DNA from: a virus
Reading direction: 5' to 3' (one strand)
Length of the DNA: 64,000 bases
Virus record (IMG/VR): IMGVR_UViG_3300025913_000026
Span: 20,698 to 84,697 of that record
Shown: positions 1 through 64,000 of the stretch, piece after piece
How positions within the stretch are numbered: the first letter of the stretch is position 1
Layout of the letters: each line of letters begins with the position of its first letter
The notes under the pieces: generated by a model
The model's database searches: none
What the model saw: the letters and a program-made list of their open reading frames with translations, nothing else
Told to the model about the DNA's origin: nothing
Translations under genes and position numbers: made by a program

Positions 1-493
1 ATAATCCCACGCTAGTTACAGTCCCTGAACCACCACCGCCACCCCCAGACGATCTACCTAATATTTGAAATGTTTGTTGCGTTCCATTATTAATTGTAAA
101 TCCAACTGTTGAATCATTTACACGATATACAGTATCTACCCATCTTTTGCCAACTCCCCACCACTTGCCAGTAGTATCTGTTATATTTAACTTTGTATTT
201 ATTCTATTGCTTAGTGAAATAGTATCCCGATCTAATAATGATCTAAACCATAAGTTTCCGCCTGCGCCAAAATAAAACGCCGTATCACCTCCTCCTATTT
301 TTACTAATTGAGTTCCAGGATAGCGAGCATTAAATAAGGATGTCCCCACAAAATTCACCAAAGGGCTATCTAATATCATCCATTGTGCTTCAGTATTCCC
401 GGTAAATATTCGCGATCTAAATGTATTAGCTGGCAACTGCGCTATAACGTTGTAGCTAACAAACAATAAAATAATTGACAATAATTTTTTCAT
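1..493 (-). CDS. Tail fibre-like protein, 5' part (runs off window); N-terminal Sec-type signal peptide
   Basis: Manual translation from ATG at 493: MKKLLSIILLFVSYNVIAQLPANTF...SSGGGGGGSGTVTSVGL, open to base 1; GTVTSV is a typical fibre repeat; distal to tail genes. Not in the ORF track. Confidence 0.7.
   Translation of the reverse strand, partial: MKKLLSIILLFVSYNVIAQLPANTFRSRIFTGNTEAQWMILDSPLVNFVGTSLFNARYPGTQLVKIGGGDTAFYFGAGGNLWFRSLLDRDTISLSNRINTKLNITDTTGKWWGVGKRWVDTVYRVNDSTVGFTINNGTQQTFQILGRSSGGGGGGSGTVTSVGL
441..456. promoter_or_regulatory. Palindromic operator copy 1 (GCTATAACGTTGTAGC)
   Basis: Matches three intergenic copies at 21272, 25136 and 31996; this copy lies in the first codons of the fibre gene. 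Confidence 0.5.
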
Positions 494-494
494 A

Positions 495-1067
495 CTATAC
501 GTTAATAAGTTGTACAAAATGGATCATATAAAGTTGCCCATTTGATACCCCTTGATTAAAATCTATAACTATATTACTGGGATTATATGTTGCGGTAAAT
601 GCAACCCTATCACTACGACCATATGGGACTTCTACTCCATCTAAATCTACATTAATAGAGGGATTTACTACTCCTGAATAATTCAGAGTAAGCTGCGTAT
701 CCCCGGCATTCATTAATGACCCGGATTCTCCAATAACGAATTGGATAAAAGGTGTTGCTATTGTCACGTTTTGCCCAGTTGAAGGATTAACAATATTTCC
801 TGTTGCCCCACTTTCAATTATTCGTCTTGCATCCCGTACATATGGATCACACAGCGAATACATATAATTTGCCATTTGTGGCAAATTTAGATTGGCGGAA
901 TCAAGGTTATTCTGCCAATTAATTACTTTTCTGGTTATAAACAATAAGGTAGACTGCTGAAATCTACTATTATCATTTTTAAATAATAATTTCTCATTAT
1001 TCCCATCTGCTGCTAAATACATACAGACTCGTGCGTAATTTAAATATGTTGCAACTTGAACTGCCAT
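495..1067 (-). CDS. Putative virion/tail protein
   Basis: 190 aa, tightly packed in structural operon, beta-rich C-terminus. Confidence 0.6.
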   Translation of the reverse strand: MAVQVATYLNYARVCMYLAADGNNEKLLFKNDNSRFQQSTLLFITRKVINWQNNLDSANLNLPQMANYMYSLCDPYVRDARRIIESGATGNIVNPSTGQNVTIATPFIQFVIGESGSLMNAGDTQLTLNYSGVVNPSINVDLDGVEVPYGRSDRVAFTATYNPSNIVIDFNQGVSNGQLYMIHFVQLINV

Positions 1068-1598
1068 TTAAAAAAAGAAGGATGAGTTATTTTTCAAATA
1101 AAGACCTCTATTTATAGCCGCCTGTGCTGAAAATTGCTGACCATCATTAGTCGATTGTTCTGCACAACTAATATCAACTATTAATTGAAGCATACTATTA
1201 TACCAGTTTGCATCTCTTAATATGTTTGGATTGTCAGATAAAGTACTTATTTGACCAGACAGAAATGTATATAAATAATTCAAAAACGTTTCAACTGACT
1301 GGGCCGAATAAACCGACCCTGGTTGAGGATTATTACTTAACCACACCACATTTACTAATAATGAATAATCTGTATTTAATACTCCGTTAATAGTAATAGA
1401 TGTTCCCGCAGAAAATGGGAAATCAATATATGATGTGATAGTTCCCGTAGGTACAAGGGTATTCCCATCAACTAAATAAACATAAATTCTTCGGCCAGAA
1501 AACGTCCCTTGATTTTCGCTAGAATAACTAGAAGTATCATTGACAATAAAACTAGTTATATCAGATGTTTGCGTTATTGAAAATTGACCAGTAAACAT
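1068..1598 (-). CDS. Putative virion/tail protein
   Basis: 176 aa, S/T/N-rich, structural operon. Confidence 0.6.
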   Translation of the reverse strand: MFTGQFSITQTSDITSFIVNDTSSYSSENQGTFSGRRIYVYLVDGNTLVPTGTITSYIDFPFSAGTSITINGVLNTDYSLLVNVVWLSNNPQPGSVYSAQSVETFLNYLYTFLSGQISTLSDNPNILRDANWYNSMLQLIVDISCAEQSTNDGQQFSAQAAINRGLYLKNNSSFFF

Positions 1599-2275
1599 TA
1601 GTTTTTATATTTAAATATGAATCCTTTTGTTTGTTTTTGGTCGCCACATAATACCGAATAAATATATCTTTTATCAATACTCATTTCACTAGCCGCTTCA
1701 TGAACGGAAACATATTCTTTTATTATATTTAAATTCAAATCATACATTGTGACTGGTCTTCTCATTTTATTCCTAGCCTCTCTTCTTGCCATAATTGCTT
1801 TTGGGGTAGATTTAATCCCCAATGTATATTTTTTACCAGTATTTGCTTTCTTTATACTTTGAATATGCTCTTCAGATAGCTTTCTCCCCTTTCCTGCATT
1901 AGATATTTTAATTCTCGCCTCTGCTGTTATTGTCATCCCCTTACTACCTATCCCCCCATCAGTTAGATTCAGTCCATTCTTTTCTGGCCATTTATTATAA
2001 TTACACATATTTGTCCTAATCCAAAATATTTCCTTCCCCTCTGCATATAAATGTGTGTCCTCAAATTCCTCAATTACTTCTATTGAATGGTTGTTAAACC
2101 CATATGTAACCAAAGAATTATATAGTAATCTCTGCTTCTTTACAGAACTATTTAATGTTTTATATGCTTTAAATCGGCGCTGAAAATAAGCGGTACAACC
2201 TACATATACTTGGCCTATGGGATTGGTAATTTTATAGATAGTCCATTCTTTCATTTCAGAAGAAGGCAAACTCAT
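1598..2275 (-). CDS. GIY-YIG homing endonuclease with NUMOD3/NUMOD1-type DNA-binding motifs
   Basis: IYKITNP..VYVG motif, LNLTDGG, KISNAGKGRKLSEEH, C-terminal YVSVHEAA..GFIFKY. Confidence 0.85.
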   Translation of the reverse strand: MSLPSSEMKEWTIYKITNPIGQVYVGCTAYFQRRFKAYKTLNSSVKKQRLLYNSLVTYGFNNHSIEVIEEFEDTHLYAEGKEIFWIRTNMCNYNKWPEKNGLNLTDGGIGSKGMTITAEARIKISNAGKGRKLSEEHIQSIKKANTGKKYTLGIKSTPKAIMARREARNKMRRPVTMYDLNLNIIKEYVSVHEAASEMSIDKRYIYSVLCGDQKQTKGFIFKYKN

Positions 2276-2307
2276 ACAAATCAGGTATTTATTTAATAAA
2301 AATACAT

Positions 2308-3018
2308 TTATTTTTTAACTTTTACCATCACTTTTGGAGCACTTGATGGGGATGTTTGCCCATAAGCTGGGACAGTATTTATCAATTCAGTAATTCTTGG
2401 ATTTTTACTAATCACCTCATCACGTAATTGCTTAACAATTTTCCCATAAGCTGGATTTTTCTTTAAATTTAATGGGTTGGCATGGGTAACTGGTATCCCA
2501 TAATAGCTTTCATTTACATGCGGCCCTGCTGTTTGACGAGGGGTAAGAATCCCAAGACCATTATATGTCTGAATATCATATTCTTCCCCATGAGGAAGAA
2601 CCCCCTTTTTTCTTAATTCTTGTGCATATGCTAATTTCTCCTTAAGGGCTTTCGCTAAAATGTTAGCATTTTTATCACGCTCTGTGGGCAATCCTTGATC
2701 TTCAAATGTCCCCCAAGCTGATCCATAATTAGGGTCTAATTGCCCCATATTAGTCTCTTGTAATGCAATCGCTAAGGCAGTGTGTGGACTTACCCCTTGG
2801 GCCTTTGCATGTGCAATGATGGCTTTTGCATCTTCTTCATTTATTTTTATTCCTTTCCCTCCTATATTTTTAAAAGGAGTACCTGTTGCCGGATTAATTT
2901 GTCTCTTATCCTCTAATTGGATCAATCGCGTGGCATCTGTCGGCTTATACAAGGTAATAGGATCGTCCGGGCCTGTTTCGGACATAGAATTTAAATTCTG
3001 AACTCTTACTTTAGCCAT
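2308..3018 (-). CDS. Lysozyme/SLT-like muralytic protein, probably virion-associated
   Basis: AKAQGVSPHTALAIALQET (catalytic Glu-like) and later TYNG motif. Confidence 0.55.
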   Translation of the reverse strand: MAKVRVQNLNSMSETGPDDPITLYKPTDATRLIQLEDKRQINPATGTPFKNIGGKGIKINEEDAKAIIAHAKAQGVSPHTALAIALQETNMGQLDPNYGSAWGTFEDQGLPTERDKNANILAKALKEKLAYAQELRKKGVLPHGEEYDIQTYNGLGILTPRQTAGPHVNESYYGIPVTHANPLNLKKNPAYGKIVKQLRDEVISKNPRITELINTVPAYGQTSPSSAPKVMVKVKK

Positions 3019-3019
3019 A

Positions 3020-3478
3020 TTAATTATTTTTTACTTTTATGCGTATTGGATAGATAACTCTACCTGTTTTCTCTAATTTAACATTAGGGACATTATATGG
3101 AATACCTTGTGGATTAATCGCATTATTAACGCCTGTCCCTATTTTATACCCATTATTGGCAAACCAAGTTCCTTCTTGGACTGGCAGTTGTATTCCCGTA
3201 TTCGTTTCTCTGGCATAATCTTCTGCATTATCCCCTAAGTATTTTAACTGCCCATTTATTCTAACAATTTCTGGGAAAACATATCCCTTCCCGTCATCCC
3301 CCATAAAATGGGTCGATCTTTCTGGTTCCCCTTGAATCTGAATAGAGGGCGCATTTTTTTCATACAGCCTTTGCACCCAATCTAAATGTTTATTTGCATT
3401 TAAAACACTATCTACATAAGCTGTTTTGTTGGATAAAAACAAAGGATGCGGCTTAGGTTGTATTTTAACTTTAGCCAT
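3020..3478 (-). CDS. Hypothetical phage protein with basic terminal tags
   Basis: 152 aa ORF in operon; MAKVKIQ...IRIKVKNN. Confidence 0.7.
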   Translation of the reverse strand: MAKVKIQPKPHPLFLSNKTAYVDSVLNANKHLDWVQRLYEKNAPSIQIQGEPERSTHFMGDDGKGYVFPEIVRINGQLKYLGDNAEDYARETNTGIQLPVQEGTWFANNGYKIGTGVNNAINPQGIPYNVPNVKLEKTGRVIYPIRIKVKNN

Positions 3479-3483
3479 ATAAT

Positions 3484-6400
3484 TTAATGTTTAGTTGTTT
3501 TTGTTTGTTTGCCCAATTTAGTTGTTTTACTGAATTTACCGGTTGCACCTGCCCCTCCTCCACTTCCCCCTGACTTGGGTGTATATGTTTGCGCACCGAT
3601 CCCCAAGAATGATAAAACTCCAGCAACAGCCGCGCCATCTGCTCCTGAATCTTTTCTGGCATCATTAATATCATTCCACAGCATGGGTACTGTTAATTTC
3701 CATGCATCTTTTAATTTAACTTCTTCCCCAACTATATTTTTACCCAAAGTCACATCAACACCAAATCCAACCAATGGTGACAACTTGCTTCGTACTAAAT
3801 TTGCGCCTACTACTTCTTGATTTTTAGTATCAAGTTTCTGCATTCCTCCATTAGTTTTTCGTGTAGCTGTCAAGATTTGTGCAAATGCCCTGATGTATTG
3901 AGCACCACCACCCCAAATATCATATCTGCTGTTTCCTACTTTCAATTTACCAAAATCACTACTTCTTGGGTCGGATTCCACTTCGGCTCCCAGTCTATGC
4001 GCCATTGCCAAAAACGCGACTCCAGTAATCGTATATTGAGCCATATTTTTTAAAGCCATTATTCTTGCTGTTTTTGGCAATTTGTAATAGTAGTAAGGAT
4101 TCAATAAATTAATATTGGATGCTATAAGTCTTGGTGACCAGAAAGGGATGGCTAGTTGCCCGGCAACCGGCTCAAACGCACCTAATCCACCCCTGCCGGT
4201 CATGTTATTTACCGCGCTTGCCCATCCTTTATATTCATCTGCTGCATTTTCAAATGTTTTTCCTTGTTTTCTTAAAATATCAACCCCTTCCATAAACCAA
4301 TCCACCCTAGCCATGTTCGCAGCCGATGTAAATGCCCTTTCACTTGCCTTTGCAACTTGTCCAGCTACTGGTATTTTATGAATCAATTGTGAACGCCATT
4401 GTTCTTCTCGCATTGATGCATGAAGTGTATTAGGATCTAACACAGCCAATCCTGAATCCTCAATAAGTTTCCATGCAGGTGAATTATGAAGGTCGTATAA
4501 CCAACGATCATATCTAGCTTGTGAAAATGCTTGTTTGGCACTTTCCCAGAATAATTTAGCGCCTTTAATCGGATGAGTAACCATGAACTTTATTCCTTGC
4601 CTTCCAAAGAATGACATATCAGGATTTGTTTGTAAAGTTCTAACAACATCCAGCGATTCCGATGCTAAATCTTTTGCCTTTTGTAATTTGCTACGATTCT
4701 CATATTCTTGTTTAGCCAAACGAGCTTCCCGATCCAATTTTAATTTTATCATTTTATCTTTCAACTCAATAGCTTCCTGATCTAATTTAATTGGTTCTGG
4801 TTTTTCATCTGGGCCATAATCTCCTTTTGCTATTTTATTTTCCAGGTCGGCTATTTGAGATTTATAGCGCCCCTTTAATGCTTCTAATCTTTTTTCATCC
4901 GAAATCCCCATCTCATCTTCTAATCCCTTTATTTGTTTCTTCAATTCTTCTATCCTTTGATTCCTTGCTCTTACCTTTTTAGGATTAGAAGGAACTTGCC
5001 CATTAAGCAATTGATCTAATTCATTCATCAATTTTGCTTCTCTACGCAAATCATATAACTGTTGTGTTATTTGATTTCTGGTTTGTTTTTTATTATATTC
5101 TCCAGCTATTATATCATGAACATCGTTCTCTGTTATTTTGGGTATAATATCTTTTACCTGATTATGAACTGCTTTTATTACATCTGGCAATTTAGTAACT
5201 CCTTCTTCTACTAAGTTTTTAACCAGTTTCATTACATCAGGAGATATAGCGGCTAATTCTTTTGCATAAGGAAGTATAGATGCTCCTAAGTTCTCCTTAG
5301 AAGATTTCTTCCATTTTTCTACAATATTTTTTAATATCTCTTGACGTTCAGATTTATAATCTTTCCCAATTTGTTTCTTGGCTTCTTTTGCTTTTTGTTC
5401 TACTATTTTTTGCGCCTTTTCTTGATTACTTTTTTCTTTTTGTTCTGCTAATTTCTTTTCATATGCTTCTTTAGCGGCCTTTATTTCCTCATATTCTTTT
5501 TTAGATACCCTTATCTGTTCATCTGTTAATTGGGCCTTATTAGATTCCCTGTCTCTCATTAAAAAGTCTCCCAAAGTTTCCTCAACAGGAACAGAGCCTT
5601 TACGAGCTACTAAAGCCTTACCTTGAATCCTACCCGCCACATTAAACAAATCCTTTGTTCTTATTAATTGATCTTGTAATTGTCTGTTATATGGGTCTTT
5701 ATCTATTTTGGCTAATAAATCACCCATGTATTGTAGCATCATTCTAGTTTCAACATGATCTGGAGTAATTCCATTTCTTAGCTTTGTAAATAATTCATCT
5801 AATGCGCCTGGTTTTTGTAATTGTTTTGTCGCCTGTTCATCCCATTCGGCTACTTTCTCAGGAGATTTTTCATAGGTTGGCAATCCAAACTCTTCGGCCA
5901 TTGCATCCATTTGCCTATGAGTTATCCCTGCCATTGGCGGTTCACCTACTTTTTCTTCACTCGAACCTTGACCCGTTTCTTCTCTCCTTCCGGCTTGTTG
6001 CTCAGTTTCTCCGCGCTCGGATGTGTTTGGCGGTACTTGTTGTATGTCATTGCTGCCAGTGTCTTGGCTTCCTCCTCCGATTTCCCCGCCTTTAGGTATG
6101 AGTCCCTGATTTCCTCGTACATCTTTGGCATGTGTTAATTCTTTATTGTTTAAAAATATATTTGTTGTTTCATCAGTCCATTTACCATCTGTTTGCTTTA
6201 ACGCTTCTAATGCTCTCATTACTTTTGAATGGGTAACAACATGGGTATCTTCAGGTAATGATTTTATGTATTCATTAGCTTGTTCCATTCGTTTAGTGAA
6301 GTCATTGAAACTTTCACCACCAGGAACTAATTCATTATGCTTTTGCGCCCATTCTGATTCATTAAATGATCCTTCTGGCTTTCCATCAAATTCTCCAATA

Positions 6401-8730
6401 TCCCATGTATTTAATATTGGAGTTGATTCAACTGGTATTTCTTTGCCAGATATACTTTTAGCTTCCACCGCAGCTTCATTAGCAGTTTGTTTCGCTCTCT
6501 CTACTTCGCTGGTTACAATTTTATTCTTGTTATTATCGACTATGTATTTCCCTAATTCTTTAGCCTCACGAATACCTTGTTCAGATAATTTTGATGGCTC
6601 AATCCCATTTTCTTGCCTAGCAGCTGTTTTTGTATCCTCCCCATGTTCAGATACTACTATATGGCCAATTTGTTCTGATGGCACCTTCCCGGCCCCAGTT
6701 TCAGATGACTCAATTTCTTTTGGGTATAATTCTTTAGCTTTATTTACTATTTCTTCTCCAAATGCATCTATAGTTGCCTGAGCGGTAGCTGGATCATGAG
6801 CCTGTTCTGCTATGTCTTTCATATGAGTCCCCAACTCTTTTTCTGTTGCATTTTTTAATACATCAACAGCAAATCCTTTTATTCTACCATCTTTTATTTC
6901 TTTATCTATTAATTTTTGCAATTCTCCACGATCATTCCCCTTTGAAATATTTACAATTTCTTCATTTAAAATTTTAATACGTTCTTTTAATTCAGGATGA
7001 AAGGCCGGATCAACTTTTTCAAGTTGTCCTTCCAATATATCACGCTCTTTTATCTTCGCTTGAATTTTCAATCTTTCTGTTTCAGGAACACTTTCGGGAA
7101 TTGAAGCATTTATTTCTTTTTGTTGCCTAATAGCATTTTGTGCTGACCGTAATTCTTCAGGCGAAATGACTCCTACATCTTGAAGATGATTAAATTCCTG
7201 ATTCAATACTTCTTCTGGCATTTTAGATAATCCATGAAGTATTTTATTATAGGTTGATGGCTTCAATAAATTAGCAAACTTACCTACCATCGCGCTTCCA
7301 ACAGTTAAAATGAATCCCATTTTAGATTGATCCGCAACACCCTCATCTGTAGATACTGATATTCCTTGTTGTTGAGCTAATATATTTTTAATAGCTTGCC
7401 CACCTCCTGCGACGCCTCCTATAGCTATTCCTTCTAACCCTTTCTCAACACCAGCTTTGCCTAATTGCTTCAATGCACTAGCTACTGATTTAGTAAGAAG
7501 TGTATTAGTTCCGGCAGCAGCACCTGATAAATTTTTTATACCTACAAATCCCATTACTGCTCCAGTAATCGCATCAGTGGCTGCTTGATGTGCCGATAAT
7601 TCTTTTGCCTTTTTATATGCATCATAATCAGGCATATCTGGATGTTCTTTTTTTATGGATGCATAATTCTGTGGCAACGCTCCGGCATATCCTAATTTAT
7701 ACATTTCGTGGGATGTAATACCTCCCGCGGCAGCTGCTCCTCCTAATGGTGTTGTAAAATAACTTGCAACAGCTCCTCCCACTAAAGGCTTTATTGGCGT
7801 TCCTCCTAAAATAGAACCAGCTTCACCTAATGCACCATCAGGCACTTTTGTAGCTTCATCAGGATCATAATCCTTCATTTTGCTATTAAGTTCTTTTATG
7901 ATAGCTGCTTCATTCTCTGTTTTAGTATAAAATTCATAATCTTTAAAAAGTTGATTCTTCTGTTTGAATCCTGTAGCTAAACTTCCAAAAAATCCTTGTG
8001 GCTGTGTAAGGACACCTCTTTTTATATCATAATCAAAATCACCACTTTTAAGTTTAGCTACATTCTTTAAAACTTTATCTTCTTTATCAGATCGTTCTTG
8101 TGCATCTAATCTATATATATCTGCCTTAATTTGACTAGCTCTTGCTGGATCTGTATTTAATAAATCTTTTACTTTTTGTTGTAATGCTTCCCGGGCCATT
8201 GCCGGATTCGTAGCCATTTCATTTTTGTAACGCTCTATTTCATGTGGTTGCACATCTATAGGCTTCTCAAATTGCTTGTCTAATTGTTGAGCTTGAAAAT
8301 TTACCGGCCCTTCTTCTTTAGGATTAAATCCCAATTGCACATTTTTAATTTTCCCCTCCATATCCTTTTTACGATCATAGATAAGATTGCCTATATGTGG
8401 GTCTATATCTCCTAATTCATTTGATACTCGTGTAGCAGCTTGTCCAATACTTTTAGTGCGCTCGTCTATAGGAATAGCATTAGCTTCAACCATTGGCTGA
8501 TATCCTTCTTTTGGAATATCTAACCAATTGGTCATCGGCTTAAATTCTGGGGCCGACTGTTGTGGCTGTGATTGCTTCTGAATGGGTTGATAATTTATCC
8601 TCTCTTTATACTCTGGATATTTTTGAACCATTCTATCAACCAATTCGCTATCATTAACATCCTTATATTGAGGATATTTCTGCTTTATTCTTTGCGCAAA
8701 TTGCTCTATGGATAATTTATCTACTGGCAT
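3484..8730 (-). CDS. Giant internal virion/ejection (polyvalent) protein with embedded histidine-phosphatase-like domain
   Basis: 1748 aa; N-terminal KYPQY..DSEL motif typical of DNA-transfer proteins, Gly/Ala hydrophobic segments, coiled coils, PGAM-like segment. Confidence 0.75.
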   Translation of the reverse strand: MPVDKLSIEQFAQRIKQKYPQYKDVNDSELVDRMVQKYPEYKERINYQPIQKQSQPQQSAPEFKPMTNWLDIPKEGYQPMVEANAIPIDERTKSIGQAATRVSNELGDIDPHIGNLIYDRKKDMEGKIKNVQLGFNPKEEGPVNFQAQQLDKQFEKPIDVQPHEIERYKNEMATNPAMAREALQQKVKDLLNTDPARASQIKADIYRLDAQERSDKEDKVLKNVAKLKSGDFDYDIKRGVLTQPQGFFGSLATGFKQKNQLFKDYEFYTKTENEAAIIKELNSKMKDYDPDEATKVPDGALGEAGSILGGTPIKPLVGGAVASYFTTPLGGAAAAGGITSHEMYKLGYAGALPQNYASIKKEHPDMPDYDAYKKAKELSAHQAATDAITGAVMGFVGIKNLSGAAAGTNTLLTKSVASALKQLGKAGVEKGLEGIAIGGVAGGGQAIKNILAQQQGISVSTDEGVADQSKMGFILTVGSAMVGKFANLLKPSTYNKILHGLSKMPEEVLNQEFNHLQDVGVISPEELRSAQNAIRQQKEINASIPESVPETERLKIQAKIKERDILEGQLEKVDPAFHPELKERIKILNEEIVNISKGNDRGELQKLIDKEIKDGRIKGFAVDVLKNATEKELGTHMKDIAEQAHDPATAQATIDAFGEEIVNKAKELYPKEIESSETGAGKVPSEQIGHIVVSEHGEDTKTAARQENGIEPSKLSEQGIREAKELGKYIVDNNKNKIVTSEVERAKQTANEAAVEAKSISGKEIPVESTPILNTWDIGEFDGKPEGSFNESEWAQKHNELVPGGESFNDFTKRMEQANEYIKSLPEDTHVVTHSKVMRALEALKQTDGKWTDETTNIFLNNKELTHAKDVRGNQGLIPKGGEIGGGSQDTGSNDIQQVPPNTSERGETEQQAGRREETGQGSSEEKVGEPPMAGITHRQMDAMAEEFGLPTYEKSPEKVAEWDEQATKQLQKPGALDELFTKLRNGITPDHVETRMMLQYMGDLLAKIDKDPYNRQLQDQLIRTKDLFNVAGRIQGKALVARKGSVPVEETLGDFLMRDRESNKAQLTDEQIRVSKKEYEEIKAAKEAYEKKLAEQKEKSNQEKAQKIVEQKAKEAKKQIGKDYKSERQEILKNIVEKWKKSSKENLGASILPYAKELAAISPDVMKLVKNLVEEGVTKLPDVIKAVHNQVKDIIPKITENDVHDIIAGEYNKKQTRNQITQQLYDLRREAKLMNELDQLLNGQVPSNPKKVRARNQRIEELKKQIKGLEDEMGISDEKRLEALKGRYKSQIADLENKIAKGDYGPDEKPEPIKLDQEAIELKDKMIKLKLDREARLAKQEYENRSKLQKAKDLASESLDVVRTLQTNPDMSFFGRQGIKFMVTHPIKGAKLFWESAKQAFSQARYDRWLYDLHNSPAWKLIEDSGLAVLDPNTLHASMREEQWRSQLIHKIPVAGQVAKASERAFTSAANMARVDWFMEGVDILRKQGKTFENAADEYKGWASAVNNMTGRGGLGAFEPVAGQLAIPFWSPRLIASNINLLNPYYYYKLPKTARIMALKNMAQYTITGVAFLAMAHRLGAEVESDPRSSDFGKLKVGNSRYDIWGGGAQYIRAFAQILTATRKTNGGMQKLDTKNQEVVGANLVRSKLSPLVGFGVDVTLGKNIVGEEVKLKDAWKLTVPMLWNDINDARKDSGADGAAVAGVLSFLGIGAQTYTPKSGGSGGGAGATGKFSKTTKLGKQTKTTKH
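5946..6131 (-). CDS. Nested out-of-frame small basic protein
   Basis: MPKMYEEIRDSYLKAGKSEEEAKTLAAMTYNK...KKRVKVRVKKK; A-rich upstream sequence; main frame is a low-complexity linker here. Confidence 0.6.
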   Translation of the reverse strand: MPKMYEEIRDSYLKAGKSEEEAKTLAAMTYNKYRQTHPSAEKLSNKPEGEKKRVKVRVKKK

Positions 8731-10155
8731 TTAAAATAATCCTAATGGGTCTTGATGATTAGTTGATTCTTTTTTAGGGCGGCCTCCTGACATTGTTTTG
8801 CCTAATTCTTTTTTCGTTTGCCCTTTATACCCCAATGCTAATTTAGTTTGTTCTAGTGTCATTGGTTGGCTATAATCTTCATCAACTATGGGGTGTCCAT
8901 TTTCATTTTTTAAAACTACCGAAGTACCTTTTATTGGATTTTTATCCTTATCCTTTTCTGGGCCATATTTATAAAAAATAGGCCATATCCTACCCTCTTT
9001 TGTTACAAATATTTTATCAGGTTCACTTTTACCTCTGGTCAGAGCCTTACTTAATACAACATCTCCTTTAAGCTCATGAGCTAACGTTGTCGTATGTGGA
9101 GTATATATCTTCATTAAATTCCTGTCATCAGATTGAGCTTCTTGAACAGATTTTTCTAAATAATTGTCAATCCATGTATTGTTTAATTGGGTATCATTTG
9201 GATCAATTCTTTTTCTATAATCTATAAGTTCTTTTGCATTTTTTTGCCTCATTCCCATTAATGCTAACTCTCTGCCATATGTATCTTGCCCTTCCTTATA
9301 TTCCGTAGCCTTCATATTGTTATCTATGATAGATTTAACCGCCCACGCATCCCGTTCATTATCTATCGGCTTACCTAATATTTGTTGAGAAACTGCATCG
9401 TATTTTTTATGCATTAAAGGATCATTCATTACTTCAGAGAATGTTTTTACTGCTTCGCCTCTCCATCTCCTATCTGTATCATATGCATTAAATGCATGTT
9501 GAGCTATTACTTTTTGATTCTCTGGACTATATTGTTGATATATTGGTGTTCTTGTTTTATATCCAGGCAAATTCTCTACTTGGCCTGGAACTTTATCGAA
9601 TGGTACACCACCTGTTAAATACTTCTGAAGACCTTCTAAGTCTTTAGTTGTTATGGGTTGTGGTGGCATAGATAGCGTAGCTAAATTTATTCCTACTCTA
9701 TTAGGATTACCAATTGGTAAATCGTGTTTTTTAATTTGATCCATAAACGTCGGATCTTCAAAAACATATGACATTTGTGGATTTAATTTCATTTTACCTA
9801 TTTCATCCATCGATTTATGAGCATCTTTGCTTTCATTGATTAATGCTCGTTGTTCATTAAGAAGGCGCATGTAATCGGTATATGATTTACCGTTATCCAA
9901 CTTAGGATTTAAAATAGCAGCCTTATTTTGAGCATATGCATTACGCCATTCTTGTTGCTTTTGTAATAGCTGAGGTACATCTTGTGAACGCATTCCGGCA
10001 GATGTAATATCATTACCTAAATTCCTGAAATAATTATCTAAAGCATCTTCCTTGGCCTGCTTTTTTGCTGCTTGTCGTTCATAAAATGCTTCCCACGGTT
10101 GTTGGTTGAAAACAACTGCTCCAGCACTATAAGGGTTTGGTGAATATACAGCCAT
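8731..10155 (-). CDS. Putative ejection/internal virion protein
   Basis: 474 aa helical protein between pilot-like gene and giant protein. Confidence 0.6.
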   Translation of the reverse strand: MAVYSPNPYSAGAVVFNQQPWEAFYERQAAKKQAKEDALDNYFRNLGNDITSAGMRSQDVPQLLQKQQEWRNAYAQNKAAILNPKLDNGKSYTDYMRLLNEQRALINESKDAHKSMDEIGKMKLNPQMSYVFEDPTFMDQIKKHDLPIGNPNRVGINLATLSMPPQPITTKDLEGLQKYLTGGVPFDKVPGQVENLPGYKTRTPIYQQYSPENQKVIAQHAFNAYDTDRRWRGEAVKTFSEVMNDPLMHKKYDAVSQQILGKPIDNERDAWAVKSIIDNNMKATEYKEGQDTYGRELALMGMRQKNAKELIDYRKRIDPNDTQLNNTWIDNYLEKSVQEAQSDDRNLMKIYTPHTTTLAHELKGDVVLSKALTRGKSEPDKIFVTKEGRIWPIFYKYGPEKDKDKNPIKGTSVVLKNENGHPIVDEDYSQPMTLEQTKLALGYKGQTKKELGKTMSGGRPKKESTNHQDPLGLF

Positions 10156-10811
10156 TATGAATATGGTAAAGTTTTAGTAGTAAATGGTTTTAATTCCTCC
10201 CCTTTCGTCAGTTCATATTGTGAATAATCAGGAGTTTTATTGCCAAATAGTTTACTTCCATAAGTCGCTCCCATTGTAGCTCCTGTCAATCCTCCATACA
10301 CATTCTGTAATCCTGCATTCATTAGTTGAGTATATCCGGCTGCTTTTTGGCCTAATAAATCTGCCTTCCGTTGATACGGGAGCATTTTATTTATATTGAA
10401 TGCCTGCCTTTCCTCTCCCGCCATTGCCTGGGAAGCTGATCCCAATTGAGCAAAGTTTTGAGATTGCTGTTGTTCAGCCGCCGCCGCCGCCTTTAAATAA
10501 GCGTCATTTTGTCCCTGTACTAATGCGGGAATACCAGCTAATGCACTTCTTCGATCTTGCAGCCCAGCTATTCCCTGCGCAGTCCCCCTTGCTATATTTT
10601 GCGCCTGCATTTTATACAAGTTACTTTGATATGGAGACTGCTGGTATCTACCCAACGCCTGATTATAATAATCAGTAATTGATCTTGACTTTTCATATTG
10701 CGGAGTCTGCAAGCCTTCTAATTCCCTTCTCGCTTTCCTTGCTTTGCTGCCGCCAATAATTGACTGTATCCCTCCTATTGCTGCGGTTGCGCCGCCAATG
10801 ATTACAGGCAT
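10155..10811 (-). CDS. Putative DNA pilot/ejection protein
   Basis: Gly/Ala/Gln-rich, hydrophobic N-terminus IIGGATAAIGGIQSIIGG. Confidence 0.65.
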   Translation of the reverse strand: MPVIIGGATAAIGGIQSIIGGSKARKARRELEGLQTPQYEKSRSITDYYNQALGRYQQSPYQSNLYKMQAQNIARGTAQGIAGLQDRRSALAGIPALVQGQNDAYLKAAAAAEQQQSQNFAQLGSASQAMAGEERQAFNINKMLPYQRKADLLGQKAAGYTQLMNAGLQNVYGGLTGATMGATYGSKLFGNKTPDYSQYELTKGEELKPFTTKTLPYS

Positions 10812-10813
10812 GA

Positions 10814-11272
10814 CTAAAATATTAAATGAGTTATTAAATGATCCTGTGCTATAATCTTCATTCCATTCTTAACTAACCAGCTTATGCCTCTGCCATTTGC
10901 GCTCCATAGAAAAGCTTGGAAGCCACCTTTTAAATCCATTCTTATTTTGCTCCAAAATTCCTTTAAATATTTTCTAGTTCTGTACTTAACATTCAACGCG
11001 AAACTGATAAGAGTTTTACCTTCATATACATAGTACCCGATCAATTCTCCTTTTTCATACAACCCCTTCAATGTTGCATCCCCTTTACCTCTTTCGATTC
11101 TTAAAGATATATCATTTACAATATCATCCACCGTTTCTACTTTTACGTGAGGACAATACATGGGATATATCTTAGCGTCAGAATCGAATCCGACCCTTAT
11201 TGCCTCTTTAAATTGTTCTCTATTTATAGGTTTTACTATCATATTATCTATTTGTAAAGGGTGAATCCACAA
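10814..11272 (-). CDS. Acetyltransferase-like (GNAT-fold) tail-associated protein
   Basis: GELIGYY..LISFALNVKYR..N.RGISWLVKNGM pattern; typical position after tail gene. Confidence 0.45.
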   Translation of the reverse strand: MWIHPLQIDNMIVKPINREQFKEAIRVGFDSDAKIYPMYCPHVKVETVDDIVNDISLRIERGKGDATLKGLYEKGELIGYYVYEGKTLISFALNVKYRTRKYLKEFWSKIRMDLKGGFQAFLWSANGRGISWLVKNGMKIIAQDHLITHLIF

Positions 11273-14200
11273 AGTAAAGATTTATCGCGGAAAGCGTAGC
11301 CAAGTCATTAGGGCTTGAAGCTAAAAATTTAATCCCTATTAAATTCCCTTTTAAAACATCGCCATTCCCTATGCCGCCTATTGAATTAATATCATTTAAA
11401 AAACTGGCCGAAAATGTTGATTCAATATCTGCAAAATCACTTAAAATTAAATTGCTTTCTTGTGGAGTATTCCCATAAGACATATAGTTGGTGTATATGT
11501 AGGGGCAAATCCAAATTTGGTTGGCTATCTCTGTCAGACTCAGCCAGCTCTTTTTTTCAATAAGCCCCGCATTAAACACTCTGGTTATAGTAGAATCATA
11601 TGATACTCCATAGAATTTATTTCTTCCACCAGTACCAGTCTGATCGTGAATATACATACGCCCACCTACAAAACTATATAAAGTATTTTCCGCACAAACT
11701 ATACAATCAGGAGCAAAGGAATATAAACTTGTGAAGTAATTCCTAGTTTCATCAAAAGCCATCGTCTGCCCATTTTCTACCAAATCTCCTAATGTCCCAG
11801 GCTGCAACACGCATAAATACTCTCCTACATTATCCTTTCTTATGTTAAAAGTACCGGTAATCCTTGTTCTGCCACCATATATATAATTATAATCAGTAAG
11901 GTATTTTGATATATTGGCCGAGCTCCATGTTTGTGTTTTATAGGTTTCAGATAAATCAGTAATTCCGTCACGGCTTAACCTTAGTTGCTTTCCTTTTATT
12001 GGATCAACGAAATAGTATACAAATCCACTTTGAACTACTGAATCTGGCTGATTGCTTACCCCAAAATCACCTGCATAATATTGCACATTATTAGCAGTGA
12101 TTATATCGGTTGTGGTAATCAATTGCTGATTCCCAGCAGTATCAGTAATGAATTTCTTATATACACCGGTTTGGCCACATTTCCTTTCTTGAAAAAATGT
12201 AAGTACTTTATCCCAGAACATCATCCTTTTTATTGCTCCATATTCTCTAACTAATTCATCGAAGTTCTGCGAATAGAATCTATTAGTTTGGTTTATATTA
12301 GTATTTCTCTGATATGCCAAGCTCCATCTATGCATTACGGGGTATGTAACTCTATTAGCGTTTTCATCGTACACAAATGCCCTTCCGTTTGAGTTAACTG
12401 AACTTGCATAGAAATCTGAGAAGTTTGGATCAATACAATATTGATTTATTACCTTATCTGTTGTCAGAGTTATGCTACCAGCAAGGAATGTGCATTGCCT
12501 ATCGCTATTATTGTTAACGCATTCAAAAAGCAAAAATATATGGTCATTAGCCAAATTAACTGTTCTAGTTATACTACCGTCAGAGTTATAAAATAACGTT
12601 AGCGGGAATGTATATGTCCCAGCATTACTAGCATCAAATGCAGGCACAATCATAGATGAGTCACCGAATCTATTTTGAACCCTTAATCTCCATGAATCTC
12701 CACTTCTTGCGGTTGGGAATGTCACAGAAAATGAACCTCCTAATGTAAATGTTGTTAATAGGTTTGCTGATTGAAACCATCTAGTATCTGTATGTGGATC
12801 AAAGGAATTACCAACTCCAACATACGGGACGCTATGGGGTATTATATTAGGATCATTATATGTAGACCCTTGAAAGTTTAATGGGACTAAAAACCTAAAT
12901 CCATTAGCCACGGTGTCTGGTATATTCCACGTATAGATATTACCGGTTTGTATAGCCCTTAATTTTATATAGTCATCCCCTTTAAAGAAATTAAATGTTG
13001 CTGGCTGTACTAAATATTCCTGGTTTTGTGTTTTACCTTGATGGAATCTATTTGAAAGAGTTGGGTTGCCTATTAAATATCGTTCCCCAAATTCATAATA
13101 AAGATTTAGATTATTGGCAACTGGTTGTGCTGGCGTATATATTTCAATAAAATAATTATTAAACCCAGCACCAAAATCAAATGTTCCATCGGTAGATGGC
13201 AATATTATTTTTATAAATTGCCCGTCTTTTGTTTCTCCGTTTACAACCGGCCCTATTATGGATGCTATTATTTCAAAGTCTTTTGTATTGCCGTATAAAT
13301 TAGCTGTAGTCCCATCATCATTATATCTTTTAAAGAATCGTATACGATCCCCTGGAGTAAAGCTATAACCCAATGGGCTGCCCGGATTATTTGTAACAAA
13401 TGCCCTTAATGATTCTATACTCAGGTAAGCATACTTAGTAACTCCTGAAACCGCTACCAAATCTTTATATGTTCTATCGGATACCCATTGAATAAAATTA
13501 GACTTACTTAAGTTTTTAGTTCTTACCCATTGATAATAATATGCCCAATCTGGTGGTAAATTATAAATAGAGGCATTGAATACAGTAGTGTCAGCAGATG
13601 CCAAACTCTCTGCGTAAGGTTCAGATTGAACTGAAAAACCATTCGTATAAACGGCACCATTTGTTCTTCCCTTCTGGTCAAAATATACTAACCCAAAACC
13701 ATAATTACTCAACCAGTCATATGCATTAAATGATTGAAGTGCCAATGCATTATAACTAAAATTACCTGATGATGAAATATAGCTATTGGCTAATCCAGTT
13801 CCTAATTTAAAAATATACAAATCATTTGACCCAGATGAAATTATTGTAAACCCAGCAGCCAATGCAGCCACCCTAAGCCCCTCCATAATTGCAGCAGAAT
13901 CATCTCCTACCTGTACTGCGTAATTAATATTACTTCCATCTACAAAATTCACATAATAAGTATCCATTGCAACAGTAGACACAATAATACCTCTTACTAC
14001 AATATGGATATTACCTGTACTTAACCCGCTATCTCCAGCCTGATTAGTTACAAATGAGGCGGCATAATTACCATAATAATATGGAACGTATCCTACAGAT
14101 ATATTGCTTGTATTCGTACCATCGCTAAAATCAGTCAAATTAGCATACCCTTCGGTAATATTCCCATAATCCAATACATTCCCATTTGGCAATACTTGGG

Positions 14201-15158
14201 CACCGGCAACTTGTGGGACATAATCAAATATCTGCGTGCTTTCTTCTACATCAATGTATGTATATGCTTTATCGTTATAAAATAAAAATGTGGCTACATC
14301 ATTGTCAGGGATGCCAACAACTGATTTGTCTAACGATGCTACCAAATAGAAATCACTCATGGTTACACCTAATGAGTTAGCAGCTAATATCTCAATTTTT
14401 TTAACGTTTGACGGCCCAGTTTGATACGTAATAGCTATCCTGCAATTTTTAGTTGGGTCTGAATCAATAGCCTGATTAAATGCGCTATAAGGCAGAGGCA
14501 TTTCACTTTGGCTACTAGTTACTGATTTATCTTTGTCATCAAATACCCAACGTATTTTAAATCTAAAAAGTTTCTTTCTACAGTTATTCACCGTATTTGA
14601 AGGATCATTTTCATAGGCAACAGCTGGAGGTATATCTGCTGGTTGTTTTGCAACATCTAAATATTGTGGCTGAATAGTTCCATACCCACCAGCCAATGCT
14701 CTTTGTACATTTACTTTTTTAGGAACTCCATAGCTATCTAAGTAGCAAAGTAAGTCCCCTTGTTCAGCATCTCCATAAATCATGTTTACATGAATGATTG
14801 GAGAATTATCAAGAAATCCTAGAGTTCCGCTAACTGCATTAAAATTTTCATCAACTATTCTATAAAATTGCGCACCAAGCGTATCATACATATAGATAGC
14901 TTTCTTCGCGTCTCCACGATAATTGAAAAAGAATATTCTTTTATTTACAGAATCATAGAATCTTCCTATTGTTAAATTATTCCCTCCTGGAAGATATGGG
15001 TTTGTTTTTTCTCTTGTTCCAGGGACATTCTCAATACGCATATTGGGTGCAGTCCCTCTTGGGATGCAATTTAACGCGTCCCTATGATGCGAAGGATTGA
15101 TAACCTCATCTGGGTCATCATAATTTAAAAATCCACTAAAAGGGAATGCCTGAACCAT
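11244..15158 (-). CDS. Tail stabilisation/muzzle (nozzle) protein
   Basis: 1304 aa; GFLNYDD..RDALN N-terminus, YYAGDFGVSNQPDS..YFVD..RLSRDGITDLS beta-propeller C-terminus. Confidence 0.75.
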   Translation of the reverse strand: MVQAFPFSGFLNYDDPDEVINPSHHRDALNCIPRGTAPNMRIENVPGTREKTNPYLPGGNNLTIGRFYDSVNKRIFFFNYRGDAKKAIYMYDTLGAQFYRIVDENFNAVSGTLGFLDNSPIIHVNMIYGDAEQGDLLCYLDSYGVPKKVNVQRALAGGYGTIQPQYLDVAKQPADIPPAVAYENDPSNTVNNCRKKLFRFKIRWVFDDKDKSVTSSQSEMPLPYSAFNQAIDSDPTKNCRIAITYQTGPSNVKKIEILAANSLGVTMSDFYLVASLDKSVVGIPDNDVATFLFYNDKAYTYIDVEESTQIFDYVPQVAGAQVLPNGNVLDYGNITEGYANLTDFSDGTNTSNISVGYVPYYYGNYAASFVTNQAGDSGLSTGNIHIVVRGIIVSTVAMDTYYVNFVDGSNINYAVQVGDDSAAIMEGLRVAALAAGFTIISSGSNDLYIFKLGTGLANSYISSSGNFSYNALALQSFNAYDWLSNYGFGLVYFDQKGRTNGAVYTNGFSVQSEPYAESLASADTTVFNASIYNLPPDWAYYYQWVRTKNLSKSNFIQWVSDRTYKDLVAVSGVTKYAYLSIESLRAFVTNNPGSPLGYSFTPGDRIRFFKRYNDDGTTANLYGNTKDFEIIASIIGPVVNGETKDGQFIKIILPSTDGTFDFGAGFNNYFIEIYTPAQPVANNLNLYYEFGERYLIGNPTLSNRFHQGKTQNQEYLVQPATFNFFKGDDYIKLRAIQTGNIYTWNIPDTVANGFRFLVPLNFQGSTYNDPNIIPHSVPYVGVGNSFDPHTDTRWFQSANLLTTFTLGGSFSVTFPTARSGDSWRLRVQNRFGDSSMIVPAFDASNAGTYTFPLTLFYNSDGSITRTVNLANDHIFLLFECVNNNSDRQCTFLAGSITLTTDKVINQYCIDPNFSDFYASSVNSNGRAFVYDENANRVTYPVMHRWSLAYQRNTNINQTNRFYSQNFDELVREYGAIKRMMFWDKVLTFFQERKCGQTGVYKKFITDTAGNQQLITTTDIITANNVQYYAGDFGVSNQPDSVVQSGFVYYFVDPIKGKQLRLSRDGITDLSETYKTQTWSSANISKYLTDYNYIYGGRTRITGTFNIRKDNVGEYLCVLQPGTLGDLVENGQTMAFDETRNYFTSLYSFAPDCIVCAENTLYSFVGGRMYIHDQTGTGGRNKFYGVSYDSTITRVFNAGLIEKKSWLSLTEIANQIWICPYIYTNYMSYGNTPQESNLILSDFADIESTFSASFLNDINSIGGIGNGDVLKGNLIGIKFLASSPNDLATLSAINLYFVDSPFTNR

Positions 15159-15159
15159 A

Positions 15160-15927
15160 TTATGATTTCACAGTTAGGCGCATTGAGTTGAGCCACCATT
15201 GATATGCCTCTTCCAAGTGAAGTGGCCTATATCTTGCCCAGCCAAGTCTGCGCTGATTATAAAATTCGTGCCTTCTATCTCTTTTATCTCCTAAATTACC
15301 GCGTCTTGAAGATGGTATTGATCGAATATCCAACCATGCCAATCCCGCAATCATTGCCTCTTTAAACTGAACTGGGATATAGTATTGTTGCCCTTGTTCT
15401 GGTTGAGACAAATACTCTAACATTATATAGTCATAAGTAAATGTCTCATTCAGCAATATGATACCGGCTGCATTGTCTATCTTGAAACTACCAACGAATG
15501 GCGCACCACTTGGGAATCCATATAGAGTTGAAAAACTATTCCCCGTCCAGAAGTTATACCAGATAGGAGTATTGAATAAAAAGAAATTAAACAGAGTGTT
15601 ATCCTGCGTTTTCTGTAACCTATCAGCCGACAAATCTGCGTAGGTAGTAAGCTTATCATTATACCTTAAGGTTATAATTTCTCCAATATCATTTAATACA
15701 CCTACTTTGGAGTAGTTGAGATAATCAGATGGTAAGTCAACCGTGAAGTTTGGATTAACCGGCAGCTTTACAGACTTAATTTGATAGAAAAAATCCAAAC
15801 CAAGCTCGGTCATCACTCTAAAAGATAATTGCCATATCTTAAAGAATTTATGAATTGACTGCTCAGACTCATCCAAGTAGGCATTTATGCAATCATCCAC
15901 GGGGATCCAGGCTTGATGTTGACTCAT
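15160..15927 (-). CDS. Tail ring/adaptor protein
   Basis: LPSDYLNYSKVG..IMLEYLS..IP...EAMIA pattern; synteny. Confidence 0.65.
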   Translation of the reverse strand: MSQHQAWIPVDDCINAYLDESEQSIHKFFKIWQLSFRVMTELGLDFFYQIKSVKLPVNPNFTVDLPSDYLNYSKVGVLNDIGEIITLRYNDKLTTYADLSADRLQKTQDNTLFNFFLFNTPIWYNFWTGNSFSTLYGFPSGAPFVGSFKIDNAAGIILLNETFTYDYIMLEYLSQPEQGQQYYIPVQFKEAMIAGLAWLDIRSIPSSRRGNLGDKRDRRHEFYNQRRLGWARYRPLHLEEAYQWWLNSMRLTVKS

Positions 15928-15928
15928 G

Positions 15929-16198
15929 TTAATTTAATTTGGCTATTAACCAAGATTGTTCAATCAAAAAATGCAACTCCCCATTAAATTCAATTGGATC
16001 ACCTAAATCCTTTACCCTAAAAACAGTATCCCCTTTCTTGAATTGCATTGGCGTCTGCTTTGTGCCGTTACCAACCTCAATCACTTCCAATTTATTACTT
16101 ATTGCTCTATGTGCTTCAGAAACAATGATGCCGCCTGCACTCCTCTCATCGGGAGGGAATGGCTTAACGAGTACTTTATTTTTTATTGGTCTTATCAT
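15929..16198 (-). CDS. groES: Co-chaperonin GroES-like protein
   Basis: IRPIKNKVLVKP..SAGGIIV..VGNG..GDTV..LIEQSWLIA. Confidence 0.85.
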   Translation of the reverse strand: MIRPIKNKVLVKPFPPDERSAGGIIVSEAHRAISNKLEVIEVGNGTKQTPMQFKKGDTVFRVKDLGDPIEFNGELHFLIEQSWLIAKLN

Positions 16199-16836
16199 AA
16201 TTGTTTTAAGTTATTATCTGTACCATCCGAAACCGTGTCCTGTGGAATTGATCTTTCTTTTAATAATTGATTATTAACATGCTCACGAATAACAGGAAGA
16301 TAGTCCGGTGGCACATTTAATTCTGAATTAAGATTGCTCACATCTCCACCGCTAATCATTTTCACCGTAGCGGTATAGTTGCTTAATATTATGGTTGATT
16401 TAGTTCTTACTACCTTCCCTTCTGGCAAAAACAGTAGCTTATTTGAAATAACAGGCATACTGTCAAAATAACCCCATTGATTCATGGATAAAGGAATCCC
16501 TGGTAGTGATGTTTGGTTATTCGCCTTAAACCTAACTTCTGCCACCCCCATATTAGCACTAATACCAACCGGTATTTCTGGGAGTGTAAATACCCAACAC
16601 AAATTATCTGTTGAATCTTGCGTTATTGTTAACCCTGAAAATGTTGTATAAAATCCATTATTCACATACCCCACTCCATCCATCTGAATAGCTCCTTTGT
16701 AAGCCGCTTGTGCTGCTAGGCCGATACCTTCTGCTATGTATAGGTTAACAAGATTATATGTTATTTCAGCATCATCTGATGGTTTGCCGCCATATATCTG
16801 CATTAATATCGACTCTGCAAATGCTCCTCTTGTCAT
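16195..16836 (-). CDS. Tail ring/structural protein
   Basis: 213 aa; synteny in head-tail block. Confidence 0.6.
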   Translation of the reverse strand: MTRGAFAESILMQIYGGKPSDDAEITYNLVNLYIAEGIGLAAQAAYKGAIQMDGVGYVNNGFYTTFSGLTITQDSTDNLCWVFTLPEIPVGISANMGVAEVRFKANNQTSLPGIPLSMNQWGYFDSMPVISNKLLFLPEGKVVRTKSTIILSNYTATVKMISGGDVSNLNSELNVPPDYLPVIREHVNNQLLKERSIPQDTVSDGTDNNLKQL

Positions 16837-16837
16837 G

Positions 16838-17509
16838 TTATTGTCCTTGTGTTTTTATGACCTGAGAATATTGTTCCACTACATTGAGTTGCAAATTAAC
16901 GCCAACTATCGCCAATGCACGCACGATAATTTCTAACATGTCCAAGTCCAGCCATTGGGGCTGTACGCTTGCCCCTGGATTGTAAACAGGCCTTCCTTGT
17001 GGGTCTAATGTAAACGCCCACACCAATTCATCTGGCTGTTTTATATATGATAAGTAAGCAGTCCCTAGATTAATTGGATAGAATTGAAACCCGTCTTTAT
17101 AAATTAGATAAAATGGATTTGTTGCAACTGGATCAATGTAACTATTCAAATGGCTGAACAACCTATCCTGCTGAATAAACTTAACTCGCTGCTTGTATAT
17201 TCCATAGGTCATTGCATCTGAATTAAGATACCCAGTAGGATATGGCGCAATCCCGCTACCATTAATAGTCAACGTTACTGGCGCAGGTATAAAAGGACTA
17301 AGCCGCTGACGAATGTCTTCATTTTGACTAAATTCGACAGCGGCAAATGGTCTTCCAGGTGTGTATTTTTGGAATTCCCCCAATAGATAACCCGTATAAC
17401 TCCATTGGGCCTGATTTATCACTAAGTTAAAGGAGGCAGGATTGAGATTACCATTCTGGTTTTTCCGAATGGCATACAACATGATATTATAAACGTCATT
17501 TATATCCAC
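16838..17509 (-). CDS. Tail ring/adaptor protein
   Basis: NKNQNG-like start (IRKNQNGNLNPASFN..NQAQ), YIKQP; GTG start with SD-like AAGGAGG. Confidence 0.65.
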   Translation of the reverse strand: MDINDVYNIMLYAIRKNQNGNLNPASFNLVINQAQWSYTGYLLGEFQKYTPGRPFAAVEFSQNEDIRQRLSPFIPAPVTLTINGSGIAPYPTGYLNSDAMTYGIYKQRVKFIQQDRLFSHLNSYIDPVATNPFYLIYKDGFQFYPINLGTAYLSYIKQPDELVWAFTLDPQGRPVYNPGASVQPQWLDLDMLEIIVRALAIVGVNLQLNVVEQYSQVIKTQGQ

Positions 17510-17531
17510 CTAAATCCTCCTTTTAAATAAT

Positions 17532-18443
17532 TTATGTTACTATTCTTTCAAGTTCTTGTTTAAATTCTTTTCCTTCTTTTGAATTAGTTAAAGCTAGTTG
17601 AGTTAAGTACTGAATGGCGTTTTCATTCTTTGGCATGTTACAAACTACACCACCATTTTTACCATAGTAGATTCTTCCATCTCCTCTTGAAATATCCAGC
17701 TTCCCATCAATAATAGCTTGTCTAATCTTATAATGTATATCTACTTCTTTTGCATCGAAGCTCTTTTCAAATTCATCTGGGTTTCGTTTTGCATAAAGCA
17801 AGTATTCTCCCCGTAATGCTTCTTCTGATTTAGGCGCACCTGTTATGTCATGCGTTAATTTAATCCCTAAATAGAAGGCATGTTTCTTCATCTTATCTTC
17901 TGGCTGTTTCTGTGCTTTCATCAACATTTCAATCTCCTTCATCTCAATTGCCAGTTTTTCTTTTGCTACTGCTTCTGGATCGTATTTAAAAAACTCGGTT
18001 TTGCTTATTTTAGTTCTGTTTGGGTTAAGCCGATTATGACAGCATAATTCCATGAACTCTAATTTAGCTTTATCCCATGCTGGCACGTACATAAATCTTG
18101 AACCTTTAGGCCATTCTAAGAATCTAATTTTACGAGATGCCTGACTATCTGGGATATCCTTCTGATCTTTTACCCAAATGGATGGAACTCCTTCCAGCAA
18201 TCTCATCATTTGTGGCCCCTTTTCTGGTTCTTCTGGATTAATCGCAAAATCAATTGGCTGAATATAAACACCGCTTGTGTTTTTCTTTACCAATTTAAAT
18301 ACTACCATCCCCTGCAAATCTTTATTAGCTTCATTTGTAGTAGAAACCCCTTTTGCGCTTGGAATATAATCTGTATCTGCTACTTTAATTACTTCATCTT
18401 GTTCACCTCTCATGGCGAACTCAATATCTTTAATACTTGACAT
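17532..18443 (-). CDS. Head-associated protein downstream of the major capsid gene
   Basis: 303 aa; position typical of crAss-related capsid modules. Confidence 0.55.
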   Translation of the reverse strand: MSSIKDIEFAMRGEQDEVIKVADTDYIPSAKGVSTTNEANKDLQGMVVFKLVKKNTSGVYIQPIDFAINPEEPEKGPQMMRLLEGVPSIWVKDQKDIPDSQASRKIRFLEWPKGSRFMYVPAWDKAKLEFMELCCHNRLNPNRTKISKTEFFKYDPEAVAKEKLAIEMKEIEMLMKAQKQPEDKMKKHAFYLGIKLTHDITGAPKSEEALRGEYLLYAKRNPDEFEKSFDAKEVDIHYKIRQAIIDGKLDISRGDGRIYYGKNGGVVCNMPKNENAIQYLTQLALTNSKEGKEFKQELERIVT

Positions 18444-18509
18444 TTTTTATTATTTTGATGTGACGCATAATTTAAGGGAGAACACCCACGTACACATTGA
18501 TTATTAAAT

Positions 18510-18533
18510 AGAGCCTCCAATTAAGGAGGCTCT
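18510..18533 (-). terminator. Intrinsic terminator after major capsid gene
   Basis: AGAGCCTCC-AATTAA-GGAGGCTCT hairpin just downstream of the stop codon. Confidence 0.7.
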
Positions 18534-18543
18534 TTATTACATA

Positions 18544-19983
18544 TTAGGCACTTACTATATTAATGAACTGATTGGCTGCCACTACTCTCGTCCCACGGTA
18601 TGTTGCCATTTCAATATTATCCCGCAGTGTACCATCTGTAGGATTGGTAGAACCACCACCCCAGTTCCATACACGAATACCATTACCTATTGAACCACCT
18701 TTAGGGGGCTGTTGGCTCATTACGGTAATGTTTTTGTAAACGCGTGAAGGAGTTTTAGCGTCTGGTGTTTCGCCCATCGGACACAAGAAGCCATAGTTGC
18801 GGTAGTAATCCGTTGCGGGAGTTACACCAGTATATGCTTCTGTGTTGAAGTTGCGATATTTACCGATTTGGAAACGGTAGCCGTCAATATCAATTACCTT
18901 GAAACCATACGCTACGCTGGCTTCTTCTGACTTTTCACCATATCCCCAAACGAATGCACCGGCAGGGAACTGAGCGAAAATACCATCCGAGAAGTCTTGG
19001 CGTTGGAAGATATCACTCATCCACATGTTCTGTTTAACACATCCGTTTACATCCATTACACGGGTAAGGGTATGCAGGAACGCGATATCCAAGTTACCTG
19101 GTGTATAGGTTACAGTTTCACCATCTGCTGCAATCTTAGGCAGTAAGCCTTGAGAACCCACAGATGTATCTGTTGTCAGGCCGGTGTTATTTACTGAATC
19201 ACCAAACATCAACTTACGCTCTACGTTATTCACGAAACGTTGAGATGCTTTTGTAAGACCCAGATAAGTGAAATAAGAAACCCCAGCTTGTGCTGCGCCA
19301 CCAATTGGAGAACCAGAAACACCAGTATCAATATACACATCGGTCATTTCTCCTAAGTCGGTAGCTGACCAAGTATCGTGAATTTCAGTGATATTGTTAT
19401 TGTACTGTTGAGTCAAGTACACTTGCGGAATGCTTGTTCCAGATGCCTCACCAACGTCAACACGGCCACCAAAGATCAATACGTCTGTAGCCAGCAAAGT
19501 TGATGCTTGCCCAGCAGAAGCTAGAGATTGAGTGCTTTGTTTTGGTCTGATTGTAAATTGGAATGCGCTAGGAGTAGTATCCGTAATTGCAAGAATTTCA
19601 CCGCCTACGCCAGTTGATGCGATATAAATAGTTTCACCGGGTCGTAATGGGGTTTGTGTTCCTGAATTGTAATGATAACCGGCAGCTAAGGTTGCTGTAA
19701 CTGTAGCGCCAGCAGTAGCACCTGTTGCATTAGACGCTAACTGGATACCTATTTGCAATTTCCCACGGCTTTCAAACCAGAAGTAGTTACGGTTCAAAAC
19801 TTGCTCCATGCCACCATAGGTAGCTAACCACCATGTCCAGTTTTCAGGGCCATATTTTTCAACGAATGTTTTATAATACTGAGGCGTTAATAATTGAAGT
19901 TGTGATACTAACGCCCGATTGGCACCACCGGAAACTGATATGTTGCCGGGCTGCAATATATTACTGGTAGGAATTCCTGCCAT
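18544..19983 (-). CDS. Major capsid protein
   Basis: 479 aa after scaffold; ERKLMFGD..GSQGL motif; followed by terminator. Confidence 0.8.
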   Translation of the reverse strand: MAGIPTSNILQPGNISVSGGANRALVSQLQLLTPQYYKTFVEKYGPENWTWWLATYGGMEQVLNRNYFWFESRGKLQIGIQLASNATGATAGATVTATLAAGYHYNSGTQTPLRPGETIYIASTGVGGEILAITDTTPSAFQFTIRPKQSTQSLASAGQASTLLATDVLIFGGRVDVGEASGTSIPQVYLTQQYNNNITEIHDTWSATDLGEMTDVYIDTGVSGSPIGGAAQAGVSYFTYLGLTKASQRFVNNVERKLMFGDSVNNTGLTTDTSVGSQGLLPKIAADGETVTYTPGNLDIAFLHTLTRVMDVNGCVKQNMWMSDIFQRQDFSDGIFAQFPAGAFVWGYGEKSEEASVAYGFKVIDIDGYRFQIGKYRNFNTEAYTGVTPATDYYRNYGFLCPMGETPDAKTPSRVYKNITVMSQQPPKGGSIGNGIRVWNWGGGSTNPTDGTLRDNIEMATYRGTRVVAANQFINIVSA

Positions 19984-20010
19984 TGTTTTAAAATTTAATT
20001 AGTGAAAGAA

Positions 20011-21252
20011 TTACATTGACCAAATACGATCTGCCACTAATTGAGAGTCATTTTTAGGAGCTTCCTGGCTTGTTGGAATTGGCCCAAGTTCTGGATTAAC
20101 TCCCTTCAAGTTAATATTGTTTCTTACTTTTGTATCGTGCAACATTCTTTTACTCCCAGCATCATTGATTAGATTCTGAGTAATGTTATTTTTATATTCC
20201 AGCCAATAGACATCTTCGGCCATTTGTCTAGTATTAAATGATCCATCCTTATTAACCCATCGGCCCGTCAAATAATCCCATTTAGAGTAAAGACTTTCCA
20301 CGATATTTTTAACATTTACCTTTTCTTCGCTTGTAACATCAAAAGATAGTGGCAACTCGACTTCCTTGTCTTTGTAGCTCATCTTAATGTCGTTAAAAGT
20401 TTTAAGGCTGTTTTCTAATGACTCATAATAAGCCTGTTGCTTTTTTTCAGCCGCCGCCAATTCCTCTGGGGTAGGCTCATTAAATTGCTGAGGCTTTTGT
20501 ATATCTGGGAGAACGATTTGACTTCTTAATTTGGAGAGTTCAGGTTTAGTCATCTTGGCCTCAATAATCATATCCATCTGCCTTTCCCTTACCTGATCTT
20601 CCCATGCTTTTACTTCAGCGGCATAATCATCTGCATCTTGATCCAGCGTTTGTGCTGGGTTAGATGGCAATGAATATTGCTTATTGTATAAGCGGTCTAT
20701 CTCTTGTGTAGTAAGAGTATCTTTATATTTGAATTGAAGATTAGCCCGAAGAATTTCACCGGCCTGTGTGGCATCGGCTACATCATACTTCTCTAATTTT
20801 TCAAGTTGTTTCTTTTGATTTAGAAAATTGTAAACATCATCCTCTTTACCTTCTTTCAAATAATCGAAGAAACGTTTACTATCTTCATTAGCCCATTGAA
20901 TTTCTTGTGGGGTTGGGGCTTCTTGCGGCTTATTGAATTGCTCCCATTTGGTTTTAAATTCATCCATGCCTAAGCCGCCTGTTACACGCCGAATAAAATC
21001 ATCTTCATCTAGGATTTCATCTGCATTTGCCGCTGGGACTTGCGCCGCTGGTTGCTGTTCTGTACTAGCTACGGGAGTTTCGTTTACAGCAGGAGTAACT
21101 TCTACATTTTGATATGGAGTGGTTTGCGCCCCCCATAAAGTATCGGCCACGACTTGGCTTACTTCAGGAGTTGCTTGTACAGCCTGATCTTGGCCTTGTG
21201 TCTCTGTTTGTGCTGTTGTGGGTGGTTCTAAAGTCGCTACATTATCAGACAT
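20011..21252 (-). CDS. Putative scaffolding protein
   Basis: Acidic, P/T/Q-rich N-terminus, coiled coils, directly upstream of capsid gene. Confidence 0.6.
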   Translation of the reverse strand: MSDNVATLEPPTTAQTETQGQDQAVQATPEVSQVVADTLWGAQTTPYQNVEVTPAVNETPVASTEQQPAAQVPAANADEILDEDDFIRRVTGGLGMDEFKTKWEQFNKPQEAPTPQEIQWANEDSKRFFDYLKEGKEDDVYNFLNQKKQLEKLEKYDVADATQAGEILRANLQFKYKDTLTTQEIDRLYNKQYSLPSNPAQTLDQDADDYAAEVKAWEDQVRERQMDMIIEAKMTKPELSKLRSQIVLPDIQKPQQFNEPTPEELAAAEKKQQAYYESLENSLKTFNDIKMSYKDKEVELPLSFDVTSEEKVNVKNIVESLYSKWDYLTGRWVNKDGSFNTRQMAEDVYWLEYKNNITQNLINDAGSKRMLHDTKVRNNINLKGVNPELGPIPTSQEAPKNDSQLVADRIWSM

Positions 21253-21271
21253 AAATCTATGGGTTTTAATT

Positions 21272-21294
21272 GCTACAACGTTAAAGCAAATCTA
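21272..21294 (-). promoter_or_regulatory. Bacteroidota -7 promoter (TAGATTTG) with abutting palindromic operator GCTACAACGTTAAAGC
   Basis: Seen directly upstream of scaffold and capsid genes. Confidence 0.6.
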
Positions 21295-21304
21295 TAAAAA
21301 AATA

Positions 21305-21664
21305 TCAATATGGTTTAGTACAATGAATCAAAACTTTTGTGGCCCCAAATGTGGAACCATCCCCCAATCGTAAATATTTGAACCCAATAGGAGATATTCG
21401 GAACAAAGTAGTCCCGGTAACTGCTGTTGCTGCCGCTCCAGTTGTTAAATTAGTAGCCTGTACAGCATTATAGTTGGTTGAATCTTTTGCCGTCCCATCA
21501 ATTACTCCAGTAACTTCACCGCCATCATTTGTTGCTGCAATTGTACAAGTACCGGCTAATCCAACTACTTGAATTGTAATAGTTTCCCATTCAGAAATAT
21601 CGGCTATAGCATAAAAATTAGTAGCGCTAAGTTGTGGAGCTAAGTCCATCAAACGAGAAATCAT
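21305..21664 (-). CDS. Small T/A/G-rich virion (decoration-like) protein
   Basis: Composition and head-module position. Confidence 0.55.
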   Translation of the reverse strand: MISRLMDLAPQLSATNFYAIADISEWETITIQVVGLAGTCTIAATNDGGEVTGVIDGTAKDSTNYNAVQATNLTTGAAATAVTGTTLFRISPIGFKYLRLGDGSTFGATKVLIHCTKPY

Positions 21665-21675
21665 ATTATAATAAT

Positions 21676-21969
21676 TTATGTAGTTACGGTAATTGAATCA
21701 TTCACATCAAATGTGTTTTTGGTCGTATCTGGATGCGCTCCTGTTCCCAATGATAACTCTGGTTTATTTGGAATGGCTTTAAAGCTATGGCCATAATAAT
21801 CCACCGAATAAATAGTGCATGTATTAGTTGAGCTATCTAGGTTCCCTTGTTGACCTGGCACTAATTGCGGCAATATGGTTAATGCATCTGCCGCCGAAAG
21901 AGTACATGTTATTGCCGTCCCTTTAGCTGCCGGAGATACTTTTGTATTAGTACATGTTAATTCTGCCAT
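21676..21969 (-). CDS. Small T-rich virion protein
   Basis: Composition and head-module position. Confidence 0.5.
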   Translation of the reverse strand: MAELTCTNTKVSPAAKGTAITCTLSAADALTILPQLVPGQQGNLDSSTNTCTIYSVDYYGHSFKAIPNKPELSLGTGAHPDTTKNTFDVNDSITVTT

Positions 21970-21975
21970 AATAAG

Positions 21976-22659
21976 TTAATTTATATATCCAAATGAATAT
22001 TTTATATCGACACCTCTGGTATATCTTCTCTCTTTTATGCTTCCTCCTTTCGATCCCACTGGATAAGTTAAAGCATCTTTCAAATTCCATCCGTTTAATA
22101 TTCTTTTTCTTAATGTAGGGGCTGGTAGATTGTATTGATACGCCCATTCTCCATATGTTTTGCTTTCTCCATTATATGTAACGTATGTATTATTTATTTT
22201 TGAATTACAATTGCTTCTTGATGATACTAACGAACATCTTTGGGGAGAATATAAATCAGGCTTTACCCCTAGTCTTTTAGCTATTATATCTTTGTCAACC
22301 TGTAACCCTTTTTGCCATCCGGTTGCTATACACCAATTATAAAATGAGAGAAAATCATTCAGCCATTCGTCACATACTTTTACGCCTTTTGCTCCATAAT
22401 TTTTATATTGTTTATTATATGGTTTATAGCATCTTTCTATCATACTATTCCATACTCTAAATAAAGGATGATTAGATAATCCATGTGTCAATGTTGGTCT
22501 TAATGATTTATGATAACATCCGCAACTCTTTGTTTTACCAGAATTAACATTAGAATTCAATATTTCTTTTTCAACACCACACTTACAGATATATAACCCA
22601 ATAGTTTTACCACTTTTATCTTTGCCAACATTTTTTATGAAAGTCAAATAATTTTCCAT
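21976..22659 (-). CDS. HNH-type homing endonuclease
   Basis: CKCG..SCGC, HGLS.HPL..W.SM..RC...YG..GVKVCDEW, YSPQRC, C-terminal HTH. Confidence 0.8.
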   Translation of the reverse strand: MENYLTFIKNVGKDKSGKTIGLYICKCGVEKEILNSNVNSGKTKSCGCYHKSLRPTLTHGLSNHPLFRVWNSMIERCYKPYNKQYKNYGAKGVKVCDEWLNDFLSFYNWCIATGWQKGLQVDKDIIAKRLGVKPDLYSPQRCSLVSSRSNCNSKINNTYVTYNGESKTYGEWAYQYNLPAPTLRKRILNGWNLKDALTYPVGSKGGSIKERRYTRGVDIKYSFGYIN

Positions 22660-22667
22660 TCTATTTT

Positions 22668-25094
22668 TTATTGCTGTTGAACTAATCCTTCTTGCTGCTC
22701 GTATTCTGGATTTTCTTGTTCTTGGCCCTCTTTCGGCTGTTGTTGTTGTGCCTGAGCCATTATATTCTGTGTTAGGATTTGGTTTTCTTGCGAAATCGGG
22801 ATTGCCATGTTGGGCACCAACTGATTAATAATCGGAGCAAGCCATTCAGGCATTTGCGGATTTTCGCTTTTAGCGGCAATTGCAAACGATCCAATAACAA
22901 TTTGCTTTTTAATTTCTTGTAAAGCAGTATACTCTGCCAACTGCTTATCCGTTTCTAATTTCTGCATCAAAAGCTGCATATCGCCCTGAGCCTTTTGTTG
23001 CGCTGCTTGTGCTTGAATTTGCGCGTTCTGTTCGCTCTGTTGCTGTGCTTTTTCGGATTCAGAACGAATCATTTTCTTCATACTGTTACGCAGGTATAGC
23101 TCACTCAATTTCACATTCTCTTTTGCTATTCTACGTAATTTAGCCGGGTCTAAATATTGGATTAAAGCAGGATTACTAGCCAATGCATTTTGCATATCGG
23201 CTTCCATCCTTTGTATCTCAAATTGATCTGGCAACAATTGAAACTTGGTGCTAAACTGCCTATCCTTCACATCTTCCTCCTGCATAATATGCCTATAAGT
23301 ATTGCTACCAAATCGAACAGAATTATTTAAGAGACAAGCAATTTTCTTAGCGGTCTGCTCCAACACGTTGGCCACGGCATCATACATATAGTCCGTAGCA
23401 AAGGCAGCGGCTTGTTGTGAGGCTTGTACATTCTCTGAGGTTACCCTTGGCTGAACTGCTTGGGTAATAAGGTTAGGATCTTCACCTAATTGATCTTTAA
23501 GTACGCGATATTGGAAATCATATTGCTGAATTAATCCCTGCATTGCCCCAATGAACCCGGCATTCTGTAATTCTTGAATAGGCAATGGTATTGGATTACC
23601 TTCTGCATCCCGCCCACGGTAATACAAGCGGCCAGTTTGCTCATATAGCTTTTGTACGTTAATGGAGCTTTCCCCGTCTGCCGCCAGCCCCAGATCCACT
23701 TCCTGCATGGCATCTACATTTATCGCGGCCCCTGGTGGAATCATGGTAGCGATTATCTGCTGCATCTTCATGTAGATAACCATCATCTGCTTCACGGGCG
23801 CTTCTATCTTTTCAGGTAATGCGATATTTCGCATATCCTGATTTTGATACATGTAAAAGCTGATTGGGAATTCTACATCCCCGCTTTCTTTAGGGTCTTG
23901 TGGCCGGATCATATTATTGTCCAATCCCCATTCCAGCATCTTTTGAGCGTACCGGACGTACACCCCCTTATATAAGTTCCACTTATCTTTCTTTACGTAT
24001 TCCTGATTATCTCCTAAGCTATTTGGGGATTGCTGCCTACGTTCTATGATAGTCCTTTGATTCTGCTTAGTTACTGTCATTAAATAACCATCTTCATCAA
24101 CTGATTTTATCCAGAAGTAAATACATTCAACATTCCATTCATCGTATGGCCGGATATACGCTAACAACCAATCATAATTCCATGTAAGCTTATCGAATCG
24201 TTGATACTCGAATGAGGTTTGAGCTATTTTGAATATTTCTTCTTCTGATAATGTGCCGCCAAATTCTTTACCGTACTTACGTCTGACTTCTGAAATCTTT
24301 AACGACTTTACAAACCCACGCATAGCCGTATCCCGTAAGTCATCAAATTCAGAATAGGAATACAAACTATTTAATGGTTTAACCCATTCTACATGAATTA
24401 CTCCATATTCATCCATCCAAACATAAGTACATACTAAACCACATTCAGCCGAATCATGCAGCAGCTTTTTCTTCATTTCACTGAAGAACCCTTCACTACT
24501 TAAGATGTCATTAGTCCCTACCTCATATTTTATTTCTTCTGGGAGTAGGTTACCTATCAAATTCCATTCTTCTAAATCATCTTTATCTTCTGCTACAAAT
24601 TGGTCAGGGGAAACCATTGGGACTCCCGATTGCTGTTGGAGTTGTTCTAGCTGCTTTTTATTGTAAAGGACAAATTCAGCCTGTTCGTACTGTTCTTTCT
24701 TTTGTTGAACCGACAATGGATCGGTAGCTGTCACCTGGATTTTCTCTATGCGCTGCATCCACCGGCCCACCAACCCGGTTATAATCCTATTTGTAATGAG
24801 CAACGGGCTCCAAATAAGATTCGCATAGTTAATCTTTCCATTAAAGTTCAATAAATCGGCAAACATTGCATAAACATTCGTCTTACCGGCTGACCATAAG
24901 ATGTTGGTTTTGAACCTGTCGTTACGAAGAAATGAGTAGCCATTTACGACCCCGGCCGAATATTTCTGCTCTATATCGAGAGCTAATTGGAGGCCATATT
25001 TAGGGCCAAGTTTATCTTGGATATTCTTTGTGAGTAAGAAATCCTTATACGATTGACCAGATACCCCTATACTATTTGACTGATTTTCAGACAT
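22668..25094 (-). CDS. Portal protein
   Basis: 808 aa between terminase and scaffold; LYEQTGRLYYR motif; Q-rich C-terminal barrel. Confidence 0.8.
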   Translation of the reverse strand: MSENQSNSIGVSGQSYKDFLLTKNIQDKLGPKYGLQLALDIEQKYSAGVVNGYSFLRNDRFKTNILWSAGKTNVYAMFADLLNFNGKINYANLIWSPLLITNRIITGLVGRWMQRIEKIQVTATDPLSVQQKKEQYEQAEFVLYNKKQLEQLQQQSGVPMVSPDQFVAEDKDDLEEWNLIGNLLPEEIKYEVGTNDILSSEGFFSEMKKKLLHDSAECGLVCTYVWMDEYGVIHVEWVKPLNSLYSYSEFDDLRDTAMRGFVKSLKISEVRRKYGKEFGGTLSEEEIFKIAQTSFEYQRFDKLTWNYDWLLAYIRPYDEWNVECIYFWIKSVDEDGYLMTVTKQNQRTIIERRQQSPNSLGDNQEYVKKDKWNLYKGVYVRYAQKMLEWGLDNNMIRPQDPKESGDVEFPISFYMYQNQDMRNIALPEKIEAPVKQMMVIYMKMQQIIATMIPPGAAINVDAMQEVDLGLAADGESSINVQKLYEQTGRLYYRGRDAEGNPIPLPIQELQNAGFIGAMQGLIQQYDFQYRVLKDQLGEDPNLITQAVQPRVTSENVQASQQAAAFATDYMYDAVANVLEQTAKKIACLLNNSVRFGSNTYRHIMQEEDVKDRQFSTKFQLLPDQFEIQRMEADMQNALASNPALIQYLDPAKLRRIAKENVKLSELYLRNSMKKMIRSESEKAQQQSEQNAQIQAQAAQQKAQGDMQLLMQKLETDKQLAEYTALQEIKKQIVIGSFAIAAKSENPQMPEWLAPIINQLVPNMAIPISQENQILTQNIMAQAQQQQPKEGQEQENPEYEQQEGLVQQQ

Positions 25095-25111
25095 TATGAG
25101 AGAAAGTTATC

Positions 25112-25151
25112 CAAATGTAAGTTTTTTTTAAACACGCTACAACGTTTGAGC
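25112..25151 (-). promoter_or_regulatory. -7 promoter (TACATTTG) and palindromic operator GCTACAACGTTTGAGC near the -33 position
   Basis: Intergenic, upstream of portal gene. Confidence 0.6.
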
Positions 25152-27226
25152 TAATTGGCATTAAAATTTTGCTGCCCATGGTTGTTAATATAGCTTTTTA
25201 CTAATGGCTCTGTCGGCTTTTTAGGCTGTCTTATTGGCTCCATTAAGCACACCAAAAGAATAAGAAATGACACAACAGTATCATAAGCTGTGCGGTCGTA
25301 CGGGTCGAATACTTTAGCATTTTCTAGCAATTCTTCAAAATCTATTAATTCACAATAGTTCTCAAAGTATGCAATCCCCGTATCCAGTTGCTTGGTTAGG
25401 CTGAATGGTGTTGTAGGGAACCCTTTGAATCTATCCGCATCGCTTCTTTTAGTTGGGTCTATGGTGCTTAGTGGATAGGTTCCTAAATAGCCTACCTTAC
25501 CTCTATCCCTAAAATATGATAGGTAGTCATCAGCATTATGCTCATACCATATTTTAAAACCAAAATATTCTCCGGCCAGCATCACTTGATCGTGTAGCGT
25601 TTCTTTTACCGCAGGCCGACCATACAAATGGCCTATCGCCTTCCCTGTATTATGAGGATTCATTATATCAGGTCTTAGCCCAATCCATGCAGACGCCTTT
25701 GATCCGTATTTTCGCCCACCCTGGCTATTGCTATAGCCATCTACCGCTATAGCTCCTATTGAAATTCGATCCGGGTATCTTAGTTTGTTTTCGTACTTAA
25801 ATTTATTTTCTTGTCCCTTTTCCGGGAAAGCTGTAATGGTCCAATGGAAGTTCTTTTCATTTTCTTGAATATCTCTCCATCTTACAACTTGATCTAAATC
25901 TCTGTAGAAAATGATCTTTCTTTTGTAGATGGGATTTTCTTCTAAATGCTTTAGCCGCTTGTTTATATTGAAAGAATTAAAGGCGCAATTTGTATTGGCC
26001 GCCTCAAACATTTCATCTACCGTACAAGGATTCATACGAATCTCTTCTTCCAATAAATCACCAGTAAGCCCTTCTCTTCTTTTAACCATCACATACTTTC
26101 TGGCCCCCATTTTAATATCATCCTCTGTTAATTCAGAAACTACTATGCCAGTTATCGGGTCTTTCTTAACCCATTTATCTACTAGATATTGGAATTGTTC
26201 ATGCGTAGGTTCGCCTATGACAGAAATACCATGCCTATCAATAAACCCTTCATATCCATCGTATGCAGAAGAAAAATATGTAACAAAACGATTAGGTGTT
26301 GGCTTATTGGGATATTTGAATTGATTGGCTCCATCCCATGCTTTTTTAAACGCGGCACCCCCGCCTTTGGTCATTTCGTTTACAGTAGACGGTGCCTCGC
26401 AAAATCCAACACGCTTCGCACCCTTAACCATCGTCTTACTGACAATGGCTATGAACTTTGAGAAATCAACTTCGGTCGGCCATTTGCCCCCCTCATCGGC
26501 CAGTAAGCGGGTAACACGACCGGAATCATACGCATTTAATACAGGCGCTCTATAGGTAACCTTTGATCTATTCCCAGCATCCTCCTCTTTGCCTTTCTCT
26601 ATTTTAGCAGCCAGAACTATTTCCGTTACACTGTCAGGTTTATTAAGTTGTCGCGGCTTTAAGAATACTGGCAATTGGTTATAACCATGCCGCACCATGT
26701 CTGTGAATGTATTACGGCTGTCATCTTTTGTTTTACTAACTAAGCCGCAGTTGCTGTTGATGTAAAAGATACATTCGTAAATCAAGTTAGAAGTAGCTTG
26801 AGACGATGCACCTTCTCGCCTTTTTTTGCCCCTGAAAATACCCAAACACCATAGTATATTTTCCCAATGGTTTAAAAATAAAAAATACCGCCGATCTGTA
26901 TCGCGGTATTCGGGGTATATATCGTCCTCAAGTTTCCACCATTGAAGATAAAAATAGTGTTTGCCAGTTACATAGGTTGGTACGCCATTGTTAAAGAACC
27001 AAAATCCGTCCCTACATTTTACAACCTCTTCTCTGGCAAATTGCTCTTGTTCTAGTGTTAATAGGGCCGCACCATTCGAATCATATTCTATTTTATTGAA
27101 TACGGATGGGAGCTCTCTTCTTCTCCATATTTGCTCATAATTCTCTTTCCCCCATCCAGGCATTAATGTTTCCAATGGATTATCGGGAGTATACACCAAT
27201 GAGCCATATACATCTACATAAAGCAT
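25151..27226 (-). CDS. terL: Terminase large subunit
   Basis: TGKHYFYLQW, KKRREGAS Walker A-like, LLADEGGKW Walker B, IAVD nuclease motif; crAss-related type. Confidence 0.9.
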   Translation of the reverse strand: MLYVDVYGSLVYTPDNPLETLMPGWGKENYEQIWRRRELPSVFNKIEYDSNGAALLTLEQEQFAREEVVKCRDGFWFFNNGVPTYVTGKHYFYLQWWKLEDDIYPEYRDTDRRYFLFLNHWENILWCLGIFRGKKRREGASSQATSNLIYECIFYINSNCGLVSKTKDDSRNTFTDMVRHGYNQLPVFLKPRQLNKPDSVTEIVLAAKIEKGKEEDAGNRSKVTYRAPVLNAYDSGRVTRLLADEGGKWPTEVDFSKFIAIVSKTMVKGAKRVGFCEAPSTVNEMTKGGGAAFKKAWDGANQFKYPNKPTPNRFVTYFSSAYDGYEGFIDRHGISVIGEPTHEQFQYLVDKWVKKDPITGIVVSELTEDDIKMGARKYVMVKRREGLTGDLLEEEIRMNPCTVDEMFEAANTNCAFNSFNINKRLKHLEENPIYKRKIIFYRDLDQVVRWRDIQENEKNFHWTITAFPEKGQENKFKYENKLRYPDRISIGAIAVDGYSNSQGGRKYGSKASAWIGLRPDIMNPHNTGKAIGHLYGRPAVKETLHDQVMLAGEYFGFKIWYEHNADDYLSYFRDRGKVGYLGTYPLSTIDPTKRSDADRFKGFPTTPFSLTKQLDTGIAYFENYCELIDFEELLENAKVFDPYDRTAYDTVVSFLILLVCLMEPIRQPKKPTEPLVKSYINNHGQQNFNAN

Positions 27227-27549
27227 TAATCCCTCCTTGTTGCTATTGATTCAATAAATGGCTTTTTAGCTACATCCTTTTCTTCATCTTGCGTTACCCC
27301 AGCAATTGTACCTAACACCTTAGCTGAATTAGCTACTGTTTCACTTTTTTCAAGCAATTTAAATATACGGTCAAAACTTTTATCTTTAGGATCGTCTATA
27401 TTCATACCTTTTAATGAATTATCATTTAGCATATCTGCCATCTCATTCATCTTTCTATTAAGGGCATAATACAACTTCGCTAACCCATTTTGCTCATAAA
27501 TAGATAACCGCTGTTCAAGTTGCTGTATTTTTTTATTTAAATCATCCAT
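27226..27549 (-). CDS. Putative terminase small subunit
   Basis: 107 aa helical protein directly upstream of terL, ends KPFIESIA. Confidence 0.45.
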   Translation of the reverse strand: MDDLNKKIQQLEQRLSIYEQNGLAKLYYALNRKMNEMADMLNDNSLKGMNIDDPKDKSFDRIFKLLEKSETVANSAKVLGTIAGVTQDEEKDVAKKPFIESIATRRD

Positions 27550-28456
27550 ACTTAGCTCCCTTTTTTAAGTTATCTAATTCCCATAAGGGTTGCAAATTTG
27601 AATAATGAAAACATTGCATTTGTTCTTCCGGATTGCTTAAATCGAATTTTGAACAGGGCTTTTTATGGTCGATATGAATATTGCCTGCCATAAACTCATT
27701 CCATGACATTCCATCTATAAAAAGGCTGCAAAAATAATCTTTAAATTCGGCTATTGTACACCCAAGCATTATCTCAGTAGAAGCGCATTTATGTGTATTC
27801 CATTGCTTTAGTGCCAATCTAGTTCTACTTCTTATATTTTTAGCGATCCGATATTCAATATCTGTTTCTGTTTTCATCTTAGACCACTCTCTATTCCTTA
27901 CCTTCCTATTTTCTTTGGCCCATTCAGATAATTGATAATTCTTATACCGGTCTGGATATTTAGCTTTAAAGGCTCTTTGTTTGGCTAAATATTCTTCCTT
28001 TTTACCTGTTCGTTCTAAGTATGCTTTTCTTCTTTGATAAGCCTTTTTACTATACTCAGGATCACTTGATCTTCTCCTTATCGCACCCTCTGCTGCTTTC
28101 TTTTTATATTTATCTAGTTTTCTATAGTTTCTATTCCTTTCATTTATTTTATCCTTGTATTTTTTGGCTTGTTGTTTATTTCTTTCTAAACTTTTTTCTC
28201 TATTTACTGCATACCATTTCTTGTGATAGTCAGGATCATTTTCAATTAATTTTTTATACCTCTCTTTGCCTTTTAATCTTTGCTTTTCCCTATTAGCTTC
28301 ATACCACTTCTTTTTTCTAATACTATCACATGGTTTACAATATGGCTGAGGCCATTTACCACCGCCAGCCTTGTTATAATCGCTAATATATTTTTCTTGA
28401 TTGCAATCCTTGCATATCTTCTTCTCTAGTTCTTTTATTTCATCAGGCATACCCAT
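27542..28456 (-). CDS. HNH homing endonuclease with Zn finger and basic helical repeats
   Basis: CKDC..CKPC; HIDHKKPCS.FDL....CFHYSNLQPLW..DNLKKG. Confidence 0.85.
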   Translation of the reverse strand: MGMPDEIKELEKKICKDCNQEKYISDYNKAGGGKWPQPYCKPCDSIRKKKWYEANREKQRLKGKERYKKLIENDPDYHKKWYAVNREKSLERNKQQAKKYKDKINERNRNYRKLDKYKKKAAEGAIRRRSSDPEYSKKAYQRRKAYLERTGKKEEYLAKQRAFKAKYPDRYKNYQLSEWAKENRKVRNREWSKMKTETDIEYRIAKNIRSRTRLALKQWNTHKCASTEIMLGCTIAEFKDYFCSLFIDGMSWNEFMAGNIHIDHKKPCSKFDLSNPEEQMQCFHYSNLQPLWELDNLKKGAKYG

Positions 28457-28736
28457 GAATTTTTTTATTTAAAAACATACTACAAATAATAAATACAAGT
28501 GACATTCTAGCCCTGTCCTTTTCTTCTTCTGTAAATATTTCGCCACTTCTAAACCACACACCTGTATATTTAGATCCCATGGGCATTTTTATTTCGCACA
28601 TATAAGCCCCGTCTTTTACCTCAATAATTTCGCTGCCATCGCTCATTGACATTGCACCTTTATCTGCTATATATTCTCTATATTCTAATTTATATTCATC
28701 AACTAGTCTATTTATTATATCTAATACTATTGACAT
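28443..28736 (-). CDS. Hypothetical protein
   Basis: ORF in operon. Confidence 0.55.
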   Translation of the reverse strand: MSIVLDIINRLVDEYKLEYREYIADKGAMSMSDGSEIIEVKDGAYMCEIKMPMGSKYTGVWFRSGEIFTEEEKDRARMSLVFIICSMFLNKKIHGYA

Positions 28737-28741
28737 ATTAT

Positions 28742-28984
28742 TTAATTTAGAATTTGTTCTTGTGGCACAACAGGAAGGTCATCAGCTTCACATGTACAAG
28801 GTCTTAAAACAAGGGTTGAAATGTACGAAAAGCCATCTTCGGCTTCTTCATCTTCAACCGGGAAGTCAACAAGTTCGGATTGTTCAAAACAGACAGTGAT
28901 ATAAGTTTCCTCACCGTGAGGCATTACTACTGTCATATCATCTGGTAGTTCTTGGATTAGTTCTTTTAGTTGTGCTACTGTCAT
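28742..28984 (-). CDS. Hypothetical protein
   Basis: MTVAQLKELIQELPDD, a common small phage protein start. Confidence 0.65.
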   Translation of the reverse strand: MTVAQLKELIQELPDDMTVVMPHGEETYITVCFEQSELVDFPVEDEEAEDGFSYISTLVLRPCTCEADDLPVVPQEQILN

Positions 28985-29197
28985 TTATTCTGGTATTGTG
29001 TTTAGAAAATTATTGCATTGTTCTACGTGTGTTGTCTCCTTAGATTTAAATTCACAATGCGTGTCATCCTCCATGATTATGCTTAAATAATCATCAAATG
29101 GGCCATTTACTGGGCCACCACCCCATTGCCATACTTTTTTCACCTTGGGATGAATACATTTAATGCCTTCGCTTGTTTGTTCAATGTACTGTTTCAT
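28985..29197 (-). CDS. Hypothetical protein
   Basis: ORF in operon. Confidence 0.5.
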   Translation of the reverse strand: MKQYIEQTSEGIKCIHPKVKKVWQWGGGPVNGPFDDYLSIIMEDDTHCEFKSKETTHVEQCNNFLNTIPE

Positions 29198-29969
29198 TTA
29201 TATATTCATTTATTGGTTTAGCATCGGATTTAGACAGGCCCACATGGACAAGTCCTTCTTTTACTTTTTTAGTAAGGCTATGATCTATGGCTATAACCTC
29301 TTCCTCTCTTTTTGTGCGTTCATCTCCATTAGGTCTGCATCTTATTATTCTGGCTTCTTGTCCTGTGCTGGGTTCTCTAAAGACGATTTCGTAATCACAA
29401 GCCTTAATGGTTCGTACCACGAAGCCTGCATATTCTCCTGTCCTCATATAAAGAGTATCTTTACATAGTGTTGGTTCTATTCCATGAATTGGGCCTTTGT
29501 ATGGGATAAAAACTCTGTATGCAAAATCAAATGTGGATGTTGGTTGCCATTCTCCATCTGGAACTTTCCAAGCAAAACAATCTTCCTCCAAGACAGAAAA
29601 TATCTTAATGTCGCTTGCTATTTGTTCGCCACTTAGTTGGCCGCTATTCAGAACCTCGTTCTCTTCTCTACACCCATTATGGTGAAAAAGCATAAGTACT
29701 CCTTTTGGCAAGCCACCTCCACTTATCACCTCTCCATGTACTGGCTCTGTGTATTTCCTGTCAAAATTTTCGTATTTACGTTGAAGCGAGATAGTCACTC
29801 CATTTGAGAAAGTATGGTTATTTTTATAATTTAAATCTACCTTTAAAAGAACCCGACCTTCTGTGTTAGTTAATCGGCCTTCATTAGGTGTCCATAATCT
29901 TTCCATAAATTCAGTTGTAATCTCCCCCTCAGTTGATAAATGTACATATCCTTTATTCTGTTTCTTCAT
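29181..29969 (-). CDS. Conserved phage protein, possibly GroES-like repeats
   Basis: VHGEV..LFHHN pattern; position upstream of packaging genes. Confidence 0.4.
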   Translation of the reverse strand: MKKQNKGYVHLSTEGEITTEFMERLWTPNEGRLTNTEGRVLLKVDLNYKNNHTFSNGVTISLQRKYENFDRKYTEPVHGEVISGGGLPKGVLMLFHHNGCREENEVLNSGQLSGEQIASDIKIFSVLEEDCFAWKVPDGEWQPTSTFDFAYRVFIPYKGPIHGIEPTLCKDTLYMRTGEYAGFVVRTIKACDYEIVFREPSTGQEARIIRCRPNGDERTKREEEVIAIDHSLTKKVKEGLVHVGLSKSDAKPINEYINETVH

Positions 29970-30388
29970 TTAATATTCTGTTTATGCTTTTCTAATTCTT
30001 TCATAAATAACTCATAGTAAGCCTCAAACGTTTTGTGCTTTACTTCCGGGAAGTATATTTCAAATGACTTGAACCAACCTGGGTAATAGTTTTTATATAG
30101 TTCCACCAATCTCCTTTTATCGCCATAATCCAATTCACTTACTTCCCATACATTCTGCTTTTGCTTGACCCATCCTTTTTTAGTTTTAATATCTACATCC
30201 TTTAGTACTTCGTCAATGGTGGTATCTACGATTCTATTATTATCCTTATCATACACGGTAAATCGTTCATTTATTTGAACCTTTTTAGAGTGAACTACAT
30301 AAAGGCTATCTTCATCAACTAACCCATGCGTCTTTTGGGTATCTTCCTTAACCCATGATTCAACTTTTACTATTAAGTGTTCTTTCAT
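29966..30388 (-). CDS. Hypothetical protein
   Basis: ORF in operon. Confidence 0.55.
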   Translation of the reverse strand: MKEHLIVKVESWVKEDTQKTHGLVDEDSLYVVHSKKVQINERFTVYDKDNNRIVDTTIDEVLKDVDIKTKKGWVKQKQNVWEVSELDYGDKRRLVELYKNYYPGWFKSFEIYFPEVKHKTFEAYYELFMKELEKHKQNIK

Positions 30389-30626
30389 GTTGTTTAGCTT
30401 TTCTTAATTCTTGTTTTAAATAATCAATAGCGCGACTCCAATCAATATATTTGCCACCCATTGGGGTTGGTTTTCTAAAATTGATATAGCTTATTAGTTG
30501 ATTATAGTCGAAAACATTCATTAATTGACAATACCTTTTTACAATAGCTATCTCTTCTTTAGCGAAATCATTATAATCAGTCTTACTTACTTTATCAATT
30601 ATCCCTATGGCTTCCTCTTTGTTCAT
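30360..30626 (-). CDS. Hypothetical protein
   Basis: ORF in operon. Confidence 0.5.
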   Translation of the reverse strand: MNKEEAIGIIDKVSKTDYNDFAKEEIAIVKRYCQLMNVFDYNQLISYINFRKPTPMGGKYIDWSRAIDYLKQELRKAKQHERTLNSKS

Positions 30627-30771
30627 GAGCTTTTCTTATAATTGATCTTAGTTCCCGGCTTAAGGATAATTCTTCCTTCTTTTAATGAAGTCGTAAGCGT
30701 TTCTTTATATTTCCATACTCTTATAGTTCCTTCAACTATAAAACTTTTTTTCTCTGGATTTAATGGGCTTT

Positions 30772-31014
30772 TCATTTTTCTTTCTCCTTTTTACGTGGCA
30801 TCCACCAATCCGAACAATAATCATCCGGCTTTTCAGGTATTTCTCCACTTCCATTATTCCACTTTCGATAATAGGTATTTTCACAGTCCTCTCCGTCCCA
30901 GAAAAAGCAGTTAGCGCAGCAACTTCCACCATGCGCTACTTTCATGCCTGGCTGGTGATCTTTAGGGTATTCGATGGGGCCTTTTTTATTGGATAGTTTT
31001 ACTTTGGTAGCCAT
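30772..31014 (-). CDS. Small Cys-rich HiPIP-like protein
   Basis: CCANCFFW...C...YCSDWW. Confidence 0.45.
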   Translation of the reverse strand: MATKVKLSNKKGPIEYPKDHQPGMKVAHGGSCCANCFFWDGEDCENTYYRKWNNGSGEIPEKPDDYCSDWWMPRKKEKEK

Positions 31015-31186
31015 TGTTAATTAGTTTACCAAATTTATCAAAATAAACCTGTGTACCAAGGTATCTTTCAGGGAAAGCATAATACAAGTCCATAATATTT
31101 AATGGGCGGCTTAACTCCATTTCAGATATAATCTTAGGAGCTACAGCCAGCATGGCTATTGACTTTAAAAATCCCTTTCTGTTCAT
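30986..31186 (-). CDS. Small protein with Tat-like N-terminus
   Basis: MNRKGFLKSIAMLAVAP. Confidence 0.45.
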   Translation of the reverse strand: MNRKGFLKSIAMLAVAPKIISEMELSRPLNIMDLYYAFPERYLGTQVYFDKFGKLINNGYQSKTIQ

Positions 31187-31989
31187 TGGTTAAATAGTTT
31201 ATTCACGTAATATTCAAGATTAGGCTGCGTTAAAAACTTATAATGGTTAGGCCCGTACCCAATAACATTCGGGATGGATTTACACACTTCCAGTATACGC
31301 GGTATCTTTAGCCCCTCGCTTATCTGGTATACCGAACTTTGATTCCCAATGTACAATTTACAGTTATACAAAGCTATAGCTATTTCAAAGTAATCCTTTG
31401 CCTCTAATCTTGGAATAGATATGTTATTCTGTTTGCAAAACCATTCATGTTCACTTGGTAATCCTACAAACATTACATTCCCTTCATACTTTCTTAGAAA
31501 ATTGTAGCTTATGAACATGTTATTATATCTCTCCGTCCGATTGATTAAAATCTTGCCTATAACCTGCTGATTAATAAAATACGGGATATTTAACCACGGT
31601 TTACTTAAGTCACAGGCTGTTTGGGGCAACACAAAGTGGAGGTATTCATTGATTGATCCAAATGGCATAGGAGTGTCGTGCTGCCGGAGAATGTCGAGAT
31701 GATGATCTACCTCATGCCCATCCCAAATTTCAAAATCGTGAATGTAGTCTTGACTTAATAGTAAAGGTTTTACTGCATCAAAAACTGCCCTATTCATCGT
31801 TACTGGAGTATCATTTTCATCCTTTATTGAATATTTTGCTCCGGGATAGGCTCCTACTCCGTCGTAAGGGATATTCACTCTTTGGTAAATAGTACATTTA
31901 TGGCCAGTACTTTCGTAAATCTCTTTAAATGAAGGCATTAGGCTAAGAAGGTCGCCGCACGGCATCGAATGACTGAATCTAAGTACCAT
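31183..31989 (-). CDS. Glycosyltransferase, GT9 (heptosyltransferase)-like
   Basis: GDLL..MP and YIGNQSSVYQISEGL motifs. Confidence 0.65.
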   Translation of the reverse strand: MVLRFSHSMPCGDLLSLMPSFKEIYESTGHKCTIYQRVNIPYDGVGAYPGAKYSIKDENDTPVTMNRAVFDAVKPLLLSQDYIHDFEIWDGHEVDHHLDILRQHDTPMPFGSINEYLHFVLPQTACDLSKPWLNIPYFINQQVIGKILINRTERYNNMFISYNFLRKYEGNVMFVGLPSEHEWFCKQNNISIPRLEAKDYFEIAIALYNCKLYIGNQSSVYQISEGLKIPRILEVCKSIPNVIGYGPNHYKFLTQPNLEYYVNKLFNQ

Positions 31990-31995
31990 AATTTT

Positions 31996-32011
31996 GCTAT
32001 AACGTTATAGT
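31996..32011. promoter_or_regulatory. Palindromic operator GCTATAACGTTATAGT between divergent genes
   Basis: Perfect 14-bp palindrome CTATAACGTTATAG. Confidence 0.6.
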
Positions 32012-32085
32012 TATTTAGTTTTACAAGGTCGCCGGGATTGTCTCCGGGTCAGGCTCTTTTTATTAACACTTAAAATTTTAAATCT

Positions 32086-32358
32086 ATGGCACTGACAGGC
32101 CGCGTTATCACATCGGCATACCGGAAAAACCAGTATGACCTTACCACTGCAAGAGGGATTCCCGCAACAATGGGCGTTCCCATCAATTTACCATCAGCAT
32201 TGTGTCAGCTTAGTCCAGCACCATCAGGCACAACAGCTAATGGAGTAACCATGAACTCTATCATTGAGCTTTTACCAAGTGGCTTGTACCATAATGGACA
32301 ATCTACTTTCTATTACAGCGCTGATTCTGTCGCTACCTTACAAACCAACGGAACCTAG
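32086..32358 (+). CDS. Small S/T-rich virion-like protein on the opposite strand
   Basis: 90 aa, A-rich leader, own terminator. Confidence 0.65.
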   Translation: MALTGRVITSAYRKNQYDLTTARGIPATMGVPINLPSALCQLSPAPSGTTANGVTMNSIIELLPSGLYHNGQSTFYYSADSVATLQTNGT

Positions 32359-32386
32359 TTTCTTCAAGGTTAGATTCTCATGGGTT

Positions 32387-32420
32387 GGCCCTGGTACTTA
32401 CATTAGTATTGGGGCTTTTT
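32387..32420 (+). terminator. Intrinsic terminator
   Basis: GCCCTGGTACT..AGTATTGGGGC followed by T-run. Confidence 0.5.
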
Positions 32421-32574
32421 CTTTGCTTTTTTCGCTCATGGCCATTCCATATCTTTTCAAGATTATGGGCTGCTTGTATGGTTCTTCTCTTTTTATGTAA
32501 TATTCGGATAAATCCCATCCCATCATCACAATAAACAACAGGAACCTTGTCTTTATATCCGGCAAAGTATCTAT

Positions 32575-33339
32575 TCATATAATGTCATTAATTATATTCC
32601 TATTATTCGCCCATTCCTGAATATACATTGGTAGCGGCTCAATAATTGGTACTATATCTTCCTTCGAGAAATGCACCCACGGATCAAATTCACCTCCCAT
32701 GCTTTTTAATTTTTCATCCATCCCCCATCCGAAAGTATTGCACATCATGTCCTCTATCTTTGCCATGTGCTTTTTTTTATCCCTTACAAAACCTGTATGG
32801 TAGATTCTTATTTTATCTATGTAATCTGAGTTGGCCGGTGCATCTAAGGATTGGGCATCATCAACGGATTGATATTTAGATTTCGCTAGTCTAAGTATTA
32901 CTTCTCCGACAGGCATACGATCTTCAGGTACACTCAGATAATGCTGGCTGTCTCCCCATAAGTTATATCTCCTGCAAAGATAGGCTTCATTGTTTAGCTC
33001 TATTAGCTGTCTAATGTCATCAAAACAATCTTCATGGATACATTCATCAGCTTGTAGATTTATATTCCAATCAGTATTTAAAGCGTTAATTGCGACATTG
33101 GTAAAATAAGATAATTTTTGCTGGCCTTTTTGTCGATCCCATTCTTCAGGAGGCAGGAGTAATATTTTGACTTTTTTAAATTCCAATAAAGATTCAACCA
33201 GCCGTGTAGTACCATCTGTAGATCCCGCATCCACCACGACTACTTCATCACATAAATCATTCAAACACTTAACGGATTCTATTATGTGATAATCCAGAGC
33301 AATTGAATTTCTAATAAATATTGAGCCGCCTAATGTCAT
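32575..33339 (-). CDS. Glycosyltransferase family 2
   Basis: EVVVVDAGSTDGT, LQADE (DxD-like), IYHTG. Confidence 0.85.
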   Translation of the reverse strand: MTLGGSIFIRNSIALDYHIIESVKCLNDLCDEVVVVDAGSTDGTTRLVESLLEFKKVKILLLPPEEWDRQKGQQKLSYFTNVAINALNTDWNINLQADECIHEDCFDDIRQLIELNNEAYLCRRYNLWGDSQHYLSVPEDRMPVGEVILRLAKSKYQSVDDAQSLDAPANSDYIDKIRIYHTGFVRDKKKHMAKIEDMMCNTFGWGMDEKLKSMGGEFDPWVHFSKEDIVPIIEPLPMYIQEWANNRNIINDII

Positions 33340-33920
33340 AATTTTTGTGCTACTAAATAAAATGAATACCTGTCCTCGCCTACATCTAACCCACTTTCAA
33401 CTACTCTAAAATATGGTGGATAATAATTCCCTTCATAATCTTTTGCTTCCCCGCAAAATGCTCTTTGAAAGAAGAACAAAAAGCTATCATAGTTATAGTC
33501 CCGGAAGTGCTCTTCGTTTTCTTTGTTATTATAATAACGACCATCTGGTAAATACAGTATCAAATAGCCGCACTTTTTAATGAGCCGATACCAATTCTGT
33601 ATAGCGGCAAAATCATTCTCTAAATGTTCTAAGCAATGAGATGAAAAAACTGCGCTCGCGCCCACTAAAGCCGGATGATGTAAATAACCCAATCTGTAAA
33701 TATCATTTCTATCTTCTAAGACAACATCAACTCCATCTAAAGCGCGGCCATCTACTCCTATTGCGTCCGGTTTTATTTTATGATCTGCACAACCAATATC
33801 AATTACTTTCCCTTCTAAATATTTCGGGTTTAATAACTCTCTAATCTTGTCTGTTTCGGAACAGTATGCCATAAATCTTTTATTTTTTCTATAACTTGAT
33901 TTGATGTGTATTGTGTGCAT
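33336..33920 (-). CDS. Class I SAM-dependent methyltransferase (true start probably MAYCSE)
   Basis: VIDIGC, FSSHCLEHL, GYLILYLP. Confidence 0.8.
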   Translation of the reverse strand: MHTIHIKSSYRKNKRFMAYCSETDKIRELLNPKYLEGKVIDIGCADHKIKPDAIGVDGRALDGVDVVLEDRNDIYRLGYLHHPALVGASAVFSSHCLEHLENDFAAIQNWYRLIKKCGYLILYLPDGRYYNNKENEEHFRDYNYDSFLFFFQRAFCGEAKDYEGNYYPPYFRVVESGLDVGEDRYSFYLVAQKL

Positions 33921-35272
33921 GGCGGGTATTCTTGACTATAGATACAATCATTGCCCACCACATCTACTTTATTATGATAGCAGTTTTTTGTTTCTTCTTT
34001 ACAGCATGGAGACTGAACCACTCGCATGTTTGTCATATCCGCATATCTGTATTCAGGATTTACGCTGCCAAAGAATATTACCGATGGCACATTTAACCCT
34101 ACAGCTACTTGCGCTGGCCCCGAATCTGCGCCTATAAACAAATCTGCTCCTTTTAATATGAACATCATAAATTCCAGGTTCATCGTATTCAAATAGGTAG
34201 CTATTTCGTATTCGATTCGTTTCCCTATCTGAAACACCTTATATCCATTAGCCTCTAAATACTTAACCACAGTTCCCCATTCTATTCCATGAATATCTCT
34301 ATATGGCATTCCTGTACTGTCTATGTGGATGACAGCATATTTATTGAACATCTTTTGATCTTCCCCGGCATAAAGGTTCAGTCTTGCATTTCTTATTTCC
34401 CCGTCTTTTACCCCTGCTATGTCATAATAAGACTTCAGAGTTAGCTGTTTTGGATTTATCTCGTAGGCCATATCAAGATTAACCTCAGTGTATGGCGTAT
34501 CGGGGCTTAAGGCATATTTGGGAAGAACTTGGAAGTAATGCTGAAAAAACACTTTATAAAACTCTGGCTGCGTATCCAAGACCACTCTATACCCTTTTTT
34601 GTGAAAGTAATGAAGTAATGGTTCAGCCATAACACAATCCCCCAAAGCGCCTGATCGCTTAATTACGATAGTTTCCTTAAAAGGTTCCACGTGGAAAGCG
34701 TGAAACCCAAATGTAGGTTGTTTAGGCGCGGTTAATTCATATGCAAACCTTGCGGCTACTTCATCAGTTGGGTATTTAAAATAATAATGCTTTTCTAAAT
34801 AGTATCTATATAATCGACACAGCACCTCATCTTCAGGTGAAGTAATTTCAATCATCTTATCTTTGGCAATCCTCTCTTGAAAGTGCCTTGATCTAACCGA
34901 AAACCCCCCATTTAAGTTATTACGACCATCTGTATATAATCCAGGAGCGCCTATAATATCATAATCGTAAAATTCATCTGACCATTGATCGGCATCTAAG
35001 ACCCAACTATCCCATTGACATATTAAGCAATAATCAGTAACAAAATATTTATACAACTCTTTTATAATAAATCTATTATATTGATGCCAATCTTCTAAGC
35101 CACCAACATTTATTACATCTATTCCACTAGCTTTCAAATCTATATTTGTGATTAATACACAGGCTCCAAAATCAACTTTAGCCATTGATTTATACATGGA
35201 AGCAACCGTTTCGGCTTGCTTATTTCCCGCAACTGCAATTAGCGTAACATTCGGTAATTTTAGTTTATTCAT
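33830..35272 (-). CDS. DUF5672-like glycosyltransferase fused to GT9 domain
   Basis: LICQWDSWV..YDIIGAP..NGGFSVRS..PED; ALGDCVM..FIGADSGPAQVA. Confidence 0.8.
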   Translation of the reverse strand: MNKLKLPNVTLIAVAGNKQAETVASMYKSMAKVDFGACVLITNIDLKASGIDVINVGGLEDWHQYNRFIIKELYKYFVTDYCLICQWDSWVLDADQWSDEFYDYDIIGAPGLYTDGRNNLNGGFSVRSRHFQERIAKDKMIEITSPEDEVLCRLYRYYLEKHYYFKYPTDEVAARFAYELTAPKQPTFGFHAFHVEPFKETIVIKRSGALGDCVMAEPLLHYFHKKGYRVVLDTQPEFYKVFFQHYFQVLPKYALSPDTPYTEVNLDMAYEINPKQLTLKSYYDIAGVKDGEIRNARLNLYAGEDQKMFNKYAVIHIDSTGMPYRDIHGIEWGTVVKYLEANGYKVFQIGKRIEYEIATYLNTMNLEFMMFILKGADLFIGADSGPAQVAVGLNVPSVIFFGSVNPEYRYADMTNMRVVQSPCCKEETKNCYHNKVDVVGNDCIYSQEYPPCTQYTSNQVIEKIKDLWHTVPKQTRLESY

Positions 35273-36243
35273 TTAATAGAGCTATGATTTGTTTTAAATA
35301 CTTCCAATGTAGGTGGTTCTTGTAATGGTCTGTCTGGTTGCTGTTGTGCCCAATGCCACATTTTAGCAAGCCCATCAACCAGTCTGGTTTCTTTGTTATA
35401 TCCTAAAAGTTTTTGTGACTTTTCTATGGTGCACCATGCTTCTTTTACTTCATGCCTTTCTTCAAGAAATTCTACTTTGTCATACCCAGTTATTTTTTGT
35501 AAAAGTTGATTGGCTTCAATAATAGAATACGTAGTGTAACTTCCCAGATTAATTATCTCATTACTTACGTCTTTAGCTCGATATAATGGCTCTAAAATAT
35601 CTTCAATATAAGTAAATGCCCGACTATTACTCCCATCTCCAAATATCGTCATTGGCTTATCGTGTAGTATTTGATACATCCAGATGCCGAAAACATTTCG
35701 TGCCTGATCCCATAGATTTTGCCCAGGGCCATAAACATTTCTTGGCCGAATAATGCACCAATCCAATCCTTGTGTTTCACCTGCTATTCTTATGTCCATT
35801 TCTGAGCAATACTTTGAAACTCCATAACTATCTATCGGATTAGGTGTCATTTCTTCTGTAAATGGAGGCGCACCAGAGTAAACCGCAACTGAACTAGTAA
35901 AAACTAATTTACAATTATGATTAACACAAGCGTTTATAATATTTGAAGTCCCGACAGTGTTATTAGTATGATTAAATGCTCTAATATAATTAGACCTGCC
36001 TTCTGCCGCATAAGCAGCAAAGTGATAGCATATATCGAATTTAAATGTATCAAATAAAAAATCTAATTCATTTTTATTTAAAATATCTAAAGAAGTAGTT
36101 ACTAAATTTTCGTATTGTAAAAAGTTTACAGGACTACCACTAAAATTATCAACTCCTATTATAGTATGATCTGTGTTGATTGTTAACCACATCCCTAAGT
36201 TACTTCCTATCAAACCAGCGCATCCAGTAATTAATATTTTCAT
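35269..36243 (-). CDS. NAD-dependent nucleotide-sugar epimerase/dehydratase
   Basis: ITGCAGLIG, TSSVAVY, YGVSK, RPRNVYGP. Confidence 0.9.
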   Translation of the reverse strand: MKILITGCAGLIGSNLGMWLTINTDHTIIGVDNFSGSPVNFLQYENLVTTSLDILNKNELDFLFDTFKFDICYHFAAYAAEGRSNYIRAFNHTNNTVGTSNIINACVNHNCKLVFTSSVAVYSGAPPFTEEMTPNPIDSYGVSKYCSEMDIRIAGETQGLDWCIIRPRNVYGPGQNLWDQARNVFGIWMYQILHDKPMTIFGDGSNSRAFTYIEDILEPLYRAKDVSNEIINLGSYTTYSIIEANQLLQKITGYDKVEFLEERHEVKEAWCTIEKSQKLLGYNKETRLVDGLAKMWHWAQQQPDRPLQEPPTLEVFKTNHSSIK

Positions 36244-36449
36244 TGAGTAGGTAGTTTTATTCCTTGATTCATTAATATGGCATCTTTTACTTTTTCAGGC
36301 AACTGATCGAAACTTATCCTATCATACTCTCCCGCACCAAGATGATGAAGATAATAAGGGCTATACAAGTAAATATGACCATCTACGATGATTGTTTTTT
36401 GAAAATTCCACAGGGTTGATTCTTGGTCCCGGGTTAGTAATATTTTCAT
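36240..36449 (-). CDS. Hypothetical protein
   Basis: ORF in operon. Confidence 0.5.
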   Translation of the reverse strand: MKILLTRDQESTLWNFQKTIIVDGHIYLYSPYYLHHLGAGEYDRISFDQLPEKVKDAILMNQGIKLPTQ

Positions 36450-36459
36450 TTAGGTTGTT

Positions 36460-36666
36460 TTAATCGGCACTAAGATATGATTTAGTTCTATCACAGTTTT
36501 CACCATTATTCAGAACTAGGCTGGCGGGTGTTGGATATTTTTGCCTGAACTCTTCTCGGGTATATAATTTATTATCTTCTATAAAGAAGCCTTTACCTGT
36601 TTCGCTAATGATAAATCTTGTATTTATTAATTTGTCCTTTCGGATTAAATATGTTTTAATATCCAT
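36460..36666 (-). CDS. Hypothetical protein
   Basis: ORF in operon. Confidence 0.5.
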   Translation of the reverse strand: MDIKTYLIRKDKLINTRFIISETGKGFFIEDNKLYTREEFRQKYPTPASLVLNNGENCDRTKSYLSAD

Positions 36667-36892
36667 CTTCTTTTTGTTTTAATCCAAGTATGATATGTTC
36701 TTTTTTTAAACCTGGTATTTCACATTCCAAATATGCAATCTCCATTTTTACTTCCTTTCTTTCAGAAGTAACTTGAAATGCAATCGTATCACCAACAATA
36801 TAATTCCTATCATCCTTTAGGCATATAAACGTTTTTCTGCCAGTATTAAGTAATTCAAACAATCCGTCTACTACATCTAATGTATGAGTCAT
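36656..36892 (-). CDS. ASCH/PUA-like (DUF3850-type) protein
   Basis: GRKTF..KDDRNYIVGD. Confidence 0.6.
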   Translation of the reverse strand: MTHTLDVVDGLFELLNTGRKTFICLKDDRNYIVGDTIAFQVTSERKEVKMEIAYLECEIPGLKKEHIILGLKQKEDGY

Positions 36893-36894
36893 TA

Positions 36895-37191
36895 TTAATT
36901 CTTTTTAGGTTTAGTCGTATCTTTTTTTTGTTCTGCATTTATTTGCGCTTGCACTTGTCTTGAAATTTCAGCTTGGAGAGGGGTAAGTAAGGAGTCATTG
37001 ATAAGGGTTACTGTTTTAGATGGTAGGTCTGAGTTTTTTAGATTATTCTTTGTGAACTCTAATCCGTTTGTAGCCTGTACCCAGAAGTTAATATCTCCTT
37101 CTACGTGATACATTTTCTTTGCTTGATGAGACTGAAAAGCTAATAGACCGATAAATACTAATACCATTGATGCAAATTGCCAATTTTTCAT
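36895..37191 (-). CDS. Small secreted or membrane-anchored protein
   Basis: N-terminal hydrophobic helix. Confidence 0.55.
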   Translation of the reverse strand: MKNWQFASMVLVFIGLLAFQSHQAKKMYHVEGDINFWVQATNGLEFTKNNLKNSDLPSKTVTLINDSLLTPLQAEISRQVQAQINAEQKKDTTKPKKN

Positions 37192-37562
37192 GTTGTTGTT
37201 TTAATTGTATAATTTTTAATTGAAATTATTTTGCCTAATTCTATACAGAAATACCAGTTTTGTGTTAAGAATCCTATCCAATCCTCATTAGCCATTCCAT
37301 AATGAATACCATTACAAACCACATCTATCTCTGGATCTTTCTTAGCATACCCATTCCTAAACCTCACAACATCATACTTCTCAAACGATTGCTTATGCAT
37401 TAGAGCCTTTATTAAATCTAATTGACCTAATTGGTGACAACTTTTAACAGTAAGTCTTTTAATCCAATAAGGTTTTACTTCTCTGTACTCTTCTAGCTTT
37501 ATGCCAGACGCTATCATTTCAAACGGCTCTCGCTTTAGACTTAAATGCAATATTCTATCCAT
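37188..37562 (-). CDS. ASCH domain protein
   Basis: LHLSLK..FEMIASG.KLEEYRE.KPYW..RL..FRNGY. Confidence 0.75.
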   Translation of the reverse strand: MDRILHLSLKREPFEMIASGIKLEEYREVKPYWIKRLTVKSCHQLGQLDLIKALMHKQSFEKYDVVRFRNGYAKKDPEIDVVCNGIHYGMANEDWIGFLTQNWYFCIELGKIISIKNYTIKTTT

Positions 37563-37588
37563 TTGTATTTATCTTTAATAACTGTTAG

Positions 37589-37981
37589 TTAAAAAGGCAA
37601 GTCATCGTCGCCAGATGTATCAGAGGATACCGGATTAGTGGCTGGACTTCCTGTTTGTTCCTCTCGTTTACCACCCAACAACTCAACTCTCATTACACGC
37701 ATATTCAAAAAGGCTTTTGATTCCCCTTGCTTATCTTTCCAGTTCTTTGCCTCTGGCACTCCTTCAGCCCATATTAACGTCCCCTTTTTAAGATACTGAG
37801 CTATGTTAGTGTTTTCAACCCACCAGGAACAACTAACCCAGGTTGCCTTTTCGTATTTCTGCCCGCTGGCGTCTTTATATTTATCCGTATGGCATAACGA
37901 GAAATTAATAACGCTTTCTGTCCCATGTTGCTGAACAACAGCGTCTCGTCCACAGTAGCCTATCATTTGAATTTTCAACAT
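37589..37981 (-). CDS. ssb: Single-stranded DNA-binding protein
   Basis: OB-fold pattern, YLKKGT..EG, acidic tail DDDLPF. Confidence 0.9.
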   Translation of the reverse strand: MLKIQMIGYCGRDAVVQQHGTESVINFSLCHTDKYKDASGQKYEKATWVSCSWWVENTNIAQYLKKGTLIWAEGVPEAKNWKDKQGESKAFLNMRVMRVELLGGKREEQTGSPATNPVSSDTSGDDDLPF

Positions 37982-38021
37982 AATTTTTCATTTAAAAAAT
38001 AATCAACTGTATTTAATTAAA

Positions 38022-39430
38022 TTAAAACGGGTTATCATCTTGACAATTACTTTCCTCCGGCTTCCAATACTTCAAGCTTTTGTCTGCCTCAGAGAACATC
38101 ATTTTTCTTGGATTAAAATCCAATTCGATATTTAAGTTAGCGGCCCCGTTTCTCCATTTTCTCACAATAAGATTTGCTTTAAATTCCGTGCTATTACCAT
38201 TTTCATCTACCTGATATGATTCCCCCATCATCCAATCTCTATGAATAAACATTACAACATCTGCATCTTGTTCAATACTTCCACTTTCACGTAAGTCAGA
38301 TAATTGAGGATACCGGTCAATCCCCTTCCTTCCTGTTACCGCTCTATTCAATTGACACAACACAATAACAGGGATTTCTAAATCCTTTGCCAAAAGTTTA
38401 CAAGCTCGACTCAATTGGCTTACTTCGTTCTCACGCGTTCTGTTTCTTGTGTCATTTTCGCTATTCACCAATTGCAAGTAATCAATCATCAAAACATCCA
38501 AGCCATCTGAGTGTTTTAATTTTACAGCTTTAGCCTTAATGCTTGTAGGCGAAACATCTGTCTTGTCGGTTATGTAAATAGGCAATTCTATCAACTCTTG
38601 GATTCTCCTATACCATTGCGCCTTATGATCTTCATCCCTATATAAATTCCTAAATATGGTTTTGAAGTCATCATCAGACCCCAAAGAAGATAACCTAGCC
38701 CCTATTTCATTATTATTCATCTCCAATGAAATAATTCCAACTTTTTTCCCAGTCCTGGCTATCGACATGGCCATTTGGCCCATATAAGCCGATTTGCCGA
38801 CACTTGGCCTAGCGCCTATCACAATCATCTGCCCAGGGTAGAAGCCGCCATTTTCGCGATCTAATAGCGAATTACCGGTAGTTATTCCCATGCCGCCAGT
38901 TTTACTAATCTCTTCCTGATGTACTACGAGATTGTACATCACCTCGCTCATGTCAATCAATCTTTAGCATAAGCCCCTTGATTTATCTGCTGGATGGCTC
39001 TGTTTAACTGGCTAATTTGCTCTCCTACCGCCCCCTCTAGCTTAATCCCGCCATGAGTGAGGGTTATTAGCTCTCGCTCCATCCACATCCGTTTTACGAT
39101 ATGGCAATGATATTCCAAATGAGCAGAAGTGCATACGGAGTTAGTAGTTCGCATTAAGTAATACGGTGTTGCGTATTGCATATCACCATCATTCAAATGA
39201 GTTTTATTCTCTTTATTGAACATATAATCCGCAACTGTAAGTAAATCAATTGGTAATGAAGTTTTATACATTTCAGTCATGGCTTTATAGGTGACCCTGT
39301 TTGATTCCCTGTAAAAGTTCTTTTCTTCCACAAGGCCGTATGTTCTCCCAAAAGCAGACTTCTCTAACAAGCATATGCCAATGATAGCCGTTTCTAATTC
39401 TTCGTTGTAATGAATATTTGCTTGAAACAT
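38022..39430 (-). CDS. dnaB: DnaB-like replicative helicase split by a 1-nt frameshift at about 38958
   Basis: N-domain 38957-39430 (LE.AIIG..LLE, PIDLLTV); C-domain 38022-38960 with GARPSVGKS, IDYLQL, SDLRESGSIEQDAD. Confidence 0.85.
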
Positions 39431-40245
39431 TATAAATCAGGTGTTAAGGTTCTTAATCCATTTGAAGGCGCTCGTGGCTTTTCAGGTAGCTTATAGCCAC
39501 TTTTTATTTTTGCCTGTAACCAACCGTTAAACATCCGTTTGTATTTGGATGCAGTAAAATCCCTAATATCTGTTGTTCCGGTCAAAGATGCGTTGTACAT
39601 GTACATCCATTGCTTCAGGTCATCGACTTTGAAATAATTAGCCATGCAAATCTGTTCCCTCCATTTCTGATCTTCCCAAGCCTGCTTTGCGGCAGACAAA
39701 ACAACTTCACTTCCGATTTCAGGATTTTCTACGTTGTTGTTGTTATTCTCTTTCTCTCTTTCTTTCTCTCTTTCTTTCTCTGCTTGATTTTGTTCAGCAT
39801 TTGCTTCGGTTTGCTTAACATTTGATTCAGCTTGTTGGTCTGCCGACTTTTCTTGCTTTACAATTGCTCCATTTTTGCCAGCCTCTGAACGTGCTTTGCT
39901 GATCCTTTTCCGTTTTGTAAGATTCTTTTCTACCCTATTAGAACTCAGGTAATTATCATCTACTTTGGTAAAAAGTTTAAAAGCTATACACTTTAGAAGA
40001 ATTGATTTTACTAAGTCTAAATCTTCATTGAGATCGTGCGCTATGGCCGAAAAAGTTAGTTCATCAATTTCCAACGTCCCTCCTTCTTCATGCATCATCT
40101 CGACCGCGCACCAATAAATACCGTAACCAGCGGATTTAAATTCCCGGACTAATGCTGCTATCTTTTTATCATTCCTGGCATTTAAATCATGGCTGAAAAA
40201 AAGTGCATCTTTAGCCATTTTGCTTTGATTTTGCCAGTTTTTCAA
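39430..40245 (-). CDS. Replication initiator-like protein (DUF4373/Lin1244-type N-terminus)
   Basis: FFSHDLNARND.KI...GYGIYW..VEM; directly upstream of helicase. Confidence 0.7.
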   Translation of the reverse strand: MKNWQNQSKMAKDALFFSHDLNARNDKKIAALVREFKSAGYGIYWCAVEMMHEEGGTLEIDELTFSAIAHDLNEDLDLVKSILLKCIAFKLFTKVDDNYLSSNRVEKNLTKRKRISKARSEAGKNGAIVKQEKSADQQAESNVKQTEANAEQNQAEKEREKEREKENNNNNVENPEIGSEVVLSAAKQAWEDQKWREQICMANYFKVDDLKQWMYMYNASLTGTTDIRDFTASKYKRMFNGWLQAKIKSGYKLPEKPRAPSNGLRTLTPDL

Positions 40246-40558
40246 GCTGGGTATTTACGATATTGTTTAATGCATCTCGTATTTCCGAATTAAACATACC
40301 CAGCATATGGAGAGTATGGTATATGCTATCCCCATCTTGTTTAATATCCTCTTCCTCTTTGTGGCATTTATAGCAAAGTGTTACGAGTAATGTATCTGGA
40401 TAGTCCAAAGGCTTTCTTCCGTTAATATAATGCCGGTGGTGGATATGAAGTGTGTCTTTTTTGTTCCCGCACTTTTGACAAGAAAAGTTATCTCTATTAA
40501 GTATCTCTAATCGTTTACGTTGCCAAATAGGGTCTTTTAGCATGTCTTGATATGTCAT
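40211..40558 (-). CDS. HNH endonuclease
   Basis: WQRKRLEILNRDNFSCQKCG..LHIHH..LVTLCYKCH. Confidence 0.85.
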   Translation of the reverse strand: MTYQDMLKDPIWQRKRLEILNRDNFSCQKCGNKKDTLHIHHRHYINGRKPLDYPDTLLVTLCYKCHKEEEDIKQDGDSIYHTLHMLGMFNSEIRDALNNIVNTQLEKLAKSKQNG

Positions 40559-40571
40559 TGGATGCCAGGAT

Positions 40572-40781
40572 TTAATAGGTTCCAGAAATAGATTTCTCGT
40601 TAGCTATCTTCTTTTTAGCTAAATATTGCTCGTATTCTTCGATTCTGTTGTAGAGAGTTTTTCGATCTATCTGGAGAAGTTCAGCGGCCTTGCGCTTGTT
40701 GAATTTTGTTTTTTTTAGGGCATCTACAATAATTTCATATTCCGCCAGCAAGGCGGCTTCACTTAGGGGTGTAAGATTCAT
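40572..40781 (-). CDS. Fis-type HTH protein
   Basis: ALKKT.FNKRKAAELLQIDRKTLYNRI. Confidence 0.8.
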   Translation of the reverse strand: MNLTPLSEAALLAEYEIIVDALKKTKFNKRKAAELLQIDRKTLYNRIEEYEQYLAKKKIANEKSISGTY

Positions 40782-40933
40782 ATTTTATAGGAATTGTTTT
40801 ACGAATATAGGTGGAATAGAAATTGCAGAAAAATAAATCTTTTGCATATGCGAATATATTTCCACATATTTTGAAGGATTATAGAACATTGGAGTGGTAC
40901 GAGTTTTTAAAGGCGCTGGTGGTTTTTCAAAAA

Positions 40934-41248
40934 TTATTTTGTGGTATTATACCATTTTATTGCCATTACTAAGTTATGAAAAGCGGCCTCTTTATTGTCA
41001 TAGCAAATTGCCCCAGCAACTAAACCTTTAAGATCGCTATGCCTGAACTGATGCAGTTCTTTCTTGAATTTCAAGTCTCTAAACTTAAACCATGCATCCA
41101 TTAGCCAGTTCCAATCTGTATGATATTTCATTGGCGGAAGCGATTCATCTGGACATCCTTTATAATCACTTATATGAGAAAGCTGAAATGATTTACCAAC
41201 AAATTCACCTATGACCCTATTCCCGGATAAACGTTCTTCTTTTGTCAT
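40934..41248 (-). CDS. Hypothetical phage protein
   Basis: YHTDWNWLM motif common in Bacteroidota phages. Confidence 0.6.
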   Translation of the reverse strand: MTKEERLSGNRVIGEFVGKSFQLSHISDYKGCPDESLPPMKYHTDWNWLMDAWFKFRDLKFKKELHQFRHSDLKGLVAGAICYDNKEAAFHNLVMAIKWYNTTK

Positions 41249-41257
41249 ATTTAATAA

Positions 41258-41500
41258 TTATTTTTTACGTTTCTTTTTATTCGTCTTTTTATTAAGTGAT
41301 GCAACTATGCCTTGCAGGCCATGTGAAATATACCGTAAAGTCTTCCCGGTACCTACAGTCGTTAAATGCCACCCATTGCCTTCTGGGCATCTATATGGAG
41401 TCATTTTTATCCTATCATCATCCCATATTCCAATAGCAGAAGTTCTTGCTTGGGTTTTTGTTTCAAAAGAATTTTTATAACAATTGCATTTAGTCTCCAT
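41258..41500 (-). CDS. Small Zn-binding protein
   Basis: PYRCP..NGWHLT. Confidence 0.55.
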   Translation of the reverse strand: METKCNCYKNSFETKTQARTSAIGIWDDDRIKMTPYRCPEGNGWHLTTVGTGKTLRYISHGLQGIVASLNKKTNKKKRKK

Positions 41501-41503
41501 TTT

Positions 41504-41728
41504 TCAATAATTAGTTACAGGAGTTTTGTTATTAGGCCAATTAACTTTAATTGGACACCATGCAGGTATTGGAGGCTTTTCATGCCATTCTACAAATGGT
41601 TCAATTTCTTTTTCAGCTTTCTTGCAAAACCAATCTTCACCTCTATCAAATCCATCTGTACTTGATACTCCGGTTATTTTAAAGAATGGGCATTCTTTAC
41701 AGGATTGTATATCTATTATTATTTTCAT
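41504..41728 (-). CDS. Small Cys-rich protein
   Basis: CKECPF..C..IPAWCP. Confidence 0.6.
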   Translation of the reverse strand: MKIIIDIQSCKECPFFKITGVSSTDGFDRGEDWFCKKAEKEIEPFVEWHEKPPIPAWCPIKVNWPNNKTPVTNY

Positions 41729-41785
41729 TACTGTAGGTTACTATTATTGGTTTCATAGTGGTTCATTGTTATTATCAAAGACTAT

Positions 41786-42043
41786 TTAATTTTTAAAATA
41801 ATCAGGCTTGGGGAAACGATTTGTAAATTCAATAGCCTCATGCTCTGTATATTCAATATTAAAGGCATCGTTCCAGTAATGATGTAAGTTTTCATTAATA
41901 GGTAGCCATGCTATAATGGTAGCACTTGTTTCTCCTTCCCATGAACACCACCAAGGATATTTAGGATTAAATATTAATGGGCGATAATCATCAGTAGAAT
42001 TGGTTTTAAACCGGTATCTACGCCATTTAACTTCTTTCATCAT
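41786..42043 (-). CDS. Hypothetical protein
   Basis: ORF in operon. Confidence 0.55.
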   Translation of the reverse strand: MMKEVKWRRYRFKTNSTDDYRPLIFNPKYPWWCSWEGETSATIIAWLPINENLHHYWNDAFNIEYTEHEAIEFTNRFPKPDYFKN

Positions 42044-42049
42044 AATTAT

Positions 42050-42523
42050 TTATTTGGATAGTAGCCTTTGGTTTACTTCTTCAATGGTGGTCAAATCATT
42101 TTCAAGCAAATGGATTAATATATAGCCCATTGCTTCTGCTAGGTTTTTATGGTCACCCAATTGAACATACGGGCGGCTAAATGTTTGGTGATATTCTACA
42201 CTCCATTCGTTTTCTCCACGGTATATTCTTAAATGTGGGTTTTCGTTTTTTTCTGCGTCTCGCAATCGATATGGAAGCATTTCTCCTAATTCTGATACCG
42301 TGAAGGCAGAAAACTCAAAATGAATATTAGCGCCGGATAATATACTTTGTTGCCCATGTGTTATTCTGAATTGCATTTTAGCCTGCTGACAACCGTAGTG
42401 ATGTAAATTTGGGTTGGTTGGTGTTTTATCTTGAATATGATAGAATAGACTCTTTTGAATTATACCTAATTTATTTAGGCGCATACCCTGCTCGATAGTA
42501 ATTACCTGATCTTCTAATTTCAT
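42050..42523 (-). CDS. Hypothetical phage protein
   Basis: SAFTVSELGEMLP motif. Confidence 0.6.
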   Translation of the reverse strand: MKLEDQVITIEQGMRLNKLGIIQKSLFYHIQDKTPTNPNLHHYGCQQAKMQFRITHGQQSILSGANIHFEFSAFTVSELGEMLPYRLRDAEKNENPHLRIYRGENEWSVEYHQTFSRPYVQLGDHKNLAEAMGYILIHLLENDLTTIEEVNQRLLSK

Positions 42524-42560
42524 GGTTTATTTTATTTAGTTAGTGTGGATGCATCTATGG

Positions 42561-42968
42561 CTAATCCTGAAAATATTCCAAATCTATTTGCCAATTGAGT
42601 ATTTGACCTTCTTCGTTTACTTTCATGATAATATAATCACCAAACCCGTTTTCTTCTGGGCACATGATTGCCGGGACATAACCTTCTTTTGTTACTACTA
42701 TTTCGCCATCCTTGTCTTTTAATTGATACTCGCCTTCATCACATACTTTATAATGAATATCAGCAGTTACTCCTTTTATCCAATTAATTATTATTCCAGA
42801 ATTAACATTTATTAAAGGGCACCAATCATTACCGATCCGACAAGGGATTCTATCACCATCGACATCTTCAATGTCATTAACGGTAGCATCCTTCCAATAT
42901 CTAACTTTAGCTTTTACTTTCAAAATCTGAATATCAAATCCCTTTTCTATTTTTAATGTTAATTTCAT
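42561..42968 (-). CDS. Conserved phage hypothetical protein
   Basis: HYKVCDEG..GYVP..GDYIIM motif. Confidence 0.65.
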   Translation of the reverse strand: MKLTLKIEKGFDIQILKVKAKVRYWKDATVNDIEDVDGDRIPCRIGNDWCPLINVNSGIIINWIKGVTADIHYKVCDEGEYQLKDKDGEIVVTKEGYVPAIMCPEENGFGDYIIMKVNEEGQILNWQIDLEYFQD

Positions 42969-43348
42969 AATAAATCAAGTTGTTTATAAGTTGGGGGAAT
43001 AAGTTTACGAGGATAATCTACTATTGCTTCTCCTTTTAATGCCTTTTCTGAGGCTTCTGTTTTTGGGATATAATTAGAAGTCAAAGCCCATTCATAGCCT
43101 TGTCTTCCTGATTTTAATACTTTCTTTGATCCTGGTCGGAAGATTAATCCCATGCGTTCCATTTCACTAAGCCTCTTCCATATTCTAGACTTATCTTCTC
43201 CTAAATAGGCTGAAATATCTTCAAATGTACCCTTTATAAGGACAGATAAGGCAATCATTATATCCCGGTATGCGCCTCTTATTTCGTCAGGATTTAAAGA
43301 TTTGTATGCCTCTTTGGATGTATCTGGAATATTTTTCTTTTTAGCCAT
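42965..43348 (-). CDS. Winged-helix DNA-binding protein
   Basis: DTSKEAY..WKRLSEMER.GLI. Confidence 0.6.
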   Translation of the reverse strand: MAKKKNIPDTSKEAYKSLNPDEIRGAYRDIMIALSVLIKGTFEDISAYLGEDKSRIWKRLSEMERMGLIFRPGSKKVLKSGRQGYEWALTSNYIPKTEASEKALKGEAIVDYPRKLIPPTYKQLDLL

Positions 43349-43349
43349 G

Positions 43350-43580
43350 CTATATCATTTCAGGATTTTTTAAATACTCCCAGTACTTACTAGCAAGGAA
43401 GCGTATATTTCTTGTTTTCTGGTCATCATTCCAGTTGGAGAAAATTGATATGATCTGTGTTAATTCCGCTACTTCCATATCTCTTTTTTCTGGCTTTGGT
43501 TCTGGCGGTAATAACTGAATCGGGGAGGCGCTTTTCTTATAGGTTCTTTTCTTCGCAGGTTTGTTTTTTGATTTGTTCAT
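43350..43580 (-). CDS. Hypothetical protein
   Basis: ORF in operon. Confidence 0.5.
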   Translation of the reverse strand: MNKSKNKPAKKRTYKKSASPIQLLPPEPKPEKRDMEVAELTQIISIFSNWNDDQKTRNIRFLASKYWEYLKNPEMI

Positions 43581-43704
43581 TTTTTATTTCTTTTATATGG
43601 ATAAAACAATAAGGATATAGCAGCCACTATACATAGTATAAGCCATACTGTTTCTGATATTGTAAGGTCGGGCCAGTCTGGTAATAAGTTCATGTAATAT
43701 TATA

Positions 43705-43923
43705 TTATAGTGATCGCAATAGAGCTTCTTTTGTTTCATATAAATCATTGTCATGATAATATTTGCCATGCTCTTCTAGCCGATACCTTATTATTGTTGT
43801 AATACCTCGATCATGACTGACACAAACAATAGGTTCACATGACCATATACTTCGTTTAATGGCCTTATTATCATGCATAAGCCAAACTTCTTTAGTTATG
43901 TGATGCGTAGCCTCTATTTTCAT
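43705..43923 (-). CDS. Hypothetical protein
   Basis: Ends LYETKEALLRSL, a common phage motif. Confidence 0.55.
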   Translation of the reverse strand: MKIEATHHITKEVWLMHDNKAIKRSIWSCEPIVCVSHDRGITTIIRYRLEEHGKYYHDNDLYETKEALLRSL

Positions 43924-43926
43924 ATA

Positions 43927-44202
43927 TTATATAGCATTAGTTGTTTTTGATTTATTTATTGATTTAATCAATTTGTACTTTTCCGCACTTCTTCTGTTTC
44001 TTCTTTGCCGTTGGTATATTGTTTTAGGAGGATGATGACGCTTAATAAACACCGCCCATTCCCAAGGTTGAGTTTTACCATATGCAATAAACAAATTAAG
44101 TATACGTTGGTAGTCCTTGTGTTGAACGAACCTAACATCAGTCACTTTACCAAGTATCTCCAGCTCTATTCTTATGTACTTCCATTTGCTTATTTTGCTC
44201 AT
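43927..44202 (-). CDS. Hypothetical basic protein
   Basis: ORF in operon. Confidence 0.45.
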   Translation of the reverse strand: MSKISKWKYIRIELEILGKVTDVRFVQHKDYQRILNLFIAYGKTQPWEWAVFIKRHHPPKTIYQRQRRNRRSAEKYKLIKSINKSKTTNAI

Positions 44203-44203
44203 G

Positions 44204-44410
44204 TTACAGTTTGAAATCAGTCCCTAGCACTTTATTTATAGTATCCAATTCGTCCTGAGTCCAATCCCTCCTTCCATTGATCTTCTCGGACAATAATGGC
44301 TCCCTCATACATATCTTATCAGAAAGCCAGCGCTGATTCCTGCTTAGAATTAATTTAATTTCGGAACCTATTTGCTTGCTTTTATTCTTTTCTTTTGTTG
44401 CCATTTTCAT
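44204..44410 (-). CDS. XRE/Cro-like HTH regulator (start revised to ATG 44410)
   Basis: NQRWLSDKI..LSEKING..W..EL..I..VL; TACGTTTG -7 box just upstream; divergent from 44472. Confidence 0.65.
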   Translation of the reverse strand: MKMATKEKNKSKQIGSEIKLILSRNQRWLSDKICMREPLLSEKINGRRDWTQDELDTINKVLGTDFKL

Positions 44411-44471
44411 TTGTTTCAACAAACGTATAAAAAGATTTGGATAATAAAAAATATTTTTCTTCCTTTGCTTT

Positions 44472-44975
44472 ATGGATGCAGCGGATAATATTAGACGAAT
44501 AAAAGAGGAAGCGAAACTTCCTAAATCTAAGGTCAAGAAGCCTATACCTAAAAAAAGCAAAAAGAAGCTACAGCAGGAAGCTGGAGATGGTGTCATAAAG
44601 AAGATGGGCAGCGCTGAGTTAGATAGATGGTTTCAGGATAGGAGAAAAGAAATGACTGGGCGTTGTTGGCATTGCCAGGGAGTTTCCTGCAAAAACTCGC
44701 ATGAGTATTATAAGTTCTCTATTGCGCATTTGCTTCCGAAACGATTATTTAAAAGCATAGCTACACACCCTTTAAATTGGATTGAGCTTTGTTTCTGGGA
44801 ACAATCCTGCCATACAAACTTTGATAATAATACTCTGGATATTACAGAATTAAATTGTTACGATATGGTTATTGAGCGTTTTGTAGCTATATACCCCGCT
44901 ATTGCGCCTAAAGAACGTAGATACATTCCAGATGTTCTTCTTCAATATGTTAAAAACGAAACAGATATAAAATGA
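44472..44975 (+). CDS. HNH-like Zn nuclease (Ref/NinG-like)
   Basis: CWHC..AHLLPKR..NWIELC...CH. Confidence 0.55.
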   Translation: MDAADNIRRIKEEAKLPKSKVKKPIPKKSKKKLQQEAGDGVIKKMGSAELDRWFQDRRKEMTGRCWHCQGVSCKNSHEYYKFSIAHLLPKRLFKSIATHPLNWIELCFWEQSCHTNFDNNTLDITELNCYDMVIERFVAIYPAIAPKERRYIPDVLLQYVKNETDIK

Positions 44976-45541
44976 TGTACAAAAAGAAAACGATCAAGAT
45001 TTTAGAGGATATTATCTTTAATACGAAATGGCTCCTGATCCCATTCTATTTAATCCTGGCGATGGCGCTTGCTGTGTATACCTATTTCGATGTAAAGGAG
45101 TTTATTGAGTATATATTCCGGCTGGGTCACATTGATAAAGAATCTGCGATGTTGACATTTGTAGAATTGATTGATATTACCATGATCGCCAACCTGGGGA
45201 AGATGATAATTACCGGCTCCTATAATTCATTTATAAGCAAAGCGCATGGCGTAGAGGGGGAGAATGTTAGTAGCGGCATGTTGAAGGTTAAAATGGCAAC
45301 CTCGTTGGTTGGCGTTACAGCAATCGGGTTATTGTCTAAGTCAATTGACATTCATAAGGTAGAATGGGATACACTTTATAAATTGGCATTCGTACACGGC
45401 GTATTCCTCCTTTCAGCTATAGTTCTTTCAGTAGTAGATTTCTTACATTTAAAATCAGAAACATATGAAGTTCATGAAAGTATTTCTCATGCAAACGGGA
45501 AACAATTACAGAGTGAGCATGGAGAAAAAGCAGGGGTATGA
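44972..45541 (+). CDS. YqhA (UPF0114) family membrane protein
   Basis: WLLIPFYL.L..LIDITMIANL..MII.GSYNSFISK..LKVKMATS. Confidence 0.8.
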   Translation: MMYKKKTIKILEDIIFNTKWLLIPFYLILAMALAVYTYFDVKEFIEYIFRLGHIDKESAMLTFVELIDITMIANLGKMIITGSYNSFISKAHGVEGENVSSGMLKVKMATSLVGVTAIGLLSKSIDIHKVEWDTLYKLAFVHGVFLLSAIVLSVVDFLHLKSETYEVHESISHANGKQLQSEHGEKAGV

Positions 45542-45643
45542 TGTATATTTTACAGATGAAAATGGCCATTCTTTTTTAATCAAAAAAGATGGCATTACTT
45601 TAAATTTCAGTGAATTGCCTAAACCACTTTTAAAGCAAATAAA

Positions 45644-46084
45644 ATGAAACACATTATCTTGATTCTCCTGACTACTTTCTTATTCTCATGCGAATACAAA
45701 CATCATGAGCGACATTGCAAAATCCATTGTTATCAAACAGGCTCCGGGGATGATCTTCTTTTTTGGTATTTACTTTATGGTAACAATAATTCATATTACG
45801 TATACCAATCAAGTTCGCCGGTAAGTAGCTTCAGCGGAGTTACTTGGTCACAACAAACATCCATGCCGCAGGAACTTTCTAATGCTCAGGAATTAGAACA
45901 AATAGAGGAACCTTTAACCGAATTGCCTGACGAAATAGAAGTTGAAATGGAAGCGGAACCAGACCAAGGGCAAACAGAATCAACTGAATCAAGCGAGTCA
46001 AGCTCTGAAAGTAGCGGCGAATCTAGTGGTGGAGATTCTGGAGGAGGTAGCGATGGAGGAGGAGATGGCGGCGGTGGTGAATGA
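45644..46084 (+). CDS. Putative lipoprotein with acidic S/G-rich tail
   Basis: Lipobox LFSC; low-complexity C-terminus. Confidence 0.65.
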   Translation: MKHIILILLTTFLFSCEYKHHERHCKIHCYQTGSGDDLLFWYLLYGNNNSYYVYQSSSPVSSFSGVTWSQQTSMPQELSNAQELEQIEEPLTELPDEIEVEMEAEPDQGQTESTESSESSSESSGESSGGDSGGGSDGGGDGGGGE

Positions 46085-46112
46085 AATAACTAACCTTTAA
46101 TTATAACAAACA

Positions 46113-46502
46113 ATGAATATATATAAAATAACATTTGGTCACGCGGCTCCAAAGGATTGGGCGATATCAATATTGGGATTTGTTTTGGCAGAAAATGACG
46201 AGCAGGTTTATGAATATATAAAATCAGAACCAGAAATAAATGGGCATAAATCCTTCAATAGCTGGGAGGATAAGGAAAAAGAAAAAGAGGATTTTGAGAT
46301 ATTTGATAGTAAATACGAGGTAATAGGGAAGGAAACATTCAAAGAAAAAATTATTAGATTAAAAGGCGAGATAAATGATGAAGGCTATGATTTCACAGAT
46401 TCTTATTATGGCATCTCTCTTTATGGATGGGATATTGTAAAGGAGAATGTTACAAATTATGAATCATCATTAGAGCTTGGCATTTTAATTAAAATTCTAT
46501 GA
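46113..46502 (+). CDS. Hypothetical protein
   Basis: ORF in operon. Confidence 0.6.
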   Translation: MNIYKITFGHAAPKDWAISILGFVLAENDEQVYEYIKSEPEINGHKSFNSWEDKEKEKEDFEIFDSKYEVIGKETFKEKIIRLKGEINDEGYDFTDSYYGISLYGWDIVKENVTNYESSLELGILIKIL

Positions 46503-46565
46503 GTGAACTAGGAGAATAATACCAAGAATATAAAACCCGGACTGTAACTTTCAAAGTTATCTATA

Positions 46566-46889
46566 ATGAGCAATAAGCTAGAAGATTTAGGCAAGTCAAT
46601 GGAGCTTGCCGGCCAAATAGAAATAATAAAGTCAATTTTATTTGGAGTAGATGAAGAACATCTTAAAAATTCAATCGAACAATTTAGAAGCCAAGCGTCT
46701 TTTCAGGATGCCGCATTTGTTCTTAACCCACGCCATGATTCTACTAAAACTGAACTGTTACGTGTTATGGCTGATTCTCTTCAGCATTTACTTGGTTTTT
46801 GGGATGGCCTGAAGAAATGTGAAGAACTAAAAAGACAGATTGCAGGCAACGAAGCTATGCGATCTCAAATTGAGTCAATGTTCTTTTAA
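46566..46889 (+). CDS. Hypothetical protein
   Basis: ORF in operon. Confidence 0.55.
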   Translation: MSNKLEDLGKSMELAGQIEIIKSILFGVDEEHLKNSIEQFRSQASFQDAAFVLNPRHDSTKTELLRVMADSLQHLLGFWDGLKKCEELKRQIAGNEAMRSQIESMFF

Positions 46890-46906
46890 AAAATCAACCA
46901 CCACCA

Positions 46907-47209
46907 ATGAGCAATCCAACACAGAAAAATAAAATAACGGCGCTTAAAGATTATTTGGGCGATCTGGTTTTATTTAAATATAAAGGCAAATTGCGTAAGT
47001 TTTGGCTTGCTGCAATCACCTTGCCTTCTGGGACATTTAAAGCCGAAGCGTTTAAGGATATAGAATATGAAGGGTTGCAATATCACTTCAGACTTAACCA
47101 CGAGGATTATGCTACCAATACAAAAAGGGATTGGGAAGGTTTCTGGACAGATCAAATTGATAAATTAATAATACCCACCACCAATGACACTACCACAAGA
47201 AACGATTGA
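46907..47209 (+). CDS. Hypothetical protein
   Basis: ORF in operon. Confidence 0.55.
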   Translation: MSNPTQKNKITALKDYLGDLVLFKYKGKLRKFWLAAITLPSGTFKAEAFKDIEYEGLQYHFRLNHEDYATNTKRDWEGFWTDQIDKLIIPTTNDTTTRND

Positions 47210-47450
47210 TAAAATAAAGAAGGAATCAGTTCAAGCTGATGTAAAAAATCAAAATAAGTCATGGGAATATCGTGCTGGCTATAGATCTGGAAACGAGGAT
47301 GGCGCTACCGAATGGGCAGAGAAGGCTGAAAAACATCTGATTGCTGCACTGGAAGCAATAATAGGCAAAACGATGCCTGTCCCAAATAAGGCCGACATGA
47401 TAGATATAGCAAAAACCGCCCTCGCCAAATACAAGGAGGTAAGTAAATGA
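47184..47450 (+). CDS. Hypothetical protein
   Basis: GY..G..DGA.EWA pattern. Confidence 0.55.
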   Translation: MTLPQETIDKIKKESVQADVKNQNKSWEYRAGYRSGNEDGATEWAEKAEKHLIAALEAIIGKTMPVPNKADMIDIAKTALAKYKEVSK

Positions 47451-47845
47451 ACAGAGAAAGAAAATACCGGGCATGGGATGGGATAAGTATGTTTATCAGC
47501 CCGGCGCTTTCAGAAGGTGCGCATCACTTAGCAAGCTGGTTTGAAGCCCATTCATCTTTTGGGTTCACTGGCAAAGACAGCCTGTTTATGGATTGGGCAG
47601 GGTTGGTAGACAAAAATGGGAAAGATATATACGAGGGAGATATAATTCAATTTGCAGAAAAATATTTTTACCTCGTAAAGTACGAAGATGGGAAGTTCGT
47701 CGGATATCATGCAAATAACAATTGGGGTAAGTGGGGCGATCTGTATAAGTTGGCAGAACCGGGCTTTGATAAATACAACTATATTGTCATTGGCAATATC
47801 TATGAAAACCCTGAATTAGTAATAAAGGAGGTAAGTAATGGATAA
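47447..47845 (+). CDS. YopX family protein
   Basis: RE.KYRAWD..GLVDKNGKDIYEGDI..VIGNIYENPEL. Confidence 0.9.
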   Translation: MNRERKYRAWDGISMFISPALSEGAHHLASWFEAHSSFGFTGKDSLFMDWAGLVDKNGKDIYEGDIIQFAEKYFYLVKYEDGKFVGYHANNNWGKWGDLYKLAEPGFDKYNYIVIGNIYENPELVIKEVSNG

Positions 47846-48035
47846 CACACTGCCATACATCGATGCAACTCAATTCAATGAGAAGGTAGCAGAGTTCGCA
47901 AAGACGAATCGTGTACTTACAGCCGTTTTCAATCATCCTAAAAGCAAGTATAAAACATGGGAGGATTTGCCATCACATTTAATTCAAGACCTTTTTAATA
48001 AACTTGGTTGTAAACCTGATATTAAAAAATATTAA
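47838..48035 (+). CDS. Hypothetical protein
   Basis: ORF with SD-like upstream sequence. Confidence 0.5.
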   Translation: MDNTLPYIDATQFNEKVAEFAKTNRVLTAVFNHPKSKYKTWEDLPSHLIQDLFNKLGCKPDIKKY

Positions 48036-48037
48036 TC

Positions 48038-48541
48038 ATGGATAAAGACACACAATTACCGGCTGAGCGGTTTAATCGGGGCGATTATGTCGCTGGCGAA
48101 GATATAATTATCCTTGTCACCGGTTGGGGGTATGATGAAAATCATTTTTGCGGTGTAGTAGTCGAAACCTTGCCAGACGCTCAATTCCCAAAAAGATTGG
48201 GTGAACATAGTAATACATGGTATACGAGGTATTTCAAAAAGATCGAATACGCTACCAAGCTGCACCAGGCTGAGCAGGAGATTGAAGAACTAAAACGCTG
48301 GAAGATGGATGCCATCGAAACCCAATTGGTGCCTATCGGGGCCTACTGCCATGAGTATCTGGAAGTAGGTCTGGATGACAACCATTCTCTTTTAGTTATA
48401 GCCGAACTGGAACGGTTTAAACAGGAGAATGAAAAAGCCGGCGGCCTACTTCGCGAAGTTTTAATCATGAATGAAATGTGGGGTGATTTGCCCAGCGAAT
48501 TTATTACCAAAGTAAAAACCTTTTTAGATGGAACAAAATGA
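48038..48541 (+). CDS. Hypothetical protein
   Basis: ORF in operon. Confidence 0.55.
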   Translation: MDKDTQLPAERFNRGDYVAGEDIIILVTGWGYDENHFCGVVVETLPDAQFPKRLGEHSNTWYTRYFKKIEYATKLHQAEQEIEELKRWKMDAIETQLVPIGAYCHEYLEVGLDDNHSLLVIAELERFKQENEKAGGLLREVLIMNEMWGDLPSEFITKVKTFLDGTK

Positions 48542-49247
48542 TATAGTAATGGAATTTTCAATGGTTAAAAAAAACCTGAAAGAAATCCGGGATGGATACG
48601 AAAAACTGGAAAGCGACTATAAGTACCTCCGAACCAAATACGACAATATCCTTGCCACTGAATCGGGGCATGAAAGCAAAACTGAAAACGTTTGGCAAAG
48701 TGGTTATGCGGCTGGGCATGAAGCCGGAACAGAAAAGCTCCAAAAGGCATTAACCGAGTGCGAAAACCAGAATAGAGAGAACTGGCGTTTATCAATTGAA
48801 AATAGAGAGTTTCGAGAAAAGTTAAAAGATCTGTGTGATAAACTTCCTACTGGTGAATCATTGAACTACTATTTTGCCAAACAAGAATTAAAAGCTGCCC
48901 GTGAAGTCGTCGAACAGGAAGGAGAAAAGAACCTAGAAGACTGGAAAACATTCACCATAGAACAGGTGCGGCCTAAGGTTAATGTAATTCAAACCTGGGA
49001 ATCCGAAAAGGAACCAATACCCCAGCATACGATGGTATGGGTTAAGGCGAGTGAGCGGTTGCCTGATAATGATATGTTCAATGATTACCCCCGAGAATAT
49101 TGTTTAAAATGCAAGTGTGATGGAAGTCGCGGTGCTGTGGAATATAAGCAAGGGAATTATGATGAAATTAAGGATATGTGGCAAAGTGGCCCATACGATG
49201 TGATATGGTGGCTCGATGAAAGCGGAAAGGAGGTATCCAATGGATAA
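48528..49247 (+). CDS. Hypothetical mosaic protein
   Basis: Coiled coil plus WVKASERLP..WLDE segment. Confidence 0.55.
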   Translation: MEQNDIVMEFSMVKKNLKEIRDGYEKLESDYKYLRTKYDNILATESGHESKTENVWQSGYAAGHEAGTEKLQKALTECENQNRENWRLSIENREFREKLKDLCDKLPTGESLNYYFAKQELKAAREVVEQEGEKNLEDWKTFTIEQVRPKVNVIQTWESEKEPIPQHTMVWVKASERLPDNDMFNDYPREYCLKCKCDGSRGAVEYKQGNYDEIKDMWQSGPYDVIWWLDESGKEVSNG

Positions 49248-49563
49248 GAAAGATATTGGAAAATCATTTGAAAAACTAGTAGACGATACTTTTATAAATG
49301 TAGATGGTATTCTTGTTCAAAGAGCGGTTCATCCATATACTGGACTAGAAGGGTATCTTTGGGACGATCATTGGTGTGCTAGTACCGAAGAAGTAAGAGC
49401 AGCTAAAGAATATGCAGCTAATGCAATTAAAATGTCAATTGTAAATCCTAATGGAGATGAAACTATTCTGTCAAAAAGATATACTGAAAAATATAAACAT
49501 GGCGAGAGCGGCTATGTGGAATGGAAACGGGATCAAATAAAAAAAACAGAGCAAGATGATTAA
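49240..49563 (+). CDS. Hypothetical protein (start revised to ATG 49240)
   Basis: AAGGAGGT directly upstream of MDKKDIG. Confidence 0.5.
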   Translation: MDKKDIGKSFEKLVDDTFINVDGILVQRAVHPYTGLEGYLWDDHWCASTEEVRAAKEYAANAIKMSIVNPNGDETILSKRYTEKYKHGESGYVEWKRDQIKKTEQDD

Positions 49564-49704
49564 TCCTGCCCTGTCCCCATTATTTTTAAACAACCTGATT
49601 TAATCACATTTAAGTTTTAAATCATTTTATCGAGACAAAAATAGTTTTTTTTCATTATAGTAGTATAAAAACGGGGCCAGATTTCTATCTTAGCCCCTAA
49701 TTTT

Positions 49705-50271
49705 TTATATGATAATAATGAATACTTTAAGCCCTCTATTAATTAGGGTCAACGCCCTAGCATATCTCTTTTTAATGGTTGAAATATCAGCTTGTAACGT
49801 AGCTGCGATATCTTTAAATTTCATCTCATTCAACCGCATCTTAAAAACATCTTTAACCATAGGAGGTAATGCTTCTATTTGTTTTCTTATTCTTTCAACT
49901 ATGATAGCTTCTTTATCGCTTAATTCAAATGCATGATTTTGATGCTCTATGAAGTATTGCGTTTTAATAATATCTTCTTTTGAGAGACGAATAGCTATCA
50001 TCCTTAAGTGGTCAATGCAGCTATTAGCAGTAATCTTTCGTAACCATCCATATATAGCTCTCATTGAATCGAAATGAAGTGTATCATGCATCTCCCATAA
50101 TTTAAGGAAGCTATTAGCACGTATATCTTTAGCATCATCTGCACTTAAATACTTTTGAGCTACAAAGTAGATTTGTGTATGATATTTGTTGTAGATGTGC
50201 TCAAAGGCTGAAGCATCACCTTTAGAAAAAGCAACTATCGTTTCTTCTTCATTTAGGATAAATGTTGACAT
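49705..50271 (-). CDS. ECF-type RNA polymerase sigma factor
   Basis: GDASAFEHIY..FLKLW..NSCIDHLR (region 2), LPP..VF.MR..FKDIA..L..STIK..RAL (region 4). Confidence 0.85.
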   Translation of the reverse strand: MSTFILNEEETIVAFSKGDASAFEHIYNKYHTQIYFVAQKYLSADDAKDIRANSFLKLWEMHDTLHFDSMRAIYGWLRKITANSCIDHLRMIAIRLSKEDIIKTQYFIEHQNHAFELSDKEAIIVERIRKQIEALPPMVKDVFKMRLNEMKFKDIAATLQADISTIKKRYARALTLINRGLKVFIIII

Positions 50272-50282
50272 ATGATTGTATA

Positions 50283-50531
50283 TTATTTATTTTGATTCTC
50301 AAAGTCTAATGCCTCTTGTCTACTATCAAAATATCGCATTGGTATCCCATCAGCAGTATAACATAATTCCATATCATATAAATAGGAGGCATGATTTTTA
50401 TCTACTATTATTAGTCCATGCAGATATATATTTTTACAAACTCCACAAGTACATTTATTATCAGGTCGGTAAACTACTTTACCAATTCTATGCTGAAACC
50501 ATTGTTCTCGTTCGGTTAATTCTCTTTTCAT
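50283..50531 (-). CDS. Hypothetical protein
   Basis: CTCGVC motif. Confidence 0.5.
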   Translation of the reverse strand: MKRELTEREQWFQHRIGKVVYRPDNKCTCGVCKNIYLHGLIIVDKNHASYLYDMELCYTADGIPMRYFDSRQEALDFENQNK

Positions 50532-50533
50532 AT

Positions 50534-50740
50534 TTAATGGGATAAAATATATAATATGGATTCGATTTCATCATAATTGTATTTGATACATTCATTTAAT
50601 TCTAGTTGATCGTTTATTTCCTGAAGTAATCGAATATCACTCATGTATTTAATATTCCCATGAACTTTAAATTCACTTTGGCTAGTTATATTTCTTAATA
50701 ACTGTTCATAACCTTGTCTTGTATGGTATTTACTTGTCAT
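50534..50740 (-). CDS. Hypothetical protein
   Basis: ORF in operon. Confidence 0.45.
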   Translation of the reverse strand: MTSKYHTRQGYEQLLRNITSQSEFKVHGNIKYMSDIRLLQEINDQLELNECIKYNYDEIESILYILSH

Positions 50741-51016
50741 TGAGACTCATTTATCAGTTCAAAGCAATCTCGCAAAGAAGTGCAATAAGAGAGTTCCTTA
50801 GTCCCAAAATAAACTTTATAATGCCCTTCTGCGAATAGCCTTATTTTAAAAAGATTGCCTTTAAAATACGGAGTAAACTCTACATATTTACTTAACCCAG
50901 CTTTAGTTGTTGTAAAAAATCCCGCTTGATCTTTTAAATAGCAATGGGTATTTAAATCCCAAATAAAATCAAACTGAATTTTCGGTAATAACTACCATTT
51001 AGGGACAAAAGCTTTA

Positions 51017-51052
51017 AAAGAAATAGCCTCCAAAGTTGGAGGCTATTTCTTT
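51017..51052. terminator. Bidirectional terminator inside left TIR
   Basis: AAAGAAATAGCCTCCAA-AG-TTGGAGGCTATTTCTTT. Confidence 0.75.
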
Positions 51053-51174
51053 TTCTTTACCGGTTTCTTTTTTATGGGAGTGTTAGCCGCTATTTTCATT
51101 GCTTCTCCAAATGTCATATCTAGTTTGACAGTGATATTAGGACTTTTATTTTTAGCTTTTTTACTGGACTTCAT
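51043..51174 (-). CDS. 43-aa basic peptide downstream of the transposase
   Basis: MKSSKKAKNKSPNITVKLDMTFGEAMKIAANTPIKKKPVKKKK (manual translation). Confidence 0.5.
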   Translation of the reverse strand: MKSSKKAKNKSPNITVKLDMTFGEAMKIAANTPIKKKPVKKKK

Positions 51175-51183
51175 GCCTTAAAT

Positions 51184-52341
51184 CTACGCATATTTCCATT
51201 CATAGCCTCCACAACTGCTCCTAAGACCAGTTACCACTCTTCTAATTCCTACAGGATGTAAGTTAGTAGCCTTTGCGGCAGCGGATATAGAAGGATATGT
51301 GGCTATAACTTCTCCATTTTTTATTTGAGATATTGCTACCTTCTTGCCTTTCGTTCCCTCATATTTTATATTGGGTGTTGGAATAGTAATTTCTATTTTA
51401 GGATCAGGACTTAATATCAACTCCTTATATCTTAATCTTCCAGGAGCTTTCTTTAAAGCCCATATAAACCGTTCTGCATCTTTCATTTTTCTAAGGTTAT
51501 ACCTAAATGCTATTTCCTCACAATACCGGGTTAAATGCTTTACAGTTATTTTATGGTAGGTGCCTATAATGGTTCTTTTTAAATGGCTAAAGGCTCCCTC
51601 TATTGTGTTGGTATAGATAACCTGATCTCTTACATATTCATCTAATCCATGATTAACAGTTTCATGGCCTGCATATTCCCTCTTCAAACCTATATAATTA
51701 CATGATTCATCAGTCATTAGTACTGCATCTGTATCCACATTACGCTGAATTAATTGATGAATTAAAGGAGGGGCAACCCCGAAAGTACCAGTTGAAATTA
51801 GCTTTAATTCGCCGCCTCTTTCAACCATCCCCATTACCATAGTTTTGGTTTGATGGACGGTATTAGAATCTCGAAGTTCCTTTCTTTTCTGTTTATTCAT
51901 ATTAGGGACGCGACCACCGATATAAATCTCATCAATTTCTACAATGTTATCCAGCTTTACAGGCTCTTTAGGACGCATTATTTCCCGAATCCTATGAAGC
52001 ATAAACCAGGAGCATTTTTGAGAAACCCCTATATGCTTGGCTAATTGATAGGAAGAAATGCCCTTTTTGTTAGCTGTAGCTAGATACATGGCTATAAACC
52101 ACTTATTTAGAGGAATATTGCTGGCCTCAAATATAGTCCCAACCTTAACGGAGAACTTCTTAAAGCATTCTTTTTTACCGCATTTATATCTAGTTCCCTT
52201 TTCTATTACATAGCATTTATCATGGTCGCAATAAGGGCACACAACCTTACCATCAGGCCAACGCTGTTTTGCCAAATAGTTTCGGCAATCCTGTTCGTTT
52301 GATAGTTTTTGTATTAATTCCTGAAGATTTTTAAATTCCAT
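51184..52341 (-). CDS. IS1595-family (ISXO2-like) DDE transposase with C-terminal NUMOD1-like HTH
   Basis: RWP..CPYC Zn ribbon, VEIDEIYIGG, TDE..Y, VNH..YV..TNTIEG, HL.RY..E..FRYN; tail YPSISAAAK..GGYEWKY. Confidence 0.9.
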   Translation of the reverse strand: MEFKNLQELIQKLSNEQDCRNYLAKQRWPDGKVVCPYCDHDKCYVIEKGTRYKCGKKECFKKFSVKVGTIFEASNIPLNKWFIAMYLATANKKGISSYQLAKHIGVSQKCSWFMLHRIREIMRPKEPVKLDNIVEIDEIYIGGRVPNMNKQKRKELRDSNTVHQTKTMVMGMVERGGELKLISTGTFGVAPPLIHQLIQRNVDTDAVLMTDESCNYIGLKREYAGHETVNHGLDEYVRDQVIYTNTIEGAFSHLKRTIIGTYHKITVKHLTRYCEEIAFRYNLRKMKDAERFIWALKKAPGRLRYKELILSPDPKIEITIPTPNIKYEGTKGKKVAISQIKNGEVIATYPSISAAAKATNLHPVGIRRVVTGLRSSCGGYEWKYA

Positions 52342-52509
52342 AAAAAAGAACTAGGAAAGGAGGCGTTTTATTGGGAGAAAAGGGGCTTTTTGATTATCTT
52401 CACATAGATAATATCTATTTGTTTTTATTTATAATAAATGTGTTTAATGTTATGTTAAACAAGCTTGCAATAAGGTTCTTGGTGGTATAATTTTTTCTAC
52501 TACTATTTC

Positions 52510-52740
52510 ATGGCACAATCACAGGAATATTTAAAGCGAGAATTTATTCATCACATAAGCAGTGCATTGGCGCTTCTTGGTGCTTCAGAGGAGTTTGTAA
52601 AAAAAATAAGGGAGGTTGAAGAATTACCCCTAACCTCCCAAATAATTGAAGAAATTAAAAATTTCAATGTTCAAGAAATAGATAAGGTAAAGACTCGCTT
52701 AGACCTTATCTACACATCTGAAATTACTCCAAAAGGCTAG
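52510..52740 (+). CDS. Transposon passenger, hypothetical
   Basis: 76 aa ORF within TIRs. Confidence 0.5.
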   Translation: MAQSQEYLKREFIHHISSALALLGASEEFVKKIREVEELPLTSQIIEEIKNFNVQEIDKVKTRLDLIYTSEITPKG

Positions 52741-53027
52741 TGTTTATCACATGTAATTGCCCTATTCGCAGAAACTAAATTAACAGCATCAGATATCGCC
52801 AAAGAATTTGTTTGTTGATTGTGTTTGGCACATAGCGGAACTATATACCAACTTCTATCAAAAATATCATCTCTTTGTACATGAGCACCTAATACTTCTT
52901 TTTCTCGACAACCTACTTCTACACAATAATTCACTGTCTGACCGCTAAATCTCTTCCAATGGTCTAACCAAGAACCACATTTACATTTTAAACCAGAAGT
53001 TCCATTTACGTTTTTAACAATAGCCAT
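52737..53027 (-). CDS. Transposon passenger, small HNH-like Zn protein
   Basis: CKCGSWLDHW..C...GC..GAHV..YIVPLCAKHN. Confidence 0.6.
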   Translation of the reverse strand: MAIVKNVNGTSGLKCKCGSWLDHWKRFSGQTVNYCVEVGCREKEVLGAHVQRDDIFDRSWYIVPLCAKHNQQTNSLAISDAVNLVSANRAITCDKH

Positions 53028-53174
53028 TTTCTTGACTTTTTAAATAATGATATAATACCAGCCATCAGCGTATAACTGGCGAATGATTAAAAAGCCTATA
53101 AAAAGAGTGGAAATTATTGTGGGTGCGAGAATCCGGGCGTATCTTGTGGCCCTATCTGAAAATTAATTTCCTCG

Positions 53175-53214
53175 TAGGGCTACTGACCACTAATCGGTAG
53201 CCCTACATCTTTTT
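53175..53214 (+). terminator. Intrinsic terminator
   Basis: GTAGGGCTACTGA..TCGGTAGCCCTAC followed by T-run. Confidence 0.65.
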
Positions 53215-53355
53215 AAGGACTGGCAAAAATATCTAAAATTTGTAAATACTAACATAGGTTAGTTAAAAATATCAAATAAACCTATTCTTATTTGCATATA
53301 TCGGTGCTTCTTCTAATATTTGGCCCGATATAAAATAATTGCGTTAGCTCTCCCA

Positions 53356-53496
53356 GCTTTCCAAAACGACCAAATTTTAAAAGTATACGGGGGCAAGCGA
53401 AGCGTCACGCCTATGGCGTGGGCTTACGTCTGCACGTATACAAGGCGCTTGGTCGTGCCTGGAAAGCGGTGGATGCTATAGTCCCACGCTTTTTTT
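53356..53496 (+). ncRNA. Structured RNA/leader with alternative pairings
   Basis: Nested stems GCTTTCCA/TGGAAAGC, ACGACCA/TGGTCGT, GTATACG/CGTATAC, CACGCC/GGCGTG; alternative GCGTGGG/CCCACGC before T7. Confidence 0.6.
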
Positions 53497-53540
53497 ATTC
53501 CTACAATTGCCCTAGGGATTTAGGCACCTAAAATTTCTTC

Positions 53541-53927
53541 ATGAAAAAGATTGCTTTTGCTGTGATAGGTTGTATTGGCCTATCGTCCTGCGCTGTTATG
53601 TTTCAAGGCTCAAAGAAAGATGTAACAATTAAATCAATGACTCCAAACGCCACTATCCATGTAGATGGAGAAGAAGTAGGCAAAGATGCTGTAACCGTTC
53701 GGTTAGAAAGAAAATCAAACCACACTGTAGTAGTAAAAAAAGATGAATGCGAAAGCAAAACAGTGGAGATCAAAAAGCACACGCAAGTAGGTTGGGTTAT
53801 TTTTGATGCACTATTCAACTGGTTGGCATTCGCTACTGACGCCCCAACAGGAGCTTGGAATACTTTCGACAAAGATCATGTTACCGTAGATCTGGAATGC
53901 AAAAAGACTCCAGAAAGCACACACTAA
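53541..53927 (+). CDS. Passenger PEGA-domain lipoprotein
   Basis: Lipobox LSSC; S.TPNATIHVDG; LAFATDAPTGAW. Confidence 0.75.
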   Translation: MKKIAFAVIGCIGLSSCAVMFQGSKKDVTIKSMTPNATIHVDGEEVGKDAVTVRLERKSNHTVVVKKDECESKTVEIKKHTQVGWVIFDALFNWLAFATDAPTGAWNTFDKDHVTVDLECKKTPESTH

Positions 53928-53967
53928 TCAAATAAGGCGCATGAGATTCCCATTTAAAGCATAGGCT

Positions 53968-54387
53968 ATGAATTCAAAATATTTAATCATATTCTTTCTA
54001 CTTATAGTTACAAATTATCTGTCGCTTGCCCAAGATGGGCAGGCTATAAAAATAAGGGCATTTGAAGCCGCATGTTGTTTGGAGGGGCAAAACTGTGATA
54101 AGGTAGAATGGCATAGAACAAACATATTAATAGTTATAACTTATTCTAATGAAAAAATAAAGATATATTCTGAAGGTATACAAGATTTTGATATACTTAA
54201 AGACTATGATAAAACAACCGATAATGATGGAGACTCTTGGTATCGTTATGAGGTAGTGGATCAGGATGGGAAAAAATGTGATATTTATCTCTATATGTAC
54301 AAAAAGTTCAACCCAGATTATAGAGGTGGTGTTTTAGTCAAATACAAGGATCATACATTTATGTATAAATATAAAATCATAGAATAA
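53968..54387 (+). CDS. Passenger secreted protein
   Basis: Signal peptide ending SLA-Q. Confidence 0.65.
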   Translation: MNSKYLIIFFLLIVTNYLSLAQDGQAIKIRAFEAACCLEGQNCDKVEWHRTNILIVITYSNEKIKIYSEGIQDFDILKDYDKTTDNDGDSWYRYEVVDQDGKKCDIYLYMYKKFNPDYRGGVLVKYKDHTFMYKYKIIE

Positions 54388-54419
54388 AAAAAGAAGCATT
54401 TTTACATGCTTCTTTTTTT
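54386..54419. terminator. Bidirectional terminator inside right TIR
   Basis: AAAAAAAGAAGCAT..ATGCTTCTTTTTTT. Confidence 0.7.
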
Positions 54420-54510
54420 ATTAAACCTCTTGTCCCTAAATGGTAGTTATTACCGAATTTTCTGATCTACGCCCATTAAAAAATACATGTGCTACTATTT
54501 AATAGGTTTA

Positions 54511-54792
54511 TTAAAATATTACTGGATTGTATTCAACTTTAAAGCAGGATAATATAACATACAATTCAGCTAGTTTAGTTATATCGAGTAAATTATTATT
54601 AGTCCCCGATCCATTATTATTTCGCATATACCATTTGAATGGAGCATTTTCTACATTATATAGAAATTCACCATTAAAAAATGGGATTGAATACCATACC
54701 CTTGATCCTTCATAACGCTCAGGTGGTGCATAATGTCCTTTAAAACCAATAGCCTCCAATTCATGTTGACTCAATTCTAACTGATTACTCAT
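54511..54792 (-). CDS. Hypothetical protein
   Basis: ORF in operon. Confidence 0.55.
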   Translation of the reverse strand: MSNQLELSQHELEAIGFKGHYAPPERYEGSRVWYSIPFFNGEFLYNVENAPFKWYMRNNNGSGTNNNLLDITKLAELYVILSCFKVEYNPVIF

Positions 54793-55231
54793 TGATAGGT
54801 TCTTTAATTGTTAGTTCTTCGCCACTAAGGCAGTAGAAAAGGTTTTGAAGAGAATGTATATGTTCTGGTTTATTCCAGAAATCATTTTGGAAGTGGTTGT
54901 TATTATCAAATACAGATAGATACCATTGCTTATCACCATGATCTTTGTCGTAATATAAAGACGTATTATTAGCTACCTGGATTGACCAAATTACACGTTC
55001 TTCAATATCACTACTTTCTTCCTTTATAAACCCTAATCTTTCCAACCATTCATCTGATAGTTCTATAGGCATTAAATCTTTATACATGACATATTCATCA
55101 TATTTTGCTGTCAAAGGCATAGCGCAAACGCAAGATGTTTTTATTTCAGTTATAGCTGCCACAGGAAATTTACTTTCATGGGCTAATACTACTAGATTGC
55201 CTATTCTGAGTTCCGATTTATTTATTGACAT
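54785..55231 (-). CDS. Conserved Bacteroidota phage protein
   Basis: ELRIGNLV..PIELSDEWLERLGF..HSLQNLFYCL.GEEL. Confidence 0.7.
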   Translation of the reverse strand: MSINKSELRIGNLVVLAHESKFPVAAITEIKTSCVCAMPLTAKYDEYVMYKDLMPIELSDEWLERLGFIKEESSDIEERVIWSIQVANNTSLYYDKDHGDKQWYLSVFDNNNHFQNDFWNKPEHIHSLQNLFYCLSGEELTIKEPINE

Positions 55232-55442
55232 TTTTAATTTTTTCGGTTATTTTTTCTTTGTACGTTTTAAAAAAATTAATCACAAACAAAACAAGGATCG
55301 GCCCGAATAAACTAAGTAATAAAGGCAGTTTATACCACATGGGCATTATCCAATTACCACCATGTTTTATACCGCCCCATGTTATCCAAAAAGCAAAGAA
55401 TGGCCAGCAAAGAATGGCAGTTATTCTAAATAAAAGATTCAT
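55218..55442 (-). CDS. Small membrane protein
   Basis: Two hydrophobic helices. Confidence 0.5.
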   Translation of the reverse strand: MNLLFRITAILCWPFFAFWITWGGIKHGGNWIMPMWYKLPLLLSLFGPILVLFVINFFKTYKEKITEKIKNVNK

Positions 55443-55463
55443 TATTAATAGGTATTTATATAG

Positions 55464-55655
55464 TTAATAATATTCTGTCCAACATTCAAGGCAATCAGTA
55501 CAATTAAAAAGAAATGATTGAACTCCGCTTGGGCTTACAGATTCATGAAGAATATAACATTCTCCATTGCATTTTGGGCATTCAATGATTTCTTTCGCCT
55601 CTCGAATCTTCCCTTTGGCATCAACATGGGTTTGAAATACTATCTTTTCATCCAT
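55464..55655 (-). CDS. Small Zn-ribbon protein
   Basis: CPKC...CTDC. Confidence 0.55.
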   Translation of the reverse strand: MDEKIVFQTHVDAKGKIREAKEIIECPKCNGECYILHESVSPSGVQSFLFNCTDCLECWTEYY

Positions 55656-55758
55656 TAATAGCTATTTTTCAGTTGCAATTTGAAATATTAATGATTTGAT
55701 GGTTGGGAATAGTTTGTCAAGATTACTTTTTTCTGAATTTCTGTCATTTTAGTTGTTT

Positions 55759-56010
55759 TTATGGTGAGTTATACTTTCTGTATTCCTTTTTACCTTTTTG
55801 GGTGGCCCAATAGCGCAAATCATTATTCTTATCGCTTCTGCATGAAACATACCGTTTATTTTCTGCTTCTGTTAGAATGCGATCTACACTGAACACGGCC
55901 ATGCTATTTAACCAGCAATCTGGCATTGATTGAAGTTCTTTTGAGGTCTTTCCAGGGAAGCCAGAAACGGTAGCGGTTATCATAAGTGCATATTCATGCA
56001 TCTGGGTCAT
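55759..56010 (-). CDS. Hypothetical protein (winged-helix-like)
   Basis: RYWATQKG motif. Confidence 0.45.
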   Translation of the reverse strand: MTQMHEYALMITATVSGFPGKTSKELQSMPDCWLNSMAVFSVDRILTEAENKRYVSCRSDKNNDLRYWATQKGKKEYRKYNSP

Positions 56011-56396
56011 ATACCATATTTTTGACGTTCTTGCCTAATCCATTCGCTCCGATCCAGACCAGTTAGATCAGGAGGGCATAATAGCTTCAATTCTTCCAGA
56101 TTTTTTGGTTTTAAGATATTTACCGGCAGAGCAGACTTCGGCTCCTCTTTGGGCTTTAAAACAGGCACAGGTTCGAATTTAGCTCCATAAACCTCTTGAA
56201 GTTTAATGGCCCATTTTTTAGGTAGCTTTCTTTTGCCCGATATCGCTTTTTGTAAAGTTGTTTTTGGCATGCCAAGATCGGCCTCAATTTGATAAACAGG
56301 TGTTATTACCCGATTAAGAAGTGCAATGATTTCGCTTCTATCCATGTAGACAAATTTAGACAACAATAGATACCCATCCAAATTTATTTTAGACAT
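56007..56396 (-). CDS. XRE-like HTH protein
   Basis: QIEADLGMPKTTLQKAISGKRKLP. Confidence 0.6.
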   Translation of the reverse strand: MSKINLDGYLLLSKFVYMDRSEIIALLNRVITPVYQIEADLGMPKTTLQKAISGKRKLPKKWAIKLQEVYGAKFEPVPVLKPKEEPKSALPVNILKPKNLEELKLLCPPDLTGLDRSEWIRQERQKYGI

Positions 56397-56411
56397 ATTT
56401 GTACGTATTTA

Positions 56412-56765
56412 GACGCGCCCCACCCCCCCCCACAAGTTATCACCTCTTCCAAATAAATCTATCTCCCAATCCCCCCCATCCCCCAATCCAACCCACCACA
56501 CTCTAACCACAAAGCAATCTAACCTAAACGCCAATTAGTCAAAGCCATAGACCATCACAACCACAACAGCGCAGATTACATAACTACCTGGAAAGCAAAA
56601 TGGGAAACGCCGCCCACCCCATTACAGATAAACGTTTGCCCATTGACCGACCATCGATCTAAACGTAGGGGGTGTACTCAGTGAGTGTAAATCGAGGGGT
56701 ACCCAGTTTTATTAGCGAGGGTGGGGTGGTTTACGGGAAAGTACCTAGATTTGTGGGTACTTGGT
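56412..56765. other. Non-coding C-rich to G-rich switch region (candidate origin or packaging site)
   Basis: C-runs 56418-56620, then G-runs 56668-56757, near the switch from minus- to plus-strand genes. Confidence 0.4.
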
Positions 56766-56768
56766 ATT

Positions 56769-57612
56769 CAATGTCGTTGAATTAAGAATAAATAATATAT
56801 TATGAGTAATAAAGAAGAGCATTCACAACAATATGAAAGATTACCAGAAGATGATAAAACAGTGGCCGATACAATATTGGGATATTTGAATGGTTGTAAT
56901 AATAAAAAAGCAGAGCGTATATTGTATGCTCTGCTTGAAGAAATTAGTTATCATTCTACTATTCACAGTGAGTGAAAATCTGTATTTTCTTTAACAGCTT
57001 TTTTCAAATCTCTTATTTCTTCTTTTAAATCTTTAATCTCTCTTTTTAATTGATTAAGGCTATCCATTAACTCGTAAATAATTCTATCATCAATATTTGA
57101 CATAGACAAAGTTTTTGTTTTGTTATAATTGTTTATAATTCATGGATGGCGGCTTTTTAGGGCTTTTCTTTCTAGCTTCTTTTCTTCCTGGTCTTACTAT
57201 TTCTACTGTTGCTCTTGCTATTTTATCAAAAGCATCTATGGCTGAAGAAATGGCTTTATGGATAAACATTTTTGGCGCAGATTCCTTTACCATTGACAGG
57301 GCATTTGTTCTGTTTACCTTGTAATTGTGCTTAGTGGTCTTTTCTGCCTCCTGTTCTTTTCTTAGTTGTTCATCTATTGGAAATGCTAAAACAGCAGTAG
57401 TGGTCATAATGAATACCTTTGCATAGAAATCCTGTTTTACAGCCAGTGAAGTTTTTCCAGACCATGCTTCTAGTTGTAGGCGGCATTTATATAGCTTATA
57501 TGCTTCTTCTATATTCCAACGCTTTTCGTATAAGGACACGAACTCATTATATGAAACTTGCTTTTGATCCATTAAGGAGGTTATCAGAATTTCAATACCT
57601 CCACCGTTATCA
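56769..57612 (-). mobile_element. IS4-family remnant (5'-truncated transposase with one IR-like end)
   Basis: ORF 57123-57572 has LYEKRWNIEEAYKLYK..QDFYAK..VRPGR; frame extends only a short way upstream; CAATGTCGTTGAATTAAG at 56769 resembles an IS4 end; no partner IR seen. Confidence 0.65.
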
Positions 57613-57642
57613 AAAAATATCGAATAACTGAAATTAGAATAG

Positions 57643-58092
57643 TTGGGTTATATTTATGGCCTTAATGCAGGAACCGGCAAAGCGGTTTATTCAATTCGTA
57701 TGTTTACTTCATTTCTTTTTAACAAGCTATCTCATCTACGCCAATTTTATTCAACCGAAACAGAATTTACACAGCACTTATTGAGCGGGGAGGTTAAGGT
57801 TTCTATCCCAGATTTAATTACATTCCAGGAAGAATACGAAAAACAAAAACCAATCAGTAATTCATCCGGATGTATTTTGCCTTCTCAGTTTCAAATAGGA
57901 GATAAGGCATCATTGAAATTGACTGGATTATCTTCAAAAGGTGATGGGTCGTTAGCTACCGTAGATTGTATAGCCGAAATATTAACGGTTCATTTCTATG
58001 AAGGAAAAGTGAAATATGATTTAGAACTCCCATTAGACTTTGGGAACACTAGAGTTTATAATATTGATTCTGTTTTTGTTTCGCCTGTATAG
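57643..58092 (+). CDS. Hypothetical protein (start uncertain)
   Basis: LPSQFQIGD..VHF..GKVKYDL..RVYNIDS; terminator follows. Confidence 0.55.
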   Translation: MGYIYGLNAGTGKAVYSIRMFTSFLFNKLSHLRQFYSTETEFTQHLLSGEVKVSIPDLITFQEEYEKQKPISNSSGCILPSQFQIGDKASLKLTGLSSKGDGSLATVDCIAEILTVHFYEGKVKYDLELPLDFGNTRVYNIDSVFVSPV

Positions 58093-58113
58093 TTTTTGCC
58101 TTCATTTATTCCT

Positions 58114-58147
58114 AAGCCCAGATTCTTAATTGAATCTTGGGCTTTTT
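58114..58147 (+). terminator. Intrinsic terminator
   Basis: AAGCCCAGATTC..GAATCTTGGGCTTTTT. Confidence 0.65.
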
Positions 58148-58201
58148 GATTTTTATTTCAAAAATATTTGGCAGTGTAATAAAAAGTAGTAATTTAGCTA
58201 C

Positions 58202-58396
58202 ATGAAAGGAAGCGATGAAATAATGGAAACATCTCCTGTGAGAATAGATAACGGAGTATTAGATATAGTTAGGAATATTAAGGCAATTACTGGATGCCCA
58301 ATTCAGCGTTTCGTTGAAGAGGCTATTGCTCTAAAGATTAGTAAGCTGCCTAAAAGCGTAAAAGATAAACTGGGACTTAAAGAAAAAACTAAATAA
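58202..58396 (+). CDS. Ribbon-helix-helix-like protein
   Basis: PVRID..VL..V..I...TG..IQRFVEEAI; TTTG..TAATTTAG promoter-like sequence upstream. Confidence 0.55.
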   Translation: MKGSDEIMETSPVRIDNGVLDIVRNIKAITGCPIQRFVEEAIALKISKLPKSVKDKLGLKEKTK

Positions 58397-58474
58397 TTAG
58401 CTATGCCACCTACATCTAGGATTAGTGTTGCAAAAAAGGGTGCTATCTGAAACTAGTAATCAGATCATAGCTAA
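58397..58474 (+). ncRNA. Structured RNA unit 1
   Basis: Closing stem TTAGCTATG/CATAGCTAA, inner ATCTGA/TCAGAT. Confidence 0.45.
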
Positions 58475-58489
58475 GTTCTTTGAATTTTA

Positions 58490-58586
58490 TTTATTGGTTG
58501 CTAAAAGCCGCGGGATTCCTAACGGAATTATTGTCTAACATTCGACCAGCTAAGGATGGCGGTTTAATAGTGGTGTAACCAATAAA
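58490..58586 (+). ncRNA. Structured RNA unit 2
   Basis: Closing stem TTTATTGGTTGC/GTAACCAATAAA, inner AAGCCGC/GCGGTTT and ATTCC/GGAAT. Confidence 0.5.
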
Positions 58587-58592
58587 CTTCTT

Positions 58593-58786
58593 TCTACTGT
58601 GTGATGTGGCTGGAATAACGCTGATGCAGATAAGTTCCGATAGGCAGCACTCGGGTAGTGGTAACATTATCGACTACATCTTCGGAGATATGCAAGGGTG
58701 CATAGTGGATTTAAAATCCATGAAATAGGCGGCCCTCTGTCAACTGGAACATAAGCAGGTAACCAATCCTGCCATCATATAGTAGA
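58593..58786 (+). ncRNA. Expanded tRNA-Leu(UAA)-like RNA (about 190 nt)
   Basis: 14-bp closing stem, D-like GCTG/CAGC, GTGGA-TTTAAAA-TCCAT arm, T-like GCAGG-TAACCAAT-CCTGC, plus inserted hairpins. Confidence 0.55.
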
Positions 58787-58919
58787 TACTTACTTAAGGT
58801 CGGGCAAATGGAATCCGGCGGTACACGTCCCATCATAAGACCCGATCATTTTTTTAACAGGATACAGCAAGAACTCAAAAGGCCACATCTATTCTATTCA
58901 TGGTTAAGATGTGGCACAT

Positions 58920-58992
58920 AGCTACATAGACCAACGGTAGAGTCAACAGACTTAAAATCTGTACAGTCCGGGTTCAAATCCCGGTGTAGCTA
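58920..58992 (+). tRNA. tRNA-Leu(TAA), short variable loop, CCA not encoded
   Basis: AGCTACA/TGTAGCT acceptor, ACAGA-CTTAAAA-TCTGT anticodon arm, CCGGG-TTCAAAT-CCCGG T arm. Confidence 0.9.
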
Positions 58993-59030
58993 CAGGATAA
59001 GGTTTAATGGTTAATGGTATTTGATAATAC

Positions 59031-59059
59031 GGGGCCAATTTCTACTGGCCCCTTCTTTT
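59031..59059 (+). terminator. Hairpin after tRNA
   Basis: GGGGCCA..TGGCCCC followed by TTCTTTT. Confidence 0.5.
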
Positions 59060-59071
59060 AAACTCCCACAA

Positions 59072-59428
59072 ATGAAAACAGTATATAACAACCCAGAAAC
59101 AGTAGATGCAATTAAATTAATGGTATTAGGTTGTATGCTGGCCGATTACGGTGCTAGGTTAATAGTTGATGATACCAAGCAAAATCTTAAATACCGTGTG
59201 AAGTGTGTGCTGAACGCAGTTAAAAATGTAGAATTGTATTTCATAAACCACAATAACACAACCGAAGAACATCGTAAGGCATTCAAACGCAGCTTTCTTA
59301 AAAACGAAACAGTACTGCTTGCTGATCTTAATTTAATGTGCTGGGAAATACAGGATGAAGGATTGGAACAAATAATAAGTGCAATCAGGCAAGTACTGGA
59401 TACGCCAGAAGAAATTAATAACCAATAA
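59072..59428 (+). CDS. Hypothetical protein (start revised to ATG 59072)
   Basis: ATG just after the hairpin. Confidence 0.55.
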   Translation: MKTVYNNPETVDAIKLMVLGCMLADYGARLIVDDTKQNLKYRVKCVLNAVKNVELYFINHNNTTEEHRKAFKRSFLKNETVLLADLNLMCWEIQDEGLEQIISAIRQVLDTPEEINNQ

Positions 59429-59441
59429 ATACAAATCAATT

Positions 59442-59694
59442 ATGTCAGAAGTTCCTCAGAAGGATACGAGAGAATTAACATTTGGCGAAAAAGCCGTAGG
59501 CTTAACTTTCAATCCAGGTGGTCATGAAAAGGTGAATGCTATCAAGCAGGCTCAGGCTATGTATATTGATATGCTTAATCAGTTTTCGTGATGAAACGAC
59601 TAATGGTGAAGTAAAACGCCAACTCTCCGTGGCTATTACAGAAGCACAAACAAGTCAAATGTGGGCTGTAAAAGCCGTGACTTGGCAATACTAA
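59442..59694 (+). CDS. Acb2/Tad1-like helical-hairpin protein, 1-nt frameshift in T4 at about 59583
   Basis: Corrected: MSEVPQKDTRELTFGEKAVGLTFNPGG..IDMLNQFRDETTNGEVKRQLSVAITEAQTSQMWAVKAVTWQY. Confidence 0.6.
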
Positions 59695-59799
59695 CCCAAC
59701 CAATATTTAATAACCAAGCCCCTTATAAGTAGTTCATAAATTAAAACCAGCTCCCTTTATGATATATGGACTATGGAAAGGGGCTTAAATTTTAATTAA

Positions 59800-60033
59800 A
59801 TGGCAAAAACAAAAGAGATATCATTTACTTGTGAAGAAATTACTTCAAAGCCGGATGGATATAGAAAAATGAAATTGATAGTGGATTCGCCAGATATAGA
59901 TGAGCTTTTAACCGAAATTGATGATGAAGATTTAATAGGTCATCTTCAAGGTAATTTCAATCCAGAAGATGTATTTACTGAAAAAGATCTCAAAAAATGG
60001 GCTGAAGAAAACGGGTACTTAAAAATACAATAA
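59800..60033 (+). CDS. Hypothetical acidic protein
   Basis: Ends KWAEENGY. Confidence 0.55.
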   Translation: MAKTKEISFTCEEITSKPDGYRKMKLIVDSPDIDELLTEIDDEDLIGHLQGNFNPEDVFTEKDLKKWAEENGYLKIQ

Positions 60034-60041
60034 ATAATTAT

Positions 60042-60299
60042 ATGCAAGGAACAGTAAAATATAGCGAAGAGTTTATGACCATGACAGGTCTAAAGCGCTG
60101 GGTGGGAATTGAACTCCCCTTTGAAGATACAATCCATAGCCCAATTGATAAATTAGAAGAAGCCATGTCTAAAGTACAGTCATTTGCTGCTCGTTCAGGA
60201 ATTATTCATCCTCCTGTTACTAATGCAAATTATGGTTATCCCAATCTTCTAAACCCAGACGAACAACTACCTGTAATTCAAGTAAGAGAACAATACTAA
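60042..60299 (+). CDS. Hypothetical protein
   Basis: ORF in operon. Confidence 0.5.
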   Translation: MQGTVKYSEEFMTMTGLKRWVGIELPFEDTIHSPIDKLEEAMSKVQSFAARSGIIHPPVTNANYGYPNLLNPDEQLPVIQVREQY

Positions 60300-60311
60300 A
60301 ACAATAAATAC

Positions 60312-60500
60312 ATGGAATGGATACCAGTAAGCGAAAGAAATCCAGAACATAGCGGCAAATATTTGACATATGCCTTGGACTATCATAAGGTAGGTCACGC
60401 ATGGTATAACACAAAGTACCGGCTTGGATGGGAAGATGACAAAGAAGAATGGCTTCCCGTGACTCATTGGTGTGAACTTCCTGAACCACCTAAACAATAA
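60312..60500 (+). CDS. DUF551 family protein
   Basis: MEWIPVSERNPE..VTHWCELPEPP. Confidence 0.85.
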   Translation: MEWIPVSERNPEHSGKYLTYALDYHKVGHAWYNTKYRLGWEDDKEEWLPVTHWCELPEPPKQ

Positions 60501-60510
60501 AACAACATAT

Positions 60511-60717
60511 ATGACAGACAGAATAAAAGGGCTTACAGTTATCCTTGAAAAGGATGTTCGAGAAGATGATTTAGAGGTATTCATTCAGGCAATATCGCTT
60601 ATGAAGGGAGTTCAGCAGGTTATTCCCCGAGAAGCCAATCATGAAGATATTATTCAGGAAATGAGAACTAAATCCGACATGAAGTCTAAAATATATGAGT
60701 TTATAAAAAACCTATAA
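60511..60717 (+). CDS. Hypothetical protein (start revised)
   Basis: MTDRIKGLTVILEKDVREDD..AISLMKGV. Confidence 0.6.
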   Translation: MTDRIKGLTVILEKDVREDDLEVFIQAISLMKGVQQVIPREANHEDIIQEMRTKSDMKSKIYEFIKNL

Positions 60718-61008
60718 CAAATGACTAAAGAAACAATCTTAGGCGATAAACGAGCCCGGCCAAAGCATTTGAAGGAATATTACGGGCCATGTTATCAATT
60801 GCAAGAACTGATGAAGAAAACCAAAAACAGGACAAAATAGATTCAATGTGTTAAAGAATGGGACGCAGGCGCAGACTACTTTATGTATACTGGGATAACG
60901 TTTATCAGCGGCAATATTCCACTACAACCTTTCCGGTAATGCAGGATAAACATTCAAAAGGCCGCTACAAAATACTTTGGTGCTGGAAACTAAAATACCC
61001 TTGGAGAA

Positions 61009-61341
61009 ATGATAAATAAAGAGCCTGGAAACGAACATTTATGGAGACAATTCATCCGGCTGGGGGAAATGATGGGAGATGGTTTGCATCATGAGGAGCC
61101 GTGGATTGCAAAGGAATACAAGCGCTTGATGATGATCTTGTGCCCACCAACAGTAGAAGAAAAGGCCGCGATTAGAGAACATAAAAACAAATCCATTAAC
61201 GCTCAAATGGCTGAATTATTGAAGGATAGGCATTGTTCATGTGGTGGCAGTATAAAACAATCAAGATCAGGTAGTAAAACCGCATATTGTGATAGATGTA
61301 GAGCGAAATTTAAAGCAAAACCTAAAAAACAATCAGAATAA
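61009..61341 (+). CDS. Zn-ribbon hypothetical protein
   Basis: LGEMMGDGLHHE..CSCGG..CDRC. Confidence 0.65.
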   Translation: MINKEPGNEHLWRQFIRLGEMMGDGLHHEEPWIAKEYKRLMMILCPPTVEEKAAIREHKNKSINAQMAELLKDRHCSCGGSIKQSRSGSKTAYCDRCRAKFKAKPKKQSE

Positions 61342-61607
61342 ATGGATAAACCAGAAGAACTAATAACAGATGAACAGATAGAGAAGGCCTGGGGGAATGG
61401 GAACTTTGGAGAGTATCTGAATAACAACAAGCGAGAACTAATCAACAATACAGTCCTGAAATGCGCAAGTGGATTAAGGACTGGCGCTACGGCTACAAGC
61501 ATATGTGCAGAACTTGGGCTTACAGTAAGCAAAAAAATAAATGGAAGCTAACTGAGCAAGGCCAGTGGTATTTATATTGCGTTTATTCACAGGGTAAAAG
61601 TTATTAA
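61342..61607 (+). CDS. Hypothetical protein with probable frameshift in A7 at about 61531
   Basis: Alternative frame continues KNKWKLTEQGQWYLYCVYSQGKSY* up to the next gene. Confidence 0.5.
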
Positions 61608-61609
61608 TT

Positions 61610-61876
61610 ATGGACATGCAGGAAATATTAAATAAGTGGTATTTAACGCCAAAATACTTCTCAAATGACCACATTACTGAGCCGTTGGTTTTTGATTGCA
61701 TGGTTGATTATGCGCGACAAACTTCTCTTCATTTCGCTAAATGGGTCAATGAAAACTATCTCTATCACCAAGATGGACTATGGTATAAAAGTGAAATCCC
61801 TGAATGGGGATCCAAAACGGACGAAGAAGTCTGGGCGCTTTATTTAAATAGACATAATAATTCAAATCCTTGGTAA
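61610..61876 (+). CDS. Hypothetical protein
   Basis: ORF in operon. Confidence 0.55.
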   Translation: MDMQEILNKWYLTPKYFSNDHITEPLVFDCMVDYARQTSLHFAKWVNENYLYHQDGLWYKSEIPEWGSKTDEEVWALYLNRHNNSNPW

Positions 61877-61940
61877 ATAACAATTTATATATTGTATTGA
61901 ACATGGGAATAGACTTCAGTAATATAAATCAAAGCATAAA

Positions 61941-62285
61941 ATGAGCAATCACAACAGAAGATTATTGGATAAGATTCGGTATAACCGACAGATGGATCAG
62001 CTTTTATCATTAATACGGAAATCTATTATAGCCTCTGAAAAATATACTATCTATGAAGTAGACATGAGCTATACTAGTTCCTCGTTTTACGAGTTTAGAG
62101 TATACCGACAAGGAGAAACATCTGAAATATTAATGTGGCAAACGGTACAAATAGGCACAGATGAGTTTGACGATCAATTCAAAGCGCTAGATAATGTCCT
62201 TAACAACTTGCTTACTCATGGTGTAATGCCAGACATATACCCAATGTACATTTCTGAAGAAAAGGAGGGTGAAGATGGTCGATAA
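61941..62285 (+). CDS. Hypothetical protein
   Basis: ORF in operon. Confidence 0.5.
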   Translation: MSNHNRRLLDKIRYNRQMDQLLSLIRKSIIASEKYTIYEVDMSYTSSSFYEFRVYRQGETSEILMWQTVQIGTDEFDDQFKALDNVLNNLLTHGVMPDIYPMYISEEKEGEDGR

Positions 62286-63162
62286 AGTGATAAGCTTCGA
62301 TAGTTTCAAGGTTAGGTGTTCCCAGATTGTAGCTGCCTTATCAAATAGCCGGTCAAATCCTATTCTAACAGAGAATCAGGAAGCTAGGATAAAGGAATTG
62401 AACGATAAGCTGCAAGAAAAAGGCAAAATAACCGAAAAACAGCAGGCTGAATTAGCCGAATTACAAGTAAAGGAAGAAAATAGCAAGAAAGTAGTCCTCT
62501 CAGATACCTATATAGCATATCTAATGGCTGAATATGCCTGGATAACCGAAGGCATGATAGCCGTAAACAAGGAATCTATGGAGTTATTGGCTATTCAGAA
62601 GGGCAGAGAAGGCGAAAATGAGGCTGTAACGCTTCTAATGAGAGTTGATAAGCAACCATACCAAATCCACAAAGAAAGGATTTATAACGATTATCTGAGT
62701 GGAGAGATAGATATTTACCTGGGGGAGCATGTTTATGCTGCAACCAATATAACTGACATAAAAAATTCATGGGATTATCCTACGTTTCTAAAGAAGATCA
62801 ATACAGGGCTGGAAAATGGTCAGAAAGAGCAGGTCCAAGGATACTGTGACATTACCGGAGCCGGGGAAGGATATATTGCCAACACTTTAATCAGCAATCC
62901 AGAGCACATTATAGAGGAAATGAGATGGCGTGTGACTAAAAAGATCGGTGCTACCACTCCAGAATCTCCTGAAATGCTAAAAGAATGGCCTAAATGGGAA
63001 CGATCAATGAGGTTCGATCACATTCCACCAAATAAACGTGTGCATAAGATCAAAGTAGAGCCGTTCACGGAGTTTGAGAAACAAAAGCTGTATGATAGGG
63101 TAAAATTTGGCCGGGATTGGTTGAATCAATTCCACGAAAAGTATCAGGTATTGAATAAATAA
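62269..63162 (+). CDS. YqaJ/lambda-exonuclease-like PD-(D/E)xK nuclease
   Basis: FKVRCS..KG.E.E..SGEID..DIKNSWD..QVQGY. Confidence 0.75.
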   Translation: MKMVDKVISFDSFKVRCSQIVAALSNSRSNPILTENQEARIKELNDKLQEKGKITEKQQAELAELQVKEENSKKVVLSDTYIAYLMAEYAWITEGMIAVNKESMELLAIQKGREGENEAVTLLMRVDKQPYQIHKERIYNDYLSGEIDIYLGEHVYAATNITDIKNSWDYPTFLKKINTGLENGQKEQVQGYCDITGAGEGYIANTLISNPEHIIEEMRWRVTKKIGATTPESPEMLKEWPKWERSMRFDHIPPNKRVHKIKVEPFTEFEKQKLYDRVKFGRDWLNQFHEKYQVLNK

Positions 63163-63182
63163 TTAAAATAAGTACTTAAATT

Positions 63183-63374
63183 ATGATAAGTAATGAGCAT
63201 GATGGGAAGAATCCGCAAATCAGTACCACGGTAAGCTGGGGATTGTATCAAGAAATAGATGAAATGGCTAAGAAAAATGACAGAACTTTGTCAAACATGG
63301 CTGCTATTTTATTGGAACGAGCGGTAAAAGAATCTAAAAGAAAGCGCACTAATGCAAAAGAAAATAATACTTGA
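63183..63374 (+). CDS. Ribbon-helix-helix (Arc/CopG-like) protein
   Basis: ISTTV..LYQEIDEMAKKNDRTLSNMAAILLERAV. Confidence 0.7.
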   Translation: MISNEHDGKNPQISTTVSWGLYQEIDEMAKKNDRTLSNMAAILLERAVKESKRKRTNAKENNT

Positions 63375-63810
63375 AATAACCCCGCAGACATATGTTCGGG
63401 CGACGCAGAATGATAGAATATTCTTCAGAATACCAAGAGATAAATTACGCCCAGCCAGTTTGAAAAGACTGGAAAGATTGGAGCAGTATAATAAATATAA
63501 AATAGCTGTATTAGCATTAGCCAAGCAGCAACATTTCATGCTTCCAGAGCAAGGGGCTGAAATAATATTCTATATCCCGGTGTCAAAAAGCTGGAAAAAA
63601 TATCAAAAAGAAGCCCAACATATGAAGCTTCACAGAAATAAGCCGGACTTGTCGAACTTACTAAAGGCCCTGGAAGATGGGCTTATGACCGAAGATAAAG
63701 GGATAGCTCACTATGCAGGACTTGCAAAGATTTGGATCAATGAACCTACGGGGAGAATAGAGATAAATATCCATACTCCAAGTCTTAGTTCCATGGATGT
63801 TTTATCGTAG
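63352..63810 (+). CDS. rusA: RusA-family Holliday junction resolvase
   Basis: FYIPVSKSW..H..KPDLSNLLKALEDGL..D..I...KIW..GRIEI. Confidence 0.8.
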   Translation: MQKKIILEITPQTYVRATQNDRIFFRIPRDKLRPASLKRLERLEQYNKYKIAVLALAKQQHFMLPEQGAEIIFYIPVSKSWKKYQKEAQHMKLHRNKPDLSNLLKALEDGLMTEDKGIAHYAGLAKIWINEPTGRIEINIHTPSLSSMDVLS

Positions 63811-63850
63811 TTTTTCGAAGTGAGTACCGTCATCGGTGAGTATTAGACAC

Positions 63851-64000
63851 TCATATGTAACAAATCAGTTACATTATTGATATAACTAATTGTTAATCAA
63901 AATGTTGATAAAGAAACTTACAAGCAAAGCTTGAAAACTTTATCAACATTTTGATTAACAATTAGTTATATCAATAATGTAACTGATTTGTTACATATGA
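63851..64000. repeat. Perfect inverted repeat of at least 63 bp with a 24-nt imperfect tip, cut by the window edge
   Basis: 63851-63913 is the exact reverse complement of 63938-64000. Confidence 0.95.

Follow-up and report, generated by a model that had tools for sequence, protein, structure and literature searches.

A 194-nt structured element, probably descended from tRNA-Leu(UAA), in the terminal repeats of a soil phage

The locus described here raises the question of what a phage might gain from, or merely carry as, a stretch of DNA that looks like a greatly enlarged tRNA-Leu(UAA) and that lies immediately upstream of a genuine tRNA with the same anticodon. The DNA that was analyzed (hereafter, the window) comprises the rightmost 64 kb of the 84,697-bp IMG/VR virus record IMGVR_UViG_3300025913_000026. 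Given that genes for a portal, a terminase and virion proteins are present, the record represents a tailed phage; its provenance is rhizosphere and soil samples. The record has perfect inverted terminal repeats of 7,541 bp, with the inner edge near window position 56459. Because the element lies within the repeat, each genome contains two identical copies of it, the second being in the left terminal repeat. The probable hosts are Chitinophagaceae: a 21-nt word just after the tRNA(UAA) is present in over 120 copies across Chitinophagaceae genomes, among them Niastella, Puia, Terrimonas and Chitinophaga, and its abundance there points to this family. The presence of a true tRNA(UAA) is accounted for by codon usage, in that UUA makes up 43% of the leucine codons of the phage, compared with 17% in host loci. 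No integrase gene was found in the phage, and a reading of the stretch as an attP site is thus unlikely. When the ten neighboring proteins were searched against Pfam, RusA was the only match, and the neighbors gave no clue to the role of the element.

The element is part of an ORF-poor island in which several modules follow one another, as listed below in window coordinates.

58397-59071 (675 nt): ORF-poor RNA island, flanked by small plus-strand genes
58398-58474 (77 nt), plus strand: E1, a stem-closed module
58474-58484, plus strand: the word AGTTCTTTGAA, between E1 and E2
58490-58586 (97 nt), plus strand: E2, a stem-closed module
58593-58786 (194 nt), plus strand: E3, the whole element, stem-closed and multi-hairpin, probably derived from tRNA-Leu
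58798-58856, plus strand: a hairpin and then 7 consecutive U, terminator-like, between the element and the tRNA
58882-58915: a further hairpin
58920-58993 (74 nt), plus strand: tRNA(UAA), functional-looking, with a short variable arm (Rfam tRNA, 62.2 bits)
about 58994-59058, plus strand: a module resembling a host small-RNA family, AGGAUAAGGUUUAAUGGUUAAUGGUAUUUGA followed by a terminator hairpin

ORFs within the stretch reach 58 aa and look random by eye. The Bacteroidota promoter motif TAnnTTTG was not found within 57900-59100, and a consensus terminator scan did not call the hairpin and 7 U at 58798-58856. The last module opens 1 nt past the tRNA(UAA) with a conserved word of 32 nt, such that a phage tRNA is fused here to a copy of a small-RNA family that is widespread in Chitinophagaceae and absent from Rfam. 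Neither the element nor this small-RNA word was found described in the literature. The closing stem of E2 is kept in the sister phage G003. As separate observations on the island, the word AGTTCTTTGAA, when considered as a possible boxA, was found 25 to 51 times per host genome, which is too frequent for rRNA operons alone, and the pair AACCAAT/ATTGGTT occurs 6 times in the 1.9 kb around the element, compared with 24 times in 64 kb.

Within the element, the following parts were delineated.

58593-58606, plus strand: 5' strand of the closing helix, whose inner 7 bp occupy the position of an acceptor stem; mean pair probability 0.92
58607-58622, plus strand: UG linker and UGGC(U)GGAAU...CGC, a weak local hairpin; an outer D-arm-like copy, with likeness at the level of motifs only
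58647-58701, plus strand: possible three-way domain, predicted from one sequence (model at -59.0 kcal/mol)
58649-58719, plus strand: core, aligning with the acceptor 5' strand, D arm and anticodon arm of tRNA-Leu(UAA), with insertions of 1, 16 and 12 nt
58705-58721, plus strand: anticodon-arm copy GUGGA-UUUAAAA-UCCAU, with UAA at 58712-58714
58755-58772, plus strand: T-like arm GCAGG-UAACCAAU-CCUGC, abutting the 3' closing strand
58773-58786, plus strand: 3' side of the closing helix, in which the natural variant T58780C converts a G.U pair to G-C

An initial sequence-only reading had described this stretch as a tRNA-Leu(UAA) mimic with an acceptor-like stem extended to 14 bp. Such a stem is indeed present: 58593-58606 pairs contiguously with 58773-58786 through 12 Watson-Crick and 2 G.U pairs. 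By itself a stem of this length is unremarkable, since 22 stems with 14 or more pairs and a span of no more than 260 nt were counted in the window. The fold as a whole was more informative. On the plus strand, the minimum free energy (MFE) of the element was -61.6 kcal/mol, corresponding to a z of -2.93 relative to dinucleotide shuffles (3 of 200 were as good), compared with a z of -1.16 for the minus strand; when folding energy was adjusted for composition, the element ranked 27th among 3192 genome windows (top 1%). The stretch thus folds better than chance. The thermodynamic ensemble leaves the internal fold ambiguous, with a five-arm model at -59.0 kcal/mol lying close to the MFE.

The internal arms were then compared with those proposed earlier. 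The UG linker is found at 58607-58608, and 58607-58622 displays the U8-G9-G10-Y11-G12-G13-A14-A15 signature of tRNA-Leu, with G18G19 absent. The D-like stem GCUG/CAGC of the sequence-only reading did not hold up: two of its bases also belong to the GCACUC strand, which means that the two cannot both be fully formed, and forcing it cost about 10 kcal/mol (-50.3 or -51.3 kcal/mol, compared with the MFE), the five-arm model being one that lacks it. An extra multibranch domain can be retained as a possible structure, in which a GCACUC/GGGUGC helix (58647-58652 with 58696-58701) would enclose a GUAA-capped and a UCGG-capped hairpin; these caps are of the GNRA and UNCG types. The anticodon-type arm is present as described, with U33, UAA and A37, and the same anticodon recurs in the real tRNA(UAA), 134 nt downstream of the element. 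Among 48 anticodon-arm-like hairpins on the plus strand, UAA occurs in only two, those of the element and of the true tRNA, which are separated by 241 nt. There may also be a variable-arm hairpin (GGCGG-CCCU-CUGUC). For the proposed T-like arm, a hairpin does lie directly before the 3' strand, but its loop has 8 nt and no UUC motif. Its stem (GCAGG...CCUG) is the T stem of the host tRNA-Leu(CAA); real tRNAs with this stem have the loop UUCGAAU, compared with the non-canonical loop UAACCAAU of the element, and the pattern GCAGGT-N-AATCCTG-N-CATC matched mostly true tRNAs in IMG/VR.

To what extent the element is kin to a tRNA was assessed against the 87-nt class II tRNA-Leu(UAA) of Chitinophagaceae, for example that of Niastella caeni. 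The core at 58649-58719 is colinear with positions 1-41 of this tRNA, 34 of the 41 positions being matched, with a score of 26.5 under strict scoring. In the alignment, ACUCGGGUAGUGGUAAC lies opposite the host ACCCGGGUGGUGG-AAC and is followed by the 16-nt insertion; UCGGAGAUAUGCA lies opposite UGGUAGACACGCA and is followed by the 12-nt insertion; and GGAUUUAAAAUC lies opposite GGACUUAAAAUC. Dinucleotide shuffles scored 9.8 +/- 3.5 (1 of 2000 was as good), and 3402 other genome windows scored 8.1 +/- 3.6 (2 were as good). When all 55 distinct tRNAs of Niastella caeni were used, tRNA-Leu(UAA) was the top match and tRNA-Leu(CAG) the second, at 19.4; when the core alone was compared with the maximum over these 55 tRNAs, 1 of 200 shuffles reached the score. 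Moreover, the motif UGGYGGAA is confined, among the 55 tRNAs, to tRNA-Leu(UAA/CAA). Because the colinear match is significant and is best for tRNA-Leu(UAA), we consider it likely, as far as sequence comparison goes, that a class II tRNA-Leu(UAA) of the kind found in the probable hosts gave rise to the element. The similarity is confined to the core. The 3' half of the element gave no alignment to the host tRNA-Leu(UAA), its outer 5' and 3' parts scored at background, and E1, E2 and the downstream hairpins were likewise at background for tRNA similarity in the same shuffle test. Accordingly, of the outer frame of acceptor, D and T arms that had been proposed, a likeness of motifs stands, but no significance in the shuffle test. 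A partial duplication of the 5' part of the tRNA within the element is nonetheless plausible.

Relative to the parent tRNA, the added bases pair with strands whose original partners are gone. GCACUC, once the 5' side of the acceptor, has AGGGUGC from the 12-nt insertion as its partner. The 16-nt insertion is paired at both ends: its beginning with the former U8/D-stem strand, giving the GUAA-capped hairpin, and its end with the old D loop and the 3' side of the stem, giving the UCGG-capped hairpin. Furthermore, the host counterpart of the anticodon arm is CAGGA-CUUAAAA-UCCUG, and relative to it the anticodon stem has its outermost two pairs altered on both sides with pairing kept. This combination suggests selection for a compact RNA, for which one sequence is no proof.

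Could such an RNA still function as a tRNA, or does it belong to another known family? Rfam was searched at gathering thresholds and at E up to 10 with the window and with 211-nt pieces of it, and only the true tRNA was found; no known family, tRNA included, matched the element. For the tRNA clan (RF00005, gathering threshold 29 bits), 58585-58795 gave no match, including at E up to 10. Searches for tmRNA, RNase P RNA, group I intron, Y RNA, ROOL and GOLLD also gave no Rfam match; YrlA (RF02553) gave none at E up to 1, and the phage has no TROVE/Rsr gene. The earlier statement that this is not a tmRNA was borne out by default ARAGORN and by Rfam, neither of which found one. Relaxed ARAGORN settings produced intron-containing tRNA calls, which were judged spurious, and a permuted tmRNA, judged spurious as well in that it reuses the true tRNA and has an implausible 'tag'. 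With regard to individual arms, the anticodon arm is that of a tRNA, with a 5-bp stem, a 7-nt loop, U33 and a purine at 37. The T arm departs from the 7-nt UUCRANY loop of tRNAs, having 8 nt (UAACCAAU). At the acceptor, the helix runs for 14 bp, the discriminator position 58780 pairs with 58599, and there is no CCA; A73 and a free acceptor end are missing, as is GG from the outer D-like loop. The region contains no CCCGAGU-type partner for the inner acceptor strand. Because the element lacks a free acceptor end, A73 and a proper T loop, it would be neither charged nor used in decoding. Taken together, these computational data indicate that the stretch is a real structured region, apparently derived from tRNA-Leu(UAA) and apparently non-decoding.

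Homologues of the element were sought widely. A blastn search of INPHARED returned only tRNA-Leu matches, all to the true tRNA. Eleven related IMG/VR records, obtained through the terminase (49-88% identity) and neighboring proteins, did not yield the element, whether searched with BLAST or with a covariance model (R1) built from the one sequence, the filters of which were switched on or off. Words taken from the element and the tRNA had no exact match in IMG/VR, and a scan with the framed E2 pattern found G003 only. In a metagenome scan, one 3.2-kb contig of the same strain was recovered, whose non-coding region is identical except for T58780C; this variant was also seen in two soil runs, and the DNA runs were otherwise near-identical to the element. 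All runs holding the stretch are DNA runs, with no RNA run listed. Among 401 Chitinophagaceae genomes, only short matches at chance level were obtained. Since the only sequences recovered that preserve the arms come from near-identical copies of this phage, a new class of non-coding RNA, one of the options raised by the sequence-only reading, cannot be claimed. The element is known from one phage lineage, and its neighborhood is very plastic.

Given these findings, our preferred account begins with a host-type tRNA-Leu(UAA) gene that would have been swollen to 194 nt by insertions and probably also by partial duplication of its 5' part. The inserted bases would pair with the orphaned tRNA strands, giving a compact RNA closed by the 14-bp helix. 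Transcription would proceed on the plus strand within the RNA island, from both terminal repeats, as in the stable-RNA/tRNA cluster of phage T5, and the element would be released as a stem-closed RNA. Its anticodon arm could then be offered to a host factor, such as an anticodon nuclease or an enzyme that modifies the anticodon loop, and the pool of tRNA-Leu(UAA), on which this UUA-rich phage depends, would be spared. We place the probability of this whole account, ancestry together with the inferred role as a non-decoding look-alike of tRNA-Leu(UAA), at roughly one in three; we know of no tRNA-Leu(UAA)-specific nuclease in Bacteroidota. The sequence-only reading had likewise raised a possible decoy, for anticodon nucleases or a synthetase. 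A more specific version, which we regard as doubtful, holds that the element is a purpose-built decoy that cannot be charged, is expressed early from both repeats and soaks up an anticodon-loop enzyme, decoding being left to the structurally different 74-nt phage tRNA(UAA).

Nearly as likely as the mimic is a drifting relic. According to this explanation, a captured host-type tRNA-Leu(UAA), redundant beside the 74-nt tRNA(UAA), is decaying and gaining insertions, and any transcript would have no role. The lack of conservation past one phage strain would be expected of such a relic, as would the defective T loop and acceptor end, an outer frame that is not significantly tRNA-like, and the presence of different, partly degenerate tRNA-like pieces at the same place in sister phages. 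Survival of the anticodon arm is also compatible with modest neutral divergence after a recent capture. However, decay does not readily predict a folding energy in the top 1% of the genome that is specific to one strand, nor three inserted segments that are each paired with an orphaned tRNA strand, nor an intact anticodon arm whose outer two pairs have changed on both sides and still pair. The neighboring modules are stem-closed too, with the closing stem of E2 conserved in G003, and phage genomes seldom keep 675 nt of junk, let alone twice.

A further explanation, which we find clearly less likely, keeps a working structured RNA and moves its function to the added parts, for example to 58647-58701, with the tRNA pieces supplying folding, stability or processing signals. 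Frames with 40- to 91-nt inserts in the phages L040, L043 and L034 and a 223-nt frame in L265 would be natural parallels, as would T5 RNA1, and the presence of GNRA- and UNCG-type caps is also in its favor. Nevertheless, the anticodon arm of the element has been kept rather than replaced, the domain consists mostly of old D-arm sequence and complements to it, and neither a homologue nor an Rfam motif match was found.

That the stretch is a DNA feature or a chance fold (inverted repeats bound by a protein, a MITE-like insertion, or origin or packaging signals) is improbable. Its location within the terminal repeat, the local density of AACCAAT/ATTGGTT (6 of the 24 copies of the 64 kb falling in 1.9 kb) and the commonness of 14-pair stems would suit this explanation. 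Yet both non-Watson-Crick closing pairs are G.U on the plus strand and the two strands fold asymmetrically; additional copies are absent from the genome and the hosts, and there is no clear target-site duplication; and the significant colinearity with tRNA-Leu requires an origin from an RNA gene. Least credible is a precursor spliced or trimmed to a working class II tRNA-Leu(UAA), as the sequence-only reading had also suggested, or a tmRNA-like molecule, for although the anticodon arm is canonical, a variable-arm hairpin is possible and relaxed ARAGORN proposes a permuted tmRNA, that call reuses the true tRNA with an implausible 'tag', the inner acceptor strand has no CCCGAGU-type partner, position 73 is paired, the anticodon loop is uninterrupted, group I intron (Intron_gpI), tRNA and tmRNA models gave no match at E up to 10, and the sites of insertion, the D loop and position 26, are ones at which bacterial splicing is not known.

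If the mimic account is correct in assigning a function, the element would provide a concrete case of tRNA mimicry by a DNA phage, and if the decoy version were true, it would be a counter-defence that works through RNA and differs from the nuclease-insensitive phage tRNAs already known. The tRNA-like 'stable RNAs', such as RNA1, RNAI and RNAIII of T5, are long-established members of phage tRNA clusters. The present element would be an extreme example from a Bacteroidota phage, and one whose parent tRNA can be named on statistical grounds as a host-type tRNA-Leu(UAA); the part that survives is the anticodon arm, in a phage in which UUA is the codon for 43% of leucines. More broadly, stem-closed cassettes are the units that make up the non-coding RNA islands of this phage group, large inserts in tRNA frames recur in soil phages, and phages fuse tRNAs to copies of a small-RNA family that is widespread in Chitinophagaceae. 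As the element was seen in a single lineage, the claim made here stays modest.

Compared with known RNAs, the element shares with the host tRNA-Leu(UAA) the acceptor 5' strand, U8, a D arm with GG, and GGA-YUUAAAA-UCC. Unlike that tRNA, it has three insertions in the matched half and falls below every Rfam tRNA threshold. Bacterial Y RNAs (YrlA) carry a tRNA-like domain on a long terminal stem, and the element likewise has tRNA-like parts on a long stem made by its 5' and 3' ends; its closing helix differs in lacking the conserved bulged helix.

Closer in lineage is the sister phage G003, whose terminase is 85% identical. Its syntenic place holds an ORF-free array of about 1.4 kb that ends in the same small-RNA word and a terminator, and that contains several stem-closed modules, tRNA-like pieces, a counterpart of E2, and GC hairpins that recur with AAGTTCTTTAAA after them. 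In G003, the ends of the element's covariance model aligned weakly with a tRNA-like gene that is degenerate (12.2 bits, E about 0.08 over 37 kb). Genes with a tRNA frame were also found in other soil phages, their lengths being 151 + 59 nt in L043, 108 nt in L040, 153 nt in L034, 69 nt in G003 and 223 nt in L265, the last of which was recognized by its frame alone. Like the element, these genes have a tRNA-derived frame with large extra sequence or with the anticodon arm missing; the inserts of 40-91 nt in L040, L043 and L034 interrupt the anticodon arm, take its place or lie within the variable region, and several of the genes directly precede the same small-RNA word. The differences are that all except L265 pass the Rfam tRNA threshold (30.6-39 bits) and have canonical T loops, whereas the element does neither, and that in them the anticodon arm or variable region is replaced or split by the insert, whereas the anticodon arm of the element is intact.

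Phage T5 (GenBank AY543070) provides a further comparison. Its annotation lists RNA1, a 144-nt 'tRNA-like stable RNA', together with RNAI and RNAIII, 'stable RNA with unknown functions', and the three are arranged head to tail ahead of tRNA-His. RNA1 scored 32.7 against the host tRNA-Leu(CAA). It keeps a D-arm-like segment with GG, a T loop of 7 nt (UUCAACU) and a terminal stem, with its extra sequence lying between the D and T arms. Unlike RNA1, the element keeps its anticodon arm, has a defective T-like loop of 8 nt and a closing helix of 14 bp, and seems to carry two copies of its 5' part; the two RNAs aligned with a score of 15.2, which is at background level, and showed no similarity by covariance model. 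In arrangement, however, the two loci are alike. Both have a non-coding island beside a tRNA gene that includes one oversized relative of tRNA-Leu, and RNAIII has a 12-bp closing stem, just as the modules near the element are stem-closed. On these features of organization, the T5 cluster is the closest known arrangement to the island in which the element resides.

Immediately 3′ of the phage tRNA(UAA), the RNA island carries a sequence that recurs widely among the probable hosts:

58994-59058 of the window, and loci L036-L045 and L051-L130: small-RNA-like word followed by a terminator

Chitinophagaceae genomes contain more than 120 copies of the word, AGGATAAGGTTTAATGGTTAA, with several per genome, and it was also present in 10 IMG/VR phage contigs. 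In the hosts, a Bacteroidota TAnnTTTG promoter box lies upstream of the copies, and they are followed by TGGTWTTTGATTAGKG, then a GC-rich hairpin and then a U run; no constant gene was found 3′ of these host copies. The family built on this word is absent from Rfam, and its members look like copies of a small-RNA gene of about 80 nt. When sequencing depth in soil runs was examined, the 32-mer reached 75-311, compared with about 3 for the phage. The word begins 0-1 nt past a tRNA or tRNA-like gene in the window as well as at the phage loci L038, L040, and L043, and phages therefore appear to fuse it to tRNAs.

Departures from the ordinary tRNA architecture were also found in other soil phages:

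L043 1171-1321 and 2031-2089, L040 1573-1680, L034 1501-1653, and L265 ~490-716: altered tRNA frames

In all five frames (two of them in L043), the acceptor, D, and T arms are canonical, and the large changes lie elsewhere. The anticodon arm of one is replaced by a 91-nt insert, and in two others inserts of 40 nt and about 80 nt interrupt the anticodon loop and the variable region, respectively; the 59-nt frame at L043 2031-2089 is without any anticodon arm, and the 223-nt frame of L265 includes about 150 nt of additional hairpins. Separately, the cmscan alignment of the G007 tRNA (L025 1501-1576; 37.7 bits) showed an anticodon loop 2 bases longer than that of the model, and the small-RNA word starts 14 nt 3′ of this tRNA.

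The sister phage G003 (IMGVR_UViG_3300044706_000059) contains a longer array:

L019 ~1470-2940, minus strand: ORF-free array of about 1.4 kb

A GC hairpin plus AAGTTCTTTAAA occurs three times within it, alongside several stem-closed modules. The array also includes a 69-nt tRNA-like gene (33.4 bits) that lacks an anticodon stem, and a small module resembling a cloverleaf, with the loop CUCAUAA.

Two short words occur repeatedly. AGTTCTTTRAA (window 58474-58484) occurs 25-51 times per Niastella-type genome, versus 8-17 times for the reversed control (genomes G012-G016), and the phage copies are preceded by terminator-like hairpins; it may be a boxA-like or promoter element. AACCAAT/ATTGGTT has 6 sites within 1.9 kb (57848-59704), compared with 24 across the whole window, and these include both strands of the closing stem of E2, a module 5′ of the 194-nt tRNA-Leu(UAA)-derived element, as well as the T-like loop of that element.

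The flanking and terminal sequences comprise:

59072-59428: 118-aa gene, directly 3′ of the RNA island
56459-64000: inverted terminal repeat
63851-64000: end inverted repeat

Another contig of the window phage's strain (L035) differs from the window by 1 base over 3.2 kb, except in the 118-aa gene, where 87 of 357 positions (24%) differ and there is a 3-nt indel. This gene is a hypervariable allele that has been swapped. The inverted terminal repeats of the IMG/VR record are perfect over 7,541 bp; each record end consists of a perfect inverted repeat of 63 nt around a 24-nt loop, and a RusA gene (63352-63810) lies just inside the end inverted repeat. The ends may be hairpin telomeres, may reflect an intermediate of fold-back replication, or may have arisen as an artefact during assembly.

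Finally, the phage tRNA(UAA) (58920-58993) is 74 nt long with a short variable arm, whereas the host-family tRNA-Leu(UAA) (L332 1456-1542) is an 87-nt class II tRNA; the loop CUUAAAA is common to both.

What the first reader, a model, noticed from the sequence alone, without database searches (positions are those of the whole stretch)
63352..64000. Candidate hairpin telomere or concatemer junction beside a RusA resolvase
Seen: 40 bp after the RusA-like stop, two exact 63-bp inverted arms flank AAACTTA-CAAGC-AAA-GCTTG-AAAA, an asymmetric internal loop capped by a 5-bp mini-hairpin. The arms are AT-rich with nested palindromes (ATGTAAC/GTTACAT, TTGAT/ATCAA), and GTGAGTA occurs twice just upstream. 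Known: incompletely paired AT-rich hairpin ends resolved by a Holliday junction resolvase are the poxvirus strategy, whereas N15-type protelomerase ends are fully paired; no protelomerase is seen here. Inference: a tailed phage or linear plasmid-prophage with covalently closed ends resolved from cruciforms by its own RusA. Alternatives are a cruciform origin or a fold-back sequencing artefact, though the intergenic position and structured tip favour biology.
Basis: partly seen in the sequence, partly recalled or inferred. Interest (0 to 1): 0.82.

Follow-up and report, generated by a model that had tools for sequence, protein, structure and literature searches.

The report
Fold-back phage genome end beside RusA
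The palindrome marks a conserved turning point at one end of a soil phage's linear DNA, always next to a junction-cutting enzyme gene, which suggests hairpin-type ends made without the usual telomere enzyme; physical closure is unproven, and the contig's 7.5-kb terminal repeat is probably not two full copies per genome.

Summary
Two perfect 63-nt inverted arms (63851-63913, 63938-64000) flank a 24-nt asymmetric spacer 40 nt after a RusA gene. The window end is the end of an 84,697-bp IMG/VR phage contig, so the 63-nt arm length is set by the assembler and not by biology.

Relatives show the feature is biological. In 47 contigs from about 44 metagenomes, plus two Bacteroidetes MAG contigs, this RusA subfamily reads outward at a contig end or sits at the centre of a read-through palindrome. 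Fourteen contigs show the turnaround, with spacers of 0 to 44 nt. A terminal motif, GAGTATTA, occurs in 17 of 34 tails (0.16 expected). One relative has a different Holliday-junction resolvase in the same slot beside the same CAAGC-AAA-GCTTG mini-hairpin. No protelomerase, tyrosine recombinase, protein-primed polymerase or ParAB was found.

The best reading (about 0.5) is a hairpin telomere or its replicated inverted-dimer junction, processed by a junction resolvase as in poxviruses and rudiviruses. Closure and RusA's role are inferred.

The contig's 7,541-bp perfect ITR is doubtful as a two-copy repeat. In the likely source run it has 1.15x the depth of the unique DNA, not 2x.

This scan noted similar fold-back ends on other, unrelated phage contigs. 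Only contigs were available, no raw reads.

The parts
56460..64000 (+). Terminal arm 'R': the right copy of the contig's 7,541-bp perfect inverted terminal repeat. Small early-type genes are all transcribed outward towards the tip.
   Evidence: perfect ITR of 7,541 bp; right copy = genome 77157-84697; ORFs; Logan contigs break at 56460 and at 63913.
56465..56494 (+). C-rich (G-rich on the other strand) tract at the inner ITR boundary. It is the only canonical G-quadruplex motif in the genome. Similar tracts mark the arm/unique boundary or the far contig end in relatives.
62269..63162 (+). Exonuclease-like protein (297 aa), conserved next to the terminus in G001 and G012.
   Evidence: phrog_5715 'exonuclease', E = 1.9e-19; 64-66% identical homologues 1-2 kb from contig ends. 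No Pfam match.
63183..63374 (+). Ribbon-helix-helix (Arc/CopG-like) DNA-binding protein. It is a candidate binder of the small palindromes in the arm; this is inference.
   Evidence: PF07878, E = 4.4e-8; phrog_3431 Arc-like repressor; a homologue sits in the same place in G001.
63352..63810 (+). RusA-family Holliday junction resolvase, the last gene before the turnaround, reading outward.
   Evidence: PF05866, 41.7 bits against a cut-off of 22.8; phrog_140; alignment to E. coli RusA 1Q8R; position conserved in 50 of 51 loci.
63836..63847 (+). Conserved terminal motif M1 (GTGAGTATTAGA here; consensus roughly TGAGTATTATATAC), 78 nt inside the turnaround. A partial copy, GTGAGTA, lies at 63820-63826.
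   Evidence: GAGTATTA occurs in 17 of 34 tails against 0.16 expected, with 4 hits in 116 kb of control flanks.
63851..63913 (+). Visible part of the left arm of the turnaround. Its true outer limit is unknown.
   Evidence: Logan contig 5 of run X1 ends exactly at 63913.
63914..63937 (+). 24-nt non-palindromic spacer (the putative hairpin loop) holding the 5-bp mini-hairpin CAAGC-AAA-GCTTG at 63921-63933.
   Evidence: An 84-nt spanning unitig has depth 2.9 in run X1. The same mini-hairpin lies 8 nt from the contig end of relative G001.
63938..64000 (+). Right arm, the exact reverse complement of 63851-63913, cut off by the contig end.

Best explanation
The palindrome is the sequence trace of a strand turnaround at one physical end of a linear tailed-phage genome, from an uncultured clade probably infecting Bacteroidota. 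It is either a covalently closed hairpin telomere or its replicated form, a head-to-head inverted-dimer junction.

Proposed mechanism (inferred):
1. Replication runs round the tip and produces a palindromic junction.
2. The junction extrudes as a cruciform, which is a Holliday junction.
3. The phage's own resolvase (RusA here, a PHROG-190-type enzyme in one relative), encoded as the last gene before the tip, cuts it.
4. Host ligase seals the products into two hairpin ends, one carrying the spacer and one its complement.

The conserved arm motifs (M1, and M2 in relatives) would be the cis-acting site. Most molecules in the sample appear to carry this arm once, on one side of the unique region. 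The full 7.5-kb ITR of the contig is either a minority or replicative form, or the assembler's extension from a short inverted G-rich boundary tract.

Shown: the turnaround sequence, its conservation, its gene neighbourhood, the absence of a protelomerase, and the depth ratio. Inferred: covalent closure, the resolvase's role, and the replication scheme.
For: 1. Reads span the turnaround. An 84-nt unitig (30 + 24 + 30 nt) at depth 2.9 in Logan run X1 is independent of the IMG assembler.

2. The feature is clade-wide. An alignment of RusA from G000, G003 and G006 recovered 51 loci on 47 IMG/VR contigs from about 44 datasets. In 35 loci the RusA stop is at most 200 nt from the contig end or the gene is cut by it, in 8 the tail is 201-900 nt, and 7 are read-through palindromes. 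Two Bacteroidetes MAG contigs show the same.

3. The turnaround is visible in 14 contigs, at homologous positions 70-175 nt past the stop (646 nt in G013).
- Spacer 0 nt: L045, L048, L049, G015, L057, L081, L083, L084, G011.
- Spacer 4 nt (L067), 14 nt (G013), 20 nt (L111), 24 nt (G000), 44 nt (L065).
The spacers are single-copy and non-palindromic. They cannot come from joining two duplex ends, but they fit a hairpin loop or a flip/flop junction.

4. Motif GAGTATTA occurs in 17 of 34 tails against 0.16 expected (maximum 3 in 2000 shuffles), with only 4 hits in 116 kb of control flanks. It is not a genome-wide motif in G000.

5. In G001 the RusA slot holds a 306-aa ORF matching phrog_190 'Holliday junction resolvase' (E = 1.5e-28). 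It is followed by the same CAAGC-AAA-GCTTG mini-hairpin, and the contig ends at the position homologous to the end of G000's spacer.

6. No PF16684 in G000 or five relatives. No PF00589, PF03175, ParB or ParA-like domain in G000.

7. None of about 15 long contigs of the clade (60-102 kb, same TerL family) is circular or has direct terminal repeats.

8. The spread of contig shapes (whole palindromes, contigs stopping at or shortly past the centre) is what de Bruijn assemblers produce when a centre-spanning k-mer exists (PMC9528984).

9. In a metagenome two identical phage ends would rarely meet for in-vitro ligation, so the spanning reads most likely come from an intramolecular or pre-existing turnaround (inference).
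Against: - No raw reads could be laid; only Logan contigs were available, and read laying is capped at one call. So there is no direct view of read pile-ups, fold-back pairs or the local depth profile.
- Covalent closure cannot be seen in any short-read assembly.
- The spanning unitig has only 2.9x depth against 18.3x for the arm. That fits depletion of hairpin fragments or a rare replicative form, but also a rare by-product.
- Phages often carry RusA near the end of an early operon for general debranching, so adjacency alone does not prove a telomere role.
- G000's RusA has Ser at the position aligned with E. coli D72. A covarying Glu may compensate.
- The nature of the other genome end is unresolved.
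- The phage has a large terminase, so virion ends could be terminase-made.
Confidence: 0.5

Rival explanations
1. Full poxvirus/rudivirus-type architecture. Every genome is R'-U-R, with two identical 7.5-kb inverted terminal repeats and a hairpin at both ends, so the contig is literally correct.
For: - G000 has a perfect 7,541-bp ITR.
- G012, G013 and G014 have ITRs of 11,478, 4,495 and 1,295 bp.
- The last 56 nt of G003 are the exact reverse complement of its own 11317-11372.
- G004 is exactly the unique segment of G003, within 1 nt at each boundary.
- Run X1 holds a contig joining the left unique flank to the arm (loose end at 56460).
- Two identical hairpin ends would solve end replication on both sides.
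Against: - In X1 the arm has depth 17.8-18.3 against 15.8 for 16 kb of adjoining unique DNA, a ratio of 1.13-1.16 and not 2. In X2 the ratio is about 1.0. GC content is equal.
- The unique contig runs 30 nt into the arm without a branch, so all right-hand unique ends enter R and only about 2-2.5x is left for the left junction.
- G011's 30-kb arm runs from the structural genes through R to the turnaround with no branch.
- In G001 the far end carries a boundary tract that is similar to, but not identical with, the inner one, and no second arm.
- All the ITR contigs are also explained by a short inverted boundary tract of at least k bases.
Confidence: 0.2
2. An open end with a short terminal palindrome. 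The DNA end is not covalently closed. A short terminal inverted repeat lets the 3' end snap back and prime synthesis, either in vivo (rolling-hairpin style, as in parvoviruses) or during end repair in library preparation. This gives a minority of fold-back molecules that assemblers then mirror.
For: - Several contigs stop only +2, +11 or +11 nt past the centre or spacer (L079, L081, L067). G001 stops exactly at the end of the spacer homologue.
- The spanning unitig has low depth, 2.9 against 18.3.
- The centres are AT-rich.
- A terminase is present, so ends could be cut.
Against: - G000's spacer cannot be made by self-priming from its own mini-hairpin. The 7 nt on one side and the 4 nt on the other are not complementary, and the 3' ends of either spacer strand have no complement just inside the arm (sequence).
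- Spacers up to 44 nt are inherited as single copies in different lineages.
- Arms of at least 63-110 nt are supported by k-mers next to the spacer.
- Zero-spacer junctions cannot be primed without a loop.
Confidence: 0.2
3. An internal palindrome, not an end. A long inverted repeat (cruciform origin, regulatory site, or a plastid-like IR pair with a tiny spacer) lies inside a circular or terminally redundant genome, and short-read assemblers merely stop or fold back there.
For: - Arms longer than k always offer a mirror path in a de Bruijn graph (PMC9528984).
- An earlier scan note (e1-3417602) describes such a case in another phage.
- Contigs alone cannot tell a circle holding a 15-kb palindrome from a hairpin-ended linear molecule.
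Against: - In more than 50 contigs from about 44 datasets, none continues past the turnaround into non-mirror sequence, and none is circular or has direct terminal repeats.
- A circle U + R + spacer + R' needs R at 2x depth, but 1.15x is observed.
- Several arms plus spacer are short enough for 150-nt reads or k = 127 to bridge to any unique continuation.
Confidence: 0.07
4. A pure sequencing or assembly artefact (random chimeric fold-back reads or MDA inversions) with no biological meaning.
For: Fold-back chimeras and whole-contig palindromes are known artefact classes. Only one run (X1) shows the spanning unitig for this particular genome.
Against: - The turnaround lies at homologous positions next to the same gene and the same motifs in 14 contigs from different projects and assemblers, including two non-IMG MAG assemblies.
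- The spacer mini-hairpin is conserved in a relative whose neighbouring protein is only 66% identical.
Confidence: 0.03

Closest known systems
Poxvirus telomeres (vaccinia flip/flop hairpins, concatemer resolution sequence, A22 RuvC-like resolvase; PMC8956199, PMC9415595)
   Same: A linear dsDNA genome whose end reads as an inverted repeat round a short, incompletely paired tip. A conserved motif sits in both arms a few tens of nt from the apex. A virus-encoded Holliday junction resolvase is present and no protelomerase. An ITR is present in the assembled form.
   Different: This is a tailed phage with terminase packaging. The resolvase belongs to the RusA family (or PHROG-190 type), not RuvC-like. 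Many relatives have fully paired, zero-spacer tips. The arm seems to be single-copy in most molecules. Closure and flip/flop forms are not shown.
Archaeal rudiviruses SIRV1/2 (hairpin ends, about 2-kb ITRs, Hjr resolvase; PMC5062984, PMC3157427)
   Same: A prokaryotic virus with linear dsDNA, hairpin ends, ITRs and its own junction-resolving enzyme proposed to process replicative intermediates.
   Different: Rudiviruses are rod-shaped archaeal viruses without a terminase and with an Hjc-type enzyme. Here the virus is a bacterial tailed phage with RusA, and the two-copy status of the ITR is doubtful.
Telomere phages N15, PY54, phiKO2 and VP882 (TelN-type protelomerase with a telRL palindrome; PMC12624138, PMC10612081)
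   Same: A tailed phage whose DNA has a palindromic site that yields hairpin ends. Zero-spacer palindromes occur in many relatives.
   Different: No ResT/TelK catalytic domain, no tyrosine recombinase and no partition genes were found. The turnaround is at the contig end and is not an internal telRL flanked by two different arms. Some tips carry 14-44 nt asymmetric spacers that a protelomerase reaction would not regenerate.
Parvovirus/AAV rolling-hairpin termini (PMC3087758, PMC8195378)
   Same: Terminal palindromes with internal mini-hairpins, and head-to-head replicative junctions.
   Different: Parvoviruses are ssDNA viruses with a Rep/NS1 nickase. No such nickase was seen here, and the genome is 70-100 kb of dsDNA.
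Palindromic unitigs and whole-contig palindromes in de Bruijn assemblies (Rahman and Medvedev, PMC9528984)
   Same: This explains why relatives appear as whole palindromes (G011, G015, L048, L049, L084) or stop at or just past the centre, and why the 63-nt arm length is not biological.
   Different: The artefact concerns only how far the mirror is written out. A k-mer spanning the centre must exist in the reads, and here it recurs at a conserved site.

Membership tests
Hairpin-telomere linear replicons resolved by a Holliday junction resolvase (poxvirus/rudivirus type) | Covalently closed (snap-back, exonuclease-resistant) DNA ends | not testable with these tools
   Only assembled contigs and Logan contigs were available. 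This needs wet-lab work or long reads.
Hairpin-telomere linear replicons resolved by a Holliday junction resolvase (poxvirus/rudivirus type) | The sequence reads through the tip into its own reverse complement at the genome end | tested here: met
   14 contigs with turnarounds, and a spanning unitig in run X1.
Hairpin-telomere linear replicons resolved by a Holliday junction resolvase (poxvirus/rudivirus type) | Virus-encoded Holliday junction resolvase | tested here: met
   RusA PF05866 above the cut-off. A PHROG-190 resolvase occupies the same slot in G001. Activity on the telomere was not tested.
Hairpin-telomere linear replicons resolved by a Holliday junction resolvase (poxvirus/rudivirus type) | Identical inverted terminal repeats at both ends of every genome | tested here: inconclusive
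   The contig has a perfect 7,541-bp ITR, but arm depth is 1.13-1.16x that of the unique DNA in X1. G011 and G001 argue for a single arm.
Hairpin-telomere linear replicons resolved by a Holliday junction resolvase (poxvirus/rudivirus type) | Flip and flop isoforms of an incompletely paired tip | not testable with these tools
   In duplex reads, arm-spacer-arm and its complement are the same molecule, so contigs cannot separate isoforms (reasoning).
Hairpin-telomere linear replicons resolved by a Holliday junction resolvase (poxvirus/rudivirus type) | Conserved cis element in the arms near the apex (a resolution site) | tested here: met
   Motif M1 is enriched about 100-fold in the tails. M2 occurs in several subclades. 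Function was not tested.
N15-type telomere phages | Protelomerase (ResT/TelK catalytic domain) | tested here: not met
   No PF16684 in G000, G001, G003, G012, G013 or G014 at E <= 1. No PF00589 in G000.
N15-type telomere phages | Linear plasmid prophage with partition functions | tested here: not met
   No ParB_N or AAA_31 ParA-like match in G000.
Protein-primed ITR phages (phi29/PRD1 type) | Protein-primed family B DNA polymerase | tested here: not met
   No PF03175 in G000. Replication genes are a DnaB-like helicase and an initiator.
RusA family (PF05866) | Profile match above the curated threshold | tested here: met
   41.7 bits against a cut-off of 22.8, E = 2.2e-10; phrog_140, E = 3.6e-14.
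RusA family (PF05866) | Three catalytic aspartates (E. coli D70, D72, D91; from my own knowledge of the RusA literature) | tested here: inconclusive
   The D70 and D91 equivalents (D99, D115) are conserved in 49 of 49 sequences. The D72 equivalent is Ser101 in G000: S in 10 sequences, N in 5, D in 34. All 15 S/N forms have Glu at position 108 and none of the 34 Asp forms does.

The most novel reading that the evidence does not exclude
A large uncultured clade of Bacteroidota tailed phages replicates as a linear genome with hairpin telomeres made and resolved by an ordinary Holliday junction resolvase (RusA or a PD-(D/E)XK-type substitute) instead of a protelomerase. The replicative form carries the arm on both sides, in the poxvirus style. 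The terminase starts at the G-rich boundary tract and packages unique region plus one arm up to the closed tip. Virions therefore hold a one-armed genome whose hairpin end enters the cell first, and the missing arm is rebuilt by strand invasion from the boundary tract.
Probability: 0.2. Interest if true: 0.88.

Novelty: new variant of a known kind. Interest (0 to 1): 0.62.

Why it matters
All described bacterial and phage hairpin telomeres depend on a dedicated telomere resolvase (PMC12624138, PMC10612081, and the other papers listed). Resolvase-based hairpin ends are known only from poxvirus-like eukaryotic viruses and archaeal rudiviruses.

If the ends of this clade are closed hairpins processed by RusA, that would be a third, independent use of the cruciform-resolution strategy. 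It would also be the first in tailed phages, in a lineage that is common in soil, rhizosphere and freshwater metagenomes.

There is a practical lesson too. 'ITR, complete' labels in viral catalogues can hide fold-back contigs, such as the 59.9-kb and 15.5-kb whole palindromes here, and can overstate genome length. Depth must be checked before such repeats are believed.

Tried and rejected
- Exact search for the spacer with flanks in IMG/VR, and for the 24-nt spacer in JGI metagenome contigs: no other contig.
I could not look up other assemblies encoding the identical RusA or the genes at the left boundary.
- Read laying gave only Logan contigs, so there are no read starts, read ends or fold-back pairs. 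Runs X5-X8 hold little more than a 32-nt promiscuous element and are not counted as holders. The missing cover of the last bin in X2 and X3 is not used as evidence.
- RusA as a single query found no IMG/VR relative. An alignment of three sequences was needed. The exonuclease-like anchor recovered only G001 and G012.
- My recollection that G001's terminal ORF resembles T7 endonuclease I was not confirmed. There was no PDB sequence match, and Pfam gave only DUF1064, just under its cut-off. The resolvase call rests on PHROG 190 and 9019.
- Rfam 'miRNA precursor' hits on the palindrome are far below gathering scores and only reflect the long hairpin.
- Pfam and PHROG scans of ten small ORFs of the arm found nothing beyond a weak match to a PHROG of unknown function. 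The endonuclease VII-like call beside the terminase is PHROG-only.
- The IS1595-family DDE transposase was considered as a hairpin-forming enzyme and rejected. It sits at a different place and in a different orientation in G003, and it is absent from G001 and G006.
- In-vitro head-to-head ligation of two genome ends was rejected. Identical ends are too dilute in a metagenome, and ligation cannot give single-copy asymmetric spacers.
- BLASTN mapping of the ends of G002 and G005 onto G000 failed because of divergence.
Full report
**1. The observation**

The region reads as described. The repeat finder reports arms 63851-63913 and 63938-64000, 63 nt each, 100% complementary, with 24 nt between them. 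The spacer is AAACTTA-CAAGC-AAA-GCTTG-AAAA. The ORF 63352-63810 is a RusA-family protein (PF05866, 41.7 bits against a cut-off of 22.8; phrog_140), and its stop lies 40 nt before the arm. Upstream are a ribbon-helix-helix protein (63183-63374) and an exonuclease-like protein (62269-63162). Folded as single-stranded DNA, the 150 nt give -67 kcal/mol with z = -22.

The important correction is that base 64000 is the last base of the record. The window is G000:20698-84697 of an 84,697-bp IMG/VR virus contig classed 'inverted terminal repeats'. The first 7,541 bases are the exact reverse complement of the last 7,541, and both ends stop exactly 63 nt past the spacer. The 63-nt arm is therefore a lower bound set by the assembler. 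The 'predicted' mirror sequence at the other contig end is the same graph path read backwards.

**2. What the genome is**

G000 is a tailed phage. It has:
- a large terminase and a portal;
- a DnaB-type helicase and a replication initiator;
- a sigma-factor-like protein and an endonuclease VII-like protein beside the terminase (PHROG only);
- sugar-modifying enzymes and an IS1595-family transposase.

It has no protelomerase domain, tyrosine recombinase, protein-primed polymerase, ParB or ParA-like protein.

The closest cultured phages are Flavobacterium and Cellulophaga podoviruses, at only 27% TerL identity. The only genome-collection hits for this RusA subfamily are two contigs binned into Bacteroidetes MAGs. 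The runs that hold the DNA are rhizosphere and soil metagenomes.

**3. The turnaround is a conserved feature of a whole clade**

An alignment of RusA from G000, G003 and G006 recovered 51 loci on 47 IMG/VR contigs from about 44 datasets.
- In 26 loci the RusA stop lies within 200 nt of the contig end.
- In 9 loci the gene is cut by the contig end.
- In 8 loci the tail is 201-900 nt.
- Of the remaining 8 loci, 7 are contigs that read through a palindrome centred just past RusA; the eighth (L047) has a 1,430-nt tail with no palindrome.

RusA always reads outward. Long contigs of the set (60-102 kb) share the TerL family of G000 and are classed 'linear' or 'ITR', never circular or with direct terminal repeats.

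The turnaround itself is visible in 14 contigs.
- Zero spacer: L045, L048, L049, G015, L057, L081, L083, L084 and G011.
- With a spacer: 4 nt (L067), 14 nt (G013), 20 nt (MAG contig L111, arms 110 nt), 24 nt (G000) and 44 nt (L065).

Within one subclade, contigs stop +2, +11 or +63 nt past the same centre, or read through completely. That is the range of outputs expected from different assemblers once a centre-spanning k-mer exists: SPAdes and MEGAHIT write palindromic unitigs out in full, ABySS splits them, and minia does either (PMC9528984).

G011 (59,908 bp) and G015 (15,484 bp) are perfect palindromes from end to end. Their IMG/VR 'ITR' label is only the fold-back.

**4. Conserved cis elements and a swapped enzyme**

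The arm carries a motif, M1, with consensus roughly TGAGTATTATATAC. In G000 it reads GTGAGTATTAGA at 63836-63847. Its core GAGTATTA occurs within 150 nt after the RusA stop in 17 of 34 tails. Shuffled tails give 0.16 on average (maximum 3 in 2000 shuffles), and 116 kb of upstream flanks hold only 4 hits on both strands. M1 is not a general motif of G000. A second block, M2 (TTAACATAATGTTTATTATA, with a palindromic core), follows in several subclades.

In G001 (78,380 bp, rated complete) the exonuclease-like and ribbon-helix-helix genes are followed not by RusA but by a 306-aa ORF. That ORF matches phrog_190 'Holliday junction resolvase' (E = 1.5e-28) and phrog_9019, with Pfam DUF1064 just under its cut-off. 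The same CAAGC-AAA-GCTTG mini-hairpin follows it. The contig ends 8 nt later, at the position homologous to the end of G000's spacer read on the other strand.

So two unrelated junction resolvases occupy the last slot before the same tip. I take this as the best single argument for a functional link. It is still an inference, because phages often place such enzymes at the end of early operons.

**5. Is the 7.5-kb ITR real?**

For:
- G012, G013 and G014 have perfect ITRs of 11,478, 4,495 and 1,295 bp.
- The last 56 nt of G003 are the reverse complement of its own 11317-11372.
- G004 is exactly G003's unique segment, within 1 nt at each boundary.
- Run X1 holds a contig that joins the left unique flank to the arm.

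Against:
- In X1, the probable source run, a 16,155-nt contig of unique DNA has depth 15.8 and runs 30 nt into the arm without a branch. The two arm contigs have 17.8 and 18.3. The ratio is 1.13-1.16, not 2.
- In X2 the ratio is about 1.0.
- GC content is the same in the two regions.
- G011's 30-kb arm is collinear with G000 from the structural genes through the replication genes into the exonuclease gene, RusA and the turnaround, with no break.
- G001's far end carries a boundary tract that resembles, but is not identical to, its inner one, and then stops.

All arm/unique boundaries, and the far ends of G001, G002, G005 and G006, are G-rich tracts (C-rich reading outward). In G000 this tract is the only canonical G-quadruplex motif in the genome.

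The simplest reading is that the unique region is flanked by a short inverted boundary tract. Where that tract is identical over at least k bases, assemblers walk from the left end into the arm and write it twice. A minority of molecules with a full left arm, about 2-2.5x of 16x in X1, remains possible.

**6. What the turnaround most likely is**

Reads spanning the spacer exist: an 84-nt unitig at depth 2.9 in X1.
- A random artefact is excluded by the conservation of site, gene neighbourhood and motifs.
- In-vitro ligation of two identical ends is implausible in a metagenome, and it cannot produce single-copy, non-palindromic spacers.
- Self-priming from G000's mini-hairpin would copy the 7-nt flank, yet 4 unrelated bases are found.
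- An internal palindrome followed by unique DNA is not seen in any of more than 50 contigs, and a circle holding R-spacer-R' would require 2x depth.

What remains is strand continuity round a tip. That means a covalently closed hairpin, or the inverted-dimer junction made when replication runs round such a tip. The low depth of the spanning unitig fits either poor recovery of hairpin fragments or a rare intracellular form.

With no protelomerase present, the known way to turn such a junction back into two hairpins is cruciform extrusion and Holliday-junction cleavage, as proposed for poxviruses and rudiviruses (PMC8956199, PMC5062984, PMC3157427). RusA or its substitute is the obvious candidate.

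G000's RusA keeps the equivalents of E. coli D70 and D91 but has Ser at the D72 position. Across the family, Ser or Asn there (15 sequences) always comes with Glu seven residues downstream, and Asp there (34 sequences) never does. This looks like a relocated acidic ligand and not an inactive enzyme.

I put about 0.5 on the hairpin/junction reading with resolvase processing. The remainder is split as follows:
- 0.2 on the literal two-armed genome;
- 0.2 on an open end with a short self-priming palindrome;
- 0.07 on an internal palindrome;
- 0.03 on pure artefact.

**7. Comparison and novelty**

Functionally the closest systems are poxvirus and rudivirus telomeres. This is not an N15-type telomere phage, because the defining enzyme was tested for and is absent. 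Literature searches found no tailed phage with resolvase-dependent hairpin ends.

Earlier notes of this scan describe similar fold-back ends on other phage contigs (e1-6089595, e1-6088469, e1-5925743, e1-5349226, e1-3107983) and one collapsed-repeat artefact (e1-3417602). None is a sequence look-alike of this window. They are leads, not evidence.

I class the finding as a new variant of a known kind. Its interest is limited by the lack of physical proof.

**8. Limits**

Only contigs, not raw reads, could be laid, and only once. The other genome end remains unresolved.

Noticed in passing
window 63352-63810 (RusA), residues 99-115: The position aligned with E. coli RusA D72 is Ser in G000. Across 49 relatives, Ser or Asn at this site (15 sequences) always co-occurs with Glu seven residues downstream (K-A-x-E-D-G/A), while the 34 sequences with Asp never have that Glu. 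This looks like a relocated active-site carboxylate.
   Followed up: partly
window 56465-56494 (= genome 77162-77191, mirrored at genome 7507-7536); also contig ends of G001, G002, G005, G006 and ITR boundaries of G003, G012-G014: The arm/unique boundary is a G-rich tract (C-rich reading outward), and it is the only canonical G-quadruplex motif in G000. Related contigs break in or just after such tracts. It may be a packaging site, a recombination site or a polymerase-stalling site.
   Followed up: partly
window 58994-59025, directly after tRNA-Leu(TAA) at 58920-58993: A 32-nt stretch reaches very high depth in all four runs laid (contigs up to 700x in X5) with different flanks on both sides. 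It is a short element shared by many unrelated sequences in these samples, and its nature is unknown.
   Followed up: no
window 51184-52341 (-): An IS1595-family DDE transposase with a zinc ribbon and a weak C-terminal I-HmuI NUMOD-like match lies inside the phage. G003 has a 68-79% identical copy at a different position and in the opposite orientation. G001 and G006 have none.
   Followed up: partly
window 38022-39430 (-): The DnaB-like helicase appears split into two adjacent ORFs: 157 aa matching the N-terminal part of phrog_19 and 312 aa matching DnaB_C.
   Followed up: no
window 63352, 62575, 60998 (runs X2, X3): Logan contigs of sister samples match the arm up to a gene boundary, for example exactly at the RusA start, and then continue with unrelated sequence. 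This suggests mosaic exchange of arm modules between co-occurring relatives.
   Followed up: no
window 27542-28456 (-): A 304-aa protein next to the terminase matches phrog_1035 'endonuclease VII' (E = 1.2e-11) and has no Pfam match. If it is a real debranching nuclease for packaging, RusA would be free for a specialised role.
   Followed up: partly
G011 (IMGVR_UViG_3300032323_002596, 59,908 bp) and G015 (IMGVR_UViG_3300032213_002243, 15,484 bp): Both IMG/VR records are perfect palindromes from end to end, that is, half-length sequences written forwards and backwards. They are still classed as 'inverted terminal repeats', with completeness estimates of 89% and 32%.
   Followed up: yes
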